Of a stretch of DNA of 64,000 nt, positions 1 through 64,000 are shown in pieces. The stretch is from a virus. The stretch is taken from positions 22,339 to 86,338 of IMG/VR virus record IMGVR_UViG_3300046710_000057. One strand, 5' to 3'. The notes under the pieces were generated by a model that did no database searches, was not told the DNA's origin, and worked only from the letters and a program-made list of their open reading frames with translations. How positions within the stretch are numbered: the first letter of the stretch is position 1; every line of letters starts with the position of its first letter. A program made the translations under genes and the position numbers.

Positions 1-581
1 CAGAACACGACAGGCACAAGACCCAAGAGTGGGCAAGAGACGACGTTTATCTTGCCTACGCGAAGATGATACATTCCACCTTCAATAATGCCTTCTGACT
101 GAGCCTCTACTGTTCTAGGCTGAGTCTGAGTCTCAACAGTCTCTTCTGGCTCTTCGTCAGTGTATATCCCCTTAATGACTTCCTTTTTAGATGTTGTTCG
201 AGCGGTTCTTCGAGCAACACCTTCCAAATACTTTGCTGTAGCGCCAGTAGGCACTACCTCTTCGATACCCATGCCTTTGCGATACTTGGCAGCCGCCTCA
301 CCTCGCTTTCCAATCGTAACGATTGGTTCTGTAGAGGGAGCAGCCAATACCTCATCTGGCACTTCCATTCCTTCAGACGCCGCAACTGCTATACCGGCAT
401 CTGTCAGGTAGTAGAAGCCGTCTGTTGAGTCAACCAGTCCCATTCCTGACAGTTCATGAATGTCATCGAAGATGTGATCTTCGTCCTGGCCTATTTTCTT
501 GGCAATCGTGCTGGACTTTTGCTCGTCATAGCTTATTGCCTTGAGGATACGCTTTTGAGTTTCAGTGATTACCATTGCCAT
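1..581 (-). CDS. Hypothetical protein with winged-helix-like N-terminus (partial, runs off window)
   Basis: Manual translation MAMVITETQKRILKAISYDEQKSSTIAKKIGQDEDHIFDDIHELSGMGLV...; open to position 1; start overlaps the dUTPase stop. Confidence 0.6.
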   Translation of the reverse strand, partial: MAMVITETQKRILKAISYDEQKSSTIAKKIGQDEDHIFDDIHELSGMGLVDSTDGFYYLTDAGIAVAASEGMEVPDEVLAAPSTEPIVTIGKRGEAAAKYRKGMGIEEVVPTGATAKYLEGVARRTARTTSKKEVIKGIYTDEEPEETVETQTQPRTVEAQSEGIIEGGMYHLRVGKINVVSCPLLGLVPVVF

Positions 582-1029
582 TGCTGACTCCTGTGCTGCC
601 AAAGCCACCTGCTCGTGGGTGCTTTTGGCGAATATTATCGACTTCTATTAGTTCAACCCACGGCAATTTGCAGATAACCATTTGGGCAATTCTATCGCCA
701 GGGTGAACAGTGAATGAGGCGTCTCCCCCATTGAACAAAATGACACCAACTACATCAGGATAACCACAATCAATGGTTCCTGGGGAGTTGAGGACCAGTA
801 CACCATGCTTGGCTACCAGTCCACTTCGAGATCGAATCTGAGCTTCGTATCCTATTGGCAGGTCAATCCTGAATCCAGCAGAAATGATAACCCATTCTCC
901 TTCTTCGAGAAGGATAGGTTCGCGGACTGCTGCTCGAAGATCATACCCTGCATCTTCGTTGTGGATTTTTCTTGGGACTAATCCTTGGTTGTTTGCCCAC
1001 TGTGGCTCCATCGCAATTCGGATTTGCAT
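562..1029 (-). CDS. dut: dUTP diphosphatase (trimeric dUTPase)
   Basis: Motifs AGYDL, RSRSG, NSPGTIDCGY, GDRIAQ, RAGGFGSTG; likely start MQIRIAM at 1029. Confidence 0.95.
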   Translation of the reverse strand: MQIRIAMEPQWANNQGLVPRKIHNEDAGYDLRAAVREPILLEEGEWVIISAGFRIDLPIGYEAQIRSRSGLVAKHGVLVLNSPGTIDCGYPDVVGVILFNGGDASFTVHPGDRIAQMVICKLPWVELIEVDNIRQKHPRAGGFGSTGVSNGNGNH

Positions 1030-1063
1030 TGGTTGCCTTTTGTAGTTGGGGTCACGATTCCAG

Positions 1064-1459
1064 TTAGATTCGCTCCTCGGTGGGTCCGTCGTCGGTCGCT
1101 TTCCTACTTCCATAACGCTCCCTTGTTTCCTTTATCTGTCGTTCTTGCCATGCAAGTGTGTACAACTTGTCGTGCATTGCCTGAATGTCGCTCATCAGGC
1201 ATTCAATCGGTGCGATCATAGCATATATGCTGTCAAACGTGTAGATACGCCGTGTGTACTGCGATTTGCCAGGGAAAGGTCTACCTATCATTACGAGACG
1301 ATGTTCCAAATTGATTCCCACTGGAACATGCCAACCTCGTGCAGCAATTGCAATTCGCAACTGTGCAACCACAGCTTCTACCTTTATGGTTTGATGTATA
1401 TGCCTAGCACTTTCGCTACTCTTCTTCTCTGACGCTCTTTCGTTTTCTGAGCTTGTCAT
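1064..1459 (-). CDS. Hypothetical protein
   Basis: 131-aa ORF co-oriented with neighbours. Confidence 0.5.
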   Translation of the reverse strand: MTSSENERASEKKSSESARHIHQTIKVEAVVAQLRIAIAARGWHVPVGINLEHRLVMIGRPFPGKSQYTRRIYTFDSIYAMIAPIECLMSDIQAMHDKLYTLAWQERQIKETRERYGSRKATDDGPTEERI

Positions 1460-1577
1460 CTTCGCCTCTGCATCTGCTACAGCACATTAGTCTGCCATAA
1501 CGCTTTAGTTCTGAAGCCAGTGTTTCTTCGCCACAACTGTCACAATAACTGATACCTGGGAGTTGTTTCTTTTCCAA
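1416..1577 (-). CDS. Small zinc-finger-like protein (TTG start, not in ORF track)
   Basis: AAGGAG RBS; MEKKQLPGISYCDSCGEE...MCCSRC..., two CxxC motifs. Confidence 0.5.
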   Translation of the reverse strand: MEKKQLPGISYCDSCGEETLASELKRYGRLMCCSRCRGEDDKLRKRKSVREEE

Positions 1578-1728
1578 CCGAGTCACTCCTTGAGAATGGG
1601 TTTCTACTTCATCTTACTCCACTCAACAATAAGCGTGTAATGCTACCGAGAATCGCACATTATTTGCTGACTTACTCTCAGTAGGCGTATAATGCTTATG
1701 TGAGAAGCATTCTTCAGGAGGGACACAA

Positions 1729-2424
1729 ATGAAGATTCTGGTAGTTATTCTCCTAATCTTATCCATGAGTGTTTGCGCTACTGCGGCAAACTTGACGGTG
1801 CAATTCTATATTGTCTCAAAGACAAACACCGCAGAACTGAATGAATTGACGAATTATGCTACCCAGCATAACGCAATCAAAGACACGGCGTTCTTGCATT
1901 ACAGTGTTGCAACCAAGGTTATCTATCCTGGCAGTAGCCAGTGGACATATATCACCGCAGGCAAGATGTGCGAAGTGAATATTGGCACAAACTCAGCGAG
2001 ATATTATCTATACAACCCCAAGAGTCCATTGCTGCAAGCGTTCAAGGCTTACTATTGGAACAAACTTGTCACGCAAGGCGGATATACAGGAGTGACGGTC
2101 GATCAAACAGCAGTCGCTCTACCGAGAATTGCATATGGCGGAGTAATCGCCGAATACAATTCGATCACACTTGGTCAGCAATTCGGTTTTGATGTTACTG
2201 CCGGTGTCAACGCAACGCTCAAAATAATGACACCACCTCCACCTCCACCTCCACCTCCTCCTCCGCCTCCACCGCCTCCACCGCCTCCACCACCGGTTTT
2301 AACAGAACCAACGGTGACAATCACCATTCTCGCCGATACGCTCGGAGCAACAGGTGGCGATCAGGCTTGTTACGTGATCACCACGATCATCTATAGGAAC
2401 CTAGATATTGTCGTCACACCCTAA
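1729..2424 (+). CDS. Secreted protein with 21-residue polyproline tract
   Basis: GGAGG RBS; signal peptide MKILVVILLILSMSVCATAA; TATAAT at 1688-1693; opposite strand to its neighbours. Confidence 0.8.
   Translation: MKILVVILLILSMSVCATAANLTVQFYIVSKTNTAELNELTNYATQHNAIKDTAFLHYSVATKVIYPGSSQWTYITAGKMCEVNIGTNSARYYLYNPKSPLLQAFKAYYWNKLVTQGGYTGVTVDQTAVALPRIAYGGVIAEYNSITLGQQFGFDVTAGVNATLKIMTPPPPPPPPPPPPPPPPPPPPPVLTEPTVTITILADTLGATGGDQACYVITTIIYRNLDIVVTP
2233..2295 (+). repeat. CCN codon repeat encoding Pro21
   Basis: 21 consecutive cca/cct/ccg codons. Confidence 0.95.
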
Positions 2425-2531
2425 CACAGAGCTTGACTCTGCGAGCTAACGGAATGTTTGAATATGGTTCAATGGAACCTTGGTATGCGGTAGAAGACGA
2501 AGAGAGGGATAGACGTGCTATCCCTCTCTTT

Positions 2532-2756
2532 TTATGCTTTGAGCAGAGCAACGACAACATCATAAGCCTCTGGTGTGTGTACCCATCCACACTCGGAACA
2601 GTCCTTTACACCTGCTTCAGTGAACTTAGGTGTGCCAGGACAGGTCAACAAAGGATACAACGGACAATAGCAAAACAGACAGTTGATTTCCTTCTCTGTG
2701 TGACAAGGATAGTATTGACAATCGGTGTTGGAAAACCACTTATAGCTGTTTTGCAT
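2532..2756 (-). CDS. Cysteine-rich small domain protein (zf-like family)
   Basis: CQYYPCH...NCLFCYCPLYP...DCSECGWVH pattern. Confidence 0.8.
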   Translation of the reverse strand: MQNSYKWFSNTDCQYYPCHTEKEINCLFCYCPLYPLLTCPGTPKFTEAGVKDCSECGWVHTPEAYDVVVALLKA

Positions 2757-5668
2757 TATGACAACATAGACGCAGGCATCAGCCGGTCACTCTTCTCCAT
2801 GTCGATCTGCAACTTCGGTCGCTCACTTGCGTTCCGAGGCGGCAGTTTTCGCGCTTTGACTGCGACGGCTATACCTTCTTTGATGTCTCTCTTGAAGTAG
2901 CCCCAAGCACCGGCCCATACAAGGACATCAATACTCTCCTCAAAGTTGCTGATGGTTATGAATGCCATCTTACCGTTGCTTGCGGTATGCTCATAGATAC
3001 GGTCTACATAACCCAGCATTCGATACTGATGGTCAGGCGTGTAGTCGCCTTCGTCTAATTGCTGGATTACCTCGGCTACATCAAGCAGATTGTATGATTG
3101 TTTCAAGTACTCATACTTCTGTAGCGGAGGATTGATCAAGAACTCCTCTAAACGCTCCAGTTGATCGCCATTGGCTAATCGCTTTTGGAAATCAGACAGA
3201 AGCGTGATCTCGTATATGTTGATGTAGTCAGTGTTACCGCTCTTCTTGGCTTTGATGAGCACTGGCGCTTCCTCGGTAAGTTCTTCGTTGAAGAAGTGCT
3301 TGTAACGCTCGTACGCTTCTGGGTCAAAGAACCCTTGAATGAAGTCAGTGCCGTCGTCCAAGTTCATCTTAGCGTTGCCGTGCCACTCTTCCTCTTCACT
3401 GTCAACGTCACCAGTCTTACGACCTTTATCTTTGTAACCATGTTCGATACCATACGCCTGTCCCTTCAGAATGAAGAATCCAGGCTCTCCATCAGTTCCA
3501 AGGTCGCGAATATCGGTGATCTTGAAGTTACGCTCGACAGCTTCGTAAACATCTCCGTAGAAAGTCAACAGGCTCTTCTTAGGAGGAACCTGGAGCACTG
3601 TCATTTGCATTTCGATATATTCGCGCTCTCCCCAAGTAGATTCGCCTCTAGCCTCTTCGAGTGCCTCTAATGACGCCATTGCTTTCGGATACTTCAGTAT
3701 CGACTCCAGGTGCTCCAAAAGTGGCTTTGAGTTAGGGAACATTGGCTCGAATGCACCGGCCTTAACCAAGGCTCTGATTACATTACTGTTGACTTTGCGC
3801 CTGGTAATCCGTGTGAGGAAATCATTCCAGTCTGTGTAAGGCTGCTTAGAGATCAACTCTTTGGCTGCTTCAGGACCAATACCTTTGATCGACTGAAAGC
3901 CTACACGCATTCCATTAGGCTCAATCCTAAAGTCGATGTTGCTCCGGTTGATATGGGGCAACAAGATTTCCATTCCCATTCGACGTGATTCCTGAATGAC
4001 GTTGCGCATCTTATCAGGTTTGTCTCGGAGAGAATTGATTTCGCAAAGCAAGAACTCATTTGGATAGTAAGTCTTGAGCCAAGCCGACCTGTAAGCAAAG
4101 AAAGCATAACTGGCAGAGTGTGCGGCATTGAATGAGTAGGCTCCAAACTCTATGATTTGATCGAAGATTATCTTTGCCGCCTTCTCACTCAAGCCGTTTG
4201 TGATTGCGCCTGCGATAAACTCGACTCTAAACCCTTCCATAGTCTCTTTGCCGACAGACTTCGATATGGTTTTGCGTAACTTCTCAGTCTGTACCCAGGA
4301 CATTCCGCCCATGTAGTGAGCGATAGCCATGATCTGTTCCTGGTAGATCATCAACCCCATTGTGGCAGCAGTCGCTTTGTCATAAGCCTTGTTGATGCTT
4401 GGAATCTCACTCTTGTTCTTGCGCCTGTCTAGCCATTCTTGAAGGATTCCTGATCGCATAGGGCCAGGACGAGCGATTGCGTTTATGTCACCCAGGTCGA
4501 TAACGTTTTGTGGCACTGCACGCTTGACGAGCTTTCTGAATAGAGGAGTTTCAAACTGGAATATTCCGAGAGTATTACCTTCTTGGAAGATGTGTTTGAT
4601 AACCTCGTCGTCATCGTACTGGATGTTCTCCATCCAAACATCGAGGCGTGGTGGTTTGAACTCAACCAGCGATAGGTCTCGAAGTTCCTGACAACCTTTG
4701 CACTCGCATGTCTTGAAGTCGTGTCGCTGGTTGACCAGTTCAATCGTATCGGCCAGGACTCTGAGTGTTCGTAGTCCAAGGATGTCCAACTTGAGTAGAC
4801 CACGCTCTTCGACATCCTTCATTCCAAATCCAGCAACCTTAGTTCCGTCGCGTTTGATTGTTAAAGGAATATCGTTCACAAGTTGCCGGTCAGACACTAC
4901 AACACCTGATGGATGGACACCTTGCGCTCTGATCTGACCTTCCAGTTTGATGGCTTGCTCGACTACTTCAGGATACCGGACTTTGAACTTCTGGCAGGAA
5001 GGAATCTGATCAAATGTATCCTTGATACAGAAGTCGGCGTCTTCGTCTCCTTTGGCCCTGCTGTATATCAGTGGGGTCATCTTGTTGACCTCTGGCGGAG
5101 GAACTCGGAAGACTCGACAGACATCGCGGAAACACTGCTTCCCCTTCATCTTTGTGAACGTTGCGATGTCTGCTACACAGTCGTTGCCGTACTTATTGTT
5201 GAGGTATTCCTTTATCTCTGACCGACGAACATCCGCAAAGTCCAGGTCAATATCAGGATAGTCGATACGATTAGGGGAAATGAAACGAGCGAAAAGAAGT
5301 GGGGCCGCACCAGGACCGGCAACCATAGGATTGAGAGAAGTAATATCGAGTAGATACAGAGCCAACGACGCATTAGCACTACCTCTTGCGTTGAATGGAA
5401 TCCCATTCTTTCGTGCAAACTGACAGACATCCCAGACGATCATAACATACTTGACGAATCCCAATCGGTAGATTTCTTTGCACTCGAACGCGATTCGATC
5501 AAGATACACCTGTTCGTCTGGGATTTTGCCTGCGAACTTACGCAACCAACCATACTCTACTTTATAGAGCATAAAGTCAGTGAGTTCGTCGTAGGTACGG
5601 CGTTCTTTGTCTGACAAACCAGCAAGAAAGTCGCTGGCCGAAATAAGCTCAGTCTTCTTTTGAGACAT
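2756..5668 (-). CDS. dnaE: DNA polymerase III alpha, catalytic/finger/OB part (lacks PHP domain)
   Basis: RGSAN, PDIDLD, GVHPSGVVV, LKLDILGL, GIFQFE, YQEQIM, YSFNAAH motifs. Confidence 0.95.
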   Translation of the reverse strand: MSQKKTELISASDFLAGLSDKERRTYDELTDFMLYKVEYGWLRKFAGKIPDEQVYLDRIAFECKEIYRLGFVKYVMIVWDVCQFARKNGIPFNARGSANASLALYLLDITSLNPMVAGPGAAPLLFARFISPNRIDYPDIDLDFADVRRSEIKEYLNNKYGNDCVADIATFTKMKGKQCFRDVCRVFRVPPPEVNKMTPLIYSRAKGDEDADFCIKDTFDQIPSCQKFKVRYPEVVEQAIKLEGQIRAQGVHPSGVVVSDRQLVNDIPLTIKRDGTKVAGFGMKDVEERGLLKLDILGLRTLRVLADTIELVNQRHDFKTCECKGCQELRDLSLVEFKPPRLDVWMENIQYDDDEVIKHIFQEGNTLGIFQFETPLFRKLVKRAVPQNVIDLGDINAIARPGPMRSGILQEWLDRRKNKSEIPSINKAYDKATAATMGLMIYQEQIMAIAHYMGGMSWVQTEKLRKTISKSVGKETMEGFRVEFIAGAITNGLSEKAAKIIFDQIIEFGAYSFNAAHSASYAFFAYRSAWLKTYYPNEFLLCEINSLRDKPDKMRNVIQESRRMGMEILLPHINRSNIDFRIEPNGMRVGFQSIKGIGPEAAKELISKQPYTDWNDFLTRITRRKVNSNVIRALVKAGAFEPMFPNSKPLLEHLESILKYPKAMASLEALEEARGESTWGEREYIEMQMTVLQVPPKKSLLTFYGDVYEAVERNFKITDIRDLGTDGEPGFFILKGQAYGIEHGYKDKGRKTGDVDSEEEEWHGNAKMNLDDGTDFIQGFFDPEAYERYKHFFNEELTEEAPVLIKAKKSGNTDYINIYEITLLSDFQKRLANGDQLERLEEFLINPPLQKYEYLKQSYNLLDVAEVIQQLDEGDYTPDHQYRMLGYVDRIYEHTASNGKMAFITISNFEESIDVLVWAGAWGYFKRDIKEGIAVAVKARKLPPRNASERPKLQIDMEKSDRLMPASMLS

Positions 5669-5888
5669 ATGTCTTCACCGGTACTTCACCAAGCGCCTGT
5701 TCTATGAGGAGTTCCCAACATCCATTTTGGAATGCTGTGTTCTCACAGTCACTACGGTTTGACATAGTGCAGAACTTTGCATCCACCACCTCTTCCATGA
5801 ATGGGCAATGACGTGGTGGATGCTTCTTCAGATATTTGAATATCTTTCGTGTGAGCCTATCGCTCAGTTGTTTACTAGACAGAGACAT
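5649..5888 (-). CDS. Hypothetical Cys-containing protein
   Basis: 79-aa ORF overlapping the dnaE start. Confidence 0.55.
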   Translation of the reverse strand: MSLSSKQLSDRLTRKIFKYLKKHPPRHCPFMEEVVDAKFCTMSNRSDCENTAFQNGCWELLIEQALGEVPVKTYVSKED

Positions 5889-5898
5889 CTTCTATCTC

Positions 5899-6354
5899 CT
5901 ACTTGATCTTGCACTTGAACTTGATGGTGAGATTCCCACCTTCGTTGATCTGCTTGATGGATTCGCCAATGGTGAATACTATGTCAGTGTTGACTATCAT
6001 AGCTGGGATGGCTACAGCACCTACAAAAGCCGAGTTAGCTATGTAATCTACACCTGCTGCACTCATCTTGACGGCTGTAATTGTAATCGGCTTGGCGACG
6101 GTTACAGTAGGACTGGATGCTATAACATCTGGCATTTGTGCGCCATTTGCATCTTTGTATGATACTGTGACCGTGCTGACTATTGGCGGCTGTGCTGACT
6201 GCAAGTTGGTCAGAACCAACGTGAAGTCGATCACGTCTCCAGGTTTCACGTTCCCTACTGCGGAAGTCGTCAGATCAACTCTCAAGATTGACGATTGTCC
6301 GTAGGCAGAGATGGCTAGAGCAACCAAGATGATGCAAAGTAGAATCGTTCTCAT
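5899..6354 (-). CDS. Secreted Ig-like (DUF11-like) protein
   Basis: Signal peptide MRTILLCIILVALAISAYG; VKPGDVIDFTLVLTN resembles the DUF11 repeat. Confidence 0.6.
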   Translation of the reverse strand: MRTILLCIILVALAISAYGQSSILRVDLTTSAVGNVKPGDVIDFTLVLTNLQSAQPPIVSTVTVSYKDANGAQMPDVIASSPTVTVAKPITITAVKMSAAGVDYIANSAFVGAVAIPAMIVNTDIVFTIGESIKQINEGGNLTIKFKCKIK

Positions 6355-7628
6355 TGTTGTTCCTCCTTGATAATTGCCGAATCTCCAAAGACATCTTTGA
6401 GTCGGCGAATCGTTGTTTCGCAATATTCAGAACTGATGTCAACTCCAATGGAGTCTCTGCCCAATTCTTCGGCAGCAACAAGAGTGGCCCCTACGCCGTT
6501 CATAGGGTCCATTACGATACATGGTCGGATTTCGTCTGACATACACTGGCAAGTAGGCTCCCATCCAACAGTTTCGTATCCGGCAGATACACTTTTGACG
6601 CCCCTTTTAGTAGGGCGAGTGCCAGCCGTTCTGCCATCTGCGTGCTTGTAATGCCCCCTGCCTTCAGCGTTATCCTTTTCTGGGTCAGACCAATCCTTCC
6701 CAAGTAGTTTGGCATACTCTTCGGTTGGCTTAACCACTCTGCGATATGGAGCACCGCAGGAAGCGCAAGCGCCAAACTCGGAGGTGGCTGCTTTGATGCA
6801 AGTATCAGGCAGTTTGATTGGGAAGGTGGCGTAGTGTTTGTACTTTCCACTGATTCGTTCGATGGGGATAAACCAGACGCTTCGGAGTTGTCTTGTTCCA
6901 TCGTAGACTTTGTATTCTGCTGGTCTTGCATTGACCTTCTCCTGATCATGACGTTCTGCCGAACCTTTGGCTGCGCGAGTGCCAGCAGGGAACGTTCCCA
7001 CCTCTTTGACGGCATACTTATCATAGTAGAACTTTGTGTTCTTTGCAAACACGTAGACATACTCATACGATCTGTTTGTTCGCTTGTTGGCTGACGACGG
7101 CATAACCGAGCCAGGATTCTGAAACAGTATCTTAGCCTTCTTGCCTTCAGCGTCGTAAGTGTCCATCATCTTCTCGTTGTAAGACGCACCCTTGGCCCAA
7201 ACGATCTTGTCGGCCACTACCCAGCCGTCTTCTTCGAGAGCAAGTGCAAGGCGCTCAGGAATCATTCTGAGCCTACCGTTCTTGTGACAGTCACCGATGT
7301 TGTACCAGATAGTGCCATCGTCACGAAGGACTTTGCCCATCTTATGAAAGACGATAAGCGAGTTCTGGATGTAGCGATCTACAGTCTTCTCATTGCCGAG
7401 AACGCCATACCAGGAACCACAACCTCCGCAGAATTGTTCCCCTTCTTTGTTCGTCTTCATTGGGAACTTACTATGTTCACAATCAGGCCAGTAACCCCAG
7501 TACGAAGGAGCAATGCCATAGTCTCTCATATCGTGGTAAGGTGGGCTAGTGACAATGCACTGGGCTATTCCTTGGTATTCTGGTCGCTCACACACGTCGA
7601 TCAGATCACCGGTTACAACGTGAATCAT
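6351..7628 (-). CDS. Site-specific DNA methyltransferase (N4-C/N6-A, beta-class order)
   Basis: Catalytic TSPPY N-terminal, HYATFP, SAM-binding VMDPMNGVGAT C-terminal; Cys-rich inserts; ATGA coupling with the upstream gene. Confidence 0.9.
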   Translation of the reverse strand: MIHVVTGDLIDVCERPEYQGIAQCIVTSPPYHDMRDYGIAPSYWGYWPDCEHSKFPMKTNKEGEQFCGGCGSWYGVLGNEKTVDRYIQNSLIVFHKMGKVLRDDGTIWYNIGDCHKNGRLRMIPERLALALEEDGWVVADKIVWAKGASYNEKMMDTYDAEGKKAKILFQNPGSVMPSSANKRTNRSYEYVYVFAKNTKFYYDKYAVKEVGTFPAGTRAAKGSAERHDQEKVNARPAEYKVYDGTRQLRSVWFIPIERISGKYKHYATFPIKLPDTCIKAATSEFGACASCGAPYRRVVKPTEEYAKLLGKDWSDPEKDNAEGRGHYKHADGRTAGTRPTKRGVKSVSAGYETVGWEPTCQCMSDEIRPCIVMDPMNGVGATLVAAEELGRDSIGVDISSEYCETTIRRLKDVFGDSAIIKEEQQ

Positions 7629-8083
7629 TTCGTATACCTCTTCTGCACTTTGCGACAATACTCGATTGCTGTTGCTACTGAACGGTAAGGATTCCCACTG
7701 CCTCTTCTTACTACGCAACCTCTGCTCATTATAGTTCGGCATCGAAAGCCTAATGGTCGCCAACGATCTAAATGACGCGAACCTCGAACGGCTCTACCGG
7801 TGTCTGCAACGATCAGATGTTCTCCGGTGTGAAGTTGAATCACAGTGCCGAGAGGATAGTGACGCCGATCTGCGGCAACAAATCCAGGTCTAACTTTGTG
7901 TCCTGAAGCTGTTATCCCCTTTGTGTTTCCACATTGTTTCTTGGTCGCTTGGTATTCAGAAATCTTGAATGTAGCACCACGAGCTACTTTGGCAAAAACG
8001 AAAGCTGCCAGCACTGCAACTCCAATCGCTACCATCCAAGCAATAGCAAACGTCCGCCAGATGCTTTGGTCTTCTTCGTACAT
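7625..8083 (-). CDS. Membrane-anchored 3D (Asp-Asp-Asp) domain peptidoglycan-active protein
   Basis: N-terminal TM helix; GITASG...VAAD...PLGT...VADTG...HLD. Confidence 0.85.
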   Translation of the reverse strand: MYEEDQSIWRTFAIAWMVAIGVAVLAAFVFAKVARGATFKISEYQATKKQCGNTKGITASGHKVRPGFVAADRRHYPLGTVIQLHTGEHLIVADTGRAVRGSRHLDRWRPLGFRCRTIMSRGCVVRRGSGNPYRSVATAIEYCRKVQKRYTK

Positions 8084-8096
8084 AAGGTTGTCCTCC

Positions 8097-9188
8097 TTAT
8101 TCTTCGTGACCTTCTACAACTAGCGTCTCTATACTCTCTCGTAGCTTCAGTTGCCCTCCGGCCTGTTTCCACTTACCGAATCCGTCGTATCCGTTTGATT
8201 GCGTTATGTCAAGATTCGGCAATCGTTGTGTGGCTACAGGGAAATCAAAGGTTATTTTTGCCGCGATTTCACATGTAGCGTCCAGAGCACTTCTAACAAT
8301 ATCATCAGAGATACCAGGATGGTTAGCTCCAAATGCTTCCTCCATTTCTTGCCTTGTTCGCATATAGAGGTCGCGACAAGAGAACGACCAGAGATCAGGG
8401 TCATCGAGTGCTTTACCTTGTTGAATTGCCAATAAGATGTCGTGCGTTCTTGCTTCGTTTTTGTGGATGTAGTGGCAGTCGTTCGTTGCTACCATAGGGA
8501 TGCCGGTGTCATTCGATATGTCAATGAGACCAAGGTTACACTTGCGTTGGTCATCATCGTTGATCGGCATGATCTCGATGTACAGGTTCCCCTTGAATAT
8601 CTCGTCCAGCTTGCTGGCTCGGTCGAGAGCCAAATCGTAGTTGTCGTCTTTGAGAGGTCGTGACAGAATGCCACCAGAGCACGCTGTCATTGCTATCAGC
8701 CCCTCATGATGCTTCTCCAGGGCTACCCAGTCAGTACGTCCAATCATACGACCGTAGCCGCCTTCAATAGCTCCAATCAGATGAGCGTCGGCTATAATGG
8801 ACATCAGATTGTGATAGCCGGTCTCGTTTGCTACGAGCAACGTTATGTGGTCTCGCTTCTTACGCAAGCTGTTTTCGGCTTTGATCTGTTCCTTGATACC
8901 TGCGTGCTCCGAAGGTTCGTGGTCAAGTAAAGTTCGATCAATTTCGTCTTTTGAAATTGGCTTGACAAGACAATCATCAACGAAATACATCTCACATCCG
9001 ATGATCGGCTTGATGTCTGCCGCCTTGCAAAGATTGTAGAATTGGTTGCAACCACTGGCGGTTGCATGATCTGTCAACGCCAGAGCCTCAAACCCAAGTT
9101 CCTTAGCTCGTGCTACTATCTTGGGTAACAGACCGAAGCCGTCGAGTACACTAAACTCTGTGTGGACATGTAGGTGACAGAAGTTCAT
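8097..9188 (-). CDS. dnaE: DNA polymerase III alpha N-terminal PHP domain as a separate gene
   Basis: HLHVHTEFSVLDG, ALTDH, IIGCE, TACSGG, ATNDCHY. Confidence 0.95.
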   Translation of the reverse strand: MNFCHLHVHTEFSVLDGFGLLPKIVARAKELGFEALALTDHATASGCNQFYNLCKAADIKPIIGCEMYFVDDCLVKPISKDEIDRTLLDHEPSEHAGIKEQIKAENSLRKKRDHITLLVANETGYHNLMSIIADAHLIGAIEGGYGRMIGRTDWVALEKHHEGLIAMTACSGGILSRPLKDDNYDLALDRASKLDEIFKGNLYIEIMPINDDDQRKCNLGLIDISNDTGIPMVATNDCHYIHKNEARTHDILLAIQQGKALDDPDLWSFSCRDLYMRTRQEMEEAFGANHPGISDDIVRSALDATCEIAAKITFDFPVATQRLPNLDITQSNGYDGFGKWKQAGGQLKLRESIETLVVEGHEE

Positions 9189-9385
9189 AGTTGTTCCTAT
9201 AAACCGAGTGGGGCATATCTCAGCCCCACTACGGTTTTCAGCGTCTTGATTTGTCGGAAACCAAGTTGTGTATCTTGAACCTGATTTAGTTTGTTCACTC
9301 CTGGTAGATTACGCGCGGCCCATACCAAGGTACTTCCAAACCTTGAGACTCTTAATTACACAGTCTCACCCCAATCAAGACACAT

Positions 9386-10285
9386 CTACTTTGCATCGTC
9401 AAACGGAACTCGATCAGAGTCTTCTTTCTTGGTGCGACCGACTCTGCTAGGCGGCGGTTTCTTCTCTTCGACTGGACCACCACCACCAAGAAGCTCTTCG
9501 ATCTTCTTGACGTTAGCCTCATTGTCAGATGTAACCAAGCCATCGAGCTTAGGCATCTTCTCCATAATGAGGGTCTTCTCTTCGTCGGTCAGAGGATAAG
9601 ATTCGGAGTCGGCTATAGCGCCATACTCAACGTCCATGTCACCCTTCTTGGGGTTCTTACCTGTCGTCTTGGTAAGGTAGAGATCGCGAACAGAGAGATT
9701 GACTCTCTTCTTCGGTTTCTTGGTCTCAGGGTCCACGACTACTTCGCCCTTGGCATCCCTGACCGTCTCCAAGTAAGCAGGGTGAGTGGCAACTGCGCCG
9801 ATAGCCTTCCAGAGTTGAGGACCGGCCTCGATGATCTGAAGGTTGTTTGGCAGGCCGGATGCAGCTTGTTCCTCTTGATACAGCCGGTTGATTATCACGA
9901 AGTAGAACTTCGCTTTCGGATAGAACCGCTCGTATCCGTGTTCCAACGCCCAATCGCAGATCGGACAGTTCTCAGGGTCCAACTGAGGCTTAGGGGAGTT
10001 TTGTAAAGTAGTGATGTTACCTCTGCAAATAACCCTTTTCCACCCCTCTGGAGTCTGAACCATATGAACATAGGCTTGTGCGAATGTTCCGTATGGGCCT
10101 TTGACTACACGAACCTTCAGTCCGCCACCCTCAACAGGAATGTCCTGCTGCCGAATCAGAACCTTGCCCCCTTTATCGAGAGCCTTACGAGTGTTTTCCC
10201 ACATCTCGACGCTATCAGCATAGTCCTCGTCGAACTGTTCTTGCCGAATCTCTGCGTCTACTTTCTCTTCTTTTTCGTCACTCAT
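9386..10285 (-). CDS. Single-stranded DNA-binding protein, gp32-like
   Basis: H...C...CPIC zinc site, FYFVII, acidic tail ending PFDDAK; replication context. Confidence 0.7.
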   Translation of the reverse strand: MSDEKEEKVDAEIRQEQFDEDYADSVEMWENTRKALDKGGKVLIRQQDIPVEGGGLKVRVVKGPYGTFAQAYVHMVQTPEGWKRVICRGNITTLQNSPKPQLDPENCPICDWALEHGYERFYPKAKFYFVIINRLYQEEQAASGLPNNLQIIEAGPQLWKAIGAVATHPAYLETVRDAKGEVVVDPETKKPKKRVNLSVRDLYLTKTTGKNPKKGDMDVEYGAIADSESYPLTDEEKTLIMEKMPKLDGLVTSDNEANVKKIEELLGGGGPVEEKKPPPSRVGRTKKEDSDRVPFDDAK

Positions 10286-10306
10286 TGTCTGTTTTACCTC
10301 CAGGTA

Positions 10307-10906
10307 TTATTCGGAGTCTGTGACTCCATTGGGCGCTCCTACATTTGGTGCTTTGTAGAGTTCCTTAGCCATTGACAATTGAGACGGAAGCATATTTATC
10401 TTCATCTCAATTGTTTTGCAGAATCCACGCAACATAAAAGCCTTACTTTTTGCAGCGATTCTGCGAGCAGTGATAGCACTCCATGACTCATGAGGATACG
10501 CAACGCCGTTGATTCTGAGTTCCCATTCATCGACATCGCACTCAATAGGTATTGATAACTTGATCGCCGTTGCTGTTGGGATTTTAGGCGTTGTGCGTGT
10601 CGCTGCCGCCTTACCATCAGCTTCTTCATCAAGTATCTGCCGACAGAACTCATAAGCATGAGCATACCACTGTTCGTATTCGGCGTCAATCTCCATCAGT
10701 TCTCGTTCTGCCTCACCCATTTGGTGTATATACCAGGCGGCGTGTGATGGAGCGACAGCCATATCTCTCAAGAGCATATGGGGGTTGTCGTGTGTTTTGG
10801 GATAGAGAATCTTAGCGATTGGAAGTTTGAAGAACTCTGGTGGTAGGGTTCCCAGATCATCTTCAAACTCTTCTTCGTCTACTTCGTCATGAGCATCAAA
10901 ATCCAC
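10307..10906 (-). CDS. Hypothetical protein (possible recombination mediator)
   Basis: Acidic helical ORF directly upstream of SSB; function inferred from position only. Confidence 0.45.
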   Translation of the reverse strand: MDFDAHDEVDEEEFEDDLGTLPPEFFKLPIAKILYPKTHDNPHMLLRDMAVAPSHAAWYIHQMGEAERELMEIDAEYEQWYAHAYEFCRQILDEEADGKAAATRTTPKIPTATAIKLSIPIECDVDEWELRINGVAYPHESWSAITARRIAAKSKAFMLRGFCKTIEMKINMLPSQLSMAKELYKAPNVGAPNGVTDSE

Positions 10907-10910
10907 AGCG

Positions 10911-11438
10911 TCACCTCTTCTTGTAGTGCTTGTCGATTGTTGAAACTACTACACCGGCGTCTTCAAACAACCGAAGACACATACCATCATATACGTCACC
11001 GTTGAGGCATACAACTTCTTTGATGCCTGCATTGATGATTGCACCAGCACATCTCTGACAAGGCACACCACAGTAGCAATACATCGTTGCCCCTTCAGTT
11101 GAGATGCCGACACGCGCAGCCGAGTGAATAGCGTTCTCTTCTCCGTGCTGTGCAGGACAAAGCTCGATGCCTTGTCCACTAGGAATACCCAGTTTCCTAC
11201 GAGGACAATATCCTGCATCTTGACAGAGCGATGAACCAGCCGGTGAGCCATTGAATCCGAATGAGATTATGCGAGTTCCTCGGACAATCACTGCGCCGAC
11301 TTTGCGACTGGCACACTTAGACATCTGACTGGCTTCGTAAGCCAGGTTCATAAAGAACGCATCCCAACTCCCTTGCCTGGTAGGTCTAAGCGTTAGAGCT
11401 TCATTGAACTCAGGGTCTTCCCACCAACAGTTGTTCAT
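10911..11438 (-). CDS. dCMP deaminase
   Basis: SKCASRKVGAVIV, GFNG, QHGEENAI, PCQRC. Confidence 0.93.
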   Translation of the reverse strand: MNNCWWEDPEFNEALTLRPTRQGSWDAFFMNLAYEASQMSKCASRKVGAVIVRGTRIISFGFNGSPAGSSLCQDAGYCPRRKLGIPSGQGIELCPAQHGEENAIHSAARVGISTEGATMYCYCGVPCQRCAGAIINAGIKEVVCLNGDVYDGMCLRLFEDAGVVVSTIDKHYKKR

Positions 11439-11779
11439 GGGGTTTGGCCTGTCTGTTTGATGGCTTCATTCTCCTCTATAATCAACGATTCGAGGATGTC
11501 ACAGTAGTTGCGGATGTCATCAAGACGGCTAGTAATACCCTCAACGCTGTCCTTGCCGGTGCGGAGATAGGTAGCCAGCGAATCTACATGCTTGAACATA
11601 TAGATTCCACAAACTACTTTCGGACCAAGGTCAAGCATTCTACCGACGTGTCTGAAGTTCTCATTGCAGTCAACTCCACCACGGTCGGTTCCTGCATACT
11701 CGACATTCTTATCCCTCATGATCTTGGTACGGCGCTCGTTAGCTGTGTCCGTTACCGCTAGTCTTTCGGTAATGTTCAT
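11435..11779 (-). CDS. Nucleotide modification-associated domain 1-like protein (DUF1599-like)
   Basis: KNVEYA...NF...K...LDDIRNY pattern. Confidence 0.55.
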   Translation of the reverse strand: MNITERLAVTDTANERRTKIMRDKNVEYAGTDRGGVDCNENFRHVGRMLDLGPKVVCGIYMFKHVDSLATYLRTGKDSVEGITSRLDDIRNYCDILESLIIEENEAIKQTGQTP

Positions 11780-11787
11780 GACTCCTC

Positions 11788-12414
11788 CTAGAACGCAAAG
11801 TCTTCTTGCCAGTTTTCTTCGTTGGGCGTTACAATCTCCATACGCTCCAACAACTTGATTAGTTTCACAAGATCGTTGCAGTAGACAGGGTAGTTCCGTT
11901 CGTAGTTGTAGAGCAGAACGGCTGGATGGTACACAGGGAAGATCACGGCTTCCTTGAAGACCGAAACGGAACTGCCACCTTCAACGCCGTGCCATTCGGT
12001 TATCCGAATGTCTGGTGGTGCGCCAAGCACAGCTTGCAACGCTACCGCTCCCATAGGAATGACGAGCTTTGGTTTGACTATCTGTGCCTCTTCAGTAAGC
12101 CAGTGATAGCAGTTCTTCATCTCGTCAAGCGATGGTAGCCGGTTATCAGGCGTCCAGCATTTGACTGTGTTGGTGATGTAGACCTCTTCTCGCTCGTGTC
12201 CAATGGCCTGAAGCATCCGCATCAACCAATTGCCTGCTTGTCCTACAAATGGCTTGCCTGCTTTGTCTTCGTCTTTGCCAGGGTTCTGGCCGACGAACAT
12301 TATCTCTGCACTGGTATCACCAACACCTGCAATGGGGCCGTTACACTTCTCGCGTATCGAGCATTCTTTGCAGTTATGTAGCGTTTCGAGCCAGAGTGAG
12401 GTTTCGTTTGGCAT
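11788..12414 (-). CDS. Uracil-DNA glycosylase family 4 (Fe-S)
   Basis: CKEC, FVGQNPG, PFVG, TNTVKC, YHPA. Confidence 0.92.
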   Translation of the reverse strand: MPNETSLWLETLHNCKECSIREKCNGPIAGVGDTSAEIMFVGQNPGKDEDKAGKPFVGQAGNWLMRMLQAIGHEREEVYITNTVKCWTPDNRLPSLDEMKNCYHWLTEEAQIVKPKLVIPMGAVALQAVLGAPPDIRITEWHGVEGGSSVSVFKEAVIFPVYHPAVLLYNYERNYPVYCNDLVKLIKLLERMEIVTPNEENWQEDFAF

Positions 12415-12790
12415 CGTTTTCCTTTCCCCATTCCATGAACATCACCATGACCGTTCGGAACTCCGGTCTGGCATTGGGAAGAATGAGTTTTTGAGGAATA
12501 GGTTCTTTCTGAACGCCTATGGCACGAATCCGTCCTTCGACAGTTCCGTTCTCCGCCTTGAACTTGACTGCGGTGTTGAGTAGTGTCATAAGATCGCCAG
12601 CCTCGATACCAATGGCATCTGTCTTCGTAGGGACATCCATTATGATGTCAGGTTTTTCTTTGGCACGCTTGAGAATGATCATAATGGTGTCGGTCAGAGA
12701 TCGGCCATTCAATTCTGCCGGTGCGTTCTCTGCCAGCCATTCGTATAGCGTGGTCGCGTCTTCTGGAGAGATGGTTTTCTTCTTGCTCAT
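12374..12790 (-). CDS. Hypothetical protein
   Basis: 138-aa ORF in operon. Confidence 0.6.
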   Translation of the reverse strand: MSKKKTISPEDATTLYEWLAENAPAELNGRSLTDTIMIILKRAKEKPDIIMDVPTKTDAIGIEAGDLMTLLNTAVKFKAENGTVEGRIRAIGVQKEPIPQKLILPNARPEFRTVMVMFMEWGKENDAKRNLTLARNAT

Positions 12791-12804
12791 TGTAAGTACT
12801 CCTG

Positions 12805-13395
12805 CTAAATGTATCGTTGATCAACGTCCTCTTCTGGTATGTCCATCATCTCTGCTAACAAAGGTTTAAGACATTGATCTACAACTCCTTTCACGAACGT
12901 TCGTGACTCTTGCAAATGCTCAGAAGCCTCGGTTATTGAATACCCCTGAAGTAACAGACACAAGATGTCTTTTGCTTCAGGAGGGAGAAGGACTATAACC
13001 TTGTCTAATTCAATGCCGAATATAGTCTCTTCGAGTCTGTCAAGTCGGCTAGGTTCTGGGATTAGATCGCCCCTTGTCATTGTGTTGTTGCCGTCGTGTG
13101 AGTTGTTTGTAACTTCTTCGTCTAGTGAGAGGGACCGCGAAACGAACGTGTGTTTCTTTCTACCCTCTCTTCGTATGAAAACCTGGATATGATTGAGGAG
13201 ACATCCGTTACAGAATGTATCGAACTTCACTCCTCGTTCTGGGTCGAACCTTTCCCAACATCGCCAGACCTTCTCTTCAAGCTCATTCTCCAACAGTTCT
13301 TTGTCCCTAGCTCCAAAAGCGAACTTATTGATAAGCATTTTCACTTTCGGTCGCCAAGCACGCAAAGTTTCTTCAAGGTTTCCTGTGTATGCCAC
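12805..13395 (-). CDS. Phage RNA polymerase sigma-70-family factor
   Basis: Region 2 RFDPERGVKFDTF, SLD motif, region 4 LLQGYSITEASEHL. Confidence 0.85.
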   Translation of the reverse strand: MAYTGNLEETLRAWRPKVKMLINKFAFGARDKELLENELEEKVWRCWERFDPERGVKFDTFCNGCLLNHIQVFIRREGRKKHTFVSRSLSLDEEVTNNSHDGNNTMTRGDLIPEPSRLDRLEETIFGIELDKVIVLLPPEAKDILCLLLQGYSITEASEHLQESRTFVKGVVDQCLKPLLAEMMDIPEEDVDQRYI

Positions 13396-14420
13396 TCTTG
13401 CAGATACACTCCTTCCGAGATGGTCGGAAGGTTTATGAACTCTTCGTAGGAAGTAGTTGCTGGGTCTCGTCCTTCCGGCAGTTGTAGGACACTCACTTCA
13501 GTTCCGTACTGTAACAACAGCGGAATCGCTTTGTAAGCCCCTTCGCGCCCTGCCAGATCGCCGTCGAGAGCCAGGATAGTTCTCTTGTGCCTCTTTGCAA
13601 TTTGAGCGGCTTGCGTGGCTGTTAGACAGCTACCAAATATTACGTCAGCACATCTATTCCAAGTTCCCTGAATATGTATGCCGTCGAAATAACCCTCGCA
13701 AATGAATGATGGTAAATCGTCGTCACCTGTTCTAAGAGTAGCAACGTGAAGCTCTTTCTCCCAACCTTTTGGGTAGCGATACTTGTCGGCCACTCTTTTT
13801 TCGGTGAATAATCGAGCCACAAATGCTATCTGATCTCCTGTATCATCATCGAATACAGGAACAATGATTCTATTCTCATAGAAACCGGATGTGCAATAGC
13901 GAATGTGATCGGTTTGTAGAGCCTTGAATCCTTCTTTGGTGTACCCACGTCCACCTTGTTCTACAGGCGTCGTGAAGAACGTCTCAACCATATTCGTGCT
14001 GCAATGCTTAGGTAGATCGAAACGTTTGTGTTCAGCTTTTGGATGGTCGCCTAATGACTTGAGTTTCTTCGTCAACTGCTCAAGTTCATCGTTAGTCTTT
14101 GACACTGGAGAATCGTCAATTATGATGTGAGCCAGTTCATAGATTGCCTTCTTGATCGGCCAACCTTCCATCCTGGCAACAAACGTGACGATATTCCCTT
14201 TGGCTTGACAGTGCGTACTGAAGCAATGCCAGCAACCGGCACTGGGACCGCGTAGCTTCAGCGAGAATGATGGTGTGGCGTGATCGTCGTGAAAAGGGCA
14301 GTTAGCTACAAACTCATCACCAAGCGCCTCTCCTTGCACGTTGTACTGCTGCATGATAGTAAGGAGGTCTAGGTCAACGACGTGAGTAATGCCTTTGCAC
14401 TTTATGCGAATCTTTGCCAC
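13341..14420 (-). CDS. dnaG: DNA primase (CHC2 zinc finger plus TOPRIM)
   Basis: CPFHDD...PSF...HCF; ICEGYFD; LALDGDLAG. Confidence 0.92.
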   Translation of the reverse strand: MAKIRIKCKGITHVVDLDLLTIMQQYNVQGEALGDEFVANCPFHDDHATPSFSLKLRGPSAGCWHCFSTHCQAKGNIVTFVARMEGWPIKKAIYELAHIIIDDSPVSKTNDELEQLTKKLKSLGDHPKAEHKRFDLPKHCSTNMVETFFTTPVEQGGRGYTKEGFKALQTDHIRYCTSGFYENRIIVPVFDDDTGDQIAFVARLFTEKRVADKYRYPKGWEKELHVATLRTGDDDLPSFICEGYFDGIHIQGTWNRCADVIFGSCLTATQAAQIAKRHKRTILALDGDLAGREGAYKAIPLLLQYGTEVSVLQLPEGRDPATTSYEEFINLPTISEGVYLQEWHTQETLKKLCVLGDRK

Positions 14421-14650
14421 TAGATGTAATCCTGCTGACCACAGTTGGGTTTCCAGACATCTTCTTCGTCTTTACTCTCCCAGCTTAGAGAGAAATCTTC
14501 TCCAACGAAGATTGCACCAGGAATAGTCCAAACACGTTCTGTTTGGCTCCCACACTCACAGACAGGAGGGGTGTGATCGTCCAGCATTCCCATCTTCAAC
14601 TCGATCTTCTTTTTGCATTTGTTACAACGGAAAATGTAGACAGGCATCAC
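14420..14650 (-). CDS. FmdB-family zinc-ribbon protein
   Basis: MPVYIFRCNKC...CECGS...RV. Confidence 0.8.
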   Translation of the reverse strand: MMPVYIFRCNKCKKKIELKMGMLDDHTPPVCECGSQTERVWTIPGAIFVGEDFSLSWESKDEEDVWKPNCGQQDYI

Positions 14651-14668
14651 AGCCCCTCCTTGATTCGG

Positions 14669-15058
14669 TTATTCTTGCTTCTTGAATGGGAGATCGCACT
14701 TGTCCTTGTTTGGACAGTTATCACAATCCAACGGCTCTCCGTCAGGCGGAACTTCTGGTGCGGTCTTCTTCTTCATAATGCCCAACACGCCGTTAAGGGC
14801 GCTTGAGAAATCGAATGCCGCCATCATAGTTTCAGCTAGACCTACCATGAATCGCCGCATTCGTTCGTCACGTCGCAGTCTGACATACTCTGCGATCACT
14901 TTGACAAGAGTGATGACATATATGGCTAGGGCAAATCCTGCCACAACAAAGAACATATCTTCTGGCGCACCCAGAAAATACAGTAGCAACTCGGTCGCCG
15001 TTAAAGCAAGCACGATTGCTACATCAACGATGTTTCTCTTTACTGCTTGTAGCAGCAT
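14669..15058 (-). CDS. Membrane protein with C-terminal CxxCxxxxxC
   Basis: Two hydrophobic helices; CDNCPNKDKC. Confidence 0.6.
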   Translation of the reverse strand: MLLQAVKRNIVDVAIVLALTATELLLYFLGAPEDMFFVVAGFALAIYVITLVKVIAEYVRLRRDERMRRFMVGLAETMMAAFDFSSALNGVLGIMKKKTAPEVPPDGEPLDCDNCPNKDKCDLPFKKQE

Positions 15059-15059
15059 C

Positions 15060-15227
15060 TTACGACCTCCGCTTTCTGATTATGTAACCTACAAGGCCAA
15101 CGAACCCAGCACCTAAAGCTATCATAGATGACGGTTCGTACACCACTGGACATGGTGGTTTTGGTTTAGCTACGGCAGCCGTAGCTAATACCATACATGC
15201 ACCTATCAATACGAGCAGCTTGCACAT
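15060..15227 (-). CDS. 55-aa signal peptide plus PEP-CTERM-like protein (not in ORF track)
   Basis: GGAGG RBS; MCKLLVLIGACMVLATAAVA-KPKPPCPVV-YEPSSMIALGAGFVGLVGYII-RKRRS. Confidence 0.8.
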   Translation of the reverse strand: MCKLLVLIGACMVLATAAVAKPKPPCPVVYEPSSMIALGAGFVGLVGYIIRKRRS

Positions 15228-15238
15228 GGGCGTTCCTC

Positions 15239-16672
15239 CTAGAACACGATGTTTGGAGTTACCGAAGTGGTATCTGTTATCTGCCTTCTGATGAAGGTCG
15301 AACGTGCAAAATCTGTATGCACGTAAGCAATGAGATTGTCCTTTCCGTCTCTCACTTTGCTGATCTTTAAGTATGCTTCTTCATTGTTGGCGTGCTCCTC
15401 GTTTCTTATGATATGTATGACATAGTGTGCCGGTTGAGCGATCAAGTACGACAGTCCTATGTCCGCATTCGAGACCTCTTCGATCTTCTTCTTTGCGGCA
15501 GACACATGGTTCTGAACCAGAATCCACATTCCGATTCCTCGACCGCCTCGTGAATTGGTCAGCTTCCTGGCCTTACCCATCAGTGCTGCCGTTATTGCTC
15601 CTTGTGAATCCCAGGATAGACTACTCCGTCCATGTGCCATGTTGTCTGGACTTACCAAACCTTGATGGTCAATAATTACCATGTCAGGTCTCCAATCGCC
15701 GAATCTATTGACGATGATAGACTCTATGACGTTTGGCGTAGCTCCTTCTGGGATGTCAACGATCTTCAGTCGCGCTCCGAGGTCCGCACGCGATTGCTCC
15801 ATGTTTGCCACCCAAGACGGAACCCAGTCAGGGCAACCTTCGTCTGGTAAGGCGGCGAACTTGAATAGGTTATAGGGTAACTGACACAAGCGAGCGTAGT
15901 ATTTGAACTTGATAAGCTGGAGCGACGACTCAATGGTGAACTGACAAACATTATAGCCGTGTGTAAGCGCAGTAGCTCCGATGTCCACAGCCAAGGTAGT
16001 CTTTCCTCTTCCTGAAGGAGCGGCAATGATTCCTGTCTCTCCCCAGTGAATACCTTGGGTTTCTTGGTCAAACTCTGGAATCCCTGTAGGGATTCCGATA
16101 AAGTCCTCTGGATGTAGTCGTTTGTATTCAATCCATTGAAGGTCTTCTTCATAATCAAAGAGGTCTCCAATAACGATTCCTTCGGCGTTATCGAGTTCTT
16201 CGATCTTGAGCAGGGACGATCTGAGTTCCTTGAGTCCATCGGTGACTTCTCCTTTGACAACTAAATCGGCGAATGTTCCACCAATGTCAACGATCTCACG
16301 GTTCCGGTAAAGGGCAACCAAGCGTTTGGCAATCGCCATGCCTTCGTCTTTTGGAAGCGGTTCTGTCTGAAGCAGCCGGTCAATAAGGATGTCGTAGTTC
16401 TCATGAATCTTCTCGCGCTCTTCCGGTGACTTATCGCTTTCAGCCGTCTCTTCGTGCAGGATGGACATTAGCATATCTTTGGAAGGAATACACCCATCAC
16501 TGCGGTATCGCTTGACGACATTGAAGGCAATCCAGCGTAGGTCTCCTGCTGTAAACCATTGCCTACCGTGCTTAAAATCCCACATCGTCATGATCTCGTT
16601 GACTGTTTGTTGTCCAACGAGCATCCCTGCCGCCAATCGGCGCTCAAGTGTTACATCTTGGGTTTCCAGCAT
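15239..16672 (-). CDS. dnaB: Replicative DNA helicase, DnaB-like
   Basis: PTGIPEFD, Walker A AAPSGRGKT, FTIE, VIIDH, ISKVRDG. Confidence 0.9.
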   Translation of the reverse strand: MLETQDVTLERRLAAGMLVGQQTVNEIMTMWDFKHGRQWFTAGDLRWIAFNVVKRYRSDGCIPSKDMLMSILHEETAESDKSPEEREKIHENYDILIDRLLQTEPLPKDEGMAIAKRLVALYRNREIVDIGGTFADLVVKGEVTDGLKELRSSLLKIEELDNAEGIVIGDLFDYEEDLQWIEYKRLHPEDFIGIPTGIPEFDQETQGIHWGETGIIAAPSGRGKTTLAVDIGATALTHGYNVCQFTIESSLQLIKFKYYARLCQLPYNLFKFAALPDEGCPDWVPSWVANMEQSRADLGARLKIVDIPEGATPNVIESIIVNRFGDWRPDMVIIDHQGLVSPDNMAHGRSSLSWDSQGAITAALMGKARKLTNSRGGRGIGMWILVQNHVSAAKKKIEEVSNADIGLSYLIAQPAHYVIHIIRNEEHANNEEAYLKISKVRDGKDNLIAYVHTDFARSTFIRRQITDTTSVTPNIVF

Positions 16673-17322
16673 TACTCAGCCTTCTCCTTCTCTTCTTTGG
16701 CGGCTTGTGCTTCTGTTTTCAGCAGCCATTGTTTGTTGACATCGGAGAAGATGCTGAACATCTCAATGATTCGAGATGTCTGAACTTGATCTGGAGGTAC
16801 AGACGTGGCAAGGAACGTAGACTTGCGGTGATCGCGTCTCGTTCTGAGTATCGAAAGTAGCGTGCTTGTAGGCGGAGTCAACGACACACTATCAATGAAC
16901 AGTATATCGTACGATGCAAGAATGTTCTTTAGTTCCGCATATTCTGATTCGCCCTTCAAGAACAGAAGGTCGTCCAATATTGTATCATAGTTACCACGCC
17001 ACACTCGATACCTGCGCATCAATGTCCCAGGGTCAATCGCTGCCGACTTGAGTATGGCACAACCAAACATAGTCTTGCCGGTCTTTGCTGCACCGATTAG
17101 CGTCACACCTCTGCCCTGTGATATGCGCTCGCTAAGATGGTCAACATAATCACATACATCAAGATACGCTCGGTTGTTACCGATGTGTTTATTGATGTCG
17201 CTACGCTTGATGTCCCAAAACTCCTGGGGGATATTGGCCGTGGCGTAAGCTATATCCCTCGGATGCGCTCCCTTGGCAACAAGTTCTTGTGCCAATTGTA
17301 CCTCAAGACTGGGCATCTTCAT
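16672..17322 (-). CDS. DnaC/IstB-like ATPase (helicase loader)
   Basis: GAAKTGKT Walker A, ILFID Walker B; adjacent to dnaB. Confidence 0.8.
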   Translation of the reverse strand: MKMPSLEVQLAQELVAKGAHPRDIAYATANIPQEFWDIKRSDINKHIGNNRAYLDVCDYVDHLSERISQGRGVTLIGAAKTGKTMFGCAILKSAAIDPGTLMRRYRVWRGNYDTILDDLLFLKGESEYAELKNILASYDILFIDSVSLTPPTSTLLSILRTRRDHRKSTFLATSVPPDQVQTSRIIEMFSIFSDVNKQWLLKTEAQAAKEEKEKAE

Positions 17323-17539
17323 GCTCCTTCTTGTAGTGTGCTTTAGCGAACTCTAATGCAGAAGCATCGTCTACAACTGTTTCATCACCGACAAAATTGG
17401 CCGCACAGTAGACACACGATTTCCGATAACAGTAACCGTAACCACGTTCGTCTCCATGACAACGATAATATGTGCCACAATCTTGAACGACGGCTCTAAA
17501 ACGTTTACGGCAAGGTGGGAGACTGTCAAATAGGCTCAT
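17303..17539 (-). CDS. Hypothetical Cys-rich protein
   Basis: 78-aa ORF coupled to fabG. Confidence 0.55.
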   Translation of the reverse strand: MSLFDSLPPCRKRFRAVVQDCGTYYRCHGDERGYGYCYRKSCVYCAANFVGDETVVDDASALEFAKAHYKKEHEDAQS

Positions 17540-18303
17540 AGACTTGTACCCCCATCAATCACGAACGTCTGACCAGTGATAAAGTCGGCATCTGGCGAGC
17601 ATAGATAGTCTACCATTGCAGCAACTTCTTCCGGCTTGCCGAGTCTACCCATTGGGATAGTCTCTTTCCAATCAGAATCGGCGACTGTACCCTCGAATCG
17701 TTTCTGGATATTCTGGATTGGCGGAGTGTCGATCAGACCAGGAGCGATAGCGTTGACCTTTATGCCATAGTGCATTAGTTCCACTGCCATACTTCGAGTG
17801 AAACCTATGATACCGGCCTTCGTTGCAGCATACACAGCCTGTCCTATATAGCCGCGCAGCCCACTTATACTAGAGACATTGATGATGCGTCCGCTTCGCT
17901 GCCTCATCATTTGCTTGGCTACAAACTTAGTCATGAAGATCAAGCTAGTGAGGTTAATGTTAATGAAATCGTTGATCTGATTATCAGAGGTCCGAACCAG
18001 CAGACTCTCTTGCATAACGCCAGCGTTGTTGACCAGAATGTCAATTTTCTTGTATGTGGCTATGATCTCATCAATGTCTGTTTCAAGATGATTGCGGTCT
18101 GTGATGTCACGTCTAATGACGCGCAACTTCAAACTAGACTGCGTACACTGATCAACGGCAGTCTCCCACAGTTTGTTCATCGACTCTTCGGTCCTGGTCA
18201 GAACGATGACGTTTGCTCCGTGTTCAAGAAATCGTAATGTGATTGCTGTTCCAATGCCGCCTGCGCCTGTTACCACTACAGTCGAGTTGTCATACCAGTT
18301 CAT
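17536..18303 (-). CDS. fabG: 3-oxoacyl-ACP reductase (SDR)
   Basis: TGAGGIG, LVNNAG, NVSS, YAATK, NAIAPG, IPMGRLG..EEVA, FITGQ..VIDGG. Confidence 0.85.
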   Translation of the reverse strand: MNWYDNSTVVVTGAGGIGTAITLRFLEHGANVIVLTRTEESMNKLWETAVDQCTQSSLKLRVIRRDITDRNHLETDIDEIIATYKKIDILVNNAGVMQESLLVRTSDNQINDFININLTSLIFMTKFVAKQMMRQRSGRIINVSSISGLRGYIGQAVYAATKAGIIGFTRSMAVELMHYGIKVNAIAPGLIDTPPIQNIQKRFEGTVADSDWKETIPMGRLGKPEEVAAMVDYLCSPDADFITGQTFVIDGGTSL

Positions 18304-18410
18304 TATGTAACACTCCAAATCAACACACCGACAGCAACCAAAATTGCACACCCTGCAATCTTGAGAAATGTATCAAACCACTCCGTAGGTTCGCCCCCTG
18401 ACCATTCCAT

Positions 18411-18893
18411 TTATTGCTTTCCTCTGACCACATGAATCAAGTTGCCTTCCTGGTCATACGCCTCTCCAGACTCAGGAAGTTCCAATAGGACTTGTCCATC
18501 CTCTTTGAACACTTCGTCTACAGTCTTGCCTGTCTCTATGACATAGTACCCTGTTGAGCCTTCGTTCACAAACGTTGATTTGTAATAGTTGACGTTGGCT
18601 GCCAGTAAGAGGTATCCAGGGGCGCAAATGTCATCGAGATTTGTCAATCCCCATGTGACATAGTGTTCGTAGTTGAGACCGTGCCGATCACAAAACACCT
18701 TGAGGTCTCGACACGAATCGAAAAGTTTCCCATCAATGTGGATGTGATTAGCTTGCTCGCCGTATTCTTCACCTCGTATTTCCCTATACAGTCTTCGCCA
18801 AGCGTATACGATTGCTCGGTACTTGTCCGATTTTGATGTTCGTGATACCTGTAGACATCTTGTTAGCTCTTTGTCGAGATCAAAGTCAGCCAT
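18411..18893 (-). CDS. Hypothetical protein
   Basis: ORF with AGAGGAG RBS. Confidence 0.6.
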   Translation of the reverse strand: MADFDLDKELTRCLQVSRTSKSDKYRAIVYAWRRLYREIRGEEYGEQANHIHIDGKLFDSCRDLKVFCDRHGLNYEHYVTWGLTNLDDICAPGYLLLAANVNYYKSTFVNEGSTGYYVIETGKTVDEVFKEDGQVLLELPESGEAYDQEGNLIHVVRGKQ

Positions 18894-18910
18894 TATGGAC
18901 CATCTCCTCT

Positions 18911-19855
18911 TTATGCTGGCTGATAGGCGACAACCTCCGCCCAAGAGACAGTACTAGTTCCCTCTTTTGTAACTTTGAGTCCTGCTGCTGTGTTCGCTAG
19001 TCGCACTACGTCTTTGAACTCGTAGCCTTTGATTTGTGCAAGGGCAACCATAGCAATGACAGTATCACCGGCTCCGACCACACTCTTCTCTTCTACCTTG
19101 AGAGCTTCTACAGAGAGCATCTCTTTTTCAGAGCAACTAAGAGCGTACAGGCCGTGCCAACCATCTGTTATAATAAGGGTCTGCCAAGCATAATGATTCA
19201 TCAACTCACGAACTGCTTCTTCAGATACCGAGATACTAGCTTCGCCTACGATCTCTCTAAACTCTTTCGAGTTGACGATCACTGTGTCTACATTGTAGTA
19301 GAAGCCGATGTTTTGCGGCTTTGGATTGGCAATGACCGGAATCCTTTTGGTCTCACTGATGTCGAGGATTCGCTGCATCAAACGTTCAGTGACTACTCCC
19401 TTGTTGTAGTCAGAGACTATGATAGCATCGAGGTTCCTGGGTATCAGGTTAGACTCGATTTCCAGATCGACAACAACCTCAGAATCATAGTCGATACGAT
19501 TGATCGGACGACCGTCTTGATCTATGTATCGCAACTTGAACGTTGTGCTGTCAGAGTTTGGCATAAGATAGGGTCGAATACCGGCACGTTGTACCTCGTT
19601 ACTCAACCATTCGGAATGCTCATCATATTCATATACGCCGACCGAGCCAATAAGTGTACACTTGGCTCCTAGATCAATGACATTCATCGCAACGTTAGCT
19701 GCCATACCTGGAGAAGCTGTGTTTTCAACGATTCGATACACTGGTACTTCTACCGCAGAGTGTTCTGGCGAATGTTGATAGCGAACTTCTACCTTGTGGT
19801 ATCCATCCACACAAACGTCGCCTATGACCAAGATGTGAGGTTGTCGTTTTGTCAT
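18911..19855 (-). CDS. rfaE: HldE/RfaE domain I-like sugar kinase (PfkB family)
   Basis: VIGDVCVD, GMAANVA, SDYNKG, NPK, VVGAGDT, ANTAAG. Confidence 0.85.
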   Translation of the reverse strand: MTKRQPHILVIGDVCVDGYHKVEVRYQHSPEHSAVEVPVYRIVENTASPGMAANVAMNVIDLGAKCTLIGSVGVYEYDEHSEWLSNEVQRAGIRPYLMPNSDSTTFKLRYIDQDGRPINRIDYDSEVVVDLEIESNLIPRNLDAIIVSDYNKGVVTERLMQRILDISETKRIPVIANPKPQNIGFYYNVDTVIVNSKEFREIVGEASISVSEEAVRELMNHYAWQTLIITDGWHGLYALSCSEKEMLSVEALKVEEKSVVGAGDTVIAMVALAQIKGYEFKDVVRLANTAAGLKVTKEGTSTVSWAEVVAYQPA

Positions 19856-20109
19856 TTCTTCTTTCTCCAGAGCTTAGCCAGCCATTTTTGGTGGACGGCC
19901 TCGTCGCTTGCCTGTGCTTCCGCCAGTTGCTTTTCGAGGTTTACTATCTGCCTTTCGCAATCCGCCATCCGCAGATTTTCTTGACTTGCCATTTTGTACG
20001 CGGCGTCGCGTAACGACTGGTATATCTCTCTCAGCCGCTTTTGATGTGAAAGCTGATGCTCCAACTGCGATTTCAGGTCCAAGTATTTGGATTGCGTCGT
20101 TGAACTCAT
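19852..20109 (-). CDS. Coiled-coil hypothetical protein
   Basis: Heptad-rich; stop overlaps rfaE ATG (ATGA); nested in the next ORF. Confidence 0.55.
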   Translation of the reverse strand: MSSTTQSKYLDLKSQLEHQLSHQKRLREIYQSLRDAAYKMASQENLRMADCERQIVNLEKQLAEAQASDEAVHQKWLAKLWRKKK

Positions 20110-20584
20110 GTTGAAAATCAAACGGCTTCCAACCAGTCTTACCAATTGGTCTTTGCTTAGGTGATCTCCACCCTCGCTGCACTAGATCATACCGGAAGAA
20201 GTGACCGCCAGGGTATCCTTTGTCGTCTATCCAAAAGTGAAGTCGGCCCTTCGCATCAAAGAAGTGCTCACCATCGAAGAGCCAGTGTTGATTACAACGA
20301 GGACACAGAACAGTGCCGTCATCATTCCATCGAGCGATGCAAACGATTTGTCCTGGTCTGTCAAGCGATACATCAAAGCTGGTTCTATGGAAGCAATAGA
20401 ACAGAACAAATAGCTCTTCTATCTTCTTTCTGGTAGTACTTTCTACCGCTACAGGTTCAGAAGAGTTCCCATCTTCTTCGACAGTTCTTTTGTAGCCTTT
20501 CTTAGACGCAGCTTCAAGGCGTCTTGCAGCTTCCATTTCCTTCTTGGTGCGTCGATGCCGTTTTTTCTTTTCTTCTTCAGCCAT
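19874..20584 (-). CDS. Basic hypothetical protein with CPRC motif and AT-hook-like tail
   Basis: 236-aa ORF; ends KRRGRPPKMAG. Confidence 0.65.
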   Translation of the reverse strand: MAEEEKKKRHRRTKKEMEAARRLEAASKKGYKRTVEEDGNSSEPVAVESTTRKKIEELFVLFYCFHRTSFDVSLDRPGQIVCIARWNDDGTVLCPRCNQHWLFDGEHFFDAKGRLHFWIDDKGYPGGHFFRYDLVQRGWRSPKQRPIGKTGWKPFDFQHEFNDAIQILGPEIAVGASAFTSKAAERDIPVVTRRRVQNGKSRKSADGGLRKADSKPRKATGGSTGKRRGRPPKMAG

Positions 20585-20594
20585 TTGCTTTGCC

Positions 20595-22394
20595 TCACTT
20601 CAGGTGGGATTCGTCACCTGTAAGGATGTACTTCAGTTCATCTTCGGAGAACGTCTGAAGTATCTGCTCGTCTCCCATTATCTCATCGAAGATTTTTTTC
20701 TTGGTCTTGAGAATCTTCAAGACACGATCTTCGATTGTGTTATGACAGATCAGGTCAATGACACTGATGTTTTCAACACCTAAACGCTCAGTTTCTTTCC
20801 ATCCGTCACGGTCTGTTCTGCCGATTCTTTGCGCTACAGTGGCAGGATTGTAAGGCAGGTCGTAATCGACTACCCATCTAGCTGCTTGAAGGTTCAGTCC
20901 ATACTTACCTGCATCGGTCAGCAACAAGACAGCTTGCTTTGGGATTGAATTGAATCGCTTCTTGATCTCGTTGCGAGCGTTCTTGCTGGTGACCTTACCA
21001 CTGATGATCATGACTTCGACCTTATCGCCGAATCTTGCCTCAATATCCCTCTTGAGAATGGGAGTCATTCGCTCGAACTGAGTGAATACCAGAAACTTAC
21101 CTGGGTTCTCTGCTATCGCATCGAGTAATTCGTTGATTTTTCCAGAGCCTTTGATTGTATCGTCCATAAGTTCTGGAGAATCAACGATCTCACGAAGATA
21201 GATCATCTTAGTAATGACCGCAAACTTCGTTTGATAGTAGTCGCGCCCCCTCAGTGTCGTCAACATCTCAAGGGCTTGTAGGCTTTCCATTTCAATCTGA
21301 TCGTACATATCTTTCTGAGCAGGTAGAAGCGGACACAGCACTTGGTTGCGAGTAACCGGAGGTAGATCAGGCATAACGTCGCGCTTCTCACGCCGAAATG
21401 TCACTGGGTTCAGTTTGATGCGAAGTTCTTCTGCCTTGGTAGTTCCTTGTTGACCACCCCAAGGATTCTCCGACATATACTTCTTCTTGAACTTGAGGAG
21501 GTTACCAAAGATTGTTGGGTCTATGTACTCAAGGATGTTGAACAAGTCCTTGATCGAGTTTTCAATGGGCGTGCCGGTCAAAGCGAATCGGTACTTGGCC
21601 TTGATCGACTTTACGAGCGCGGAGGTTTGGCAACCTTGAATGACAGTGTTCCCCTTCTTATCTTGGACGAACTTGCCGGTTGTCTTAATGCGCTGAGCTT
21701 CGTCCAGGCCGACCAAATCCCACTTGATACTCTTGATAGTGGCGATGTCACATCGGACCTGTTCATAATTGGCTATCGTGATTAAGCGAGACCCCCACTG
21801 ATGTCTACGTTCGGCTGGTTCACCATCAACCACGATATAGTCGGCATACTGGTCAGGCACAAACTTGTCGATTTCATCTGCCCACTGGTACTTGAGAGTA
21901 GCAGGGGCGATAATCAGGATGCGTTCGATGTGTTCTTCGTCGGCAAGCTGAACGGCAGCCGAGAGGAACTGAGGAGTTTTTCCTAGTCCCATCTCATCGG
22001 CCAGCAATCCTCGTTCAACGTACCGTAGCCACCGAGCGCCTACAACCTGATAGGGATAGAGTGGTAGCTTGAGGTTTTGGATATTCAGTTGAGGGACTGC
22101 CTTTCCCTCTCGCATTGCACCGATGAGTTCTTGCCGAGCAATGTACGGCTTGATCGCTGAGTCTAACTCTTTACTAAGAGAGAAGTCAGGGTCGCCTACA
22201 CCCTTCAGATACTTGGTTATCTTCGTGTACGCATGAAACGAGAAGTAGAACTTCTGTGACTTTTGACCCCAGTGAGCGCCGTAGTAGTCCTCTCTCATAC
22301 CCAGTTCACGAGTAATCTGATTGAACTTCCTACCTTCGACTGCAAGAGAGATTATGCCTGGTGCAACAAGGTCCAGTGCTATCACGGTGCTCAC
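20595..22394 (-). CDS. SNF2-family helicase/ATPase
   Basis: LLADEMGLGKT, DEAQ, LTGTPIEN, GLNLQ, QRIGR. Confidence 0.93.
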   Translation of the reverse strand: MSTVIALDLVAPGIISLAVEGRKFNQITRELGMREDYYGAHWGQKSQKFYFSFHAYTKITKYLKGVGDPDFSLSKELDSAIKPYIARQELIGAMREGKAVPQLNIQNLKLPLYPYQVVGARWLRYVERGLLADEMGLGKTPQFLSAAVQLADEEHIERILIIAPATLKYQWADEIDKFVPDQYADYIVVDGEPAERRHQWGSRLITIANYEQVRCDIATIKSIKWDLVGLDEAQRIKTTGKFVQDKKGNTVIQGCQTSALVKSIKAKYRFALTGTPIENSIKDLFNILEYIDPTIFGNLLKFKKKYMSENPWGGQQGTTKAEELRIKLNPVTFRREKRDVMPDLPPVTRNQVLCPLLPAQKDMYDQIEMESLQALEMLTTLRGRDYYQTKFAVITKMIYLREIVDSPELMDDTIKGSGKINELLDAIAENPGKFLVFTQFERMTPILKRDIEARFGDKVEVMIISGKVTSKNARNEIKKRFNSIPKQAVLLLTDAGKYGLNLQAARWVVDYDLPYNPATVAQRIGRTDRDGWKETERLGVENISVIDLICHNTIEDRVLKILKTKKKIFDEIMGDEQILQTFSEDELKYILTGDESHLK

Positions 22395-22402
22395 CTTCTC
22401 TC

Positions 22403-22729
22403 TTACTGAGGTTCTGATGGAGTAACGAACTCCTTGATTTTGTCTTGTAGTGTTTCGTCGGAGACAAGGATAACGAGTACCCCTGTCAACAATCTGGTAA
22501 TTCTGTTCAGTTGGCGCGTGTTCGCAGACTCGATTTGACGAATCAATATGCCGCTCGCTGTATGCAGATACACCATCTTCTTGAGAAGATAGGCCGTTCT
22601 GACTAAAACGAGGAGTGACGCCAACAATGCTATAATGTTGACAACGAGAATGATTGTCATTTGGTTCTCCTCTGGAAAAGGTGAAAGCCCCAGCCCTGAT
22701 ACCAGGGCTTTCGATTCCTTATTCTTCAT
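22403..22729 (-). CDS. Hypothetical membrane protein
   Basis: Hydrophobic segment; probable start at 22660. Confidence 0.55.
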   Translation of the reverse strand: MKNKESKALVSGLGLSPFPEENQMTIILVVNIIALLASLLVLVRTAYLLKKMVYLHTASGILIRQIESANTRQLNRITRLLTGVLVILVSDETLQDKIKEFVTPSEPQ

Positions 22730-23795
22730 CTTCTTCGCTGACAGCTACGCTACTGTGATGTTCTTTGGACCTATGGGTAGCTCCGCAGGTTTCGCACCTT
22801 TCGATATGTGTGTCAACCACATCAAAGGCAGTACGCTGAAGGCGATGGCGACTCTCCCAGGGTATCTCAACGTTGTTTGCCGCACGAGTCAGGGCATTCA
22901 CGACGCCCCACATCGAATTGGCGATGTCCGGTTCAGCAGCCAGAGCTTCGATAGCCTGTTCAACGTCACGAGCAGGCAGCCTGAACTCTTCGCCAATACC
23001 TTCGATCAACAAATGAGGATACTCCACTGGGCGGTCAACAAGTTCCTTGAAGTGTTCGACATCTTCATCGAACTTGCCGACAGCGATCAGCACGCCTTCT
23101 CGGAGGATGTTCAGAAGGATTTCTGGGTTACCTGCCTGGGCAACCGTTTTGTTCTTCGTTTCCATCCTGGTCATACCGTTGGTGCAGATCAACCGCAAGT
23201 CCCAACTGCCGACGTAAGGAGTTGCCAGACCCTTCGGACTGGTGAAGACCTCGAACCCTGCCTTGATGATGTCACCAGCATCCGGTCGTACATTTGCTTC
23301 ACGCTGAGTGATGAATCGCATTATGTGACCGTCTGCTCGCTCAATGAACTCGTAGAGTTCAGCGTCATGAGCCTCTGCAATCCCAATCACTGTGTCGTAG
23401 ACATCAAGATCAGCAACAACAACCTGCCCAACAGGGACAATCGAGACAATGTTCTTGGCCCCTTCTTCACCGGTTCCGAGAACAACCTGTACCTGACCCT
23501 CAAGGCCAGTGAGGAAGTAGTTGACAACGTGTGCGGCCATATCATCGTCCATCGCATCGAGTAGCTCGGTCGATAGTTTGCGGTGAGCAATACCCAAGAC
23601 CGCAGCGTAAGCGTCAGGACTGAGAGGCCACTTGTGACTGACTGTTTTCTCGTGTTCTTTGCGATAGGCCAACTCAAGCAAAGGTAGACCCTCAACACGA
23701 CTGAAGTTCATCGTCTTGAACGAGACCATTTCGGTCTCAAAGTTCCCTTTGTCCCTGCGCAGCCTGTCAAGAACAACTTCCTGGTTGATTGACAT
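22719..23795 (-). CDS. DUF932-like protein
   Basis: RLICTNGM motif, WGVVNALT. Confidence 0.7.
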   Translation of the reverse strand: MSINQEVVLDRLRRDKGNFETEMVSFKTMNFSRVEGLPLLELAYRKEHEKTVSHKWPLSPDAYAAVLGIAHRKLSTELLDAMDDDMAAHVVNYFLTGLEGQVQVVLGTGEEGAKNIVSIVPVGQVVVADLDVYDTVIGIAEAHDAELYEFIERADGHIMRFITQREANVRPDAGDIIKAGFEVFTSPKGLATPYVGSWDLRLICTNGMTRMETKNKTVAQAGNPEILLNILREGVLIAVGKFDEDVEHFKELVDRPVEYPHLLIEGIGEEFRLPARDVEQAIEALAAEPDIANSMWGVVNALTRAANNVEIPWESRHRLQRTAFDVVDTHIERCETCGATHRSKEHHSSVAVSEEDEE

Positions 23796-23801
23796 TCTGA
23801 T

Positions 23802-24137
23802 TTACTCCTTGTCTATGCTCGTAATGATCGCCGGAAGTTGTATGTCCGACAAGCACTTGGTTGCATATTCTTCGGCGATCTTGTCCATGATCTCTTCCTC
23901 AAGCAGACGTTGTGAGTTACCACCACGCATTAGCATCATCATTCCGTATCGACTGAGTTCAACGAATGCAGTGAATGTCTCCCATTCGCCTCGCTTGAGA
24001 TCGGTCAATGTTCCGCTGACCGTAAGAATTGTCTTAGGATTCAACCCCTGAGTGTCTCGAATATCGAGATAAACTGTACAGCGTTGTTTCCTACCCATCG
24101 TAGACCTCCAAGGGAGAGAGTGGTGATACTTATTCAT
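23802..24137 (-). CDS. Hypothetical protein
   Basis: ORF in operon. Confidence 0.55.
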   Translation of the reverse strand: MNKYHHSLPWRSTMGRKQRCTVYLDIRDTQGLNPKTILTVSGTLTDLKRGEWETFTAFVELSRYGMMMLMRGGNSQRLLEEEIMDKIAEEYATKCLSDIQLPAIITSIDKE

Positions 24138-24157
24138 ACTCTCTCCCCCTCGATCTG

Positions 24158-25096
24158 CTAATCGGCGTCTCCAGTCCGTCGCTTTTCGATGGTTTGTTTG
24201 ATTTTGTCGATTCGTGACTGGACCCCAGGACTCAAGACCTTGGTAACTGTTGCTTTGGTTCCGACAACGACCTTTCGAGCGACCTTAACAGACGCTCTAG
24301 CCGATGTCCTTTGTGACCTCTTCATACCCCACAGCGAAGTAGTGTACTGCTTCGTTGTGATTACGCCGTTCTTGAGGTCTTCAAAGGCAGCAGGCGCAAG
24401 AGCACGATCTTCGTCAGAGATGTGCGAGATATACCGTGCTAACTTGTCCTCGTCTGACATCCGAACTCTGGTTGTCTTGATGAGTCCCATTCCCTTGCCG
24501 AGTCGAGTCCTTATGGCATCAAGCAGCTTGTACTCTGGACTGCCCACCTTCGTATGGGTCAGAGCAGGGATGTTCTGCTTTGTGACTCTGTGGAAATAGT
24601 GCGTGATGAAGTGCTCTTCATCAAACACCTTAACTTTGACACCATCAGGAACTTCGATCTTGTCGTCTGTCACGAGCCATATCTGCCACTTAGGACGGTA
24701 GTGAAGATCGACCTGCCGCATAACCGAGAGGAAGAACAGAGTCTCATCTGTGTTTGCAAAGATGAAGTAGCGACTCTCCTTCTCAGTAAACAGAGGGCCA
24801 TTGACCAGTCTGTTTCGGAGTTCCAAGTAGTTGACCGGCGTCTCTACTCCTTGGGCAGTAAGAGCGGCATGAGAATAGTTGACCATCTTTGCGATAGCCA
24901 GAGATTCTTCACAACTCTCTGGAATCACTGTGACACCTATGCCCCCTTTAGGGACTAGGTTTTCAGGCCAGAGATCGTGTCTCGCTTCTGATGTCGTCAT
25001 AACACCGAGAGCAGTAGCCATCGCCAAGATGTCATACTCGCCACTGTATACCTTACCTCCTTGTTCACCTTGATCGACTTCCAATTCGAGTATCAT
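24158..25096 (-). CDS. Hypothetical protein
   Basis: 312-aa ORF with GGAGG RBS. Confidence 0.7.
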   Translation of the reverse strand: MILELEVDQGEQGGKVYSGEYDILAMATALGVMTTSEARHDLWPENLVPKGGIGVTVIPESCEESLAIAKMVNYSHAALTAQGVETPVNYLELRNRLVNGPLFTEKESRYFIFANTDETLFFLSVMRQVDLHYRPKWQIWLVTDDKIEVPDGVKVKVFDEEHFITHYFHRVTKQNIPALTHTKVGSPEYKLLDAIRTRLGKGMGLIKTTRVRMSDEDKLARYISHISDEDRALAPAAFEDLKNGVITTKQYTTSLWGMKRSQRTSARASVKVARKVVVGTKATVTKVLSPGVQSRIDKIKQTIEKRRTGDAD

Positions 25097-25110
25097 TTTC
25101 CGGTTGCCTC

Positions 25111-25461
25111 CTACAAGTAGATTTGCTCAACGTTTTCCCACCTCAAATCATAGAGGAAGGTTCTGAACTCTTCTTCGTTTGTGCCGATTTTGATTTTGAA
25201 TATATCGTTGTCTTTACGAACGACAATCCAATAACCAACCAGTCGGTGAGTGAGTTTGGAGAAGCCAGGAGGTATGTATACAAACCCCATTGGCACGATG
25301 TTGTCGATGACTCTTGTTATGATGAGTGATTTGAGTCGTTCAGTATCCCAAGGAACAGGATTGAATGTAACAATCTGAACGAACACTCGCTCCGTCATCT
25401 TAGGAAGTAGTGGTCGCCCCACATCAGTTGCAATATCCGCTGCCACTTCTTCCGTGTCCAT
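25111..25461 (-). CDS. Hypothetical protein
   Basis: ORF in operon. Confidence 0.6.
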   Translation of the reverse strand: MDTEEVAADIATDVGRPLLPKMTERVFVQIVTFNPVPWDTERLKSLIITRVIDNIVPMGFVYIPPGFSKLTHRLVGYWIVVRKDNDIFKIKIGTNEEEFRTFLYDLRWENVEQIYL

Positions 25462-25465
25462 TTGC

Positions 25466-25711
25466 TTACCCTACTTTCTGTGTCGCATACTTGTCTCTGA
25501 TATGCGCAATGAAGAACTTGCCCTTTGATTCCTGAGCCATGAATTGATCGAATATCGCTTGAGAAACATCCTCATAGGTGTAGATTCCTCCGTGATGAAA
25601 CTCGACCACCAGCACAGAATACATTGGGTCGTATCCCACTGACCTGATGTTACTTGAAGTTACAGAGGTTCGTGGAATCTCCTGCCAATTCGGAAAAATG
25701 CCTTCTGTCAT
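25466..25711 (-). CDS. KTSC domain protein
   Basis: VTSSNIRSVGYD...LVVEF..GGIYTY..V...SKGKF. Confidence 0.9.
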   Translation of the reverse strand: MTEGIFPNWQEIPRTSVTSSNIRSVGYDPMYSVLVVEFHHGGIYTYEDVSQAIFDQFMAQESKGKFFIAHIRDKYATQKVG

Positions 25712-25929
25712 TTGACTTTACCCCTTTCATTTTACCCAGTTGAGTGTCTTCCCACTCGCTATTCGTCTAATCTTTCTCCTTTGGTCGATCATTGGTTGAT
25801 GCAATTCAGCCAATCGTGGAGCAATTGCATCCATACAAAACAACCAATGATGATGCAATCAGTCGCCTGTCTCACGCTCAGACGTATGCGCGTAGCTGAT
25901 AACCTCATGATGCAAACAATTTTCGGAAA

Positions 25930-26457
25930 CTATTGATTGGTTTGCGTGTTGTGCCACCTTTTACCATTGACAATTCGGCTAATTTGGACTTGAGACACTC
26001 CAAACATATCTGCTAATTGATATTGGTTGTATGTCTTTGCACCGTATAATCGGCGAATCTCAATGATCTGAGGCTCAGTCAACCTAGCAATGCCATTGCT
26101 CTCCCCACTGTTGTCTGGTATAACCAATCTACCCTTATTGTCTCTGTCATGCATGTTGTCTAAGTGAGTTCCAAGAAACAAATGAGCAGGATTACAACAA
26201 GGCGGATTGTCACAGGTATGAAGAACGTCTAGTCCTTTTGGAATTGGTCCATTAGTCAGTTCCCAAGCTACTCGATTTGCTCTTTGACCACGCAGTTGTG
26301 GACTTACAAAGAAATGACCATAGCCATCTTTATTGCGACCAGCTTGCCATTCCCAACAATCATCAGGATTGCCAATATGGACTTTGGACCAAAATCGTTG
26401 CGACATTGGAATGTTCATAACAGTGGTGTTACGAGGATTTGTGGATTCTAGTTCCAA
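25930..26457 (-). CDS. HNH homing endonuclease with C-terminal HTH (copy 1)
   Basis: RFWSKV, CWEW, LHTCDNPPCCNPAHL, DN..D. Confidence 0.9.
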   Translation of the reverse strand: MELESTNPRNTTVMNIPMSQRFWSKVHIGNPDDCWEWQAGRNKDGYGHFFVSPQLRGQRANRVAWELTNGPIPKGLDVLHTCDNPPCCNPAHLFLGTHLDNMHDRDNKGRLVIPDNSGESNGIARLTEPQIIEIRRLYGAKTYNQYQLADMFGVSQVQISRIVNGKRWHNTQTNQ

Positions 26458-26561
26458 CTTTTTACTAGGTTCCCCACCCCCTGAGCGAAAGGAGAAACTC
26501 TCAGGAGGTGGTTTGGGGGGCGGAACCTAGCTCACTGTCTACCACCGGCAGTAAGTCTTGA

Positions 26562-27122
26562 CTATTTTACTGTCTTCCATCTTCGACAGGTGTTTACGAG
26601 GGTCTGAATCTGATTGATTAGTTGCTTCAGATCATCGTCCGAATCCACAACCGCAAGAGCTTGTTCTTGCGCTTCGTATGCTCGCTTTTCTTGCGGTCGC
26701 TCTCGATACTTTGGTTTGCTGTTGAACTCCTCGCCGCTCTGATGATCGGCAGCGTGTTTGAACTCGTGGACCAAAGTCCCATATAGATTGAGCGCCAAGT
26801 CAGGATACATATTGAGTGGCGTGCCTTGATAGACACCTCTGGCGGTGGACATAGGAATGTAAGCTGTAATCCAACCTATGCAATCCGTGGTCTGAGCATA
26901 CAGTTTGCGCCAGCCGTGTTTATGTGTGTACGCTTGGCAGAACCAGCCGTGATTTTTTTTGCCTGCGGCAACTTTGACGGCTACTCCTTCGTGCTTTACA
27001 TCGACACGTTCAGCCGCTTTGAGCGCAAGCTGGTAGATCAGATTATCTGGGATTGGGGTTTCGTTAAACAGCTTCATACGTCCTCCATCCACACTCGGAT
27101 GTCCTTTCCGGTGAGTGTACAC
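26562..27122 (-). CDS. Putative zinc metalloprotease (HExxH)
   Basis: LVHEFKH...QEKRA. Confidence 0.55.
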   Translation of the reverse strand: MYTHRKGHPSVDGGRMKLFNETPIPDNLIYQLALKAAERVDVKHEGVAVKVAAGKKNHGWFCQAYTHKHGWRKLYAQTTDCIGWITAYIPMSTARGVYQGTPLNMYPDLALNLYGTLVHEFKHAADHQSGEEFNSKPKYRERPQEKRAYEAQEQALAVVDSDDDLKQLINQIQTLVNTCRRWKTVK

Positions 27123-28097
27123 TTTCCGAGCACTGGAATCTTTGTGTTGATAACGGTGTCGTCATCAATGGCCCCACTTGTGACCATATCACACAGCCGT
27201 CTGAGTGCTAGTGGCGCTTGTTCCTCGCACACTTGTCCACCTTGTCTGTCAAATGCAGCAACGCCACCTTGTTCAAAGATGTAGAGCGTTGTTACTTTGC
27301 TCATCATATTGCCCTTTCGTCCTCTTCTTTCATAGAGTCGAAACAACTCTTCTTGAGGACTGCGTATTTGCCGCCTGGGACATACTCTTGGACAAGAACA
27401 TCTTCGTCACTATCGCATACTTGTCCGCACCCACAACCGCAAGGTTTGCCCTTCATGCACTCTGGAAGTTTGAATACTATTAGGTCCATTTGACTCACCG
27501 CCTAACTGGAAAGTAATGGATATAGCTTGGCTGCTGTTTCAGGTCGCTTGTCAACAAGCCGATCAAACTCTCTTGGTCTCTGGACCTCGTTCAAAACTGT
27601 GATGTCTTCGTCACAATGAGGACAGACAACCATATCACGCATTGTGGGTAGGCCGTTCTCTATCGCGATGTATGCACGGTAGACGTTTTGACACCCCTTG
27701 CATCTGAAGAAGGCCATGTCGGTTAGAAGAAACAATCGCTTAGCCATTGGGTTCCTTTCTTACTTGCCTTTGACTGTTCCACAAACGGTGCATCGGCACT
27801 TGTTTTCGTCCTTGAGGACGTTGTGGACACGCAATCGCTTACCGTACTTCTTATCTTGGTAAGCATGTTCGCAGTTACATTCCTTGATTATTGTGTCTGC
27901 CATTATCTGCCCCATTCCTTTTCTTGAGATATTGGATACGTTTGGATTTGTAGTATGTCATCAAACTGTAGAGGAATATAATCGTGTCCTTGTTTGTAGA
28001 CGATCTTCCTCTCAGTAAGATTGATGGTAACGTCCGTCACGCCACGAATCTTTCGCGCTCCACCAACTTTTGTGATGACGACCAACACCATGTTCAT
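27074..28097 (-). other. Run of five small hypothetical CDSs (27074-27346, 27304-27498, 27502-27747, 27760-27903, 27903-28097), several with CxxC
   Basis: Abutting co-oriented ORFs; 27760-27903 (MADTIIKECNCEH...CTVCG) found manually. Confidence 0.6.
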
Positions 28098-28107
28098 TGT
28101 GTTCTCC

Positions 28108-28182
28108 TGGTAGCGCGACGGAGAGTTGAACTCCGACCAGGTGAGTGAAAGTCACCTATCCTATCCGTTGGACCACCGCGCC
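28108..28182 (-). tRNA. tRNA-Glu(TTC)
   Basis: Cloverleaf; anticodon arm GGTGA-CTTTCAC-TCACC; T-loop GTTCAA; encoded CCA. Confidence 0.95.
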
Positions 28183-28191
28183 AAAATTAAG

Positions 28192-28263
28192 TGGGCTTGG
28201 AGAGAATCGAACTCTCGACCCTTCGGTTAAAAGCCGTCTGCTCTGCCACTGAGCTACAAGCCC
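28192..28263 (-). tRNA. tRNA-Lys(TTT)
   Basis: GGGCTTG acceptor, TAGCTCAG, CTTTTAA loop, GTTCGATT; no encoded CCA. Confidence 0.92.
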
Positions 28264-28337
28264 TGGCTCCAGCGGCAGGACTCGAACCTGCGATGGGCGA
28301 TTAACAGTCGCCTGCCTTGCCACTTGGCGACGCTGGA
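28264..28337 (-). tRNA. tRNA-Asn(GTT)
   Basis: GGCGA-CTGTTAA-TCGCC; GTTCGAGT; encoded CCA abuts tRNA-Lys. Confidence 0.95.
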
Positions 28338-28342
28338 ACGAA

Positions 28343-28756
28343 TCACGAAGTCAATTGATAATCTTTTGCCCATCGTATTCTGACAACGTTATTGTTGAGA
28401 GGTGGGTCCACTCGAAGGCTACAATGAGACACCGGACATTCGCTTACTAGTATCGTGTACACCTTGTCAGTATCAGGGCAATACACAGCGAACATTTCAA
28501 TTTCACCTGTGTAGCTTTTCCGTTTTCCACCACGATGGGTATACGAACTTGATGCCGGAAACGTTATCACACCATCAACCAAGTTACCGGTTTTACACTG
28601 CACTCGTGTAAAGATTCCACCATCATCTATAACTAGGTCATACCGTTGATTATCGCCGAATGGAAGCAACACCACTTTACCTGCACGTATGAGTTCAGCT
28701 AAGATGATTGCTTGGCTTTTGTCTCCAACATCTTTTGTGTTCACAACAACTCCCAC
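28343..28756 (-). CDS. PD-(D/E)XK endonuclease, group I intron-associated type, free-standing
   Basis: GDKSQA..LAEL, RYDLVID, RVQCKTG. Confidence 0.85.
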   Translation of the reverse strand: MGVVVNTKDVGDKSQAIILAELIRAGKVVLLPFGDNQRYDLVIDDGGIFTRVQCKTGNLVDGVITFPASSSYTHRGGKRKSYTGEIEMFAVYCPDTDKVYTILVSECPVSHCSLRVDPPLNNNVVRIRWAKDYQLTS

Positions 28757-28760
28757 ATAT

Positions 28761-29005
28761 AAGCGGACTGGCGACCTGCGATTTTACCAGCAGCAGGATG
28801 CCGAACCTAATTCGACTTTTGGTTGTTTTACCTTGAGTGTCTTACCTCTGTAATCTCTCGGTGGTTTTTACTCGCCAGCCCTTATCGAAGAGAGCAAGAG
28901 AACCTACAGCATCGGAAGCAGTTCTCCGCTTGCACGCATTAACGAAGTTGCTAATCTCCGTCCGATTTCGCCCCTACTCACGTAAGATGCTCTCCTCAAC
29001 TCTGA
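28761..29005 (-). ncRNA. Candidate structured RNA with long-range pseudoknot
   Basis: No credible ORF; three 7-bp helices found by eye. Confidence 0.45.
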
Positions 29006-29008
29006 GTT

Positions 29009-29084
29009 TGGCTGCCCCACTACGACTCGAACGTAGAATCTCTTGGTCCAAAGCCAAGCGTGCTGCCAATTGCACCATAGGGCA
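29009..29084 (-). tRNA. tRNA-Gln(TTG)
   Basis: CTTGG-CTTTGGA-CCAAG; GTTCGAGT; encoded CCA. Confidence 0.95.
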
Positions 29085-29087
29085 AAG

Positions 29088-29258
29088 CTACTCCAGTGGA
29101 TTCTCCCACTGATCGTCAGTCAGCCAACGGATAGCTGCTTCGATTCCCTGCTCGTATGTCATACCAGGGTACTTGCTGCCGCCATCGTTGATCTGATCAG
29201 AACACTTATTCAGGAGGTCATCAACCTCTTCTTCTTTGCGGACTATCTCTGTACTCAT
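29088..29258 (-). CDS. Small acidic phage protein (not in ORF track)
   Basis: MSTEIVRKEEEVDDLL...YPGMTYEQGIEAAIRWL; GAGG RBS. Confidence 0.65.
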   Translation of the reverse strand: MSTEIVRKEEEVDDLLNKCSDQINDGGSKYPGMTYEQGIEAAIRWLTDDQWENPLE

Positions 29259-29443
29259 TTTTGTTCCTCTTGAAGACCAAGCGCCTTGATGATATACGAC
29301 TCAGGAACAATGTATCTCCTGCCAATCTTTGTTGCAGGGATAACACCATTCTTGACTGACGAGTAGGCGAGACAGCGTGAGATACCTAGCAGGGTGGCTG
29401 TCTCCTCAACGGTGAATGTTTGCTTTTCAATTGTGATTTGCAT
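29255..29443 (-). CDS. Excisionase-like HTH DNA-binding protein
   Basis: FTVEETATLLGISR...GVIPATKIGRRYIVP. Confidence 0.85.
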   Translation of the reverse strand: MQITIEKQTFTVEETATLLGISRCLAYSSVKNGVIPATKIGRRYIVPESYIIKALGLQEEQK

Positions 29444-29444
29444 G

Positions 29445-29888
29445 TTACTGGCCTGTCCCTCCATACTCGTAGGGAATGCCCCCCAAGTCCTTGAAAATCT
29501 TCATGATGAACCTTTGCGGTATTGCCGCCATGAACGACTTGTCGCGAACAAGAAGACGATACTTCTTGCCAGGAACGAGCTTCTTGTATATCTCGCCAGT
29601 CGTGACACACGTCTCGCCTTCCAGCGAAACAATGAAAAGCGTCTGATTGTAACTCACTGTAGCTGGCTCATTATTGATTGTATACGTCTTGATCGTCACT
29701 GGACGTTCCGTGATGAACTTGTAGGAAACCCTTCGATCAACAGTGTCCGTCCAATAGTGAGGGTCATACCAGAGTGAGTAGTCTGGCATATTGTCAATGT
29801 TGTTCTGTGGTACTTCACGAACAACTGCCTCTGCGTAGACTGACGTTACCATCAGCATAAACATAAAGACAAAGAGTGCTTGCTTCAT
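29445..29888 (-). CDS. Secreted hypothetical protein
   Basis: AAGGAG RBS then signal peptide MKQALFVFMFMLMVTSVYA; the ORF-track extension into tmRNA is unlikely. Confidence 0.65.
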   Translation of the reverse strand: MKQALFVFMFMLMVTSVYAEAVVREVPQNNIDNMPDYSLWYDPHYWTDTVDRRVSYKFITERPVTIKTYTINNEPATVSYNQTLFIVSLEGETCVTTGEIYKKLVPGKKYRLLVRDKSFMAAIPQRFIMKIFKDLGGIPYEYGGTGQ

Positions 29889-30031
29889 TCTAGTGCTCCT
29901 TGCATTCTTCCCATTCGTCGTTGTCCATCTGTCCATCTGTTGACGCCGCTTCACTTTACGTTTGGCCCAAGTCCGTTTGTGCCAATCACGCATATACGCT
30001 TTTTCGTCTTCTTCGTTCTTGTATGACATAT

Positions 30032-30347
30032 TGGTGGAGGTGGCGAGACTCGAACTCGCGTCCGAAAAGTTCAATCCCAAACATCTACGAGTGTGTTTAC
30101 TGTTTCTTCTGCCTTGCCTATGGTCAGTAACTAGCCAGCATCGTCTTTATGGAATCACTGTTCCTGGCTTTGGGTTATACGGTAGCCAGAAGACCGCAAT
30201 CGTCAGAGACCCCAATGGAGTCAATCTGGTCGATAATTGACTGTGAAACGTTCGCTTTTGATTGTTTGATAGATTCTTAACGAGGCCAACTATCATCCTC
30301 GACTCGCAGTTTGTTCGATTCCTCTCCGTCGATTCCAATTCACCCCC
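30032..30347 (-). ncRNA. ssrA: tmRNA
   Basis: 5' GGGGGTGAA...TCGACGG; 3' GGACGCGAGTTCGAGTCTCGCCACCTCCACCA with G3.U70; tag frame starting GCG AAC. Confidence 0.93.
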
Positions 30348-30532
30348 ATATTCAATCGCTCAAACCAGACACTTACACTACAGAGTGGGTGTGCTCCGAT
30401 CACCGAACCACGTAATACTGCCGACTTTCCAGGCCGACCGTGCAATTCTACTAGCGATGAGACTGTAATCCCAAGCGTTTCGTATGGCTCTGTGTCTACC
30501 TGTTACAGCAGGTTGTCTGAGCGATTGAATAT
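30348..30532 (-). ncRNA. 185-nt rod-shaped RNA, 6S RNA-like
   Basis: 15-bp terminal inverted repeat, interrupted rod with central bubble; lies between tRNA-like gene and tmRNA. Confidence 0.55.
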
Positions 30533-30535
30533 AGG

Positions 30536-30607
30536 CTCAGGGGAGAGGATTGGCTACCCCCATCACTGCGTTTATCAGACCCAGTGCTCTCGTTGAGCTA
30601 CCCCTGA
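30536..30607 (-). tRNA. Degenerate tRNA-Ile(GAT)-like gene
   Basis: TCAGGGG/CCCCTGA acceptor, GCTC/GAGC D-stem, CTGATAA loop; aberrant T-loop TAGCCAAT; G.G mismatch in anticodon stem. Confidence 0.6.
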
Positions 30608-30614
30608 GACGCTG

Positions 30615-31111
30615 TTACGACGAATGCTTCTCGATTGCCTCGGTCAGTTTCTCTTCGATCTCATCACTGATACCGAGGTGCATAACGGTAGCACCGCCTT
30701 CTTCTTCCATCGTCGTTCGCTTGCCGATCATACTTCTGGCAGTCTCAATGCCGCCTCTTACGCCACCAGCATGGATTATTTGGATTGCTTCGTTGTTGAC
30801 CTCACCAGTGGACCGGAGCGAGTCTATGACCACCTTAGCTGCACCGTCGCCGTTGTCACGATCATAACCCCAAGGGTCGATCTGATCTTTGGCAATATCG
30901 ACCTTCATAACTCTGCCTACCAGGTAGTCAAAGTAGAGGCGTCCTACTCCAACAATTGTCTGAGCGGCTTCGACAGTCATTGGGGCAGGGTCATACTGCA
31001 TGAATCCCATCCCCTGCGGCCTAGCTGCATTATACAATGCCGCTAATACTGCCGCCTTGTCGAGTCCAGCGATGTCTATGACTCGAAAATTGTCTACTTC
31101 CTCTGTTTGCA
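30615..31111 (-). CDS. Hypothetical phage protein
   Basis: IDIAGLDKAAVLAALYNAARPQGMGF...; AAAGGA RBS. Confidence 0.7.
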
Positions 31112-31133
31112 TTGTGTTGTCCTTTCGTAGATT

Positions 31134-31449
31134 ATTATGCCGGTTCCTGTTCAACCGGCTAAGTCACCTGTCTGTTCCAGGGTCAACGGCTTTTTACAGG
31201 CTCGTCCTGTCTTCGGATTATTTCACCGTGCCGTACCACGCGAACACTTTGGGCCAGAGGTTGTTATCGGTCACTGACAAAAATCGAACCTTAGCAAGTT
31301 GTCAGTCTTGCCAACTTTGACTGGCCCTAGATGGCAGTGAGGTTCAGTATCGCCTCAAAGCCAACCTTTGCAGAGATGGGGTTACCAGTGTAGTCGTCTT
31401 TTTCCCCATAAGACAGACTGACAGGGCTTGCACTAAAAGCCTCTGCAAA
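31134..31449 (-). ncRNA. Candidate multi-domain structured RNA
   Basis: ORF-free; 9-bp, 6-bp and two 7-bp helices. Confidence 0.5.
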
Positions 31450-31450
31450 T

Positions 31451-31592
31451 TGATAGGGGCCAAGGAATTGAACCTTTGCTCTTACTCCTTTTCGTAAGTT
31501 GCTTCAGCGACTAGTACGCTTACTTAACCAACCGTTTGGAAAAGGCGAGAATCGAGAGATTATTCTAGCTTACTCTCTCTCCAATGCCCCCA
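31451..31592 (-). ncRNA. Enlarged tRNA-like RNA (142 nt)
   Basis: Acceptor TGGGGGC/GCCCCTA, T-loop TTCAATT, inserted D-loop and variable arm. Confidence 0.55.
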
Positions 31593-31596
31593 CGAA

Positions 31597-31721
31597 CTCC
31601 CTTACCCACCTTCGTTCAATACTTCTTTTTTAGCTACTGTCAGGTAACTGTTAGTCCGTGCTGACACACCGCTAAACCGGCCTTCCCTTGACCGGAGTCT
31701 GAACGAAGGTGGGTAAGAGAG
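31597..31721 (-). ncRNA. Candidate structured RNA closed by an 18-bp perfect helix
   Basis: cttacccaccttcgttca (31601-31618) pairs with tgaacgaaggtgggtaag (31700-31717). Confidence 0.5.
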
Positions 31722-31731
31722 CTTGCGCTCT

Positions 31732-31899
31732 CTAAGAGTACATCTCAGGGTCCATATCGAACTCTTCCTTGCACTCTATGTCATCGAAGTAATACTTCTT
31801 GCCGTTGTAGGTGCATTGAATTGCCGAATCGTTAGCAACCACAGTCATGCCACAAACAGGACAAGAAGTAATATTGTTATCTCTATCTTCTTCCAACAT
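31732..31899 (-). CDS. YHS domain protein (not in ORF track)
   Basis: CPVCGMTV...YNGKKYYF..IECKEEFDMDPEMY. Confidence 0.8.
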   Translation of the reverse strand: MLEEDRDNNITSCPVCGMTVVANDSAIQCTYNGKKYYFDDIECKEEFDMDPEMYS

Positions 31900-32363
31900 T
31901 ATAATGCCTCCACGATCTTTTCGAGATCAGTGTCTATCCGAACAAACGGCTTAGGCACTTCGACCGCAATAGGTTCCCCTGCTGCGTTCTTAGGCATCGT
32001 CTTAGTGTCCTGGCACAACAGATCGAATGCCGCATCGTCCAACTTGAGACACATCTTGTGCTCGATAGCCCATTGCAGAGCGTCTGCTGGGTCATAGAGG
32101 CGAGCAGTGCCGTCAGCTACATTTACGCCTGGGAGAACTTTTTTGTTCCCATTGATTCCGTAGTACTCCAGAGCTTCTGCACGGATGGTTTTCTCTCCAT
32201 TGGCGACGGCGATTTTGAGCAAGTCTTCTTTGTCCCAAAGTGCTATGTTGGCAGCCTTGAACTTAGCTTCTGCTTCCTGCCTCTTCTTGGTAGCAACCTT
32301 TGCTTCGCCTCTGTCAACGCAGAGCTTCTTGAGTAGTCCCTTGAGTGGTTTCAGGCCGATCAT
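31899..32363 (-). CDS. Hypothetical coiled-coil protein
   Basis: 154-aa ORF coupled to neighbours. Confidence 0.65.
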   Translation of the reverse strand: MIGLKPLKGLLKKLCVDRGEAKVATKKRQEAEAKFKAANIALWDKEDLLKIAVANGEKTIRAEALEYYGINGNKKVLPGVNVADGTARLYDPADALQWAIEHKMCLKLDDAAFDLLCQDTKTMPKNAAGEPIAVEVPKPFVRIDTDLEKIVEAL

Positions 32364-33314
32364 TGACCTCTCTCCTTTCTATACGCGATATATGACTTCT
32401 TGATGCACAATCCACAACACTTACCTGATTTCGGACTGTCCAACTCGATTGATTCTGTCATCTTCTCAGTAGGTGCTCCACACCTGGTTACAGTGTCATC
32501 ATCATCGTTAGGGCGATGGAAGAAATAGTACATACCATTCGGTCCACGTCCAGGTTTCTTTACCCAGATTGCCACTATATTCTCCTAACTACACCCTTTA
32601 CCACTACCTACTATTATTGTCCGGTTTGATCTTGGGTATGTGTAGTTTCATCACGGCGAGCAAGCTATCGTGTCATGAACAGTAGTCCGACGCCCATACA
32701 GGACACGCCTAATCCCATAATCGTTCCGGCCAATGTTGGACTAGCGACGCACCAGATCGCTCCACCCATGCACACCAACATAAAGACTGCTTGGATTGCT
32801 TTCATGGTTCACTCCTTCTTGGTAGCCGAGATATGCCAATCGTGTTCACCACAACTTGACGGACACGGTGACTTGTAACCAGCTAAGCACTCCGCACTAG
32901 GGCTGTAGCAAGGAAACAGGTCTGATAACTCACAGGCACAATCTGCATCCTCGTTGAATAATCCGTCGTAACCTTGTTCTTTCAAGGCATTTTTCACGAC
33001 ATCTTTCAGCGACAACTTCTTCATTGACAATGCCTCTCCATTGCTGCTTGCAGCTTGATCTCGAACTCTTCGTGCGGTATCCGTAGTTTCTTGTCACCAC
33101 TGAGCAGATTCATATGTCCGCCAGTGAGTGACCCCCAGATATTCTGGGACATCACAAACCCATCCTCAACATCACGATACGCAATGATCGTCTGATAGCT
33201 GTAGAACAGGGTTATCACTTCCGGTATGGTCACTTTCAACGTGTCCAAATTGCCGTAGTGCTTCGTCTTGTGTGGAGTTCCGTATGATTCCACTCTTGGT
33301 AGCTCTCTGAGCAT
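32360..33314 (-). other. Small hypothetical CDSs (32360-32575, 32809-33030, 33021-33314)
   Basis: Co-oriented ORFs with RBS, Cys-rich. Confidence 0.55.
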
Positions 33315-33570
33315 CTCTGAGAGTCCTCCTTTGCTTTCGCTCGTGAATCTCACGCGCCAATTCACCGACAAGGTGATGGGGAGAGTAGTGATTTTCAGCC
33401 TCACTCAAGTCGATATTGAACACAGATTCGAGTTCCAGAATGATCTCGTAAATCGCTTTGTCGTCGTGACAATTGACTTCGCAAAACATTGTGTCAGGTT
33501 TGATCTTCTCAATTGACACTCTCATCTGTCGGCTGATAATCAGCGCAACCTGCTCGAAAGTACTCTGCAT
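33172..33570 (-). CDS. ACP-like protein lacking the phosphopantetheine Ser (Ser to Asp)
   Basis: AGGAGA RBS; MQSTFEQVALIISRQMRV...HDDKAIYEIILELESVFNIDL aligns with ACP helices; directly downstream of fabF. Confidence 0.65.
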   Translation of the reverse strand: MQSTFEQVALIISRQMRVSIEKIKPDTMFCEVNCHDDKAIYEIILELESVFNIDLSEAENHYSPHHLVGELAREIHERKQRRTLRDAQRATKSGIIRNSTQDEALRQFGHVESDHTGSDNPVLQLSDDHCVS

Positions 33571-33598
33571 GGGTTGGTGTTCTCCTATTGTTTTGTCG

Positions 33599-34837
33599 TT
33601 ATTTGTTTCGCCCAAATACGAGCGAGACATTGAATCCGCCGAATCCAAAACTGTTGGAAAGCACTGTATTGACTTCCCAACTCATTCCTTCATTGCAAAC
33701 GATCTTGCTTGGATTGAACTTGCTATCCAAACATTCGACGTTGATAGTCGGCGGAATATAGTTGTGTTGAATTGCTCCAATAGAGATCAGAGCTTCTATC
33801 GCGCCTGCTGCGCCTTGCATGTGACCGGTAACCGGCTTGGTCGAACTGACAAGCTGAAAGATAACTGGGCCAAACCCACTAGGAAACAACTCTTCAATTG
33901 CCCCCATTTCAGCTTCGTCGCCTTGGATAGTTCCAGTTCCATGTGCGTTGATATAATCAACGTTGATTGGTTGAATACCTGCGCTTTGCAGGGCGAGCCT
34001 CATAGCGTCGTATGCACTGTCAGCGTCAGACTGAACTACAGACATCGAGCTTGAAGCTGTGCCGTAGCCGAGGACTTCTGCATATATATACGCTCCTCGT
34101 CTTTGTGCGTGTTCCCATTCTTCTAAAACGAAGATTGTTGCTCCTTCGCCAAGAACAAAACCAGATCGGTTTTTGTCGAATACTTGATATTTGTCATCTC
34201 GTGACAACGCTCGAATTGTATCAAATCCGACATGGATAAACGGTACAATCGGATTGTCTGACCCACCGGTTACTACTACATCCAGAGACCCACTGCGAAT
34301 CATTCTGAATGCCTCTCCAATAGCATGACCACCACTGGCACAAGCTGAAGAGACCGTAAACGATGGGCCTTCAATCTTCAGGTCCATTGATACAGAGGCA
34401 GCAATCATACCTTGAGAGCCATTGTTGAAGTGGGAGTCCACTCGACCGGTTGACACAAATCGGTCATAGTGTTTGAATGCTATTTCCATAGCGCCCATAC
34501 TTGAACCAATCACTACGCCAACACGATGAAGATTGATGTAAGCATCTGGGCGGTTGTCCGGCGTACAACTATCTTTCCAAGCGTTACGTGCAGCGATCAT
34601 AGCATACAACGACACTTTATCTTGTGATGTTCGTTGTTTGATTGGAATATCGTCCAGAAACGACAAATCCTTGATCTCTGCTGCAATTTGCGCGTGACAA
34701 GTTGTAGCGTCAAACCTTGTGATTGGTCCAACTCCAGACTTTCCTTCGCTGACTGCCTTCCATACCTCTTCAGGGGTGTTGCCAACCGGACTGACTACGC
34801 CGATACCAGTGACGGCAACTCGTTTGTTTACGAACAT
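33599..34837 (-). CDS. fabF: 3-oxoacyl-ACP synthase II
   Basis: RVAVTGIG, SACASG (Cys), NAHGTGT (His), K..TGH..GAAG (His), SNSFGFGG. Confidence 0.95.
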   Translation of the reverse strand: MFVNKRVAVTGIGVVSPVGNTPEEVWKAVSEGKSGVGPITRFDATTCHAQIAAEIKDLSFLDDIPIKQRTSQDKVSLYAMIAARNAWKDSCTPDNRPDAYINLHRVGVVIGSSMGAMEIAFKHYDRFVSTGRVDSHFNNGSQGMIAASVSMDLKIEGPSFTVSSACASGGHAIGEAFRMIRSGSLDVVVTGGSDNPIVPFIHVGFDTIRALSRDDKYQVFDKNRSGFVLGEGATIFVLEEWEHAQRRGAYIYAEVLGYGTASSSMSVVQSDADSAYDAMRLALQSAGIQPINVDYINAHGTGTIQGDEAEMGAIEELFPSGFGPVIFQLVSSTKPVTGHMQGAAGAIEALISIGAIQHNYIPPTINVECLDSKFNPSKIVCNEGMSWEVNTVLSNSFGFGGFNVSLVFGRNK

Positions 34838-35364
34838 GATGTGTCCTCCTCTAACTCGTCTGGGTGACCTGAGCGACTACGCAATCTTACAATACTTACC
34901 AGTGGCGTGTCAAACTTGTTTTCGAGGTACGCCTTGAGAGTATACCCATGTTCGTTGATAGCATCCAGGTCTGAAGATGTGAACATCATCTCTTCTGGTA
35001 GCTTGTTGCCCTTTGCCGTTGACTCGTGCCAAACCAGTAGGAACTTGTGTAGTGTGGAAACACGCACATTGAAAGTCCCATTATCTTGGTCGTTGTCAAT
35101 CGTAACGTCGTACAGATGTTGACAGTTAGAACAAGCCCACCTATATCCCTTATAGATGAAGTTCAAGTCAATACCAACCGACATTTCGACCGGCTCACGA
35201 CAGCAGAAGCATGAAAAGTTGAGGTGCGACTGAATGCAATCAGTCGTTTCTGTGTTTCCCATAGTAGTAGTATTCACCTCGTTGGTGTTGTTTATGGTCT
35301 CCTCCTTGGTGGTTGCTTGGTTAGCTGGAACAATCCTCGATTGACCCCAGAGTGTTTTACCCAA
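34828..35364 (-). CDS. Hypothetical protein with CxxC motifs
   Basis: ORF coupled to fabF start. Confidence 0.55.
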   Translation of the reverse strand: MGKTLWGQSRIVPANQATTKEETINNTNEVNTTTMGNTETTDCIQSHLNFSCFCCREPVEMSVGIDLNFIYKGYRWACSNCQHLYDVTIDNDQDNGTFNVRVSTLHKFLLVWHESTAKGNKLPEEMMFTSSDLDAINEHGYTLKAYLENKFDTPLVSIVRLRSRSGHPDELEEDTSCS

Positions 35365-35949
35365 ATTAGACGAAAATAACTTGTCTGTGGCTGTCTGCTA
35401 ATGTCGAGCATAGTATAACATGAAATGTTATACATGCTGGGACATTTACCAGCCATCCTCTGCCAAAATCTCCACCAAATTGGATATTTCACTCTCGGAA
35501 TCAACGTGTGTTGCTCTATAGAGAAGCAAGCGAGCTTCGCTCTTTTTTCGGCGATTCTGAGGAGTTAGAAGTGAGTCTCGACACCTCCCCAATCGTTGAT
35601 TTTTGCCTTGTATAATGTACGGAACTCTTCTTTTTCCGATTCATCTAACTCGGCTACATCTAACAGATTGGAGATGTTTTGTTGTAGATCATAGGCGTCA
35701 CCGATGAACGTTTCGCGACCCAACTGAGGCAGACCTCATATCCTATGATTGCCGCCATCTTGGGCGACATATCTGTGAACCTACTCGGATGGAGTTTCTC
35801 CTTGAGCATCTGGCCCTTCCTTTCTTGGCAGTCGTGCTTACTCATCTTGAGTGCTTCCAGATTCTCCAATGTAGTCAGTCCATTTAGAACTTCGGCTATA
35901 ATATTCGGCGAACCTGGAGTCTCGTTTTTGACAACATCATTCTCGTCTG

Positions 35950-36804
35950 TCATTGTTTTGTCCTTTCGTCGGAAAGTGTGCAGTAGACTTTCTTCACAAA
36001 CATCGTGACCCAACCTTCGCCACCCATAGTGCTTAGGTTTTCATAACCTGTGACCACAATAAATCCTCGATTGATTAGACGCATTGCGTAGTCACAGTAT
36101 TCTTTGACAGGCTCAGGTCTTTCGTCATCGAGAAAGTAGTCTGAAAACTTCGGAACAGCAGAGAATCCTGCATCAACGACATCTTGATTGTCGCCTCTGA
36201 AGAACATTCCACTGATCTTATGAGCCTCAAAGTCCTCATAAGGCAAACCATTGGCGAATATATCCTCTTTGTAGCACTTCAGGCATACAATCTCACATTC
36301 GCTAATCCATTTGCCATGAGGATTGAGTCCGATGCTATCAATCACCTCTCGATAGCACCACTCACACATAAAGAAGCTCTCGCCGTAAGAGTCACGGCAA
36401 CTATCAGAACAGAAGACCTTCTTTACGCCGTCGTCGTCCCAAGCTGACATATAGTACATACCACCATACTCATCTTCGTAGTTGTGTTTGATGAACTCTT
36501 TTCCACAAGAGTCACATCGACCTACTTGAAGCTCGTGAGATTTGGCGAATGCTATTCTACACGCTTGCGAACAGAAGAACTTATCACTATACTCATCAAA
36601 AGGGATAAGTCCAAACTGGGGAGCGTCCTCATCTTCTACAAGATCGAACACGATCTCATCAGGTGAGAACGTCTGGAACCCACCACATTGATGACAGCTA
36701 GGTGTTTGGACCTGAACTGTGCCGATACGGACCTGAGCAGCAAGTCCTGGGTATCTCTGCTCAAAGTCCTTGACAGCCTCTTGCGGAGTCGGTAGACCTT
36801 TCAT
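35950..36804 (-). CDS. Multi-zinc-finger (TRASH-like) protein
   Basis: Repeated CxxC...FCSxxC units. Confidence 0.65.
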   Translation of the reverse strand: MKGLPTPQEAVKDFEQRYPGLAAQVRIGTVQVQTPSCHQCGGFQTFSPDEIVFDLVEDEDAPQFGLIPFDEYSDKFFCSQACRIAFAKSHELQVGRCDSCGKEFIKHNYEDEYGGMYYMSAWDDDGVKKVFCSDSCRDSYGESFFMCEWCYREVIDSIGLNPHGKWISECEIVCLKCYKEDIFANGLPYEDFEAHKISGMFFRGDNQDVVDAGFSAVPKFSDYFLDDERPEPVKEYCDYAMRLINRGFIVVTGYENLSTMGGEGWVTMFVKKVYCTLSDERTKQ

Positions 36805-37233
36805 CGTGTTCCTTTCTGAGCACCTTAGCGTTGTGTTCGTCGCGTTCCTTCTCATAGAAGAAGTGCCGGTCAATAGCCTCTGCAATAGCCTTGAGACCGT
36901 CTGGGCCGGTGTCGATGCGCAAAGTTCCAGTGTGGTGCTCAATACACAATGTCTTCTCGCCATCGACATAGACGCGCTGATCTTTCATATCGAAGGATAC
37001 TCTGGTTATCATGCTCATCTTGCACCTCCAGGGCAGTCCAAAATCTGTGTAGCTCCTCGTATGGCTACCTGATCTTTGACATCGACAAGGGCATGGCGGT
37101 GGCAGGCTTTACATTCGCCGATTGCTGTGCCGGTGTGCAATTTGAAGTGTTGGAATCTACCCAACTTATGCCCTCGGACAGTTGCTTTTTGTTTAGCCTG
37201 TTTGATTAGGCGATCAATCTTTGCCATAGCTAC

Positions 37234-37845
37234 CTATCTCCTTATCATGTCCATGAATGTCATACCACCAGGCACACCTCGAAAGGCATTTTTGACTTTT
37301 TGTGCTGCCTCTTCAACCGAGCACACTTCCTCATACGCATAGCGTAACTCTCTGTCTCGCTGTGTGGCACGCTCGTATGCCGGAATAGTCTCAGCATCTT
37401 CAAGGCCAGCGATCTCATCCTTGTCTGCTTCGTCATCGAGTATCTTTGCTCCGTCGAATGCAGGGTGATCTACCACAGAGAGTGCTGTCACTATGTCCGT
37501 ACTGACGTTCATCCGAATGTTATCATTGCCAATGTCGTTTGTTGGCGTAGATTTACCTGCTGGTGGCAGGAACTCGAACGAAACAGCAAGACATTCAGTG
37601 AAGGCTAAGAAGTCGTATGCTACCCTGGGCATAACCAGGGTAGCATATATCTTTCGGCCTTTGATGAGCCAATTCTTGACGTAACCGAGTTTGGTATCAA
37701 ACGGTGACTCTTGATGGCATAGGTTGATGTCAGGCGCAAAATGCGTGCTCATAATTGCTCGCCTGACCTCTTCAAGAGGAAACTGGCGACCATCCTTTGT
37801 AAACTCGCTTGGTAACACACAAGCGATCTTCGTCACGTTGTCCAC
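37234..37845 (-). CDS. Protein resembling P2 GpO/Mu-type prohead scaffold-protease domain
   Basis: TKDGR...INLCH...LGYV...VSFEF...LSVVDHPA pattern. Confidence 0.5.
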   Translation of the reverse strand: MDNVTKIACVLPSEFTKDGRQFPLEEVRRAIMSTHFAPDINLCHQESPFDTKLGYVKNWLIKGRKIYATLVMPRVAYDFLAFTECLAVSFEFLPPAGKSTPTNDIGNDNIRMNVSTDIVTALSVVDHPAFDGAKILDDEADKDEIAGLEDAETIPAYERATQRDRELRYAYEEVCSVEEAAQKVKNAFRGVPGGMTFMDMIRR

Positions 37846-37859
37846 TTGATGACTCCCTT

Positions 37860-38816
37860 CTAGTCGCCGTTCTTACCGGCCTTAGTGATTCGATCATTCA
37901 AAAGGTCTGCGGTATACCAGACGAATCCAGCATACATAAAGCAGCACTCTGATTTGGTAACCAGATAAGCAACCGTAAAGCCGCCGATTGCACCGACCGC
38001 TATAATCGCAAAATACCACCCCTTCAGAATGTGGTGGCACGCTACTGCCTTGGTAGCGATGTGGTGATTGATTCGTCTAACATGATCTTGCATTCAAACC
38101 TCCTCAATTGTTTTGGCGAATCTCTTACCACGACCCATTGATGGGCCGTACAACGATGTAAACCGGCAACATAACAATCACAAAGATGCCGATAACCGCC
38201 ACAAGAAGCTCCATGCTCGTCTCCTTTACAGGCTATCTGCCAATCCAAAACAGACAGCGATCAAGTTGTTGACGTTGGTGAAGAAGTTTGTCAACCAGAA
38301 GAACATTGTGATAACCCCTTCCTACAGCAGTTTCTCTGCTGCTACCACACAAGCGCCAGCGATAGCGTTGCCCCAAAACTCGATGGTCAGTGGGTTGCGT
38401 GATCGGATGTAAGCGTCTGCTTCCTTATCACAGTGCTTGCAAGTGCCGATGACGCCATCGTAACCAGTCAGGAACTCTGTTTCGAGTTTGTGTCCCTGAG
38501 CCTCAGCCTTTGCGACAAGCTGACGCTCAGCCTCTTCGACTGCACACAAACCAGGGAGGATTCGATGCTTGAGATTCGTGAAAATTGCGGACATTAGTTA
38601 CCTCTCTTTCTTGAACTTGTAGACAGGATTATGCGGAAGTTCCTCAACCTCTCGCATAATGTGGTAGTCAGTGCTAAGATCGTGCAGCGCGTCGTACACC
38701 TCTGGTATTGCACCAGATAAGAAGAACTCGCCTGCTTTGGGCTTTCGGAACTCACCTATCTTAGCAAACAAGCGTCGATCAAAGACGCCTGCTCCTCTGT
38801 AGACTTCGGTTATCAT
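37860..38816 (-). other. Small hypothetical CDSs (37860-38093, 38322-38594, 38598-38816)
   Basis: Co-oriented ORFs with GAGG RBS. Confidence 0.55.
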
Positions 38817-38817
38817 A

Positions 38818-39627
38818 TCAACCTCCCACTAACAAGTCGCTCACGCTGTCGCGTTTGATTGCTTCAGCCTCTCTTAGAAGCTCTTCATTGGAACATTTCT
38901 TGCCTTCGACCTTAATGGTCTTGTCCACCGAGTCACACTTCTGCGGACACAGTGAACGCATAGTCTGAATGGTAGGCAGGTAGTTACCCTGGACGTGAGG
39001 ATTCTCACGAGAGAAGATCATAACTTGGCAGTTGTGAACGTGTTCACTAGGGGTAGTGACCAGCTTATGATACTGGGCGTCGTCTAACTGTTCAATGACA
39101 GTCCTGAAGGCCAGCAATATCTCGCCGTGTGTGACGATGACAACGTTCTCATCTGGATGTAGCGTGTCGAGGAACTCTTCTATTCGGTGACAGACTTCAG
39201 GCATAGTCTCGCCGTTCTGTGGCCGGAACCAAAAGACGCTCATATCCTGGTCTTTCAGGTCAACACTAGGATAGCGTCCGTCATTATCGCCTTTGTCGAT
39301 GTCGCCCCAGTCTCGATCTCGAAGCGCGTTTGTTTTGACCCAACGTGCATCAGGTATTGCCAGATGACCTGCCGTTTCCTTGGTACGAATGAACGGAGAC
39401 ACATAGAAAGCACAGTTATCCTTGAATATGTGCTCCATATTGTCGCGTACCCAATCACCTGTCACTTGAGCTTGGCTTACACCTTGAGGAGTTAGCCGCC
39501 ATAGAGAACAATGCTTGTGGTAGAACCCATCTGATAAGTTGACCGCTTGACCGTCACGGTACAGGTGGTCGATAACGTTGCCTTCCGATTCTCCGTGCCG
39601 AACTAGGATAATGTTTCTAGGCAGCAT
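38818..39627 (-). CDS. Histidine phosphatase (phosphoglycerate mutase-like)
   Basis: LVRHGES, SPFIRTKETA, GET, VTHG. Confidence 0.9.
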   Translation of the reverse strand: MLPRNIILVRHGESEGNVIDHLYRDGQAVNLSDGFYHKHCSLWRLTPQGVSQAQVTGDWVRDNMEHIFKDNCAFYVSPFIRTKETAGHLAIPDARWVKTNALRDRDWGDIDKGDNDGRYPSVDLKDQDMSVFWFRPQNGETMPEVCHRIEEFLDTLHPDENVVIVTHGEILLAFRTVIEQLDDAQYHKLVTTPSEHVHNCQVMIFSRENPHVQGNYLPTIQTMRSLCPQKCDSVDKTIKVEGKKCSNEELLREAEAIKRDSVSDLLVGG

Positions 39628-39629
39628 AC

Positions 39630-42600
39630 TTAGTCTCCCAACGATGCGTCCACTTGCTCGTCAGCACGCTCGTTTTTGTCGTCGTCGTGTGCATCACTCC
39701 AGCCATTAGCCCACGCTTGGCGGAGGTCGGTAGCGTGCAGCACACACTCTTCGGCCTTGACGCCATCCATGTAGCTCTTGTAGCCTAGTCGGTAGGCTTG
39801 AGTTGCGATAACATCCTTAGCGGCTTCTTCTTGACGTTTACTTGCCACTGCATCCTCCTTTGGTTTTGGCACTAAAATGACTCCTGTATATGGAGCTAAA
39901 CTATTGAGAACGTGGTCTGTCACTTGACAATCTCCAGTTCTCGCGGCATAAACTGAAGCAATAGACCATCATCGAATCTTACTTTGATGGGGTAGGTTGC
40001 AGCCGACTCTGCTATACGTTCGACTGTTCCTACCTTGCCTACATAGTCATGATAGTGAGGGGCCGCGTTTATCACTTCGATGACCTTGACTTGTGACTTG
40101 CCGACTTTGAGTGCGTTCCACTCATCAGTATTCATAGTTACCTCACGACCGGCACACTTGCCTCTGCTGTTAGATGAGGCCGGTTGCGTTCAATCCAAGC
40201 AAGCGCAGGGCCAGCCTCGACAGAGCACTCGAACCCAACGCCGTGCTTCTTGCGGCAGTACTCGAATAGATCGTCAAGCTCGTGGTTTTTGCCCTCGAAG
40301 AACTTAGCCACATAGTCTGCTGGGTAGTCGAAGCCCCACTCACAGCGAGCGAGTGCTAAGATTTCCTCGTCGCTTGCTTGCTCAAACCACTTCGTTGCAT
40401 CGAAGTTAGCCTCATGAATGTAGTCGTCGGAATGAACCTCGGCAGTTATGGCGTCGTGTTCTATATCATCCTCGAAGACTACAGACCCAATTCGATCTTG
40501 GGTATCATCATCATGCTCGCCAATCACGCTATGCTCGTAATCTCCAGGCTCAGCAAAAGCCAACTCGTCGGCAAGTGCCGTGATAGCGTCAACCATATCT
40601 TGCCGGTATTCGGTTTCCAACTCTATTTTTATCTTCACGGATGTCTCCTTTCGTTAATCGTTCGGCCAGCAATCTGGCCCTTCTGCACCGCACCTCATAC
40701 ACCGACACTCATCAGGGTCAGCAGAGGTTGAGCAGTTTATGTGATACCAAACGTCACGCTTCAGGTCTGTGTCGTAAACCAGTTGCCAACTCTCTTTGAA
40801 TGGCACTTCGCCTTGCGTGCGGATGGGTTTACCTGGAACTGGAATCAGCATTAGCTTGCTCGCTTTCTCGTGCTTCACGAAAACCTTCTAACCAGCAACT
40901 CGCTAAGTCCTTATTGTCGCGAACAGCAAGGATATGCAGCCGGAGTATATCCCTATGAACGCGAGTGTGTACTTGGTTACTCTGGACATTTGACTGGCTC
41001 CTTGCTTATGATGACATCTCCACACTCAGAACAGACAACTGCAACGTCGCCTGGTTCAAGATCGACTGGGATGCCTGCTTCCTGTGGGGTAAGTAGATGG
41101 CAGTGATAGCAAGAGTGCTGTATGTCGCGCCCTTGCTTAGCAGCTAGACAGTGAGGACAGTCGCAGCTACTCATTAGTTGTCACCTCCCAACCGTTCAGG
41201 CCCATAGGTCTTGTCTTCAGGGTCAAGCACAGGGTCAGGGTCACGCTTCGGCTTGTCTATCGGTTCCATTTTCAGTAGCTTGACCATTTTCCATTGAAGC
41301 TCATCAAGATAGACACCGGCATCAGCCAGAGCTTCCTCCTGATCGGCTTCAAGTAGTCCGCTTGTCGCATCTTCGCCGAGGTTGTTTACCATAAACTCCT
41401 CAGCTTTCTCGATGAGGCGATTCAAGTCTCTGATCTTAGTCCAGACATCATCTGGCTCGTCTATAACTGATAGGCGACCATCATCATTGTCACTCAATCT
41501 ACGTCACCTTTCTTCCACTTGACGACTTCCCCCTTGGGGTCGCAACGCGGACACAGCACTGGCTTACCGCATACTGAGCAAACGTATGGTAGGACTACAC
41601 TTCTGGTTACTCGCACCCACAGTAGCCACACAGGGATACAGGTGGCAATCAAGATAACGAGTTGTGCAATGATAAGCCCAAAGTTGATTGCTGGAAAATG
41701 GTTGAGGTAAATCATTGGAACCCTTCTTACGGTCGCTTGTCACATGCTCTCCCATTGATGGGGCAGACCACGACCGTATACACGGAATCATCCGTGCAGA
41801 TAGTCTTGATGACTTGGTTGAGATGAGTGTGGCACGAGTTACAATGCGCTCCCTTGGCTGAGATTTCGTACTCTGCTTCGTTGCTACACTCGTGCCGCAC
41901 CCTTTGTCCCTTGTAGTCGCACTGTGGCATTAAGCCACCTTCCTTTCAGACCCTCGCCTTAGAATGTTGGCGAGCAGCAGTGCGTCATACACTTGCAGGC
42001 GCGTGGGATTGTCCAGGTCAGCCTTTTGCAGCGACAATCGTAGCGCGTCTTCGATTTTCCTGTAGGGGTTCTTTCGACCAAACATAATCTTACCCCTTTC
42101 GATCTAGCTTAGTCTTGGTGATGCTGATGAGCTTTTGTGAACTGGCTCTTCAGGCTGCCTGCTATGCCGATAGCTTCGCTGATCTCTTCGCGCACAGGGC
42201 CAGGGTCAACGTTCTTGAAGGCCGCGTGCAAGGCCGATTCTATCTTACCCAATTGCACGTCCAAACCAACACAGAACGTGCCTTTGCCTTTCTTGACTCC
42301 GATGCTTTTCTCTCCGAACATAGCGACTACTTCCTTTCTTCCTGCTCGCAATGAGCGCAATGTGGGTTTGCTTGTACAGGCCCAACAACGTGGACACCGC
42401 CACCGATGGGCTTTTCGCAATTGGCACACACGAGATTGTATTCGTGCGTGACCTTGTTGTAGGTTAGATACCAGGGAGCACAGCAACACTTACTGTGGAC
42501 GTAGAAAAGCTCATCCGGCATGTTTGTCCTCCCCCAGTGACTCTGCTCTGCCGAACGCCAACTCAGCAATCGACTGAGGCTCAGTTCCCTCTATACCGTC

Positions 42601-43281
42601 GAGTAGACCAACGATGTCGGTAGCAAACTGAACCGTCATCATCTTGAGCTTCAGAGCATCCTCTTCAGTCAGACTCGGAAGCATACCTGACATAGACTGT
42701 ATGGCATTGCGTACGAATCCGTGGAAGAGGTTGGGATACTTGTCCCATACCTTCTTTGCCTTCTCTAGCGGCCCACCTTCTTTATCGAAGCTGGACATAT
42801 CTTCTAGCAGGTGGACTAGAAGTTCCTCTTGCGTTGGGTCTCGCATCTTAGTTATCCTCTCTGGTGTACTCTGACACCACAGGTTCGCCGTCGAAGTCGT
42901 GGTCGATAATGCGGAGCTTGACATTGATCGGCACTTTGGTACGCACGATTTCGCCTTCTTGCACTTCGATTGTGACTAACTTCAGCCGTTTATGTTGTTT
43001 TTCAGCAGCCATACTTACTCCTTGGGCATGAACTCGGCAGCAGTCTTCAACATCCCACGCACGTATGCTATTCGCAGGTCGCCTGCAATCATTGCAGACT
43101 CGTCAGTTGTTGGCTTGCGAACGGAACCTTTGTCGTCTACAATCATCAAAGGTTCCTGACACTTCAGACAGATGGTAATATCGCCTTCCTTTGGTACGTG
43201 TTCGCCTGTAATGGCAGTACAAGCGTCGAGCTTGTAGCCACAGTAGGGGCAGTTTGTAGTCTCGATGTCGAACACTTGCAT
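39630..43281 (-). other. Array of small early hypothetical CDSs (e.g. 39630-39923, 39920-40135, 40138-40638, 40654-40878, 41174-41497, 42327-42569, 42511-42924, 43015-43281)
   Basis: Abutting minus-strand ORFs with overlapping stop/start codons. Confidence 0.6.
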
Positions 43282-43318
43282 TGAACTACCCTCCTTTCGC
43301 TAGTGGTATAATTGACCT

Positions 43319-43765
43319 ATGGAACGTTTTTGGTCAAAGGTCAAGATCGGTGAAGCCGATCAATGTTGGGAATGGCAAGCTGGCTGCGACACTGATGGGT
43401 ATGGTATGTTTTGGTTTAACGGCAGGATGGTTCATGCTAGTCGTGTCGCCTATATGCTTGCCAATGGTTCAGTCGAGGAACAATGTGTCCTTCATACTTG
43501 TGACAACCCACCTTGTTGTAACCCTGCTCATTTATTCCCTGGAACTCACCAGGATAACACGCTTGATATGCGTGCAAAAGGCAGGGGTGTAGACAATAGT
43601 GGCGAGAATCATGGAATGCACAAACTAACCGAACCACAAGTTATTGAGATTCGTCAATTATATGCAACCCAACAATTCTCTCAAGCAGAATTAGGTAGAA
43701 GGTATGGTTATGCTCCAGCGACAATATCAGATATTGTCCGTAGAGTTAGTTGGAAGCGCATCTGA
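43319..43765 (+). CDS. HNH homing endonuclease with HTH (copy 2), antisense to flanking genes
   Basis: RFWSKV, CWEWQAG, LHTCDNPPCCNPAHL; extended -10 TGgTATAAT just upstream. Confidence 0.9.
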   Translation: MERFWSKVKIGEADQCWEWQAGCDTDGYGMFWFNGRMVHASRVAYMLANGSVEEQCVLHTCDNPPCCNPAHLFPGTHQDNTLDMRAKGRGVDNSGENHGMHKLTEPQVIEIRQLYATQQFSQAELGRRYGYAPATISDIVRRVSWKRI

Positions 43766-44966
43766 CTACGACTTATGGATGTAAGCGTTGAGTCCGACAG
43801 TTACCGACTTGCCATCAACTTCAGCGTCGGTCTTGACGTTGCCGTGGCTGGAAGCCACAACGAGAGTCTTACCGCTTGCGCTGGGAACCGACTTAGGGTT
43901 CATAGGGATGGTGATGACGAGGTTGCCGTTTTTGATCTCTGCTTTCATAGTGAATACTCCCTTCGATTGTTTGCTTCGAGAAGTTACTTGACGCTGACCA
44001 GCTTGCCAGCTTTCATAGTTCCTGTTGCATACCACTTATGCGCGGCAGGAAAGTGTGGGCCTTCGAGCGTGACTGTGCCATTAGTAGGCGCAGGTGGCCC
44101 TAACCCTGGCTGGTATACATCAACCAGCCTACCACCGACTAGGGCTTCTTTGAGTGCTTTCTTGCTTGTGAAGTTAGGGGAAACGTACATTGAGGTTACT
44201 TCCTTATCTGATGCTGCCAAGGCAAGAGTTCATTTACTTCCTGCCAGGTTACTTGGCCGTCGTCACCTTTACCGTTTGTCGGATGCAGCAGATAGAATGC
44301 TGAGTCAGTATCAGGATAGATAAGTCCTGCACTCAGCAATCGCGCAATCTCTTCATTGGTAAGGTCTGGCGACTGCTCACAATTGTCGAGAATTGCGTTT
44401 CGGTGCTTCATGCTAGTTAGCCAGCCCCAATCTTGCGCGTCGCGCAGCACGGAACTCCTTGCACTCGCTCTTACAGTTCTGCGAGCACAGGAGCATCTTG
44501 TTGAAGCGGACTGCCTTATCGACATCCTCGCCGATTGCGGAACAGCCTTTTCTGTCACAGGGAAACGACTTCGGTTGCTTCATTATACGGTTGCTTCCTT
44601 TCTTGGTCTGCAAGAGTTGAGGTAGCTCTGCGTTACGATAGCTACCTCACCATTAGATGCGCGAAGCACGACGAATTGTTCGTCAGGTTGCTTCTTACGA
44701 AGTGATCTTAGCTTACGAGCGATCTGTTCCTTGCTTGGGCTGGCTGCCACTTAGCTGCCTACCTTCCTCTCGATGCGCTCGTTGAGCGGTTTGTCGTGCT
44801 TGTTCCGTCTGTTGCGGTCGAGGCCGAAGCGACCCAGCACGATCTTAGCCTCATCCTTGGTCATGCCGCCCATAATCTTTGCACCTTCGTCGCTGTATGC
44901 GAGCGTCTGCTTCGCAATTCTGATTTGGTGCTTGTCTGCTACACTAAGTTCACGTTTGATTGCCAC
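43766..44966 (-). other. Small early hypothetical CDSs (43766-about 43950, 43984-44220, 44413-44613, 44751-44966)
   Basis: Co-oriented ORFs. Confidence 0.55.
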
Positions 44967-45382
44967 TTGATTCCTCCTTCAAACTCTTTGAGCTTGATGA
45001 CAGACTGCTATTCAACCGACGTTTAGGCGGTAGCTCGACATAACACTCGTCAGTGGTTGCTTCGGCCCCATCAATTCCTTAGCAGTCTGTCATTAAACCC
45101 ACAGAGAAGCAGCCTGCTTACTAGATCGACTACCTTCCAGCAAAGCAGGCTGCCATTCCAATTAGTTGTTCAGTCAAATAATGTGAACTCGGATTTACCG
45201 TCTCTCGACTTTACCTGCCCATGTCACACCTCCTGAAGCCTTGGTAGGGCTTACACATTAAGTACAACCCAAGCTCCCTTGATGAGCTTGATGCTGGGTT
45301 GGTTTCCCAAAGACTTGGGGTACAGGCATACGCCAATCCCAATTTTTGGTTGGCACAGCCCAGCATTAAGCCCACCGATGGG

Positions 45383-45847
45383 CTATTGATTGCGTGTCTC
45401 GATTGCTTTGTCAAGGTAGAGCTTAGCGCCATTGAGGTCGATGACTGCTCCCCTTGCGTCCAGCACAGCTTCATTCGGCGCGGAATCTATCTCAAGTATG
45501 GACTTCTGATATTGCTGACCAGCAGAGGTTACAAGTTCTGCCGCTCTGTGCAGGTAGTAGTCAGGCTCACCGAACTTTGCGCTTGCTGTCACGGATTCGA
45601 GTTCAGCAGCAGTAGCCACTATCTTTGTGAGGCTGGCTAACGACCGCTCTCTTGCTGCTGAGCCGCCAATAACCCCATCCTCGACAGGTAGCTCGACTGC
45701 TGACAGTGCATCAGCCATTGCTGCCAGCTTGTCAGAAACAACTGCGTCGTGGTCGTCAGTTACTCGGCTACCTAGCCAGCAAGCAACAATCAACACGATC
45801 AGCACACCAACAACAATTGCAACTTTCATTGAAAGCTCCTTTGCCAA
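45383..45847 (-). CDS. Membrane-anchored hypothetical protein
   Basis: N-terminal hydrophobic helix. Confidence 0.6.
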   Translation of the reverse strand: MAKELSMKVAIVVGVLIVLIVACWLGSRVTDDHDAVVSDKLAAMADALSAVELPVEDGVIGGSAARERSLASLTKIVATAAELESVTASAKFGEPDYYLHRAAELVTSAGQQYQKSILEIDSAPNEAVLDARGAVIDLNGAKLYLDKAIETRNQ

Positions 45848-45865
45848 ACTCTAATGAGCTTGTCG

Positions 45866-45970
45866 ATGGGGTAAGGAGGAATCGAACCTCACATAGCGAG
45901 CAGGGTAGGTTTTCTAGCAGCCACCCTGTCGATTCGAGTCTTGCTAGAAGCTAACTCCCTTCTACCCCAT
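45866..45970 (-). ncRNA. tRNA-like RNA with acceptor and T arms but a pseudoknot/switch in place of the anticodon arm
   Basis: ATGGGGTAG/TTACCCCAT stem; GAGG-TTCGATT-CCTC T-arm; crossing helices TTCTAGCA/TGCTAGAA and CAGGGTG/TACCCTG. Confidence 0.6.
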
Positions 45971-45980
45971 GAACAAGCTC

Positions 45981-46799
45981 ACTCGATTGCAATAACGTCC
46001 GTGCTGTCTAACTATTAGGCTATCCGCCCTTAGATGAGGTAACAACGACCTCTAAAGTTTGATGATTGTTACAGCAGAGACTACAATCAGGTGAACTTGA
46101 TACTTGGTTGCCCTTTTGGACGATTGTACGCAGACCAGCTTATTCGCTGACACCAGGGAACAATCCGATCACCGTTGCGTGCTCGTTTACTTCGGCGATC
46201 TCTGTTCAGCTTAGGTGCTCGCTACACATCGCCTGTTGCCTTCCCTTGCGGTACTGGCAATCAGTCACACACGATCTCAGCCGCTTGCACTCTAGCCTAT
46301 CCTCATTCCGGCCTCAATATTGGGGAAACATAACCCTCGGTCGTTTGATGCTTTGGTTACTACCTTCTAGCACTTGACACCTTCATCACTTACAACTTAT
46401 CCCTCGCGATGTGCTCGCTTGCTGGTAGTTAGTCCCTCCTACGGTAGGGCTTTTCACTCACACTCTCGCAAGCTCATCATCACTATCGGCTAAGTTCAAC
46501 GGCGTCCGTTCGCTACATTCGCCTTCGCAACCGTTCCGATTCCCACTAATTATGGCTAAGTTTACCGGCTTTTACGGATGGGCCTTAGACTGCCCAGTTG
46601 CTATATCTTTTTCCGACAGGCTGCCAACCTGTCTTATCCTTCAACCAGTCTAGCTCATGACTGTCAGGACTTGGCTCTGCTCGCTCGCTTGAGTCTATTT
46701 TCGCCGAAGCTACTCATATCCGCGCCGTTCCGAGTTTTGCCGTTAGCTTGTCTCACCTCCCTTTGTGGGTAGCGCACTAGCGATCTCTCCGCGCCACCA
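45981..46799 (-). ncRNA. Candidate giant ornate ncRNA (about 820 nt)
   Basis: No minus-strand ORF; many hairpins, GNRA/UUCG loops, loop-E motifs; promoter directly upstream. Confidence 0.6.
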
Positions 46800-46804
46800 T
46801 AATC

Positions 46805-46833
46805 ATGTTACCAGGTTAAGATTCGACTGTCAA
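46805..46833 (-). promoter_or_regulatory. Sigma70-type promoter TTGACA-N17-TAACAT
   Basis: Read directly from sequence. Confidence 0.75.
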
Positions 46834-46940
46834 TACCCTTTTGGAAACTTTCGCAAATGATTTATTCGCCGATTGTTTCCTTGCTTGCTTAGCGCGACTG
46901 CTGAAGCATCTGCTTCTTATGAACCGCGCCCAACGAATCC

Positions 46941-46969
46941 ATGTTACCGCATATACTACCCTGTGTCAA
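46941..46969 (-). promoter_or_regulatory. Second sigma70-type promoter TTGACA-N17-TAACAT
   Basis: Same hexamers as 46805-46833; A/T tract upstream. Confidence 0.75.
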
Positions 46970-47089
46970 TAACTTTCGGCGATTATTCCAAAAAAAGTTT
47001 TTGCACAGGTCGTTTCATTCGATAATAGCAGACTCATCGGAGCAGAATCTCATCTGCTGACAGGGAGCAACCTCCCTGTTTCGTCCTAG

Positions 47090-47218
47090 CTACCCATCGT
47101 AGACTTCACGTTCAAGCTCGTGTATGCTTGACACAAGCTCTGCTTCGTCGGCCTTCTGTTGCTGTGCTATACGCTTCTGCTCAGCTATCCAAGCAAGGAA
47201 TCGTCTAATCAATCTCAT
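47090..47218 (-). CDS. 42-aa peptide MRLIRRFLAW... (not in ORF track)
   Basis: AAAGGAG RBS. Confidence 0.6.
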   Translation of the reverse strand: MRLIRRFLAWIAEQKRIAQQQKADEAELVSSIHELEREVYDG

Positions 47219-47231
47219 CAGTTACTCCTTT

Positions 47232-47390
47232 CTAAAGATGAGGTTCGCTTTCTAGCTCGACCAGTTCTCGATGAACGTCCGCTAAGCACCTACGCTGCTC
47301 AGCTATCATCTCTGCGTCTGCTTTCCTGTCTGCTACAGTCTGAGCGTTCGGTTGTAGCAAGTAGGCTATTATTCGCCGAATCAATCTCAT
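47232..47390 (-). CDS. 52-aa peptide MRLIRRIIAY... (not in ORF track)
   Basis: Paralogous start to the adjacent peptide. Confidence 0.55.
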   Translation of the reverse strand: MRLIRRIIAYLLQPNAQTVADRKADAEMIAEQRRCLADVHRELVELESEPHL

Positions 47391-48523
47391 CCGCGTATCC
47401 TATCCCTTTCGCTCTGTGTAAGGTTGTCAATGCCAAACTCATCAAGAGTCTCGCCACAGTTGTAAGCTGTGCCGTTGTCGGCGTCGTACTGGACTAGGCA
47501 ACCATCCTCATCAATACCCAGCACTTCACCGTCGGACGGCTCAACTTTGTTTAGCTTCCACTCATACAGAAAGTCCCTTTTCACAGTATGTTCCCTCGCT
47601 TGTCTAGGATGCCTGCTTCGATCATTCTGACAGCCTGCCTGCCATAGCAGCCCTGTAGCTGCCAAGCTAGTCCACTCTTGATGAGGTCGGAGAACAGATG
47701 AGTTGTTTCCTTCTCATTAAGCTCACCTGCTTCCCATTCTATAAGTCTTTCGTCAAACAATACGCTATCTCGCTTTCTTGCCGTCAACCACATACTGCGG
47801 TTCAAAGTCGCAGTATGAATCGTGCTCCATGCAGTAAGGTTCCTCGTCAAGCTCAGCAAGCTCAGCAAGCTCGTGGCTGACTCCTCGAATCCCATCGAAA
47901 AAGTGGTTGCTCGGTTCGTCGTCACCAGAGAACATGATCTGGCGAGCATCCTCACTGAGTCCTTCTTTCTCAGCTATTGCCAGTGGAATCGTTTTCAGAA
48001 CTTCATCAGGATAGTGGTTGCCTGTTATGCACCACCATTTACCCTTCAGCTTTCCGTCCATTGTATGCTTACCTCCAAGCGTATGTAGCTGCCTTGCGTT
48101 GACTGTCAACACAATTCGGACAGCACAGGTAGTTGTCATCAAGCTCGTCAGTCGGCCAGTACTCATTGCACCCTACGCATACTTGCAATCCGAGCTTGTC
48201 TGCTATCCTCTCTGCTTGCTTGAACAGTCTCAGCCATTCGCAAGCACACAAGAGGTAGTAGAGAAAGTTACGCTTCAGCTTATTCATCGAATGTTACCTC
48301 GCTAGATATAGGAAGCAGGCTCGCTACGCCGTTTCTTGCCTACCTTAGCAGTATCCGTGCCATACACCTTAGCTATTAGCTCAACAAGGCTTTTCCCTGC
48401 CGGTGTATGCTTGCACGTTTCACACGGCCCTTGCTTGTAGTCGTCAGCTTGCTTCAGCTTGAAACAAACTGGGCAGTAGTATTCGACCATTGTGTTACCT
48501 CGCTTCCAATTCGTCACGGACAA
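47387..48523 (-). other. Small early hypothetical CDSs (47387-about 47620, about 47581-47800, 47765-about 48060, 48069-48287, 48302-48523)
   Basis: Co-oriented ORFs. Confidence 0.5.
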
Positions 48524-48726
48524 AGAGAGTGCAAGGCTGCTTGATATGGTCGCCGACGCCGTTCGGCCAGAAGTTCAGGTTGTTGTCATCAAGCTGAACC
48601 GCTATCGCTGCACCATGATACCCAACAACAACCCCTTCCGCACCGATAAGGTTCAGGTGGTGCTCCCTGCTGCCGTGGAATTGTAGAACCTTAACTCTGC
48701 TATTCCTTTTCAATCTCGGCATTAGA

Positions 48727-49332
48727 CTAATCCTCCATCTGTAGAGTCTGTTGCAGTCCACCTTGCGTCTGTCTAGCATACACCCATAGTGTAGCCTGAA
48801 AGTCGCGTGGCGTCCAACCAACAAGTCGCGCTGCACGTCTGTATGCTTCAGCAATCGGAGCATACCATCTAGGCGTAAACCTAGTTATATTGTAGTCTGC
48901 TAGAGCTATCCTAGCAGCCCAGCGGTCAACGGTCACGGCAGAGCTATCCCCACAGATATTGAGGAAGAAACTGCTCACCTTGTTTCCGTGTATAGCTGAG
49001 AGATCACCGTTCAAGCAAGCATACGCTTTCTCGACCAGCTTCAACATCGTAAAGCCGACCTTGTTTGCAGGCTTGCCTGCTTGCCACGCCTTAATGATGA
49101 GCGGAACGTAAATCTGCTGCTGAGTCCAGTACGTGTTTGGGCTTGTTACAGCAACCACAGCCGCAATCCGCGTGTACTCAATGCCTATTAGCTCGCTAAC
49201 GCCCACACAGAACCGCTGAGCTTCCGAGTACCAATCTTGTCCTTGCTCGGTATCCGTATGGTCGATCTTGTTCCAATGATGTAGCAAGCGTTCGACCATC
49301 TCATCTATATCGAGTTCTTGTCTCTTTGCCAT
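48727..49332 (-). CDS. Early phage protein with HhH-glycosylase-like motif
   Basis: AAVVAVTSP, KVSSF..NI.GD..AVTVDRWA, FQATLW. Confidence 0.55.
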   Translation of the reverse strand: MAKRQELDIDEMVERLLHHWNKIDHTDTEQGQDWYSEAQRFCVGVSELIGIEYTRIAAVVAVTSPNTYWTQQQIYVPLIIKAWQAGKPANKVGFTMLKLVEKAYACLNGDLSAIHGNKVSSFFLNICGDSSAVTVDRWAARIALADYNITRFTPRWYAPIAEAYRRAARLVGWTPRDFQATLWVYARQTQGGLQQTLQMED

Positions 49333-49345
49333 TGTAGCAACCTAC

Positions 49346-51101
49346 CTACTCGTATGCGTGCTCGGCAGGATTCGTGTTGTATCTCTGACCACACTCGCTA
49401 CACGTTACCTGCTCAGTTATCTCGATCTCTTTGTTGAGCTTACCGCATGGGCATTCCCATTCGTACCCGCTTGCAACAAGGTCAACAGAGTCTAGCTCGT
49501 CAGCTTCCTTATCTTTCTTCATAGCGTCCATCCTTTCTAATAGACTAACATTCGTCAATTGTTATGTTACCACAACCAAACCCAAAGAACAAGCAGAACT
49601 ATCGGCCTTCGCAACTATGCTTGCCAGCCATACTTATAGCACCCTTGCCAAAGCATTTGTCACAGTAGCCGAGCTTGCTATGATTCCCACAGATGGGCTT
49701 GCCACAATCTCTACATTTGTCGAATGTTCCATTGTAGCAACGGCTCATAGAGCACTCAAGAGTACGTCCGAACGCTTTGGGATACTTTCTAACAGGCTTA
49801 GCCATAATTATCATCCTTCCTTGCTAACGCTAAGGCTCAGATTGTACTCTGGCCTAAGCTCATAAGCACGTCGAAACAAGCACATCGCCTGCTCAGCAGC
49901 AACATATTGGTCGCTTGCTTCAATCCTGTACGTCTCTTTGCACTTGTCGAGCACGTAGCAACCTAACTTACCCTGCTCAAGCAGGAACGTCTCAATGCTG
50001 ACCTTGTACATTCTATGTATGCTCCCTTCTAATAATCGTTTAATATTAGCTCATCTAATCTGACCTATCAAGCCGTGCTATATACAGTCAATAGATCAGG
50101 TTAGTCAACTAACATTCGATCAATCTCTACTATATCCTCCTTACGCAAGAGATAATCAAGCACAGCAACACTCATTATTGCCTATATAGCAAACACAGCA
50201 ATACTCATCTACAGCACAGGTAAATAACCCTGATAACAACCTAATCAGGTAAATTACCCTCTGCTTGCTACAGCACGCCTAACAAGCTCATTGCCACGTT
50301 CTATAGGGTCAGGCGTACCACAAGCTAAGCAGTATCCATTCTCAGCAACAACGTCACAGTTGAGATGTAGATACACATGAACTTGCTTCTCTGTATCCCA
50401 ACAATATTCCCATCGGTCAGTATACGGCTCCCTGCCATATACGATTTTAGGTTCGCCTGCTACTGCTCTAAGCACTACAGTATCCTTTCTAACTACCTTT
50501 GCAGCAACGACTTATTGTGCCTTGTTGCTAAGACGCTGTGCTTGCTGTGCTTTGGTATCTACACAGAAGACCTTGTTTGTCGATTTGAGCGTAGGTTTGC
50601 TATGCTCTATACAGAATGTGCCTTTGCCACGTCTGTATAACCTTGCTTGCTCTGCTGCTAATAGATCAGACTGATACATAGTATCCTCCTTTGCTACTCG
50701 ATACTGTCGAGATTGAACTCAATATGCTGCTCTGCTACAAAGTCCCATCCAATATGAGTGATAGCCTGCCAGCATCCATAATCACGTTCAACAAAGCTCA
50801 GGTCGATTATAGCACCAAGGCTCCTTGCTATACCAAAGCCCATACCATGCTTCTCTGCTTGAGTCGTTCCCTTGCTACAAGCACAGTTAGTCAATGTAAG
50901 GTTGCCACAATCATCTACCTCTACATAGCCGATCTTAGAGGGAGCGTGCCTTATATTGCCGAGCAACTCTTTAAGCGCCCACGCTATATCAGCTTCTTTG
51001 TCAATGTGTCCTGTTGCTACAGCGATCTTAGCTGCAAGCTCAGTTGCTACGTGCGTTTCCTCATCTATATTGAAGCGTCTGCTCGCTAACATTAGACTCA
51101 A
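49346..51101 (-). other. Small early hypothetical CDSs (49346-49558, 49599-49814, 49811-50011, 50254-50475, 50694-51101)
   Basis: Co-oriented ORFs separated by AT-rich spacers. Confidence 0.5.
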
Positions 51102-51332
51102 CTCCTTCCTTGCTTGCTATATACTAAGTTCAACAATACTTATCTATTGCTCAGTTTAGTATACTGCTATGCTTGATTATACCCATTATGCTCTACTGCT
51201 ATGCTTGATCTTTGACATGCTCTACTGTAACCTATACCATTCGAGCACAATATCAGTGGGTCAGACTCAGCCATAATCTTTTTTGACACAATACTTGAGC
51301 TTTTTGATTATGGCTGAGCTTGCCCTTGCTTG

Positions 51333-51671
51333 TTAGATCATAGGCTGGTCGCTTGCTTCTATCAGCCACAGAGCGTTTGAGTGCTCGATTGCTACACTCT
51401 CTTGCGTCCAACGCTTGCACGCTTCGATTGCGTATGCTCTAAGGCGCTCTGCTACATCGAGTTCTGAGTAAGCGGTCACTATGATAACCTCTTCTGTAAC
51501 TAGATCGCCGTTACTGTTGACCCAGTTGCCTTTGCCTGCTGTGCTTGTACAGCCACCACACAGTTCAGATAGATACTTCTCTACTTCAGCTTGTGCCTGG
51601 GAATGTGTATACCCGCTTCCGTTGTAGTCACTAGGCACAATAATCGCATACTTGTAGCTCAGCTTTTTCAT
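51333..51671 (-). CDS. Hypothetical protein (PII/ferredoxin-like fold suspected)
   Basis: GGCT...GNWV...G.LVTE...QESVAIE; first minus-arm gene. Confidence 0.6.
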   Translation of the reverse strand: MKKLSYKYAIIVPSDYNGSGYTHSQAQAEVEKYLSELCGGCTSTAGKGNWVNSNGDLVTEEVIIVTAYSELDVAERLRAYAIEACKRWTQESVAIEHSNALWLIEASDQPMI

Positions 51672-52140
51672 CTCAATATACTCCAGTCCGTATTCGTTGA
51701 ATCTTACCCGCTTGCTTGATACATTCCCTGTGGAGTAGTAGACAATTCAGTGGTCAACCGCTAGGAGTATCGGCCCTAGCTTTCGAGCTTTATAAGGTTC
51801 GGTCCCTCTGTTCAGCCTACTATCTGTTATCCACTCATCGCTCGCTCGCTTCGTCTCTCTTCTTTTCATCCATTCTTAGTATACCACACGCACGCACGCG
51901 CGAAACATTAGACTAAAACTATTTTACCAGGCACGCATCAAGCCCAGCCGTTCTATGCCCAGCCCAGCCGCGCATTCTATGCGCGAACGCTTGACACACA
52001 AACATCAAGCCCAACTGCGCGTCCACCGTCTGTCAACATCCTCGACCGTGACCTCCATATGCCCCCCTGGTTCTCTATACGAACCCACGCTTGACACGCG
52101 CCAGACCCCAGGGTGGGACACACAGCTACTTGATGTCATT

Positions 52141-52241
52141 TGAAACTTTTCAAAGCCCAATGTTAGCTCGCACTCTTGAGCTTTTCAAAGCCCAAAGTTA
52201 GCTTGCACTTTTGAGCTTTTCAAAGCCCATTGGTCGCTCGC
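52141..52241. repeat. Three tandem 35-bp repeats
   Basis: Core cttttcaaagccca at 52146, 52181 and 52216. Confidence 0.9.
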
Positions 52242-52296
52242 CATTTTTTGTTTTTTTCGCGTCGGAAACTTTCTTGGTTGTCGGCGCGTAGTACTA

Positions 52297-52540
52297 ATGG
52301 AACTCGCGGTTCAACGCATGGACAATTGGCTACGTCAACGTTGGCAGAGACTACCAACAGTAGCGAAAAGATCGGCAAAGTCTACCGGTCACCGCGAGTT
52401 CAGTTATAGGACCGGCTCGGCACTTGATCACGGTGTCTACGAGTCTCCTGGGCGAAGTCAAAGGAAAGACGCCGGTAACTAGCACTACTGGTCTGTCCAG
52501 GGTGGGAAGCCTCGTGGGGAATGGGGCAGTCGGTCCTCTC
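52297..52540 (+). ncRNA. Candidate two-domain structured RNA at the start of the plus arm
   Basis: 11-bp helix 52300-52310/52391-52401; 10-bp helix 52408-52417/52528-52537. Confidence 0.45.
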
Positions 52541-52716
52541 TTAATTTGAGGTTCTCAAGATGGTGCGACTCTCTCTTGGTTACAGTGTGGAAGGAACCGA
52601 AAAGGTAATCCGCGTCGCGGTGACTTTATAGGTGAACAGCGCCCATCCAAGGACTAGGAGAGCTATAACCGTCGCACCTTCTTGGGAACTTTGGATAAAG
52701 CGGGGTAAGTGGGGAA

Positions 52717-53120
52717 TGAAGAGATACGTTGTTGGATTGTTGTTTAGCTGGGACAGGAACTATGTGGTCCTGATTCGCAAGAAGCGTCCGTTCTGGCAGT
52801 CTGGGAAGCTCAATGGTCCTGGTGGTCACGTCGAGGATTTCGAGTTCTCGAAGGACGCTATGATCAGAGAGTTCAAGGAAGAGACAGGATTGAAAGTCGA
52901 GGGGTGGGAGAGGGTTGTCATCCTGAATGGGGTCAGTTATCAGGTGGAGTTCTTCAGAGCGTTCGGAGACATCCAGAAGGTGAAGACCACAACTGACGAG
53001 GAAGTGCAAATCCACTCAGCTAAGTATCTTCCACCAAACATCGTCACTGGGTTGTCTTGGATTATCCCGCTTGCATTAGATGACAAGATTCTAATGCCGA
53101 TGACAGTCAACGAAAGGTGA
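52717..53120 (+). CDS. Nudix hydrolase
   Basis: GGHVE......AMIREFKEETGL Nudix box. Confidence 0.9.
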
Positions 53121-53228
53121 CATTATGGGAGTGTTGGTTGGAATCTTTCTCGGTTGGTATATCGTGTCGAATGTGCTGAGACCTCGCGTGTCGAGAGCCA
53201 TCATCGCTCAGATCAATGAGGTGGTCAG

Positions 53229-54617
53229 ATGAAATGTGATTTTTGCGGCAAGAAGAAAGCTAGGTGGCAGTTGGTCCTGGGGTGCTACTTCCACAAGCAC
53301 GGTCTTGAGCATCCTGGTGATGAGAAAAGAGATTTGGTTGTCTGCGATACCTGCCTCAGTGGGGCTACGGTGGATGGCGAGATTGAACTGCTTCCCAAGG
53401 GCGAAGAAGTCAAGGTGGCGATTGATCTAGGAGACTAAAAAAATGCACATTCATGATTTGAAATGTCCCTGGTGTGGGACGCCGATTCAAAGTGATTACT
53501 ACAGAGCCAATGGTTACTATGGCGAGAGGGCTGATAAGTTCCGGTGTTCAGCGTGCCTCAAACTTGTTCATGTTACAGTGACCAAGGAGTACTCGATTGA
53601 ACGAGGGGAATCAATCAAGGAGTTTCCGCTCGTTGATAAGGCTTCTGCTTCCTCAGAAAAGATTCCCACTCGGAGGGTCAGAAATGGGTAGGCTGCTGTG
53701 CTGCTTCGGCATCCATCATTGGTTCTACGACACACTCGCTGTCCATCCGCGTGTAGTTCACAGGTGGTGCATTCGCTGTGGACACGATCAGTGGTGGAAC
53801 TGGCGCGGTTGGTGGGTAAACTACTACTACAAGCTAAACGAGGACAAGAAATGAGCTATGAGATGAGCAAGGACGGCCAGACATTCAACATGGGCGCGTC
53901 CATTGACGAAGTTGGCGCTGGGGATGCCGTTAAGATCGGCTCCCAGCTTGAGATCATCAAGAGTATCCGGCCAGTGGCAGGCTCTTCTTGGGATAAGGAG
54001 ATCACCACGCAGTCCGGTCAGAGGGTGACCATGTTTGGCGTGAATGCTTATGGGAGAAAGAAATGATCAGAAAGATTCTGTGCTTCTTAGGGTTCCACAA
54101 ATGGGACCAAAGTCGTCCTTTGAACATCCAAGATGGGATGCCGTTCTTCGGCGTTCCTTATGACGTTCCGACTCGGCACTGTCTGTGCTGTCCGGTAACG
54201 CAGCGATGGCTCCCTGGCTACGGTGGCTCAGAGTGGGGCTGCTGGATGGTGGTTGACACAAGGCAATAGCCTTAATCTGGGCGTTTGCAAGTCTATAGGC
54301 TTGAATTGGCCGTTTTCAAGCCTATAGTGTTGTGTTGGCCGTTTTCAACATTATAATGTTGTTTGGAGGTCGAGATGTCTTCGGAAAACATTGGCATGAT
54401 ATGTAACTGTGGGACGGAACTGAACATAGTGGGCGCTAAGGCCGTCCGGTGCTCAAACTGCGGTAGGTGGTGGACGATCACTCGCACTCCAACGAGCACA
54501 ACGATTGTGAACAAGGAATCGGAGATAGATGAGTGGCTTAGGAAGCTGATCAATCCTATTAGGCGATTTCTCATATGGCTGAAGCGAGAATGGAATGAGT
54601 ATTTGGGTATCCTATAG
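53229..54617 (+). other. Small hypothetical CDSs, mostly zinc-binding (53229-53438, 53443-53691, about 53685-53854, about 53850-54066, 54063-54269, 54363-54617)
   Basis: Coupled ORFs; two begin with a DUF1660-like L(L/I)C.(F/L)G.H.W motif. Confidence 0.6.
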
Positions 54618-54794
54618 ATGGAGGGTACTCAAATGATCACAAAGCTCTACAACTTACTATTGTACTGGGCTGAGGTGGAAAGCCCTTGGCCTTATGCCAT
54701 TCTCTTGGCCGGTACGCTCTTGGCATTGGTTTTTGGGGTCCATCCTACTGCCCACGCTCATTTGGTTAGAGTGTGTAGGACGATAACTAGATAG

Positions 54795-55095
54795 GCTCTC
54801 AAAGTGGGGCGACGCTCCTCAAGCTACAGTGGTCGGAAACAAAGCTGCAAACTATGGCGGAAACCACCATCCCAGGGCTTGAAAAATCTGGTCGTGTGTC
54901 GCCCCACTTTTGGAGCTTTCCCTGATCACCAAGAGATTGACCAACACGGAACGACTCGGTGGAGACGGTTTCAGCATCCACTTGATCAGGGAACTTTTGA
55001 TAAATGTGGAGCGTAGTAAGAAATGCGTTCCTAGCGCAAGAAGCCCTCAGAGTTCACAAATACACGTCCGAGAACTACATCCTCTGAGGGCTTCT
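54795..55095 (+). ncRNA. Candidate structured RNA with three long helices upstream of the ACP-like gene
   Basis: 13-bp, 11-bp and 14-bp perfect inverted repeats. Confidence 0.45.
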
Positions 55096-55117
55096 AATTC
55101 ATTCGAGGAGTTTTAAC

Positions 55118-55354
55118 ATGGGTACGACTTTCGAGCGAGTACAAAAGGTCGTGGTCAACCGGCTGAAGGTGTCTGCTGATGAGGTCAAGGAAGCGGTGAC
55201 CTTTGAAGACCTGGGGGCTGACGAACTTGACAAGATCGACGTGGTGATCGGTATTGAGGACGAGTTCGAGATCAACATTTCCGATGACGACTGGGATGGG
55301 GTCAAGACTATTGGTGAGGCGGTCACCTTAGTCAACAAACTGGAAGGCCGATAA
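55118..55354 (+). CDS. Acyl carrier protein homologue with Ser to Glu at the phosphopantetheine site
   Basis: TFERVQKVVV..L.V...FEDLGADELD..DVVIGIEDEFEINISD; GAGGAG RBS. Confidence 0.9.
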   Translation: MGTTFERVQKVVVNRLKVSADEVKEAVTFEDLGADELDKIDVVIGIEDEFEINISDDDWDGVKTIGEAVTLVNKLEGR

Positions 55355-55747
55355 TGCTGGAACCGGCTCCTCCACATGGTCGGCTGATGAAAGACGGTGA
55401 TGTCAGGGTCAGCAGGCACTCTCATGTCGATGAAATCGACACGTTGGGGGAACGTGTACGAATTGTCGGTAGTTTTCGACATGTCCTGACGTTTTGTACG
55501 AAACCTCTACACTTATCAACATGTGTCGATGTTTCGGTACAGTTGGATAGAAACCCCTACAAGTAGCAACAAGTGTTGGGAACTCTATCCGAGACAGACG
55601 GCGTATAAAGAAGTAGCAGATACACGATTAGTGACGGACAACCGAAGAAAGACCCAACATCTCAGCAAGCCCCTGGAGTCCATAAACGACTCTGGGGGTT
55701 TTGCTGATTTTGGGAACACATCAGAATCGTGCGGCGTATAAGAAGTT

Positions 55748-56191
55748 ATGAGACGGTTTTGGTCCAAAGTCCATATTGGCGGTCCTGATGACTGCTGGGA
55801 ATGGCAGGCCAGTTGTTTCGGAGAGGGTTACGGTAGTTTTTGGTACAAACGGAAGAACGTAGGTACTCATCGAGTTGCTTACGAACTTGGAGTTGGTCCT
55901 ATTCCAGAAGGTCAACAGATTCTTCATACTTGTGATAACCGAAAATGCTGTAATCCTGCTCACTTGTTTCCTGGGACACAACTGGACAACATAAGAGATA
56001 TGGACAGCAAAAAGCGAAGAGTTGGTAACGTCAAACTGACCAACTCTCAGATTATTGAGATTCGTCAAAAGTACATTCCAAGGGTTTGTACTCAACAACA
56101 ATTGGCCGAAGAATACGGCGTGGTTCAATCGCACATTGGACGTATAGTTAGAAACGAACAAAGAGAGGAGGAAAAAACCTATGAGACTTAG
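55748..56191 (+). CDS. HNH homing endonuclease with HTH (copy 3)
   Basis: RFWSKV, CWEW, LHTCDNRKCCNPAHL. Confidence 0.9.
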   Translation: MRRFWSKVHIGGPDDCWEWQASCFGEGYGSFWYKRKNVGTHRVAYELGVGPIPEGQQILHTCDNRKCCNPAHLFPGTQLDNIRDMDSKKRRVGNVKLTNSQIIEIRQKYIPRVCTQQQLAEEYGVVQSHIGRIVRNEQREEEKTYET

Positions 56192-56533
56192 AATTGGAAT
56201 TGACGGCAGGATACTGGGGTTTCTCGGTGTCCACTGGACGCTTGTGGCAAGAGATGTTGCGGAAAGCGATTTGGACAAGGCAGCGTGGGTTTGTGGATAC
56301 CTTGACAAGCTGACTGTCAACGTCCGCTTCCTTACTGGAGCGATATTCGCCACACTGACCCCAAACGTTCCTCCAGTCGTATAACATTTGACGATTTCCG
56401 ATTGTTTACCGACCGTGGTCGGAAACCTGGGCAGGATGCCCTATGGCTAGTGCAGCTAAGCGTTGAACCTTGGATGGAAGTAAACACCAAGTTGAGAAAG
56501 TTCCGCGAACCTGGCGAACGGTTGCCATTTCAT

Positions 56534-56680
56534 GTGGGAGTAGTTTAATACAAAGGCTGAACGGAATAAGGTACTGTCCTTGCATGAAGAGTAGTCTACC
56601 ATGCGAGTGTAGGCAAAACGTCTAGGTAGCGTAAGACCGGTTCAACCTAGAAGTTGGGGGTTCGATTCCCTTCTCCCACT
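56534..56680 (+). ncRNA. Enlarged tRNA-like RNA (147 nt)
   Basis: GTGGGAG/CTCCCAC acceptor; GGGGG-TTCGATT-CCCTT T-arm; about 65-nt structured D-loop insert; 7-bp anticodon stem with 17-nt loop. Confidence 0.6.
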
Positions 56681-56691
56681 TCCTGCCTATT

Positions 56692-58939
56692 ATGATCAAC
56701 AGAGACATCGACATCGAAGTGTTTGGCTATATGGGTGGCGGTGGCGTCACGGTCTTCTCGTGTCTTGATGTGCAGGAGACCTTCAAATGGACCGAGGAAG
56801 CTGTCGGACTGTGTATGGAGTGTCGCAACAGATATAGAGACGGAAACTTGCCACCTTGCTGCGATTGCAGCGGACTCAACCACTCAGACGATCACAATTA
56901 CTTCGAGGAGTTTGATTGGTAGCGAGAGCGTAACTGGGGAGCTACTCAGGAACCTCCTCTTCTGAGTAGCTCCTACTTTTTGGAGGTAATGATGAGAGAT
57001 CGGTTTTTTGCAAGTTGTTCTTTCGAGAATGATTGTTGGGGTCTGGAAGCAGGACTGATATTGGACCGTTGGGATGGCACTGAACTCACTTTGCGCATCG
57101 TAATCGGTCCATTTCACTTTTCTACCGGCGTGACAATAATCAAACCGAAAGAATACTGCGAATGTGGCGACCATGACTAGAGCAGAGCACATAAAAATCG
57201 TCAAAGACGGTTTGCACAAGTTCATTGACGAAAAAATCAACGAAGACAGTAAAGTGGACGTAGACCTGAGTCAAGGGATTTGTGAAATCCTAAGAGATGG
57301 CTATGTAGAGACGAGTCGCGAACCAAACGACACATACTCACTGGTCGTCTTGGTCAATGGTGGGGCGCACAACACTGAGAGAAAGGAAGAATGATGGATA
57401 TAGACTGGGACGATTGGCATTCAGTTGCTTGCGTAGCCTTATGGCCTATAACAGCCACAATAGGTCTTTGGATGGTTATAGGTGTTACGATCTTTAGAGG
57501 TCTGGGATACCTTGCGCGATTGGTAGAACGGAAGGAAGAATGAAAGCAGTCCACTTTGAACTTGGAGCAAATCCTGACGTGAAGACTACTTGGAGCATAG
57601 GTCTCCAAGGTGGCGAAGTAACTACTGGTCACAGAGTCGTCGCTCTCTGGTTTGGTCGTCGGTATCTTGCGATGACTTGGCTTCCAGGCTGGCGATTCAG
57701 CCTTCGGCGTCGGCGACCGAGCAAAGCGATTCCTCAGTCGATTGGGGATGTCATCAACGTTGCGATAGACGATGCTGGTGGCATACATTTGACCACTGTC
57801 ATCACTGATCAGAGGATATGGGACAAGCTGGCTGTTGGCGGTCCCATTCGACGTATTACCGCAGAAGTACGGAGGAAACCTTGAAAACCAATATAACTGT
57901 AGCAATCGTTCTTGTTGTCCTAGTGGTCTTGGTTGGTGCGATCTGGTATAACGCAGCAGTGAACTGCGGACAAAAGCCTATCGTTGGCACTGTGATCGCC
58001 AAGAACATCTGTCAGCACTGGAACTACTCTCATGACCAAGTAGCCGTTCAGGTCAAGACAGGCGGCGGCTATTCTCTCTACACGATCAATGTGAAGTTTG
58101 CTCACTATGGCGCTTTGCAAGTCGGCCATACTTACAGGTTCATATTCGATCAAGGTTTCTTTGCTGATCAGAAACCAATCCAGATTGAAGAGATCACTCC
58201 TGTACCCCAAGTGCCTATGCCTCGAAACGTAAACAGTTTGGCATAAGTGCCGACATTTCGTAACAAGGGGTGATCGGATGGTCAAGCGTATTTCGGACGC
58301 TGAGAAAGAAGACGATGTGGCCTTAGAGATAGGCCGAGCGGTGATAGAAGCGATGCGCATGGCTTCTCAGGACTATGGAGGGGCAGACATTGAAATCTGT
58401 CCGACTGATGGGACTGCATTTCACGTTCTTGTGCGGCGTTGTTCGGAAGACGTGACTCGAATCGAGAATTGTCGCTTACCTGAGTCGGTATGGGGTGAAG
58501 AAGATGGCAAGGGGTAGAATTGACGAAATCGTACTGGTCCAAAAGAACTCTGCGGTAGGACCATCAGATAAACCCACTCTATGCCGACAGGTATACTGGT
58601 TTGATTTGGGCGTCGTATGTGAACGTTGCGCTGCGGCATTTGGACGTAGAGTTCTGGGACTGGCAACATTCTACGAAACCCAATGCGATTGTTGCAAAGA
58701 GACGGTGGTTTGCACTGAACGAAGAGATTACAAACGAATTGTCGTAGAGGAGTAAAATGGCACAGAAGTATATTCGCAAGTGGGGTTGTGGTGCTAATGA
58801 CTGGCACGAACTCAAGAAGAACCGAAAGACGATGACCAAGTGTGGCAGGAAGATCACCGATGGCAAGGTGATAGACGAGGAAGAGTTCAAGTCTATGCCT
58901 AACCGATACTATTGTCACCGTTGTAGGGAAACTGTGTGA
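56692..58939 (+). other. Small hypothetical CDSs (56692-56922, 56980-57180, about 57174-57394, 57540-57884, about 57881-58246, 58278-58517, 58495-58755, 58757-58939)
   Basis: Coupled plus-strand ORFs. Confidence 0.55.
56939..56972 (+). terminator. Hairpin, possible intrinsic terminator
   Basis: GAGCTACTCAG/CTGAGTAGCTC followed by ctactttt. Confidence 0.45.
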
Positions 58940-59472
58940 TGGAATACGTCTGTAGGCGAGGTTTTGGTAGGAGAAATAAACCTTGGCACGTCCTTGACGA
59001 CAATCGGTTAAAGTGTGGCGCACACATCAACAACGGTCTAATAATAGACGAAACTGAGTTTCGTATGATACCAAGGCTGTTGTGTACTCGCTGCAAACAG
59101 ACTGATGTAGTTAAGATGCGACGTGAGCAAGAAAAGCGTACCAAGGTGAAAAAGAAGAAAGGTATCAAGCCACAGCCTCTCGATCAGCGTTTTTGGAATA
59201 CAGTCAAGAAGGCTGGACCTGACGAATGTTGGGAATGGCAAGGGTGCATTACTGAAGACGGCTATGGCTGGTTCAGAATGAACAGACAACGTTCAGTCTT
59301 AGCTCATAGGTTAGCTTATGAACTGACAATTGCACTTCTTCCTCCTCCTGGTTCGCGCCATCTAATGCGTGTCCGTCATAAATGCGAGAACAAAAGATGC
59401 TGCAATCCTGCTCATCTATATTCTTCGTGGAATAGGAAGAAAGATGGAATCGTACAAACTACCTTCGCTTAA
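58936..59472 (+). CDS. Zinc-binding domain fused to HNH endonuclease (copy 4)
   Basis: C-terminal RFW..V...CWEW...AHR...RHKCENKRCCNPAHL. Confidence 0.8.
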   Translation: MMEYVCRRGFGRRNKPWHVLDDNRLKCGAHINNGLIIDETEFRMIPRLLCTRCKQTDVVKMRREQEKRTKVKKKKGIKPQPLDQRFWNTVKKAGPDECWEWQGCITEDGYGWFRMNRQRSVLAHRLAYELTIALLPPPGSRHLMRVRHKCENKRCCNPAHLYSSWNRKKDGIVQTTFA

Positions 59473-60529
59473 ACTTGGCAAACATATCGTGCCTATACCA
59501 ATTATCCTTGGCGGAATGGGTGTAGGGATAACAGATGGCTATATGGCAGGTATGGCAGCCGAGGAAAGAATTGCCGGTACGATTGCCTCGGTCGGCCTAG
59601 TCCCAAGAAATTGTCCAGGTGCTACTTACGAAATCGAGTGTAGTCATGGTCTCTACAGAGAGATTGGAGTAGCCAGACAAATCTCTCCGAAGGGTATCAT
59701 CGGCGTCAACATCATGGTGGCTCTGACCAACTATGAAGAATTGGTCAAGACTGCCATTGAAGACGACATTGACTACATCATCTCTGGAGCCGGTCTACCT
59801 CTTGCTCTGCCGAAGCTCGTTGGCGAGAGAGGCAAGGATATTGCTCTAATCCCCATCGTTTCGTCTGCTCGTGCTGCCGATCTTATCTGTAAACGTTGGT
59901 GGAGAGACGGACATCTCCCTAATGCTATCATTGTAGAAGGGGCTGCTGCTGGCGGTCACTTGGGCGTGGCGAGGGCTGAGGTGGATACCTGGGGTATGCA
60001 GACGTTAGAAGCGGTTTGTAAAGAAGTTTTGCAGATTGCTAAAGAATGGGAGTTTTCTACTGACATTCATATTCCTGTAATAGCTGCTGGAGGAATATGG
60101 GACGGCAAAGACATTGTTCAAATGTTCAATGCTGGATGCGAAGGTGTTCAGATGGCAACACGGTTCATGGCGACTTCTGAATGCCCATTGGACGGTTCTT
60201 GGAAGCAATGTCTGGTAAACTCGAAGCCGGAAGACATGCTACTTATTGACAGTCCTGTTGGTCTTCCAGGTCGAACTTTAGGCGGCAGATTTGCGAGAGA
60301 AATCCTCGCAGGTGAACATAAACCAATCAACTGTCCTTATCACTGTCTCAAAACGTGTGACCCCAATAAAGCTCAGTTCTGTATTGCTGATGCTTTAATT
60401 GCAGCTAGACATGGCGACCATAAAAACGGATTTGTGATGGCAGGAAAAAACGCTTATCGAATCAACGAGATTGTACCGATTAGGAAACTTGTTCGACAAT
60501 TGGTGCAAGAAGCTGAAACAGCATTATGA
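59447..60529 (+). CDS. FabK/FabX (nitronate monooxygenase-family) flavoprotein with a probable 4Fe-4S cluster
   Basis: GGMGVG, SGAGLP, EG..AGGHLG, AAGGI, QMATRF, C-x3-C-x3-C-x7-C. Confidence 0.85.
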   Translation, partial: ESYKLPSLKLGKHIVPIPIILGGMGVGITDGYMAGMAAEERIAGTIASVGLVPRNCPGATYEIECSHGLYREIGVARQISPKGIIGVNIMVALTNYEELVKTAIEDDIDYIISGAGLPLALPKLVGERGKDIALIPIVSSARAADLICKRWWRDGHLPNAIIVEGAAAGGHLGVARAEVDTWGMQTLEAVCKEVLQIAKEWEFSTDIHIPVIAAGGIWDGKDIVQMFNAGCEGVQMATRFMATSECPLDGSWKQCLVNSKPEDMLLIDSPVGLPGRTLGGRFAREILAGEHKPINCPYHCLKTCDPNKAQFCIADALIAARHGDHKNGFVMAGKNAYRINEIVPIRKLVRQLVQEAETAL

Positions 60530-60984
60530 CACTCGAAGAACGATTGTGGGCAAAAATCAATATAGGTGGTCCTGATGAATGTTGGGAATGGCAAGCTGGT
60601 CGTTATAAAAGTGATTATGGTCAGTTCAAGTTAAACGGTAAAGTAGTTCGTGCTCACCGAGTTGTATGGGAACTTGTCAATAAACAACTAATTCCAGAAG
60701 GGCAATGTGTTCTTCATAGTTGTGACAATCCGCCTTGTTGTAATCCTACTCATTTGTTTCTTGGGAATCACCAGGAAAATATGGACGATATGATTGCCAA
60801 AGGTAGATTCGTTCATCAACCAGGCGAACAAAACGGTAGAGCAAAACTAACTGAGTCTCAAGTTGTTGATATTCGTCAATTATGGACAACCGGCCAATAC
60901 ACGCAGCGGCAATTAGCATATATATATGGTGTATGCCAAAAACAAATCAGCAACATCATTCGCCATAAAAGATGGAGGGGGTAA
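60526..60984 (+). CDS. HNH homing endonuclease with HTH (copy 5)
   Basis: CWEWQAG, AHRV, LHSCDNPPCCNPTHL. Confidence 0.9.
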   Translation: MTLEERLWAKINIGGPDECWEWQAGRYKSDYGQFKLNGKVVRAHRVVWELVNKQLIPEGQCVLHSCDNPPCCNPTHLFLGNHQENMDDMIAKGRFVHQPGEQNGRAKLTESQVVDIRQLWTTGQYTQRQLAYIYGVCQKQISNIIRHKRWRG

Positions 60985-60988
60985 GGAT

Positions 60989-61979
60989 ATGGCTGAGGAA
61001 CTCGTTGACGACTACATCACAGACGAAGATGCTCGTGCTATCACATTGAAGGCTTTGAAGCGAAGCCTTGCCTTTCTTTATCACCAGATTCGACTGGCGG
61101 CTGACCAGCAAAACTTCAAACTATGGCTTGATGACCCTTCTGCTCTGACTGAACTTCATGTCAACCATCTGAGGAGCAAAGGGTTCGAGGTTTGGCCGAC
61201 CGGTGCTGGATTTTGGAAGTGGATGAAACATACAGGATGGTTGATTTCATGGGAGAAGAGAAATGAGGCGGTGGAGAATGTTCAGGAAACGGTATGAGGC
61301 TGAAGTCTTTGAGGATAGTCCGGTCGATGCGTTCTATGCCGAAGAGAGGTTTCGATTTCGATGGTTGGCAGGGTTTTGGGCTAGATATACAATATTGACC
61401 AAATGTAAGGCCATCAGGTCGAGATACTTGATATACCATAGAGGCAAGCTAATCGAGCGTGGGCATTTTGAGTTCGACTGGGGTGGTGGCGAATGGGTCA
61501 TCATCCGAGAGAAGTAAAGGACGACATTCGAGAGATCATCCGTCGCTGTCAAGGCCACGGATGTCCACACGTCGAGAACAAACCGTGTGATACCCAAAAG
61601 CACGACTGCAATCAGTGCATACTCGATTGGGGAACCGCAGAAATCGTAAAGATCATAAAGGAGCAAGGTGATGTTTGAAGCAGGCCAGACAGTTTGTATG
61701 CTACAAGGTGGTCAGGTTGATTCTATTTGTGTGATCGACCGTGTGACGCCCACTATGGCAATCATCAAAACTATCAGATTCAATAAGGAGACCGGATACC
61801 AAATAGGTGATTGTTACCCTCATTGCCAAATCCGCGAGGTAACCCAAAAAGATCGTGACGAGATTCGGCGGCGGATACTGGTGGGGAAGTTGAACCAAAC
61901 GAAGTGGGGGCTGTTGAGCCTAGAAGCTCTGGAAACGATTTGGGGTGTGACTGAACGGTTGCGACAATCACAGCAATGA
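60989..61979 (+). other. Small hypothetical CDSs (about 60989-61297, 61263-61517, 61493-61678, 61668-61979)
   Basis: Coupled ORFs. Confidence 0.5.
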
Positions 61980-62431
61980 CACTCGAAGAACGCTTCTGGT
62001 CAAAAGTTAAGATCGGTAGACCTGACGATTGTTGGGAGTGGCAGGCGAGTCGTACCAAGAAAGGTTATGGTTCGTTTGGAATCACCTCGCGTAAAGTAGT
62101 TGGCGCTCACAGAATAGCTTGGGAATTGACTAATGGCTCCATTCCAGAAGGACTAGAGGTTCTTCATAGTTGTGACAACCCACCTTGTTGTAATCCTGCT
62201 CACTTGTTCCTTGGAACTAAAAAAGACAATCGTATAGATTGTGTCAACAAAAACAGACAAGCAGTGGGTGAACGTCAAGGAAACTCTAAATTGACTGCAT
62301 CTCAGGTTATAGAGATTCGTCAATTGCACGCGGACGGACAATATAATCATCATCAATTAGCAGGTATGTACAACACTACAGCGCCAAACATTTGTTGGAT
62401 TGTCAACAGAAAACGATGGACGCACATCTAG
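61976..62431 (+). CDS. HNH homing endonuclease with HTH (copy 6)
   Basis: RFWSKV, CWEW, LHSCDNPPCCNPAHL. Confidence 0.9.
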   Translation: MTLEERFWSKVKIGRPDDCWEWQASRTKKGYGSFGITSRKVVGAHRIAWELTNGSIPEGLEVLHSCDNPPCCNPAHLFLGTKKDNRIDCVNKNRQAVGERQGNSKLTASQVIEIRQLHADGQYNHHQLAGMYNTTAPNICWIVNRKRWTHI

Positions 62432-63111
62432 GCTTTTACAACTACTATGCAATTGACTATTGATCGTCCTGGTCCGACAATGAACTTCCCTTTATAGAAC
62501 AATCCACTGGACGAACCTCCGTCAATTCCATATGCCGTTGTGCAACCGTAATTCAACAATTGTTTTGCCATATCTCTCAAGTACATTGGTCTGCGAGATA
62601 TTGCAAAAATCAACTTGTTGGACTTTGTTATTGCTATAGCTGTCCTGATTCGGACTGCAAAGTGGACCTTGCCGGTGAACTTCTCTGATGCAGGGTCTAG
62701 TGCGATCTTACCATTCCAAAGTAGACGAGGACCAAGACCGATAATGTTACCTTTGCACTGTCGAGCTAACTGTCGAGACAGGAAGTGGACTTTGTTTCCG
62801 TTGGCAAGGAGATCGTCGCCATAACATCCGTGACGGCCAATCGAGTTGGTCCGAATGTCTCCGATAGGTCTCAGAGTTCGCATACAGAAGAATCCTCCGT
62901 TGATAGCGGCAACTGGTCGAACACGTTTGACCATAGAGCCGAAGGATTCGACACTACACGGCCCTTTGCGTGCGGAGACTATCTGTATATCGACAGTGGG
63001 ACTATTCAAGTTGATTTGCACAATGTTAAGTGCAGAAGTTGTCACTCTGGAAACGTTTTCGGCAAAAACTGTCGAAGGAAGTAAGAAGAGGACAATCAAC
63101 AGCCAGCGCAT
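62428..63111 (-). CDS. Secreted phosphodiester glycosidase (NAGPA-like) protein
   Basis: Signal peptide; AAINGGFF, GPRLL, RTAIA, IDGGSSS. Confidence 0.85.
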   Translation of the reverse strand: MRWLLIVLFLLPSTVFAENVSRVTTSALNIVQINLNSPTVDIQIVSARKGPCSVESFGSMVKRVRPVAAINGGFFCMRTLRPIGDIRTNSIGRHGCYGDDLLANGNKVHFLSRQLARQCKGNIIGLGPRLLWNGKIALDPASEKFTGKVHFAVRIRTAIAITKSNKLIFAISRRPMYLRDMAKQLLNYGCTTAYGIDGGSSSGLFYKGKFIVGPGRSIVNCIVVVKA

Positions 63112-63183
63112 AATAACACGCTCCTTTTTCGCTGCATATACTTTGTTATACTACGCAGGCGGCAGAACGGAGTATAGAATACT

Positions 63184-64000
63184 ATGAGTAGGAGAGATGG
63201 ACTACAACTGAACGGTGTTGCCCCAGGCGCAATTGAGTTGCCTGAGAAACGATGGGAGCATGGTGTCTTTTTTGACAACAAAAATGGAACTTGTGCTTTC
63301 ATAATTTCTGCATTTGTCAATTACAAAGATGTCAACAACGTCTGGCAAGAGATAGACAACAGATGGGAACCTGGAACCTGGCACGTCAGTAGCGAGGACT
63401 GGGACTACCGAATGGTGCAATGTGGCTATCGAGCTTACGTCAAGAGTAAGTTTGATGTTGGTGGTTCTTTGTTACGGCTGGAAAAGGATACTCACTGGCT
63501 TGAGTATAACCCTCGTGATCTACTTTGGGCAACCGATGGCGAAGACGAAGCTCTAGTAAAACACCCTCAACCTATCTACGCTACGAAAACAGACATCGGT
63601 GCTGATTCTCTCGTCCAGCAAGGATACCTTGACTGGATTAACGCCTATGGCGCAGGCATCAGTTTTAGATATACTCCTTCGACTCACTTCTTCGCAAAGG
63701 AACTCACAATCAACAGTCTGGCCGAACTTGGGACTCCGCCGACTCGTATCTCAACCAAACCAGGAGCTTGCTTGCAACTTGGATGGATGTTCAGTAGTGA
63801 CCTTGATCTCTATGTCGATGGAGTGATATGGGACAAGACAACGAAGAAGGACACTGGGGCTGCTGTTGTCTTCAAAGATGTCGGCGGAAATACGATTTGG
63901 AGTTGGGAAAATCCAACGGCGACTGACGCAGCAGGGAATACCGTTGCTGGAACTATCAGACTGATCAAGAGAGGAACGAATCTCTACAGTGTCTCGATTC
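63184..64000 (+). CDS. Large protein, N-terminal part (possible virion or surface protein; runs off window)
   Basis: Open frame MSRRDGLQL...ELPEKR...FDNKNGT...YKD..NVWQEID, like N-termini of large wall-associated/RHS-type proteins. Confidence 0.6.
   Translation, partial: MSRRDGLQLNGVAPGAIELPEKRWEHGVFFDNKNGTCAFIISAFVNYKDVNNVWQEIDNRWEPGTWHVSSEDWDYRMVQCGYRAYVKSKFDVGGSLLRLEKDTHWLEYNPRDLLWATDGEDEALVKHPQPIYATKTDIGADSLVQQGYLDWINAYGAGISFRYTPSTHFFAKELTINSLAELGTPPTRISTKPGACLQLGWMFSSDLDLYVDGVIWDKTTKKDTGAAVVFKDVGGNTIWSWENPTATDAAGNTVAGTIRLIKRGTNLYSVSI

Follow-up and report, generated by a model that had tools for sequence, protein, structure and literature searches.

Non-decoding tRNA mimics found in phages include the bacterial and phage Y RNAs (YrlA, with Ro60). 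A closer counterpart of the locus described here is T4 RNAC (species 1 RNA, rnaC), a 139-nt RNA (L020:909-1047) that is expressed late in infection and has been known for decades without a function (PMC3014915, PMC9697503). Other precedents are the tRNA genes of the Lak megaphages, which carry "enigmatic" introns (PMC6784885), and tRNA frames with inserts, which are processed and protected from nucleases in E. coli (PMC3753655). With respect to tRNA splicing, the introns in tRNAs of bacteria are of the self-splicing group I type, and HBh' splicing is archaeal (PMC4090602).

Comparison of RNAC in four Tevenvirinae (L020, L142, L143 and L144) showed covariation of its fold, which consists of AA, a 60-nt rod, GG and a T-arm, with 14 pairs changed on both sides. 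The tip of the rod, TTGACG, is complementary to the 6-nt loop, CGTCAA, of the hairpin in the anticodon position (6 bp, P 0.03 in T4). Both hexamers are kept in all four phages, even where the rod has diverged; the aligner shifts the rod tip in the most divergent of them. As the pair is invariant, it shows conservation and not covariation. Based on these sequences, a kissing interaction between the rod tip and the anticodon-position loop of RNAC is likely, and we found no paper describing it.

The window analyzed here, i.e., the whole stretch of 64,000 nucleotides, comes from a peat virus whose record is complete, with 128,636 bases. The phage genome carries a DnaE polymerase, a tmRNA, four tRNAs and a sigma-like gene, based on which its host is considered to be bacterial; no cultured relative of the phage was found. 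The tRNA/tmRNA cluster is at 28.1-30.3 kb on the minus strand, and a tRNA-Ile(GAU)-like sequence that is degenerate and whose T-loop is non-canonical (~30554-30631, minus strand) lies upstream of the tmRNA. The element that is the subject of this analysis is 25 kb away from the cluster, at 56.5 kb on the plus strand, among protein genes (Table 1).

Table 1. Window coordinates of the element, its parts and the features around it.
Feature	Position	Strand	Remarks
Oversized tRNA-shaped RNA gene (the element)	56534..56680	+	147 nt, G1 to discriminator U73; CCA not encoded
Acceptor stem, 5' strand GTGGGAG	56534..56540	+	7/7 Watson-Crick with CTCCCAC 56673-79
D-stem, 5' strand GTTT	56543..56546	+	4/4 with AAAC 56616-56619; U8-A9 before, A14-A15 after
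D-loop insert	56549..56611	+	Predicted 4-bp base helix, 8-bp helix, 13-nt loop, 26-nt side segment
G18 G19 C20 A21 and D-stem 3' strand	56612..56619	+	G18G19 at 56612-13
Anticodon-position arm	56621..56651	+	7-bp stem (56621-27/56645-51), 17-nt loop 56628-56644
Variable loop (4 nt) and T-arm	56652..56672	+	3 G-C and 2 G-U pairs; canonical T-loop
Promoter-like motif GGAAC-N17-CGTA, ECF-sigma type	55713..55738	+	Nearest one upstream of the element
GGAAC-N16-18-CGTA motifs in window	54990, 55579, 55713	+	
GGAAC-N16-18-CGTA motifs in window	34115, 32149, 29709, 26455, 18483, 16936, 15236, 13667, 10523	-	
HNH endonuclease gene	55748..56191	+	PHROG E 5e-33; probably on the same transcript
67-aa orphan ORF	56181..56384	+	
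Non-coding spacer/leader 5' of the element, 149 nt	56385..56533	+	Folding z -0.3, not above shuffles
76-aa orphan ORF, two CxxC pairs	56692..56922	+	Start 11 nt past discriminator; no Shine-Dalgarno
Intrinsic terminator-like hairpin	56937..56980	+	15 pairs, T run; would close the putative transcript

Our analyses confirmed that the element is a genuine, well-formed tRNA-shaped gene. The sequence-only reading had placed it at 56534-56680, with a perfect acceptor stem, a perfect T-arm, the canonical U8-A9 and a GTTT/AAAC D-stem, and its coordinates and motifs match the sequence. All seven acceptor pairs are Watson-Crick (G1-C72, U2-A71 and G3-C70 among them) and U8-A9 and all four D-stem pairs are present, but the T-arm falls short of perfect, GGGGG/CCCTT giving three G-C and two G-U pairs. 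The U at 56680 is the discriminator, with no CCA after it. None of the 21 stem pairs of the tRNA frame is broken, the acceptor/T branch is 7/5, and the core residues U8, A9, A14, A15, G18, G19, A21, G26, A44, G45 and U48 and the T-loop are all kept.

A scan of the genome for a T-arm with a matching upstream acceptor strand identified the element as the sole site beyond the four tRNAs and the tmRNA, and placed its 5' end at 56534 and its T-stem at 56656. A relaxed rule for oversized frames identified one site in the genome, the element, and only one site in 100 Markov-simulated genomes; therefore the frame is not a chance occurrence. The element was spanned with no differences by contigs of runs X2 and X3 and by two JGI contigs and, as these derive from other assemblies, an assembly artefact was excluded. 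It was also identical across several peat samples, whose copies are too close for measuring selection. Both ARAGORN and Rfam at threshold missed the element, and an Rfam scan by E-value picked up just the T-arm and, below threshold, the 3' half of a tRNA (15.4 bits, RF00005).

Removal of both inserts in silico left a 71-nt tRNA core whose best match among 85 tRNAs was Gly(UCC) (48 vs. 44 for the next). Compared to bacterial Gly(UCC), 12 of the 21 stem pairs are the same, six have both sides changed, three have one side changed and none is broken. The frame is thus undamaged, which does not prove selection after the insertions: as the Gly tRNA used for comparison is not the ancestor, the compensatory changes may predate them. 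The element has in common with bacterial tRNA-Gly(UCC) the pairs G1-C72 and G3-C70, U73, the D-arm sequence, the 4-nt variable loop and all the core residues, and differs in its 62-nt D-loop insertion, the 17-nt loop on a 7-bp stem, U2-A71 and the absence of both the UCC anticodon and CCA. The glycine identity set comprises U73, G1-C72, C2-G71, G3-C70, C35 and C36; the element has U73, G1-C72 and G3-C70, with U2-A71 instead of C2-G71, and lacks a normal loop carrying C35-C36.

The D-loop is 69 nt long (56547-56615), which is 62 nt beyond a 7-nt loop, and the extra sequence sits between A15/U16 and G18G19. In a constrained fold, a 4-bp helix (56549-52/56608-11) is predicted to stack on an 8-bp helix (56579-86/56600-07), and the 26-nt side segment (56553-78) has little predicted structure. 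Three helices had earlier been proposed for the insert, TACA/TGTA, AAGG/CCTT and GCATG/CATGC. The first was retained, but the other two were ~3 kcal/mol worse than the single 8-bp helix, CTTGCATG/CATGCGAG, which when stacked on TACA/TGTA gave -32.7 compared to -29.6 for the three-helix arrangement. The insert alone folds no better than shuffles (z -0.76), so its helices are predictions only. The z for the whole 147-nt RNA was -1.4 to -1.7, and in an unconstrained fold, with tertiary contacts uncounted, the D-stem lost to an alternative by 4.5 kcal/mol. The insert is not present elsewhere in the genome, where its longest repeat is 11 nt, and no antisense target longer than 11 nt was found in the phage genome. 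Residues 56558-62 of the insert are complementary to 56640-44 in the anticodon-position loop (5 Watson-Crick bp, 7 with a bulge), and at a P of ~0.45-0.55 kissing between the two in the element is at chance level.

The anticodon-position arm has the 7-bp stem and 17-nt loop that had been assigned to it. The element lacks a 7-nt anticodon loop with Y32, U33 and R37 on a 5-bp stem, having instead a 17/21-nt loop, with G32 even after excision. Positions 32/38 form a G-C pair and 33/37 a U-A pair, extending the stem, whereas Gly(UCC) has C32.A38.

No sequence homologue from which covariation or conservation of the element itself might be judged was identified in phage records, viral contigs or GTDB genomes. 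Searches via the neighboring proteins or the capsid relatives also identified none; both flanking ORFs are orphans, and capsid relatives at 64-71% identity exist, in records that are partly short. Matches by blastn against phage records were confined to the T-arms of T5-type tRNAs, and pattern scans of viral contigs and genome contigs returned chance matches or tandem ordinary tRNAs. A metagenome scan gave three matches, of which one (L025) was a true look-alike. This 174-nt tRNA-shaped RNA (L025:237-410, plus strand, equal to L158:7826-7999) is on a phage-like contig and has a 7/7 acceptor stem, a D-arm identical to that of the element, a 74-nt D-insert at the insertion site of the element and a branched anticodon arm. 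A called ORF begins 1 nt past its discriminator. Homology between the L025 insert and that of the element was unsupported (P 0.6-0.7), and a CTTG...GAG helix base common to the two was noted post hoc and left uncounted. The contig carrying the L025 RNA also has a 952-aa major-vault-protein-like gene (L158:927-3785; MVP_shoulder, Vault_3).

A second RNA, at L161:4992-5140 (plus strand), was reached by chance while tracing the neighbor protein of L025. It is 149 nt and tRNA-shaped, with a D-stem unlike that of the element and a 72-nt D-insert, and it follows a tRNA-Leu on a contig with genes for Thg1, an RNA ligase and Cpn10. Both ARAGORN and Rfam missed it. Its D-insert is complementary to its anticodon-position loop over 7 Watson-Crick bp (about 10 with G-U, P 0.04). 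A more degenerate fourth case is in the window itself (31451-31592, minus strand); there the end of the D-insert is complementary to the loop of the variable-arm hairpin, not to the anticodon-position loop (6 Watson-Crick bp, P 0.16), and homology of its insert to that of the element was unsupported (P 0.3). In the element, and in the L025 and L161 RNAs on their unrelated phage-like contigs, the insert directly precedes G18G19 and the anticodon arm departs from the canonical form. We found no description of phage tRNA mimics with D-loop inserts in the literature searched. Other unusual tRNA-like genes were a phage tRNA at L126:2929-3020 (minus strand), called as Ile(UAU), whose variable arm is structured and exceptionally long, and a gene at L005:~6850-6935 (plus strand) in which the D-arm is of the Gly/Trp type and the stretch separating the D- and T-arms is enlarged.

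The promoter-like motif GGAAC-N16-18-CGTA occurs at 13 sites in the genome, in each case on the strand that is coding locally, compared to a mean of 2.2 and a maximum of 5 in 40 simulations. The sigma-like ORF at 12805-13395 (minus strand) is a candidate for its recognizer. The promoter at 55713, the HNH gene, the 67-aa ORF, the spacer, the element, the 76-aa ORF and the terminator appear to form a single transcript. The spacer had no match in Rfam. A possible 9-bp long-range helix (56428-56436/56681-56689) would clamp the spacer and the element, and is probably within chance. Directly upstream of the HNH promoter, at 55579-55705 (plus strand), a terminator-like hairpin of 14 pairs lies ~60 nt past another copy of the motif, possibly giving a small RNA of ~95 nt. 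A CCA-adding enzyme is absent from the phage genome.

Based on these analyses, we propose that the element is a stable, host-processed, non-decoding phage RNA that is built on a tRNA-Gly(UCC)-type frame and acts in trans, a reading to which we assign a probability of roughly 0.55. The RNA would be transcribed from the promoter at 55713, with transcription ending at the strong terminator, and would be cut by host RNase P at 56533/56534, trimmed past U56680 by a 3' nuclease and given its CCA by the host. The tRNA frame may shield the RNA, as a natural counterpart of the laboratory tRNA scaffold. Once released, the ~150-nt RNA could work in trans as a shape mimic, presenting a tRNA elbow and an acceptor end to a protein of the host that binds tRNAs, while its altered lower half would exclude it from decoding. 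As a guess, the binding partner may be a tRNA-targeting defense enzyme, which seems the most plausible, or a sensor of tRNA state. We assign about half of the weight of this explanation to a decoy or inhibitor role and the other half to a cargo role of the insert.

It is rather unlikely that the element acts in cis, as a processing signal where the operon is divided by cuts of RNase P and a 3' nuclease and the released RNA has no further job. Such cleavage might tune expression by separating off the message of HNH/ORF67, so that the 76-aa ORF would be on a nearly leaderless one, to which we give a similarly low probability. The start of that ORF 11 nt past U73, with no Shine-Dalgarno, fits this proposal, as do the even closer ORF start in L025/L158 and the HNH gene upstream of the element, processing of a tRNA cluster having been proposed as a negative control of a homing endonuclease, T4 segB (PMC2330249). 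However, the next ORF after the L161 RNA has a normal Shine-Dalgarno, and homologues of the protein downstream of the L025 RNA occur without an upstream tRNA-like element. In addition, processing in cis needs mainly the acceptor and T arms. The processing signal, an option offered by the sequence-only reading, keeps some probability, but it leaves the two structured insertions and the longer anticodon stem unexplained.

That none of the 21 pairs is broken, that the insertions avoid every core residue, and that new pairs are present at 32-38 and 33-37 all argue against the element being a young tRNA-Gly pseudogene with two insertions that is not yet worn down. We consider such an origin unlikely, even though the element is an orphan with no homologue, the structure of its insert is no better than chance and there are other worn tRNA-like sequences in the genome. 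Also weighing against it are an insert unrepeated in the genome (longest repeat 11 nt), the recurrence of the same insertion site in unrelated elements, and the identity of the element across several peat samples, with the caveat that these copies are too close for measuring selection.

Splicing of the element is unlikely, and we hold it to be very unlikely that the element is an intron-bearing tRNA which by the loss of both inserts would become a tRNA-Gly(UCA) reading UGA. The anticodon-position region does contain an HBh'-like motif, in which GTCT (positions 26-29) would pair with AGAC of the loop in a 4-bp Watson-Crick helix, next to a bulge of 3 nt and an outer helix of 2 bp. Cuts there at 56625/6 and 56639/40 would excise exactly 56626-56639, and removal of 14 nt leaves, as had been read from the sequence, the 7-nt loop GTTCAAC, with U33 and A37; ARAGORN then calls the in-silico core a UCA tRNA. 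The P of this match under loop shuffles was 0.005, or 0.0009 with U33/R37 also required, both being post hoc, and HBh'-like motifs were also present at two other places in the insert. The Gly frame with U73 and the unexplained tRNA introns of Lak phages (PMC6784885) are also consistent with a spliced tRNA. However, with up to four successive bulge-helix-bulge cuts, no route removes the D-insert yet keeps G18G19, and the spliced product would have the pairs G32-C38 and U33-A37, G32 being present in 0 of 78 tRNAs checked. The tmRNA points to a bacterial host, whereas HBh' splicing is archaeal and the tRNA introns of bacteria are group I (PMC4090602), and the complete phage genome has no tRNA_int_endo, RtcB or RNA ligase of the tested family. 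Furthermore, TGA is an ordinary stop, which ends 13 of 40 long ORFs with read-through no longer than for TAG, and the Gly identity pair C2-G71 is replaced by U2-A71. The view of the element as a tRNA mimic that cannot decode as transcribed was supported, whereas the intron-bearing tRNA, an option of the sequence-only reading, is weak.

Highly improbable is a pre-tRNA spliced by the bacterial host or the phage, at the HBh' site by an unrecognized protein route and otherwise in the D-loop, to give a UGA-reading glycine tRNA. The only observation in its favor is that the HBh' cuts would excise precisely 14 nt (P ~0.005, post hoc). Stop-codon recoding was rejected, there being no sign of TGA read as sense. 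A group I intron was rejected since neither insert (62 and 14 nt) is anywhere near long enough to hold a catalytic core, and neither had an Rfam match. The element was also rejected as a Y RNA (YrlA), as its ends close an acceptor stem, there was no Rfam match and the genome has no TROVE/Ro60 gene. Lastly, its 7/5 branch and 4-nt variable loop led to the rejection of tRNA-Sec and allo-tRNA, which are defined by an 8/5, 8/4 or 9/3 acceptor branch and a long variable arm (PMC7609411, PMC5389517).

Together, the element and its two look-alikes suggest that a D-loop insert, an intact elbow and a disabled anticodon arm are a design that phages have reached repeatedly, in RNAs that standard tRNA finders and Rfam overlook. 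The element itself is a weak entry point to such RNAs, being an orphan among the sequences searched. For T4 RNAC, the complementarity of the rod tip and the loop makes a mutational test in a laboratory phage possible.

Several known systems resemble the element in part. Like archaeal tRNAs with non-canonical BHB/HBh' introns, it has one HBh'-like motif (14 nt at 31/32), but it differs from them in its bacterial host, a phage without a splicing endonuclease or RtcB, a D-insert without a usable motif and a product that would be no canonical tRNA. The Lak megaphage tRNAs are likewise over-long tRNA-shaped phage genes with no known excision route. For one Lak tRNA-Thr, however, variants with and without the insert have been aligned (PMC6784885), whereas no insert-free allele of the element was seen and one of its two inserts is in the D-loop. 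The element resembles engineered tRNA-scaffold RNAs (PMC3753655) in keeping the acceptor, D and T arms and in having the anticodon end replaced; the scaffolds are laboratory constructs with cargo in the anticodon stem only, whereas the element also has a D-loop insertion. The scaffolds are a mechanistic analogy to the element rather than a family to which it might belong.

The closest resemblance is to T4 RNAC, whose size is near the 147 nt of the element. Both have a tRNA-like acceptor and T-arm, an insert of ~60 nt between the AA and GG of the D region, a longer hairpin without a 7-nt loop in the anticodon position (10 bp and 6 nt in RNAC, 7 bp and 17 nt in the element) and no CCA triplet encoded past the discriminator. 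In the element the D-arm and the variable loop are canonical, whereas in RNAC the acceptor is imperfect and the D helix has 3 bp and lacks the U8-A9 linker. RNAC is within a phage tRNA cluster; the element is outside that of its own phage, among protein genes. The complement between the rod and the anticodon-position loop is an invariant 6 bp in RNAC, compared to a best of 5 bp, at chance level, in the element. An RNAC covariance model had no match at the element (E<=10), and alignments of the two RNAs were at chance level (P 0.13-0.64), with one common 7-mer that was not significant. As the covariance model does not recognize it, the element is not a member of the RNAC family, yet it has the architecture of RNAC. 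Most probably it belongs with RNAC to one unexplained kind of stable tRNA look-alike, rather than being a spliced tRNA.
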